Shown piece by piece: positions 1 to 14,092 of a DNA stretch of 14,092 bases; the first letter of the stretch is position 1; each line of letters starts with the position of its first letter. The position numbers and the translations under genes are program-made. The notes under the pieces are model-generated. The model worked only from the letters and a program-made list of their open reading frames with translations, did no database searches and was not told where the DNA came from. Source of the DNA: a virus (taxonomy: Duplodnaviria > Heunggongvirae > Uroviricota > Caudoviricetes); IMG/VR virus record IMGVR_UViG_3300029705_000023, positions 173,563 through 187,654 of that record. The stretch is one strand, 5' to 3'.

Positions 1-882
1 GCGCAGTTCATCCCCAGAGACCTGCTCGATTTCAGTCTGGATGCGTTACTGACATCTGCGGGCGTTCCTGTTGAGATGTACAAGGGCTCGCTGACGGTCC
101 AGTCCGCTCCTGTGGCGCTGCGTCTGTTTTCGTCCTACTGGCATTCGCTGGTTACAGACCTGAACATCATGCTCCAGTTTATTGCACGCCGGGTCAGTGA
201 GATCCTCGGCTGGGAACCGGTCGAAGCACGCTTTGCGAAGATCACCGAAGCCGATGACATCAACCGTCAGGTTCAGGCTCTCCAGCTTATGGGCACAGGT
301 GCCGTCTCGCAGACGACCGCTCTGGCTTCTGTCGGCATCGACAAGAAGGAAGAGGTCCGCCGGATCATCGAGGAACAACGCGATGAGGCGGAACAGCAGG
401 ATCGAATGCAGAAAGAGATGGAGACGACCAAACAGCTCACCGACATGATCGGAGGCGGTACGCTGAATATCCTTGGGCAGCTTCAGCAGCAACAGCAGCA
501 GGCTGCTCAGGGAGGAGGCGGAGCACCGCCTATGGGAATGCCGGGGCAGAACATGCCGGTTCCGGGCGCGTCTATGGCGGGGGCGCAGGTTGCCGGAGCC
601 AACGGGCAGGGTATGAGTTCCCTCCTGCCCGGCATGGACCCGATCTCGCAGCTCATCGCGCAGTCCGGTGTCCAGCCTACGGATTCCATTCAGGACATCT
701 ATGCCAAAGCACAGACTCTTGCGCAGCAGCTGATGATGGGTAACACTAATAGTAACCTGAGAAAACTTCAGAAGCAGGATCCGCAGATGCACATGATCGT
801 CAAGGGACTGATCGAACAGATGCGCTCCGAAGCAGCTTCTCAGGGACGTGATATGGTCCTTCAGCAGCAAGGTATGGGGTAA
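1..882 (+). CDS. 5'-truncated protein, probable phage portal protein (C-terminal part) with Q/G/M-rich linker
   Basis: Frame is open from base 1 (AQFIPRDLLDFSLDALLTSAGVPVEMYKG...). 'LLTSAGVPVEMY' resembles the portal 'I..afgVP..ll' motif, followed by a coiled-coil (KKEEVRRIIEEQRDEAEQQDRMQKE) and a low-complexity tail. The CDS is solid; the product is inferred. Confidence 0.5.
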   Translation, partial: AQFIPRDLLDFSLDALLTSAGVPVEMYKGSLTVQSAPVALRLFSSYWHSLVTDLNIMLQFIARRVSEILGWEPVEARFAKITEADDINRQVQALQLMGTGAVSQTTALASVGIDKKEEVRRIIEEQRDEAEQQDRMQKEMETTKQLTDMIGGGTLNILGQLQQQQQQAAQGGGGAPPMGMPGQNMPVPGASMAGAQVAGANGQGMSSLLPGMDPISQLIAQSGVQPTDSIQDIYAKAQTLAQQLMMGNTNSNLRKLQKQDPQMHMIVKGLIEQMRSEAASQGRDMVLQQQGMG

Positions 883-885
883 AGC

Positions 886-1638
886 ATGAAAAGTCCTCTT
901 CGTTATCCCGGCGGTAAAAGCCGGGCAGCGCAAAGTATCGTCCGGCGTTTCTTTCCAAAGTCAACTCAAGCGGTGATCTCCCCTTTTCTGGGCGGAGGCT
1001 CCGTCGAGCTGGCTTTAGCGGAGCAGGGAACCGAGGTGTTCGCCTCGGACGCCTTCCAGCCGCTGATCACTTTCTGGAACACTTTACTTCATGACCGGGA
1101 GGCTCTGGTCGAGGCAGTAAAAGCCATTCCAAAAATGACGCCGGAACTGTTCAAGTACTTCCAGAACGGGCTGCGAAACGGGCAAGTCAGCGGCGTTCTG
1201 GAAGCAGCGTGGTTCTTTGCGATCAACCGGAGTTCCTTCTCCGGCGTAACGCTCTGCGGCGGAATGTCGCCGGGCACGCCGCGGTTTACCGACTCCAGTA
1301 TTCAGCGGCTTGCATCTTTTCGGGAACCAAGGCTGTCCGTGACGCCGGAAGCGGAGGATTTTGAAACCTTTCTCAGAAAGTACCCGGACATGCCGGCCTA
1401 CTGCGATCCGCCGTACATGACCGACGGAAAACTCTACGGCGATAATGGCTCGCTCCACAAGGACTTCGACCACGAACGCCTGCGCCGAGTATTAGGAGAG
1501 AGAAGAAACTGGGTCCTCTCGTACAATGACTGCCCGGAAGTACGGGAACTGTACACGGGTTTCAAGATCCTGACTCCTGACTGGAACTACGGTATGACCG
1601 GCGGCAAGATCTCCAGTGAACTGATCATCACAGGTTAA
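886..1638 (+). CDS. dam: DNA adenine methyltransferase, Dam/D12 class (N6-adenine), orphan
   Basis: N-terminal SPLRYPGGKSR, SAM-binding motif I SPFLGGGSVE, catalytic motif IV (Y)CDPPY, then FDHERL and WVLSYND motifs typical of the family. Target sequence cannot be determined. Confidence 0.92.
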   Translation: MKSPLRYPGGKSRAAQSIVRRFFPKSTQAVISPFLGGGSVELALAEQGTEVFASDAFQPLITFWNTLLHDREALVEAVKAIPKMTPELFKYFQNGLRNGQVSGVLEAAWFFAINRSSFSGVTLCGGMSPGTPRFTDSSIQRLASFREPRLSVTPEAEDFETFLRKYPDMPAYCDPPYMTDGKLYGDNGSLHKDFDHERLRRVLGERRNWVLSYNDCPEVRELYTGFKILTPDWNYGMTGGKISSELIITG

Positions 1639-1641
1639 AAT

Positions 1642-3561
1642 ATGACAGACGCAACAGTAGGAAGCGTGGTCCTTAACGCCATGCTTCCGGAAGACATGAG
1701 AGACCCGAACCGGGTCTGGGATAAGAAAACGACGGGCAAGGTATTGACGCAGCTCGCCAAACGGCATCCGGACAAGTACAAGGAAGTCTCCAGTCAGCTC
1801 TTGAGATTCGGCTACAAATCGGCGTACCTGACTGGCGGGCAGTCGTTCACTCTGCGCGACATTTCCGAAGCGAAGAACGTGAAAGCGATCCGCGACCAGA
1901 TCAATCGTGAGACGCAGGCGATCTTCGAGAAGTGGTACAAAAAAGGGGTGCGTAGTGATGATCCGCGCGTTCAGAAGGAGATCATCGAAGCGACGATGAA
2001 GCACCATAAAACGCTGAATGAAGGGAGCCTGGCGGAACGCCGCGATCAGGACTCCCCGTTCTATCATCAGGCGGTGGGGACCGGGGCGCAGAAGCCGGGA
2101 ACGTTCAATTCCATTATCGGCGCGGACCTTCTGTACGTGGATCAGGAAGAGCGTCCGATCCCGTTCCCGGTCGTTCACGGGTATTCCCGCGGTCTGACCC
2201 CTGCCGAGTATTTCGCCGGTGCTTTCGGAGCGCGGAAAGGCTCCGTGGACCTTCAGCGGGCGACTGCCGACGCAGGCTTCCTTGCCAAGCAGCTCGTCCA
2301 GATCGCGCATCGCGAAGTCGTTACCGGTGACGACTCTCCGGATCCCTACGACGAAACCAACCCGACCGGCTACCCGGTAGACATCAGTGATCCGGATAAC
2401 GAAGGTTCCTATCTGGCACACCCGGTCGCGGGCTACAAGCGGAATACGCTCCTGACTCCGGCGATCCTCTCGGACATCAAGCGGCAGGGACATGACCGGA
2501 TCCTGGTGCGGTCCGTCATGGTAGGCGGTCCGGCAAACGGAGGTATTTACTCGTACGACGCCGGCGTTCGTGAATTCGGCGACCGTCCGGCCATCGGGGA
2601 CTTTGTAGGCATTTCGGCAGTCCAGTCCGTCTCGGAACCGATCACTCAGGCAGCCATTTCCTCAAAACACTCCGGCGGCGTGATCTCCGCCGACTCCGGC
2701 AAAGCGATCTCCGGTTTCACATACCTGAACCAGATGATCCAGGTCCCGAAGCACTTCCAGCAGGGAGCCGTGCACGCGACCGAAGACGGAAGAGTTTCCA
2801 GGATCGAAGCCCTGCCGCAGGGCGGACACAACGTGTACATTAACGGCGTGAAACATTACGTCGGACGACAGCAGGGAAAAGAAGTCGCCATTACGGTCAA
2901 GCCAGGAGATACCGTGGAGGCCGGCGACGTCATTACGGAAGGGATCCCGAACCCCGCGCAGATCGTGAAATACAAAGGGATCGGGGAAGGCAGACGCGCG
3001 TTCGTGAATCAGTTCAGCAGCGCACTGAAGAACGCAGGACAATCCGTCCACCGCCGGAATCTGGAAGTCCTCGGACGCGGACTGATCACCTACGTTCGGC
3101 TGAATGACGAGATCGGCGACTTCGCTCCGGACGATGTGCTCCCTTACGCCATGATCCAGTCCGCGTGGGAACCTCGTCCCGGAAGTATGACGCGCCCGGC
3201 AAAAGACATGGAAGGCTTCTACCTTGAAAAGCCTGTCCTCCACTACACCATCGGCACGAAACTGCGCCCCTCGGTCCTGAAGGAGCTGGAATCCTTCGGT
3301 GTAAAAGAAGTCTGCGCCCATAAAGACCCGCCGCCGTTTGAACCGGAAATGATCCGCGGCATGGCTCACGTCGCCAACGATCCGGACTGGGCGACCCGGC
3401 TCCTGGGCGGCTACCAGCAAAACTCCCTCCTCGAAGGCGCCCGCCGCGGCAGCACATCCAACACGGAAGGCACCTCCTTCGTCCCGGCCCTCGCCCTTGG
3501 CGGTGTAGACTTCGGCAGACGCGGAGCCATCGCAAAGCCGCAGAACAGAAAGTATTTCTAG
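1642..3561 (+). CDS. rpoC: DNA-directed RNA polymerase beta' subunit, C-terminal half (split, phage-type)
   Basis: Bridge helix GLTPAEYFAGAFGARKG...TADAGFLAKQLV (cf. GL..LQYFISTHGARKG..TANSGYLTRRLV); trigger loop GDFVGISAVQSVSEPITQAAISSKHSGG (cf. [28 protein letters not shown]); SBHM-like VKPGDTVEAGDVITEG; VHRRNLEVLGRGL (cf. INDKHIEVIVRQM). The catalytic NADFDGD motif is absent, so the N-terminal half is encoded elsewhere. Confidence 0.93.
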   Translation: MTDATVGSVVLNAMLPEDMRDPNRVWDKKTTGKVLTQLAKRHPDKYKEVSSQLLRFGYKSAYLTGGQSFTLRDISEAKNVKAIRDQINRETQAIFEKWYKKGVRSDDPRVQKEIIEATMKHHKTLNEGSLAERRDQDSPFYHQAVGTGAQKPGTFNSIIGADLLYVDQEERPIPFPVVHGYSRGLTPAEYFAGAFGARKGSVDLQRATADAGFLAKQLVQIAHREVVTGDDSPDPYDETNPTGYPVDISDPDNEGSYLAHPVAGYKRNTLLTPAILSDIKRQGHDRILVRSVMVGGPANGGIYSYDAGVREFGDRPAIGDFVGISAVQSVSEPITQAAISSKHSGGVISADSGKAISGFTYLNQMIQVPKHFQQGAVHATEDGRVSRIEALPQGGHNVYINGVKHYVGRQQGKEVAITVKPGDTVEAGDVITEGIPNPAQIVKYKGIGEGRRAFVNQFSSALKNAGQSVHRRNLEVLGRGLITYVRLNDEIGDFAPDDVLPYAMIQSAWEPRPGSMTRPAKDMEGFYLEKPVLHYTIGTKLRPSVLKELESFGVKEVCAHKDPPPFEPEMIRGMAHVANDPDWATRLLGGYQQNSLLEGARRGSTSNTEGTSFVPALALGGVDFGRRGAIAKPQNRKYF

Positions 3562-3570
3562 GGTAAAAGT

Positions 3571-3605
3571 CTATTGCTCAAATTTTTACAATTTTTGGGC
3601 AATAG
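3571..3605 (+). terminator. Hairpin immediately after the beta' gene, possible intrinsic terminator
   Basis: CTATTGCTCAAA (3571-3582) pairs with TTTGGGCAATAG (3594-3605) with one G-U; only a weak T-tract follows. Confidence 0.5.
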
Positions 3606-3646
3606 GCTCTTCTTATGCACAAATTTTTACAATTTTTGGGCAATAG
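3579..3646 (+). repeat. Perfect 27-bp direct repeat, period 41 bp
   Basis: CAAATTTTTACAATTTTTGGGCAATAG at 3579-3605 and 3620-3646. Confidence 0.95.
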
Positions 3647-3702
3647 CTTTAGCCTTGAGTTCCCTGACATTGTCCTGAGTCCGAAATATTTATAAAAGGC
3701 GT

Positions 3703-3981
3703 ATGAAGAAAAGTCCTCAAAACACAGAGAGAAATCAACCCTCGGACGAGAACCTGCCGCGCTTTGATTTTGGCAGGACTCTGGGTGCTGTCGTTTATCT
3801 GCTCCGCAGATTAGAAGGTCCTGTAACTCCGCAAAGGCTGATGTGCCTTCTCTACATTGCTGACCGGAAATCACTTCTGACCTTTGGCGACACGATCACC
3901 GGTCTCCTGTGGAAAGTCACTCCGGACGGTCCTTTCTCCGAAGAACTTCAGGCTTTGTTTGATGGACGTTACGGCAGTTAA
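3703..3981 (+). CDS. Panacea (DUF4065/SocA-like) antitoxin-domain protein, short or frameshifted
   Basis: AVVYLLRRLEG..TPQRLMCLLYIADRKSLLTFGDTITG..W..TPDGPFSEEL matches the Panacea pattern (A.YLL......KL.KLLY.ADR..L..YG.PITG..Y..M..GPV.S). It stops at 92 aa, shorter than usual. Confidence 0.7.
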   Translation: MKKSPQNTERNQPSDENLPRFDFGRTLGAVVYLLRRLEGPVTPQRLMCLLYIADRKSLLTFGDTITGLLWKVTPDGPFSEELQALFDGRYGS

Positions 3982-4094
3982 AGCGCAACTGGCTGCGCAG
4001 GTTTCTGGAGGCGGCCCCTGATTCAACACTCCGGCTTTTAGTCCTCCGGGTACTTGAAAGTCCTTGGGGTGTCTGTAAGATACAGCTGTTTCTG

Positions 4095-4775
4095 TTAGAC
4101 ATCTACCGCACGCGGGATAGCACACAGGTTTCCATCCGTATTTATTTGCAGGCAGTCTGACGTTCCCGGAAAGTTCTGAAATATGCGCCGGCACATATCC
4201 GGATCGTCTCTAAAAACAGAAAGCCATATACTGAAATGCGATACTATCGTGTCTTGGATCTGGTCTCGCATCGCAAGAGAATCTGCCCGATGCAGATTAT
4301 CTTTTGCCCTCTGCGCTTTACTCTGTGTTTCCATGCGTTTACTCCAGCGGGTATCTTGCCTGGACGCACCGCTGCCCGGCGTCCGATCTAGCCCAATGAG
4401 CCGGATCGTTCTGTCTACCCGTTCCTGAACATGTGTCGGCAGCTCGGTATTAGGGGTAGGTATTCCGCCTTCACCCCATATGATCGCGAGGAATGTATTG
4501 TCCCTATCTGGAAAAACATAATGAGCCGGATCTGGTACGTCAGTATCTCCTTTAATGGCATTGCACATACGGCATGCAAGAAGAATATTATCCCAATCGC
4601 AGGATATGGCAGGGTATTTGCTCTTGGGCTGAATATGTTCTACCTCGAGTTCATACTTCATACACGCAGCCTCGCAATAGGAGCAGAAGTTTCCCAGCCT
4701 GTCTATTAAGAAGTGTTTGGCATCCTGATACTTATAGAACACCTGAGGTGCAGCCCCTTTATTTACTGGACGCAT
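4095..4775 (-). CDS. HNH endonuclease, PtuB/Septu (retron-effector)-like
   Basis: Start reassigned to ATG 4775 (MRPVNKG..). FCSYCE, EVEHIQPK and WDNILLACRMCNAIKG form an HNH with a Zn ribbon; overlaps the ATPase stop by 17 bp. Confidence 0.88.
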   Translation of the reverse strand: MRPVNKGAAPQVFYKYQDAKHFLIDRLGNFCSYCEAACMKYELEVEHIQPKSKYPAISCDWDNILLACRMCNAIKGDTDVPDPAHYVFPDRDNTFLAIIWGEGGIPTPNTELPTHVQERVDRTIRLIGLDRTPGSGASRQDTRWSKRMETQSKAQRAKDNLHRADSLAMRDQIQDTIVSHFSIWLSVFRDDPDMCRRIFQNFPGTSDCLQINTDGNLCAIPRAVDV

Positions 4776-6084
4776 CGTTAGCCTCCATTGCAAGGCGTTC
4801 CATCTCGAGAAAGGCGTGATATGCCACATCCTGACTGAAAGGGGCGATCAGTGCATCCAGTTTTTGTCTTTTCTGTCTTTTTTCCTCTTCTGAAACGGCT
4901 GTAGAATGAAGCAGGGTATAATACTCTTTTGCCGTTTCATACATCTCATGATACCGCCGGCTGCGCTGCGGTATTGTTACGCCCATCAAGTCTTCTGTGA
5001 TGTCCTCGATACTGCGGCTTTCATACTCTGCAGTCGGCGCCGGCGAGGCTGTACCGGGCTTTTGTATATTTTCCATATTCTCAAGGTCTAAGACGCAGCC
5101 ATCCTGCACGGATTGTATGATAAACGGCGAGTGTGTCGTTGCGACAAACTGAACATTTGGGAACGTTTTTTGCAGGTCGCCAACGACTCGTCTCTGCCAT
5201 CTGGGGTGTAAAAACAGGTCCAGTTCATCGATGAGCACAACACCATACACCTGTGAAAGATCCTCCGTGTGCGGGTTCAGGATCGTCCATCGGCGTATAA
5301 GGTCCATAAGCATAAGGGTCATACTGCGATAGCCGTCACTCGTGTTTTCCAGCAGTTCCAGCTCTCCGGTCTCAAACTGCAGATAGTTTCCCGCATGTCC
5401 TACGTCATATTTAAGCCCGCAACAGCCGGGGATCAGTATCTGAAGCGCTTGTTTCAGGAGTCTCATTGGTCTTGTCTCCTGCCCGTTTTGTACTGTCGCC
5501 AAGGCCTGAAGACTTACCCACTCCTGAATAACTTTCAGATCCGCATTAGGATCTAAAGAACTGTGATACCCTTTGAATCGCGACGCTAATTTTCCCACCG
5601 AAAGGCGGTGTCTTTTCAGATGTTGCGCTCGCCCGGTACCGTAATAAGCCAGTAGAGGCAGAAAAACGCCCTCACCCGCCTGAACCTGGCTGCCTTGCTT
5701 TTCCAGAATCGTAAAAAGCGGATTCTTCCCGTTGTAGGTAGTACGTCCGTTGTCGGATCGTTTGGTACGCAGGATCCGGTAGGAAGTCTTCTGATAAATG
5801 ACTGCGGAACTTACAGTAACTGGATACTGCGTCTCTTCAGACGGAAGCATGGCATCCAGAAGCGAGATCTGGACACGTACTTCCTCCCGCCGAATATCTC
5901 TCGGCGCGTTAGAGCTGTGTGACAGTTTCGACTGGAAAGATCCCAGAATAACCGCGAGAGCATCTAGTATTTGTGTTTTTCCGGCGGCATTATCTCCGAT
6001 GATCGCCGTAAATTTCGGATGGAACCCGAATGTTTGATCCTCAAATTTGCGAAAGTTCTGTAATCTCAGGTTCTGAATGTACAT
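4759..6084 (-). CDS. ABC-type (AAA_21/PtuA-like) ATPase
   Basis: Start reassigned to ATG 6084 (MYIQNLRLQNFRKFED, RBS AAGGAAGAG). Walker A GDNAAGKT, signature-like TSDGYRS, Walker B/D-loop VVLIDELDLFLHPRWQ, H-loop ATTHSPFII. Confidence 0.92.
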   Translation of the reverse strand: MYIQNLRLQNFRKFEDQTFGFHPKFTAIIGDNAAGKTQILDALAVILGSFQSKLSHSSNAPRDIRREEVRVQISLLDAMLPSEETQYPVTVSSAVIYQKTSYRILRTKRSDNGRTTYNGKNPLFTILEKQGSQVQAGEGVFLPLLAYYGTGRAQHLKRHRLSVGKLASRFKGYHSSLDPNADLKVIQEWVSLQALATVQNGQETRPMRLLKQALQILIPGCCGLKYDVGHAGNYLQFETGELELLENTSDGYRSMTLMLMDLIRRWTILNPHTEDLSQVYGVVLIDELDLFLHPRWQRRVVGDLQKTFPNVQFVATTHSPFIIQSVQDGCVLDLENMENIQKPGTASPAPTAEYESRSIEDITEDLMGVTIPQRSRRYHEMYETAKEYYTLLHSTAVSEEEKRQKRQKLDALIAPFSQDVAYHAFLEMERLAMEANDASSK

Positions 6085-6163
6085 ATACTCTTCCTTTTCC
6101 GTCAACGAATCTGCTTCCGGCAGAAAACCAATACACGCGGACCGGTTTTTTATTTCGTCACAC

Positions 6164-6193
6164 TTGACAAACATTCAAAATCATTCTTATTAT
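6164..6193 (+). promoter_or_regulatory. Sigma70-like promoter, divergent and overlapping the ATPase promoter
   Basis: TTGACA (6164-6169), 18-bp spacer, TATTAT (6188-6193). Confidence 0.45.
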
Positions 6194-6216
6194 AATTCGC
6201 CGACCAAAAGTTTCAA
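6189..6216 (-). promoter_or_regulatory. Sigma70-like promoter for the ATPase-HNH operon
   Basis: On the - strand: TTGAAA (6216-6211), 16-bp spacer, TATAAT (6194-6189), about 100 bp upstream of ATG 6084. Confidence 0.55.
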
Positions 6217-6428
6217 GCAGTTTCGGTCCGAGAATAGGAATTTTTCTCCGAACATCGTCCAGATATTCCGATAGTAGAAATTCTGCACCCTATACGACAG
6301 GGGCCTCAAAAGGGACACGCTGCGCAACAGCTTGATATACAAATAAAAGCGGCGGCGGCACTTGACGCCATTCTAGGCCTGCCCCGTAAGATACCGTCGC
6401 TTTCAAAACTCTTCACATAACCCGGCGC

Positions 6429-6484
6429 AAGGCAGAAGGCTCTGTGCATCGCGCATAACCTGTCTGCCCTCTGTGCCTTTTTTT
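6429..6484 (+). terminator. Imperfect long hairpin with T-tract (terminator-like end of a possible sRNA)
   Basis: AAGGCAGAAGGC (6429-6440) pairs imperfectly with GCCCTCTGTGCCTT (6466-6479); inner stem TGTGC/GCGCA; T run to 6484. Confidence 0.45.
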
Positions 6485-6587
6485 AGAAAAAGATACTAAA
6501 ACTTTATCTACCGTTGGATATTTACTATAATTGCTATTAACCGGTAAACCCATTCTTGCTATTGTATATCTGTTCAAGGAGGAAGAC

Positions 6588-7019
6588 ATGAGTACCCGCG
6601 CCCGACGCTACACTGCTATCGAGATAGCAGAATACGTTTTAGATAAATGTGTAAGAGACGGCTGTCCAATAAGTAACCTGCATCTACAGCCAATGCTGTA
6701 CTTTCTGCAGAAAGCATTTCTCAAGGAAAAACAGTACCCTCTATTCGAAGACAAGATATACGCTGGAAAGTATGTTCCAATCATACTTCCTGTCCATGAG
6801 CGGTACTGTCTGGCGGGAGCCTACCCTTTGCTTGAGCGTTATGATGCTTATTTGCCGGAGGATGTTTGCGAGATCCTCGGTCCGGAGATTAAAAGGCTGT
6901 GCGCTATCCCCCTCCTGGACCTGATCCGCAGCGTAAAGGAGGAGCCTGCCTGGAAAAAAGCGGTACAAAGCAAGTCGCAAGAACTTCGATTACACCTAGA
7001 CGAGGAGCGTGTTTGTTGA
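6588..7019 (+). CDS. Panacea (DUF4065) domain protein with degenerate motifs
   Basis: Start reassigned to ATG 6588 (RBS AAGGAGG). YTAIEIAEYVLDKCVRDGCPISNLHLQPMLYFLQKAFL...LFEDKIYAGKYVPII matches Panacea (ISNLQLQKILYY.Q....F.D.IEAW.YGPVV); late EEPAWKKA motif (cf. E.PW). Confidence 0.8.
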   Translation: MSTRARRYTAIEIAEYVLDKCVRDGCPISNLHLQPMLYFLQKAFLKEKQYPLFEDKIYAGKYVPIILPVHERYCLAGAYPLLERYDAYLPEDVCEILGPEIKRLCAIPLLDLIRSVKEEPAWKKAVQSKSQELRLHLDEERVC

Positions 7020-7071
7020 ACATAAAATATCTCCTGTAAAAAGAGTACATGTTAATTTTGAAAGCGTATAG

Positions 7072-7108
7072 CACGGTTTCACGTTTATGCGAAACCGTGT
7101 TTCTTTTT
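7072..7108 (+). terminator. Intrinsic terminator after the second Panacea gene
   Basis: 9-bp perfect stem CACGGTTTC (7072-7080) / GAAACCGTG (7091-7099) followed by TTTCTTTTT. Confidence 0.8.
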
Positions 7109-7213
7109 AGGTGTCAAAAGTACTTAAAAATACGGGTTTTTGAGGCATATATATTGAATACAAAGAAGCTACGTGTTGTAGCCTCGAAAAATTTTTTATG
7201 AAAGGACTTAATT

Positions 7214-7624
7214 ATGTTCGACGCTACGAAAAATCACGGTTATGTTGAAATGTGGACCCCCGAAGGGGAGGTCCTCTTTGATCGGGAGGCCTTGCGGCAG
7301 ATGTTGCTGCGCCGCCTGAAGAAGGTCGGCGCAGAATTCATCCGTGCCTGGTCGCACACGCGCGGCCAGGCCGCCACCTCTCGCGGGCTTGTTGCCCGCC
7401 TGCGCGAAAGGATAGAATCTAAAGAGTTCATAACTGAATTGGCGGAATGGACCGAGGCCCGCGATAGTATTGGGGCTACCGCGTGGGGTAACCTTTCCGC
7501 GCTTGTAGCCCGATCTCCCGATGAGGAGGCGTGGATTATCGTAGACAGGTATTTGAAATTGGACTTCCTTGATCACCGAGAGGCAAATAGCCTGCAGCGG
7601 CAGGCCTGGCTGGATCAGAAGTAG
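7214..7624 (+). CDS. Hypothetical protein (136 aa, helical)
   Basis: RBS AAAGGA 7 nt upstream, own terminator downstream; no family recognised. Confidence 0.75.
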   Translation: MFDATKNHGYVEMWTPEGEVLFDREALRQMLLRRLKKVGAEFIRAWSHTRGQAATSRGLVARLRERIESKEFITELAEWTEARDSIGATAWGNLSALVARSPDEEAWIIVDRYLKLDFLDHREANSLQRQAWLDQK

Positions 7625-7626
7625 AG

Positions 7627-7657
7627 AAAAAACGCGCCGTGTGAGGGCGCGTTTTTT
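7627..7657. terminator. Bidirectional intrinsic terminator, copy 1 of a repeated module
   Basis: AAAAAACGCGCC-GTGTGAG-GGCGCGTTTTTT between convergent genes. Confidence 0.88.
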
Positions 7658-7727
7658 AGCTATTGCAGCGTTTTCCAGAAATTTTCTAAAATAAGTGTAA
7701 CAGTTCGCCGTTATATAAATAGACAGG

Positions 7728-9527
7728 TCAGAATACCTGGATCAGTCCGTCAGGGTAAATGACTTGCTGATTAGTATAGTCGAAAATAGGCCGAGGCTCT
7801 TTCGAAGGACGGCGTCCTTGCTGTTCGATCGCTTCCCGAGGCGGAGGCAAGCGGTCTGGAACCGTTCGGGAGACCGCGTATGCTGTCGCCAGTGCCTGAC
7901 GCTCCAATTTTTGGAGAAGGTTCCGTTTTTCCTGTTCGCGCGTCGGATCAATGAGCAGATCCGGGAGGTCCTGTATCTCCTTGCTGTTCAGCATTGCGAA
8001 CAGACGTGCGTCAACGGCTTTCTCGGCCTCTGGTGTCATGGGGATCCTAGCGCGAAGTCCATCCATTACAGCCTGATGCACATCCTGGACCGCGCTCTCG
8101 GTAACTATTTCGTCCGCCCAAGGGAAAGCGTGCTGGCGGACATGCAGCGTGTTCGTGACGGGTCGGAGACCTTTCTCAAGTGTATTCACAGCGCGTTCCT
8201 CAATGCCGGGACTGTGTACCGCCTTCGGGTAGGTTTGGGTCACGTCGTTGCCTTTGACGTAGTAGTTCCATGCGTCCTGAAAAGGTGTGACGGCGACGTT
8301 TCCTAATCCTCCAAGCAGTCCAGCAGTCGTGCCGGCTGCTGTCATAATAGGCTTTCCCCATGTTGCGGAATAACGGTAGTCCGGGTGACTGTAATTCGGC
8401 ATATGGCTGGAAAATCCGTCATGAAACCGGTCCTTAAGGCGGGACCAGTACATTCCCCATCCGGTCGTGTTTTTATTATCCGGGTGGTCTGGAGAACGTT
8501 CCCAGGATGTCAGGGCTCTTGCTTCCAGTTTGCGCCCAAAGTCGTCCGAAACTTCCGGGATCTTGTTGTTCTGGATCGCGTTGCCAGCCTCTTCGGCGGT
8601 CTGGTATGCACGATGAGCCGCGCCGGCCTGCGCAAATACGGAGTCGGCCTTAAACGCTGGGTCCACAACAGCAATAGGCGGGAGTGACAGGAAAGCGTTG
8701 TTCAATTCCGGTTTGGGGAACAAGGTAAACGGTTTGAACTCCGGACGATAGTATATCATTTCTCTGTTAAACGGGTGAAAGTAACGGAACAGTTCGTTGT
8801 AGCCGTCCACACCCATTTGCTTAGCATAGGGACCTGCGTTGTCGTACAGATAGCGTGCGCCCGCATTCACGAACCGCGGTGCGTTTCCTATTGCGAAGGA
8901 AAGACCGGTTGCCGCATTGTTTCGGTCTTCTCGCGTGTCGAGCTGGTCCACGGTCCACCCAATCGGCTTGTACATTTCCTGCTTCGCGTGTGCCCACGCT
9001 GGAAATTGCCGGGAATGATTGTCTCGAAGACGCTGTGCTTTCTGTGGATCGATCCAGCTTCCTGCGTAAATTCCCGGCGTTGCGAACACATCCGAGAATG
9101 CACCGAGACCAATATCACGAAGTCCGTATCCTATCGATCGGACACCGTGGTCGAACATAATGTCATCCTGTACCGCCTGCCTTTGTGAGGCGGACTGCGA
9201 GGGGGTCATACGCTCTGCCATCATCCGTTCATTCTCCTGCCAGACAGGATGATCGGGATTGTTGATGTAGTGTTCGTTAATGCCTTGATTCATAGAGTAG
9301 CCCACGTGGTGTCCCGCGGCACTAGCAGCCATATTTCCGGGAAAAGCCGCGATCTGCGTCCCCATGCGGATCGGGGCGGGATTCCAGCGGCTACCTGCAA
9401 CGAACGAGGCTGGAGCACCCAGCCCAGTACTCGCACCCATACGCTCAGATGTATACGCAGGGGATCGTGCCGGATCTTGCTGTGACTCAGTGGTCTTAGA
9501 AGCGGACTGTTTGTTGTACTTATTCAT
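7728..9527 (-). CDS. Hypothetical 599-aa Ala/Gly-rich protein (possible internal virion protein)
   Basis: Long ORF with RBS AAAGGGA; N-terminal KQS motif; no enzymatic motif recognised. Confidence 0.75.
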   Translation of the reverse strand: MNKYNKQSASKTTESQQDPARSPAYTSERMGASTGLGAPASFVAGSRWNPAPIRMGTQIAAFPGNMAASAAGHHVGYSMNQGINEHYINNPDHPVWQENERMMAERMTPSQSASQRQAVQDDIMFDHGVRSIGYGLRDIGLGAFSDVFATPGIYAGSWIDPQKAQRLRDNHSRQFPAWAHAKQEMYKPIGWTVDQLDTREDRNNAATGLSFAIGNAPRFVNAGARYLYDNAGPYAKQMGVDGYNELFRYFHPFNREMIYYRPEFKPFTLFPKPELNNAFLSLPPIAVVDPAFKADSVFAQAGAAHRAYQTAEEAGNAIQNNKIPEVSDDFGRKLEARALTSWERSPDHPDNKNTTGWGMYWSRLKDRFHDGFSSHMPNYSHPDYRYSATWGKPIMTAAGTTAGLLGGLGNVAVTPFQDAWNYYVKGNDVTQTYPKAVHSPGIEERAVNTLEKGLRPVTNTLHVRQHAFPWADEIVTESAVQDVHQAVMDGLRARIPMTPEAEKAVDARLFAMLNSKEIQDLPDLLIDPTREQEKRNLLQKLERQALATAYAVSRTVPDRLPPPREAIEQQGRRPSKEPRPIFDYTNQQVIYPDGLIQVF

Positions 9528-9611
9528 GCGTTCCCTTTAGTTAAATACGTTAGATTATGTGGCATATAACAGGATAGAGGTTAGTATACACTATATTTAA
9601 GGAGTTTTGAA

Positions 9612-9848
9612 ATGGGTTGTATGTTTGAATTGCTGATCGGGCTCATTCTTGAGCCGCTCCGCCTGTTGTTTGTTTGGCTGCTTACCCGGTTTCCAGAACA
9701 TGTGCGTAATATTATTCTAGCCATCTGCCTACTTCTGCCAGTCTTATTCTTGGGTCCTTTTTCGGTGATCTTTCTCATGGGGGTTGTCCTCTACTGGCTG
9801 CTCCGGGACAGTAAAACAGAGGAGAAACAGGAAGATAGGCAGAAGTAA
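9612..9848 (+). CDS. Small membrane protein (78 aa, 2-3 predicted TM segments, charged C-terminus)
   Basis: RBS AAGGAG; long hydrophobic stretches (FELLIGLILEPLRLLFVWLL; IILAICLLLPVLFLGPFSVIFLMGVVLYWLL) ending RDSKTEEKQEDRQK. Confidence 0.75.
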   Translation: MGCMFELLIGLILEPLRLLFVWLLTRFPEHVRNIILAICLLLPVLFLGPFSVIFLMGVVLYWLLRDSKTEEKQEDRQK

Positions 9849-9884
9849 AAAAAACGCGTCGTGTGAGGGCGCGTTTCTTTTTTT
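9847..9884. terminator. Bidirectional intrinsic terminator, copy 2 of the repeated module
   Basis: AAAAAAAACGCGTC-GTGTGAG-GGCGCGTTTCTTTTTTT between convergent genes. Confidence 0.85.
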
Positions 9885-10458
9885 AGCTGTCACAGCTTTC
9901 CGGCTCAGGGAGAGATGGTATACATTCCGGGAAGTCGCATTCTTTGGAGGCGGAAGGGGAAGTCAGGCGGATGGTCAAATGTCCGACAGAAGCATCCAGT
10001 TCTATACCGCTGCCGGGAATGACTGGGATCGTGCTGCTTTTGATCCCGTTGACGGACTCGGCGAGCTGATAGCACTTCGGTCCGCCGGATAAATACTCGC
10101 CGGAGTTCAAAGTGTTTTCCTCTTCCGCCGTCACCGCGATCTCCGCAGGCTGGTAAGTATAGACGGAATCTCCCGCGCCTGGGACCGCGCCGACCGTGAT
10201 CGTGTTTCCGCGTACCGACATGGAACAGTTCCAGCCCGCTTCCAGTGTTAATTTGCCTTGAAGTTCCAAACCTTCCCGGGACGGGTCGTTAGAAGTATTT
10301 TTCATGGCGTAATTGGGAACACATTCTGCATTGTTATTAATATCAGCTGGGATCACTTTTCTGGGAAAGTTCGCCAGACTTACAGAACGAACACAGCGCA
10401 GCGTCTGAATGTTTGCCGGTTCGATACGATAATCTTCGGGTGAAAAAGTTGTGCTCAT
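9883..10458 (-). CDS. Hypothetical beta-rich protein, probably tail/baseplate-associated
   Basis: ATGA-type overlap with the gp25-like gene; Gly-rich beta strands (LTLEAGWNCSMSVRGNTITVGAVPGAG; SVNGI...GSGIEL) and several Cys. Confidence 0.7.
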   Translation of the reverse strand: MSTTFSPEDYRIEPANIQTLRCVRSVSLANFPRKVIPADINNNAECVPNYAMKNTSNDPSREGLELQGKLTLEAGWNCSMSVRGNTITVGAVPGAGDSVYTYQPAEIAVTAEEENTLNSGEYLSGGPKCYQLAESVNGIKSSTIPVIPGSGIELDASVGHLTIRLTSPSASKECDFPECIPSLPEPESCDS

Positions 10459-10916
10459 AGGTAAACAGGAAGTATGATCTCTTCTGTGATCCCTGCCTGA
10501 CTGGTCAATGCAATGGACAGGGACAGGGAATCTCCGAAAAACACCGCATCCAGAAGGACAGCATCCCGGAACCGTTCATCGTCCGGAACTTCTTCTGTCT
10601 CTTCCGCCTTCAGCTGAGCGCGGACATCCATCAGCGCAAACTGGAAGGCGATCTGCACGGCGGCCTCAGAGCGTGCTCTGGAGACACTCTTCAGAAAATC
10701 AGAACCCCTCCCGGGAGCAAAGGTCATGGATCCTGCCGGAGTCACCATTAATAGGAAAAACCGCTGAATGAGCTTCTGGATACCGGTGCAGACCGCGCCG
10801 CCCTTGTGCAGAAGCGAAATATCCAGCTCGCTTTCTCCCTGCTCGGCAGCTCCGTGAAGCACGGAAATATCAAATGTTCGCCCTGCGTATTTGGACAGTT
10901 TGCGGTTAAGCTGCAT
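10455..10916 (-). CDS. Baseplate wedge protein, gp25/GPW-like
   Basis: GIQKLIQRFFLLMVTPAGSMTFAPGRGSDF matches the gp25/GpW pattern (L.Q....LL.T..GS..F.P.YG..); size (153 aa) and C-terminal strands (LSLSIALTSQAG) fit. Confidence 0.65.
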   Translation of the reverse strand: MQLNRKLSKYAGRTFDISVLHGAAEQGESELDISLLHKGGAVCTGIQKLIQRFFLLMVTPAGSMTFAPGRGSDFLKSVSRARSEAAVQIAFQFALMDVRAQLKAEETEEVPDDERFRDAVLLDAVFFGDSLSLSIALTSQAGITEEIILPVYL

Positions 10917-10942
10917 AATACTGGAAATATAAAGGAGAAGAT

Positions 10943-11461
10943 ATGGCTTTTACGATCACAAATATCGCAACGAAGGTCACGGAAGCCGGCGGCGTTAAAT
11001 TCGCTGTCGCACAGCCGTGCACCACTCAACGCGCTTCATTATACGGAGTAGAAGCGACCTGTCAAAACGGTTTCGCTTCTGACCCGGCTCTGGATATTTA
11101 TGTCTTCACCAATCCTCTGGCCGCTGTTGCCAAAATCGAAAGCCTGACCGGGCAGACGCTGGATCAGGAGGCGTCCGAGATCAACCTCGGAAATTATCCG
11201 AACTACAATGAAGCCACTCCCGGACATTATCTTGTCACCGCTCAGCGTGCGGAGTACAGTGCGAATCATCTTCCAGATGCTCCCCTCGGTATTTTAGGCT
11301 GCGAATACGGTCATGATCCCAATCCGTTCGTGACCGACACGGAAGTGAATCCCTATCCGCGGCTGAATTCCGGTTTTCTGACGATCGTGCTGATCTTCAA
11401 TAATCCGGATGTCGTGACAGATGAAAAAGTATTCGTCCGAACACGGGTGGTGAGTGAATGA
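10943..11461 (+). CDS. Hypothetical protein (172 aa, beta-rich, possibly structural)
   Basis: Strong RBS AAAGGAG; first gene of a coupled operon. Confidence 0.8.
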   Translation: MAFTITNIATKVTEAGGVKFAVAQPCTTQRASLYGVEATCQNGFASDPALDIYVFTNPLAAVAKIESLTGQTLDQEASEINLGNYPNYNEATPGHYLVTAQRAEYSANHLPDAPLGILGCEYGHDPNPFVTDTEVNPYPRLNSGFLTIVLIFNNPDVVTDEKVFVRTRVVSE

Positions 11462-11862
11462 AGACGCTGAAATTCCGCTACACTTCGGCTATTGCTCCCT
11501 GGAAGTTCCGGAAGTCCAAAGCACTGCGCACGGTCATCCGTGTCGCTGTCCAGTGTACCGGAGCGATCCTCGTGGATGACGGCGAAGAACGCGAAGTGGA
11601 AGGGCTGACCGCGATCTTCGCCTACCTGAAAAATGCCGGAGGGTATTCCTTCAACCACGTCTGCAACGCGGTGGACATGAAAGAGATCCCTGACAAGGAA
11701 GGCGACCTGTGGACACGAAAGGATTCCATAGATATTCTTGTCCCTGCGCTGGAGACCGCAGAGGAGACGCTGGCGAAGCTGGAAGAAGACATACGGTTTC
11801 TTGCACGCGAGATCACCAGCTATAATGAACTTGTAAGATTGGAAGAGAGAGAGGTATTTTAA
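11458..11862 (+). CDS. Hypothetical protein (134 aa, C-terminal coiled coil)
   Basis: ATGA overlap with the previous gene; heptad-like LETAEETLAKLEEDIRFLARE. Confidence 0.8.
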   Translation: MKTLKFRYTSAIAPWKFRKSKALRTVIRVAVQCTGAILVDDGEEREVEGLTAIFAYLKNAGGYSFNHVCNAVDMKEIPDKEGDLWTRKDSIDILVPALETAEETLAKLEEDIRFLAREITSYNELVRLEEREVF

Positions 11863-12164
11863 TGGCGGCGTTTGTGCGTATCGATGATGCAGTGATCCGG
11901 AATCTTCTGGGGACAGCCTCGCTGTATGCCGACTTCCCAAAGTTCAAAACGCTGAACCAGAAACTTCTTTCTCTGCCTAAACGCTCCGGCTGCAAATGCC
12001 GCAGAGCATCCAATCCCGGAGCAAATATCCTTGCGGAAGCGAAGGCATACATCCAGACGCTTCCGACTGAAAAGAAAAGCATCCTGAAAAAGCATCTGAA
12101 CGCGGACTATCTGAAGATGATGGTCACAGATGCACACGGAAGACACACGGAGTTTACATGGTAG
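11862..12164 (+). CDS. Hypothetical basic protein (100 aa, GCKC motif)
   Basis: TAATG overlap; GAGGT RBS. Confidence 0.78.
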   Translation: MAAFVRIDDAVIRNLLGTASLYADFPKFKTLNQKLLSLPKRSGCKCRRASNPGANILAEAKAYIQTLPTEKKSILKKHLNADYLKMMVTDAHGRHTEFTW

Positions 12165-12517
12165 GAACAATGACCGGAAAAGTCCACAGACTTGGAAATC
12201 TGGAAGCCTGGGCAGACGGAGGAAGCGTCGTTGTGCTGGATCACAAGACACACACCCGAAAACGGGTCTCTGTTCCGGACTGGCAGGAACGCATGACGGC
12301 TGTCGCTGTCGCTGGCATGAACAAACACGGGTCCGAACACGCTTTCGACCGGGACCTCCACTCAGAATCATGGCAGTATGTCCAGAAGATGCAGGAGATC
12401 CTCCGCGAAGCCAGGTTTCAGGGTGACGTCACTGACCCCCGTGTCTTGAAAGAACTCGCAGAAGAACGAAGAACCAATAAAAAATACACCATGAGACCAA
12501 AGGAAATCTATCGATGA
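12158..12517 (+). CDS. Hypothetical protein (119 aa; alternative start 12170)
   Basis: Overlaps both neighbours in a coupled operon; GGAG upstream of ATG 12158. Confidence 0.75.
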   Translation: MVGTMTGKVHRLGNLEAWADGGSVVVLDHKTHTRKRVSVPDWQERMTAVAVAGMNKHGSEHAFDRDLHSESWQYVQKMQEILREARFQGDVTDPRVLKELAEERRTNKKYTMRPKEIYR

Positions 12518-12924
12518 GATTTCGGGATACTTATTTATACGCACACCTGAAACAGGCGTCCTATACAGGCGGACTGATAGCCTCCGGCATCGATCGGGTG
12601 CCTTATGGACGGCAGACACGTGAGGTCGTTCGCGGCATTGGCGGAGACGTTGCAGATCTTACACGACGCGGTATCTTAACTCCGGTAGCCATAGATGCGG
12701 GAACACGTTTCGGACGGAGTCTTGGCGACGTCTTTGGAAAACTCAACCCGGAAGCGGATAACTACGACGATCGGGACATTATTTCACTTCTGAATCAGCA
12801 GGAAGAAGTGGCGCTCCTCCAGCGTGAAACAGAACGTCTGGAACGTCTGGCCCGTATCCGTGCACGTAAGAAGAAAAGAATGCGGGAAGCTGCCGATCGA
12901 GCTGTCCGCTCACCATTCATCTGA
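12514..12924 (+). CDS. Hypothetical protein with N-terminal KQAS motif, Gly-rich helix and basic coiled-coil tail
   Basis: ATGA overlap, AAAGGA upstream; sequence YAHLKQASYTGG... Confidence 0.8.
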   Translation: MRFRDTYLYAHLKQASYTGGLIASGIDRVPYGRQTREVVRGIGGDVADLTRRGILTPVAIDAGTRFGRSLGDVFGKLNPEADNYDDRDIISLLNQQEEVALLQRETERLERLARIRARKKKRMREAADRAVRSPFI

Positions 12925-12931
12925 AACAGCC

Positions 12932-13267
12932 ATGAAATACCCAACAACAGACGAATACGCACTCTCTCCCGGGTATCTATGCTGGTTTCGCGACTGTCTG
13001 CCGAATCCAGTACGGATAACCAATCTGCATAACGGTATATCTGCGGAAGATATGGAAGGTGCGGAGCTTACCAGTGAGTTTCACTGCCAGACCTTCGAGT
13101 TAAATAAAGAAAAAGACCGCATCAAATACACCGTTGTCTGTCAGCGCATACTTGACGGCTGGTATTCCCTGATCGATAGTCAAAAACACTGGGATAAGGA
13201 GACAGGCGTCATGAAAGTATGGATGGAGTGGACACAGGACTATCTGGAGGTAAAAGATGTTCTATAA
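12932..13267 (+). CDS. Hypothetical protein (111 aa, Trp-rich)
   Basis: Start reassigned from 12824 to ATG 12932 to avoid a 100-bp overlap; MKYPTTDEY...KVWMEWTQDYLEV. Confidence 0.72.
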   Translation: MKYPTTDEYALSPGYLCWFRDCLPNPVRITNLHNGISAEDMEGAELTSEFHCQTFELNKEKDRIKYTVVCQRILDGWYSLIDSQKHWDKETGVMKVWMEWTQDYLEVKDVL

Positions 13268-13916
13268 ACAGGCAGACGCAGAAGCGGCAAGTACCGCAGA
13301 GCGGAACTACCGAACTACGGGGAAGGCGGTAGACTACGATACGTATAATAACTCCAACAAATACCTGAATCTTGTCGGAGACGCCGCGCTCGTTGGAATC
13401 GGTGCAGGAACCGGATGGTATGCCCTGAAAAAGCTCGTTGAACGAGCTTACCAAAAGAAACTGGAAAGAGCCGTTCGCCAAAATGCCGCAGTACCCACCG
13501 CTTATAAGCTGCAGGATATGCCGATCCAAAACGATGTCATCGGAGCAGACCTCACCAAGTATGCGGGTACAACGACTTTCACGGACAGCGATCTTAAGAA
13601 AGGATGGTCCACCAACGACGTGCGGAGAGATGGTGAGTCGGGTACCACGCTCTTTTTGGATCCGGATCAGGGACTTCGTAACACAGTCACTACGGAAATG
13701 GCCTCGAATCCTTATGTATGGAACGCGCTTGCATTCGCTTCTATTCCCGCAGTGTTTGGAGGGGCTATGTGGGCAGGGCATAACATCGCGAAAAAAATTA
13801 GCAAAGGACTCGATTCCGAAGAGGTCCTGAGTCTTGAAGAAGAACGACGAAAAGCCCGTAAGCGCTATGAAGAAACTGCCCGACTGCTGCACCATATCTC
13901 TAACGACGAGATCTGA
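13257..13916 (+). CDS. Hypothetical protein with KQA/KYAG motifs and two Gly/Ala-rich hydrophobic helices
   Basis: RBS GGAGGT; helices LVGDAALVGIGAGTGWYALKKL and ALAFASIPAVFGGAMWAGHNIAKKI; C-terminal coiled coil. Confidence 0.82.
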   Translation: MFYKQADAEAASTAERNYRTTGKAVDYDTYNNSNKYLNLVGDAALVGIGAGTGWYALKKLVERAYQKKLERAVRQNAAVPTAYKLQDMPIQNDVIGADLTKYAGTTTFTDSDLKKGWSTNDVRRDGESGTTLFLDPDQGLRNTVTTEMASNPYVWNALAFASIPAVFGGAMWAGHNIAKKISKGLDSEEVLSLEEERRKARKRYEETARLLHHISNDEI

Positions 13917-13936
13917 AACGAAAGGAGAATAAAAAC

Positions 13937-14092
13937 ATGGACCGTATGGATCGGATCATAGAGCGTAGTAAACAGCTGCGGAAAGAGGCAAATTTAAGGC
14001 TTGTAAAAGAAGGAGGTGGAGGACAGGCAGTTAAAAACTTCGGACTGGGACTTTGGCGCTTTTTTACCGGATACGGCAAGAATCAGAAAGTA
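13937..14092 (+). CDS. 3'-truncated hypothetical protein (MDRMDRIIERSKQLRKEANLRLVKEGGGGQAVKNFGLGLWRFFTGYGKNQKV...)
   Basis: Not in the ORF track; RBS AAGGAG at 13922-13927, ATG 13937, frame open to the window end. Confidence 0.8.
   Translation, partial: MDRMDRIIERSKQLRKEANLRLVKEGGGGQAVKNFGLGLWRFFTGYGKNQKV

What the first reader, a model, noticed from the sequence alone, without database searches (positions are those of the whole stretch)
1642..3561. Stand-alone C-terminal half of beta': a split multisubunit phage RNA polymerase
The protein starts at TVGSVVLNAMLP, equivalent to E. coli beta' TTVGRAILWMIVP (around residue 570 from memory). It keeps the funnel, bridge helix, trigger loop, jaw and clamp C-terminus but lacks the NADFDGD catalytic half. 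The breakpoint is close to, but slightly upstream of, the cyanobacterial/plastid rpoC1-rpoC2 split, suggesting an independent split. It aligns collinearly with bacterial beta', is strongly diverged, and has no large trigger-loop insertion (SI3). It may represent a phage RNAP lineage distinct from phiKZ/AR9 enzymes.
Basis: partly seen in the sequence, partly recalled or inferred. Interest (0 to 1): 0.75.

Follow-up and report, generated by a model that had tools for sequence, protein, structure and literature searches.

The report
Back half of a two-piece phage RNA polymerase
This gene of a 188-kb animal-gut phage encodes the rear half of the beta-prime subunit of the phage's own bacterial-type RNA polymerase; the front half is fused to the beta subunit in a gene 82 kb away, a two-protein layout that is widespread in uncultured phages but that none of the papers I could search describes.

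Summary
Window 1642-3561 (+) is an intact 639-aa protein. By sequence and predicted fold it equals E. coli beta' residues 569-1364: bridge helix, trigger loop without SI3, jaw and C-terminal clamp. It starts 16-18 residues upstream of the cyanobacterial rpoC2 start.

The partner exists in the same 187,654-bp phage record. One 1461-aa protein, 82 kb upstream, is a complete beta fused head-to-tail to the beta' N-terminal half (catalytic DNDGD). The genome holds one copy of each gene, two sigma-70-family genes, and no alpha or omega Pfam match.

More than 1000 metagenomic phage proteins of each kind share this layout. No unsplit form appeared among the best 120 long relatives. Cultured relatives are Salmonella phage Arash (gp206/gp216, both abundant in virions) and Vibrio phages D69, D181 and D148. 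The family falls outside ten sampled bacterial beta' sequences. Its profile finds nothing in phiKZ and only the bridge helix in AR9.

In most relatives the two genes lie 1 kb apart. Here beta'C sits directly behind the portal gene.

This scan has found the same architecture before on other DNA. Verdict: a real, little-described variant of phage multisubunit RNA polymerases, probably virion-packaged (inferred).

The parts
1642..3561 (+). Gene for beta'C (639 aa, P0001), the C-terminal half of the beta' subunit of the phage RNA polymerase
   Evidence: Pfam Rpb1_5 3.7e-20. PDB phmmer 1.4e-30. Model superposes on E. coli beta' 569-1364. Family of more than 1200 homologues.
1642..1842 (+). Residues 1-67: N-terminal helices predicted to dock on the last ~60 residues of the beta::beta'N fusion protein, re-forming the cut beta' chain
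   Evidence: complex prediction interface residues 1-13, 24-67 of beta'C against 1398-1461 of the fusion. ipSAE 0.63 against 0.00 for the best of 3 controls.
2191..2307 (+). Bridge helix (residues 184-222, GLTPAEYFAGAFGARKG...)
   Evidence: Aligned with the bacterial bridge helix. One long helix, H187-222, in the model. G196, R198 and G200 are invariant in the family.
2605..2742 (+). Trigger loop (residues 322-367, ...SEPITQAAISSKHSGG...). No SI3 insertion. His is kept. The bacterial Met-Arg-Thr-Phe reads Ile-Ser-Ser-Lys.
   Evidence: Alignment to C. difficile gepgtqltmrtfhtgg. Two helices, H322-344 and H352-367. K342, H343, G345 and G346 are invariant.
2767..2940 (+). Beta-sandwich (SBHM / biotin-lipoyl-like) module of the jaw region, residues 376-433
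   Evidence: Weak Pfam hits to Peptidase_M23 and Biotin_lipoyl over 376-433. Strands E383-407 in the model. Aligned with bacterial beta'.
3130..3558 (+). C-terminal ~140 residues (497-639), the clamp-closing part of beta'. No sequence match to bacterial beta', but the fold is homologous.
   Evidence: HMM matches to bacterial beta' stop at positions 480-497. VIA-align carries the superposition to residue 634-637, equal to E. coli 1364.
1..882 (+). 3' part of the portal gene (whole gene G000 172450-174444, 664 aa). It heads the operon that contains beta'C.
   Evidence: 62% identical to the 659-aa protein directly upstream of beta'C in relative L125. 24.5% identical (E 2e-57) to the Arash portal gp204. 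Stop TAA, 3 nt, then the next ATG.
886..1638 (+). D12-class N6-adenine DNA methyltransferase (250 aa), wedged between the portal and beta'C genes with 3-nt gaps. Context only, not part of the polymerase.
   Evidence: Pfam MethyltransfD12 3e-26 and phrog_56. Absent from the 78%-identical relative L125, where portal abuts beta'C.

Best explanation
Window 1642-3561 encodes beta'C, one of the two polypeptides of the phage's own bacterial-type (two-barrel, multisubunit-class) DNA-dependent RNA polymerase. [quoted passage not shown] The other polypeptide (1461 aa, G000 88657-93042, outside the window) is a complete but compact beta fused without a linker to the beta' N-terminal half. That fusion carries both double-psi beta-barrels and the Mg-binding DNDGD. 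Its last ~60 residues and the first ~67 residues of beta'C are predicted to interlock, restoring a continuous beta' fold. Both beta' zinc sites are gone, and the phage genome gave no Pfam match for alpha or omega. Shown: the homology, the fold, the partner gene, its conservation, the conserved split, and the predicted interface. Inferred: the beta-beta' fusion replaces the alpha-dimer assembly platform. Also inferred: one or both phage sigma-70-family proteins provide promoter recognition. Further inferred (about 55% likely): the finished enzyme is packaged in the capsid and injected to start transcription independently of the host. This rests on the virion proteome of the relative Arash and on the position of beta'C directly behind the portal gene in a late-type operon.
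For: (1) Beta' identity.
(2) Partner in the same record: one 1461-aa frame holds Rpb2_6 (170 bits), Rpb2_3 and Rpb1_2 (76 bits). Residues 25-981 align with cyanobacterial beta 31-1056, and residues 1066-1459 with beta' 165-562. Its end maps to rpoC_TIGR position 534 and beta'C residue 3 to position 549, so the two pieces are contiguous.
(3) There is one copy of each gene in the genome.
(4) The catalytic D-x-D-G-D is kept in 118 of the 121 fusion proteins scanned and its D, D, G, D are invariant in the 32-sequence alignment. Bridge-helix and trigger-loop residues are invariant in 35 homologues.
(5) Over 1200 beta'C and over 1000 fusion homologues lie on shared 100-235 kb contigs. The two genes are adjacent in 77 of 80 IMG/VR relatives.
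(6) None of the best 120 longer homologues carries beta or beta'N domains.
(7) Complex prediction: ipSAE 0.63 against 0.00 for the best of 3 controls. That mark was reached by 58 of 80 solved complexes and 2 of 110 mismatched pairs. The runs agree in at least 96% of contacts, and partner pLDDT is at least 76. The pass may reflect memory of solved bacterial RNAPs.
(8) Arash gp206 is collinear with the fusion (30% identity over ~1540 columns), and gp216 matches the family profile at 259 bits. Gp206 had the most spectra of any Arash virion protein and gp216 the fifth most; sigma gp10 is in the virion too (PMC10585845). The window phage's sigma-like ORF is homologous to gp10 (E 2e-11).
(9) Portal and capsid proteins are homologous between this phage and Arash.
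(10) The stops and starts of the portal, methylase and beta'C genes are 3 nt apart.
(11) Strain differences fall on third codon positions in 28 of 32 cases.
Against: There is no biochemical or proteomic datum for this phage, so packaging is extrapolated from a relative with 25-30% identity. In the Arash study 88 proteins were called structural, so carry-over of abundant non-structural proteins is possible, as its authors say. In this phage the fusion gene lies among nucleotide-metabolism genes (NrdD, a radical-SAM activase, MYG1), not in the head module. That would fit a non-virion enzyme as well. The active-site context AAMDNDGD deviates from the family's (G/N)ADFDGD, and the trigger-loop Arg is Ser. 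Activity is therefore assumed, not shown. The sigma factors could serve host RNAP instead. Negative Pfam searches for alpha and omega do not exclude divergent analogues, and the record is estimated 94% complete.
Confidence: 0.85

Rival explanations
1. The same two-polypeptide phage RNA polymerase, but it is a non-virion enzyme. It is made after infection by host RNAP and used only for middle or late genes. Its presence in Arash virion preparations would be carry-over of an abundant protein.
For: The fusion gene sits among nucleotide-metabolism genes, not structural genes. The Arash authors themselves raise carry-over. There is a single RNAP set, unlike the vRNAP plus nvRNAP pairs of phiKZ/AR9.
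Against: Gp206 had the most spectra of any Arash virion protein (3516), more than the major capsid protein (1333), and gp216 had 1210. The beta'C gene is translationally coupled to the portal gene here and in the 78%-identical relative. In Arash and D69 both genes lie between portal and capsid genes. Many relatives carry cargo-like C-terminal extensions on beta'C (kinase-like AAA_18/AAA_33, NUDIX, DUF5661), as polyvalent injected proteins do (inference).
Confidence: 0.35
2. An orphan beta' fragment that does not belong to a phage polymerase. Instead it inserts into or titrates the host RNA polymerase, acting as a hijacking or inhibitory decoy.
For: It is a stand-alone half subunit. In this genome its gene is far from any other polymerase gene within the window.
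Against: A matching partner with a precisely complementary end exists in the same genome. The two genes are adjacent in 77 of 80 relatives and co-occur on the same contigs. The predicted interface is with the phage fusion protein. The protein shares only about 20% identity with bacterial beta'.
Confidence: 0.03
3. A recently captured or contaminating cellular rpoC2-type gene (cyanobacterial/plastid-like, or a host fragment) with no phage-specific role.
For: The break point is close to the cyanobacterial one.
Against: NCBIfam rpoC2_cyan scores 60.6 bits against a cut-off of 467, and rpoC 158 against 963.5. There is no SI3. The beta'N half is fused to beta rather than being a free gamma subunit. 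In the ML tree the phage family plus Arash/D69 (SH-aLRT 90) stands apart from all 10 bacterial sequences (SH-aLRT 96). The context is portal, capsid and other phage genes. The only matches in species genomes are misbinned MAG contigs.
Confidence: 0.02

Closest known systems
Salmonella phage Arash gp206 + gp216 (OQ632216; PMC10585845), and the unannotated counterparts in Vibrio phages D69/D181/D148
   Same: Same two-chain layout: a 1525/1527-aa beta::beta'N fusion plus a 606/609-aa beta'C. Homologous over full length. Homologous portal, capsid and a sigma factor. Genomes of about 180-187 kb.
   Different: Only 25-30% identity. In Arash and D69 both genes follow the portal gene within about 10 kb. 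Here only beta'C does, and the fusion gene is 82 kb away. The paper annotates the proteins simply as beta and beta' and does not describe the fusion/split. The Arash gp217 helicase next to beta'C has no tblastn match in this genome.
Virion and non-virion multisubunit RNAPs of phiKZ-like and AR9/PBS2-like jumbo phages (PMC7598289, PMC7824862)
   Same: Phage-encoded two-barrel RNAPs without alpha or omega. Beta' is cut after the catalytic barrel, at about the cyanobacterial site. One set is virion-packaged.
   Different: Their beta is cut into 2-3 pieces and never fused to beta'N. They have two paralogous sets and no sigma factors. The sequences are far more divergent: the family profile finds nothing in phiKZ and 33-35 bits in AR9.
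Cyanobacterial and plastid rpoC1 (gamma) / rpoC2 (beta') split
   Same: Beta' is divided in the same linker; the phage start is 16-18 residues upstream.
   Different: Gamma is a free protein there. SI3 is present in rpoC2. The zinc sites and alpha/omega are retained. The scores fall far below the equivalog cut-offs.
Natural rpoB-rpoC fusions of Helicobacter and Wolbachia (NCBIfam PRK09603, PRK14844)
   Same: Head-to-tail fusion of the beta C-terminus to the beta' N-terminus. These are the best NCBIfam matches of the 1461-aa partner (311 and 282 bits).
   Different: Those fusions carry the whole beta' (about 2850 aa) and work with alpha and omega. Here the fusion stops after the catalytic barrel.
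mReC, multisubunit-RNAP-encoding Caudovirales (Weinheimer and Aylward 2020, PMC7481178)
   Same: Large uncultured tailed phages with a bacterial-like RNAP that branches outside cellular clades.
   Different: mReC were selected for separate beta (1000-1487 aa) and beta' (887-1391 aa) genes, each at least 800 aa, with NADxDGD in beta'. That is a different subunit architecture. PHROGs 24349/25354, full-length beta and beta' profiles with no assigned function, are the nearest phage profiles; I did not test whether they are of mReC type.

Membership tests
Bacterial-type multisubunit RNAP beta' subunit, C-terminal half (Pfam RNA_pol_Rpb1_5) | Rpb1_5 domain above the gathering threshold | tested here: met
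   72.9 bits against 28.5
Bacterial-type multisubunit RNAP beta' subunit, C-terminal half (Pfam RNA_pol_Rpb1_5) | Bridge helix and trigger loop, collinear with beta', and the fold superposes | tested here: met
   (Z 27-30 over residues 1-637)
Bacterial-type multisubunit RNAP beta' subunit, C-terminal half (Pfam RNA_pol_Rpb1_5) | A partner carrying the two catalytic double-psi beta-barrels (DxDGD and the beta barrel) in the same genome | tested here: met
   1461-aa fusion at G000 88657-93042
Bacterial-type multisubunit RNAP beta' subunit, C-terminal half (Pfam RNA_pol_Rpb1_5) | Cellular rpoC orthology (NCBIfam equivalog cut-off) | tested here: not met
   TIGR02386 scores 158.3 bits against 963.5. 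A homologue, not a cellular orthologue.
Bacterial-type multisubunit RNAP beta' subunit, C-terminal half (Pfam RNA_pol_Rpb1_5) | Cys4 zinc sites of beta' | tested here: not met
   Beta'C has one Cys. The 'dcg...nck...cskcyg' positions of C. difficile read 'dsp...ggp...ysydag'. There is no Cys in the N-terminal beta' part of the fusion consensus, and most family members have no Cys at all.
Cyanobacterial/plastid rpoC2 | Equivalog score | tested here: not met
   TIGR02388 scores 60.6 bits against 467.4
Cyanobacterial/plastid rpoC2 | SI3 insertion in the trigger loop | tested here: not met
   The two trigger-loop helices are about 8 residues apart
Cyanobacterial/plastid rpoC2 | Free rpoC1 (gamma) partner | tested here: not met
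   The beta'N half is fused to beta
phiKZ/AR9-type jumbo-phage RNAP | Sequence membership of the beta'C family | tested here: not met
   The family HMM gives no candidate in phiKZ at E<=10 and 33-35 bits in AR9, limited to the bridge helix. The phiKZ-type PHROGs score far lower, E 1.6e-4 against 4.5e-32.
phiKZ/AR9-type jumbo-phage RNAP | Beta cut into 2-3 polypeptides; two paralogous RNAP sets; no sigma factor | tested here: not met
   Beta is intact and fused, there is one set, and two sigma-70-family ORFs are present
Arash-type two-chain phage RNAP (beta::beta'N + beta'C) | Full-length homology of both chains, with the same fusion and the same break | tested here: met
   77 of 80 metagenomic relatives carry both.
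Arash-type two-chain phage RNAP (beta::beta'N + beta'C) | Shared phage backbone (portal, capsid, sigma) | tested here: met
Arash-type two-chain phage RNAP (beta::beta'N + beta'C) | Presence of both chains in virions | not testable with these tools
   Known only for Arash (PMC10585845)
mReC phages | Separate full-length beta and beta' genes (each at least 800 aa, NADxDGD in beta') | tested here: not met
   Beta'C is 639 aa without the motif, and the motif-bearing protein is the beta fusion

The most novel reading that the evidence does not exclude
The family is a minimal, zinc-free, alpha- and omega-independent two-chain RNA polymerase. It is packaged in the capsid together with its own sigma factor and serves as the phage's only polymerase for the whole infection cycle. 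In the clade of this window the two genes have been moved into different gene modules. If those modules are expressed at different times, synthesis of beta'C from the portal operon would gate assembly of the enzyme and couple it to head filling.
Probability: 0.25. Interest if true: 0.7.

Novelty: new variant of a known kind. Interest (0 to 1): 0.55.

Why it matters
Phage multisubunit RNA polymerases (phiKZ, AR9, crAss-like, P23-45) show how far the two-barrel enzyme can be cut, fused and stripped of accessory subunits. This family adds a third solution: fuse beta to the catalytic half of beta', keep the mobile half separate, and drop both zinc sites, with no alpha or omega gene found. It is also very common: 945 clusters at 50% identity score E<=1e-30, on contigs from many habitats. 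Unlike phiKZ-type enzymes it stays close enough to bacterial RNAP to align fully, and its phages encode sigma-70-family proteins. It therefore offers a compact model for sigma-dependent initiation without the alpha platform, and for how a large polymerase is packaged and injected. Cultured members (Arash on Salmonella, D69 on Vibrio) make this directly testable. This window also shows that the two genes can be uncoupled and that the site downstream of beta'C is a variable site that here holds defence-type genes.

Tried and rejected
- A single-protein scan of IMG/VR found no relative. The alignment-based scan was needed.
- I asked whether the lineage equals the published mReC clade. Rejected: their tables list separate beta and beta' proteins.
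- The 'moraphage' paper was checked and is irrelevant, because those phages have no RNAP.
- The jumbo-phage reviews (PMC7598289, PMC7824862, PMC13282480) and three further full-text searches gave no description of a beta::beta'N + beta'C enzyme. The library is incomplete, so this is weak evidence of novelty.
- The careful ML search did not finish within the time limit, so the quick tree (SH-aLRT only) is reported. It holds no cyanobacterial, proteobacterial or actinobacterial beta', and AR9 sits on a very long branch.
- The C-terminal extensions of longer relatives were compared with this genome and with neighbouring genes. There was no match, except one extension homologous to the Arash gp217 helicase. 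Gp217 itself has no tblastn match in this genome.
- RNA-library contigs from two metatranscriptome runs of one study lie on parts of the gene at 90-97% likeness. The tool notes that this does not show transcription, so no conclusion was drawn.
- Read-through of the portal, methylase and beta'C genes (all in one frame) was considered and dropped. The 78%-identical relative has portal and beta'C in different frames.
Full report
**What is there.** The window is the last 14 kb of a 187,654-bp IMG/VR virus record, estimated 94% complete. Three genes on the + strand are packed with 3-nt gaps: the 3' part of a portal gene (1-882), a D12-class adenine methylase (886-1638) and the ORF in question (1642-3561). 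The ORF encodes 639 aa. Pfam finds RNA_pol_Rpb1_5 at 72.9 bits against a cut-off of 28.5. phmmer against PDB aligns residues 4-493 collinearly with bacterial beta' chains; the best is C. difficile 554-1056, E 1.4e-30.

An AlphaFold2 model built on 35 homologues (pLDDT 86.6, pTM 0.73) matches only bacterial beta' chains in Foldseek (E 1.7e-26). With VIA-align it superposes over residues 1-637 on E. coli beta' 569-1364 and on T. thermophilus 872-1483 (Z 27-30). The last ~140 residues have no sequence match to bacterial beta', since profile matches stop at position 480-497. They are nevertheless fold-homologous to the beta' C-terminal clamp part.

The bridge helix (184-222) and trigger loop (322-367) are conserved, and there is no SI3. 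The trigger-loop His is kept, while the bacterial M-R-T-F reads I-S-S-K. The four cysteines of the second beta' zinc site are replaced.

Residue 1-4 of the cyanobacterial rpoC2 products aligns with residues 16-18.

**The partner.** A search of the whole record found Rpb2_6 (beta) and Rpb1_2 (the beta' catalytic domain) in one 1461-aa frame at G000 88657-93042, 82 kb upstream. Residues 25-981 align with a complete cyanobacterial beta (31-1056 of 1104). Residues 1066-1459 align with beta' 165-562. Only about 85 residues lie between the two alignments, they contain no Cys, and the family consensus shows a short Gly-rich loop where bacteria have the N-terminal zinc ribbon. The fusion ends at rpoC_TIGR position 534 and beta'C begins at position 549, so the pieces are complementary.

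The Mg-binding motif reads AAMDNDGD. D-x-D-G-D is kept in 118 of the 121 fusion proteins scanned, but this exact context is unique to this phage and its near-identical cluster representative. The genome holds one copy of each gene and gave no Pfam match for alpha or omega. It also holds two sigma-70-family ORFs. One scores 46.6 bits on TIGR02937 against a cut-off of 42.9; the other has regions 3 and 4.

A complex prediction was run on the beta'N part (985-1461) with beta'C (1-520). It gave ipSAE 0.63 against 0.00 for the best of three controls. That mark was reached by 58 of 80 solved complexes and 2 of 110 mismatched pairs. The runs agree in at least 96% of contacts, and partner pLDDT is at least 76. 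The interface is formed by the last ~60 residues of the fusion and the first ~67 of beta'C. Because bacterial RNAP structures are solved, this pass shows likeness rather than proving binding.

**How general.**
- More than 1200 beta'C homologues (mostly 620-650 aa) and more than 1000 fusion homologues (1450-1500 aa, each with Rpb2_6 and Rpb1_2) were found. Contigs of identical length, up to about 235 kb, recur in both hit lists.
- An exhaustive search of 50%-identity representatives gave 945 clusters at E<=1e-30.
- In 77 of 80 IMG/VR relatives the fusion gene lies about 1 kb upstream of beta'C on the same strand. In the one locus I read (L045) two small ORFs lie between them.
- None of the best 120 homologues longer than 1120 aa carries beta or beta'N domains. 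They are intein-bearing forms, or beta'C with C-terminal extensions, so the break is fixed in the family.
- Species-representative genomes contain the gene only on misbinned MAG contigs, one of them 99% identical from goat caecum.
- Near-identical DNA occurs in animal faeces and gut metagenomes of several studies.
- Strain differences within the gene fall on third codon positions in 28 of 32 listed cases.

**Relation to known polymerases.** The only cultured relatives are Salmonella phage Arash and Vibrio phages D69, D181 and D148. Arash gp206 (1525 aa, annotated 'beta') is collinear with the fusion at 30% identity. Gp216 ('beta'') matches the family profile at 259 bits and D69 at 273 bits. 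In both phages the order is portal, a small gene, the fusion, then beta'C a few genes later, ahead of the capsid gene in Arash. Portal and capsid proteins of the window phage are homologous to those of Arash. One sigma-like ORF is homologous to Arash gp10 (E 2e-11).

The Arash paper reports gp206 as the virion protein with the most spectra. Gp216 and sigma gp10 are also present. The paper does not describe the fusion/split (PMC10585845).

The family profile finds nothing in phiKZ and only the bridge helix in AR9, and phiKZ-type PHROGs score far below cellular-type ones. A quick ML tree (48 rows, 632 columns, LG+C20) puts the 10 bacterial beta' sequences on one side (SH-aLRT 96) and the family with Arash and D69 on the other (SH-aLRT 90). 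Sampling is limited and the branches are long. The published mReC phages have separate full-length beta and beta' genes.

Reviews of jumbo-phage polymerases do not mention the layout. Earlier notes of this scan describe the same architecture in other genomes. I re-tested their main claims here.

**What is particular to this window.** The two genes are uncoupled. The fusion lies among NrdD, a radical-SAM activase and a MYG1-type exonuclease. Beta'C follows the portal gene. A 78%-identical relative has portal directly followed by beta'C, and then homologues of window genes 9883 onward. So the methylase, and the 6.3-kb stretch 3561-9883, are insertions. That stretch holds Panacea-domain ORFs, an HNH plus ABC-type (SMC/RecF-like, 'AAA_15') ATPase pair, and a 599-aa orphan. 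It also differs between samples. The capsid gene is at the other end of the record, so the head module runs across the record's ends.

**Mechanism.**
- Shown: a conserved, selected, two-chain bacterial-type polymerase core with all catalytic elements and a complementary predicted interface.
- Inferred: the covalent beta-beta'N link substitutes for the alpha-dimer assembly platform. This rests on established knowledge that the beta C-terminus and the beta' N-terminus are adjacent and that natural rpoBC fusions work.
- Inferred: the phage sigma proteins direct the enzyme.
- Inferred: it is packaged and injected, by analogy with Arash, from the gene's position behind the portal gene, and from the cargo-like extensions in relatives. 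I put packaging at about 55%.

Noticed in passing
window 3561-9883: Accessory island inserted between beta'C and the next conserved gene. It holds two short Panacea-domain ORFs (3703-3981 +, 6531-7019 +), an HNH nuclease (4095-4829 -) overlapping an SMC/RecF-like ABC-type ATPase (Pfam AAA_15/AAA_21/AAA_23) (4759-6174 -) in a Septu/PtuAB-like arrangement, and a 599-aa ORF (7728-9527 -) with no family. It is absent from the 78%-identical relative L125. Another sample's strain lacks 3901-4990 and 7727-9561.
   Followed up: partly
window 3570-3646: Tandem duplication of a 36-nt unit (period 41, 92% identical) right after the beta'C stop, at the edge of the island. One copy is missing in another sample (joint 3574->3616). 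The only other similar site in the genome has 4 mismatches, at G000 137381.
   Followed up: partly
window 886-1638: A Dam-type D12 methylase gene sits between the portal and beta'C genes with 3-nt gaps, and all three are in the same reading frame. The close relative lacks it.
   Followed up: partly
relatives P0248-P0392, P0393-P0463; L040 (1211-aa frame): Many family members carry 300-1400 extra residues after the ~620-aa beta'C. The extensions are poorly conserved and often Q/P/A-rich. Some contain DUF5661, AAA_18/AAA_33 kinase-like, NUDIX or DUF4269 domains. One (P0381) is fused to a homologue of the Arash gp217 virion helicase.
   Followed up: partly
relatives, e.g. P0010, P0014, P0016, P0292, P0131-P0133: Inteins (Hint plus LAGLIDADG) interrupt both beta'C and the fusion protein in many relatives, up to three in one protein. 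The recurrent insertion points, inferred from where the matched stretches restart, are near beta'C residues ~200-215 and ~339.
   Followed up: no
families A1 and A2: Most family members contain no cysteine at all in either chain (about 2100 residues together). The clade of this window has regained 1-6.
   Followed up: partly
window ~480-640 (portal C-terminal tail); L045 5039-5770: The portal ends in a Q/G/P/M-rich low-complexity tail. In distant relatives a 243-aa P/A/M/G-rich protein is encoded between the two polymerase genes.
   Followed up: no
G000 97239-99821 (outside the window): An 860-aa ORF near the fusion gene contains a Hint plus LAGLIDADG intein. The host protein was not identified.
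   Followed up: no
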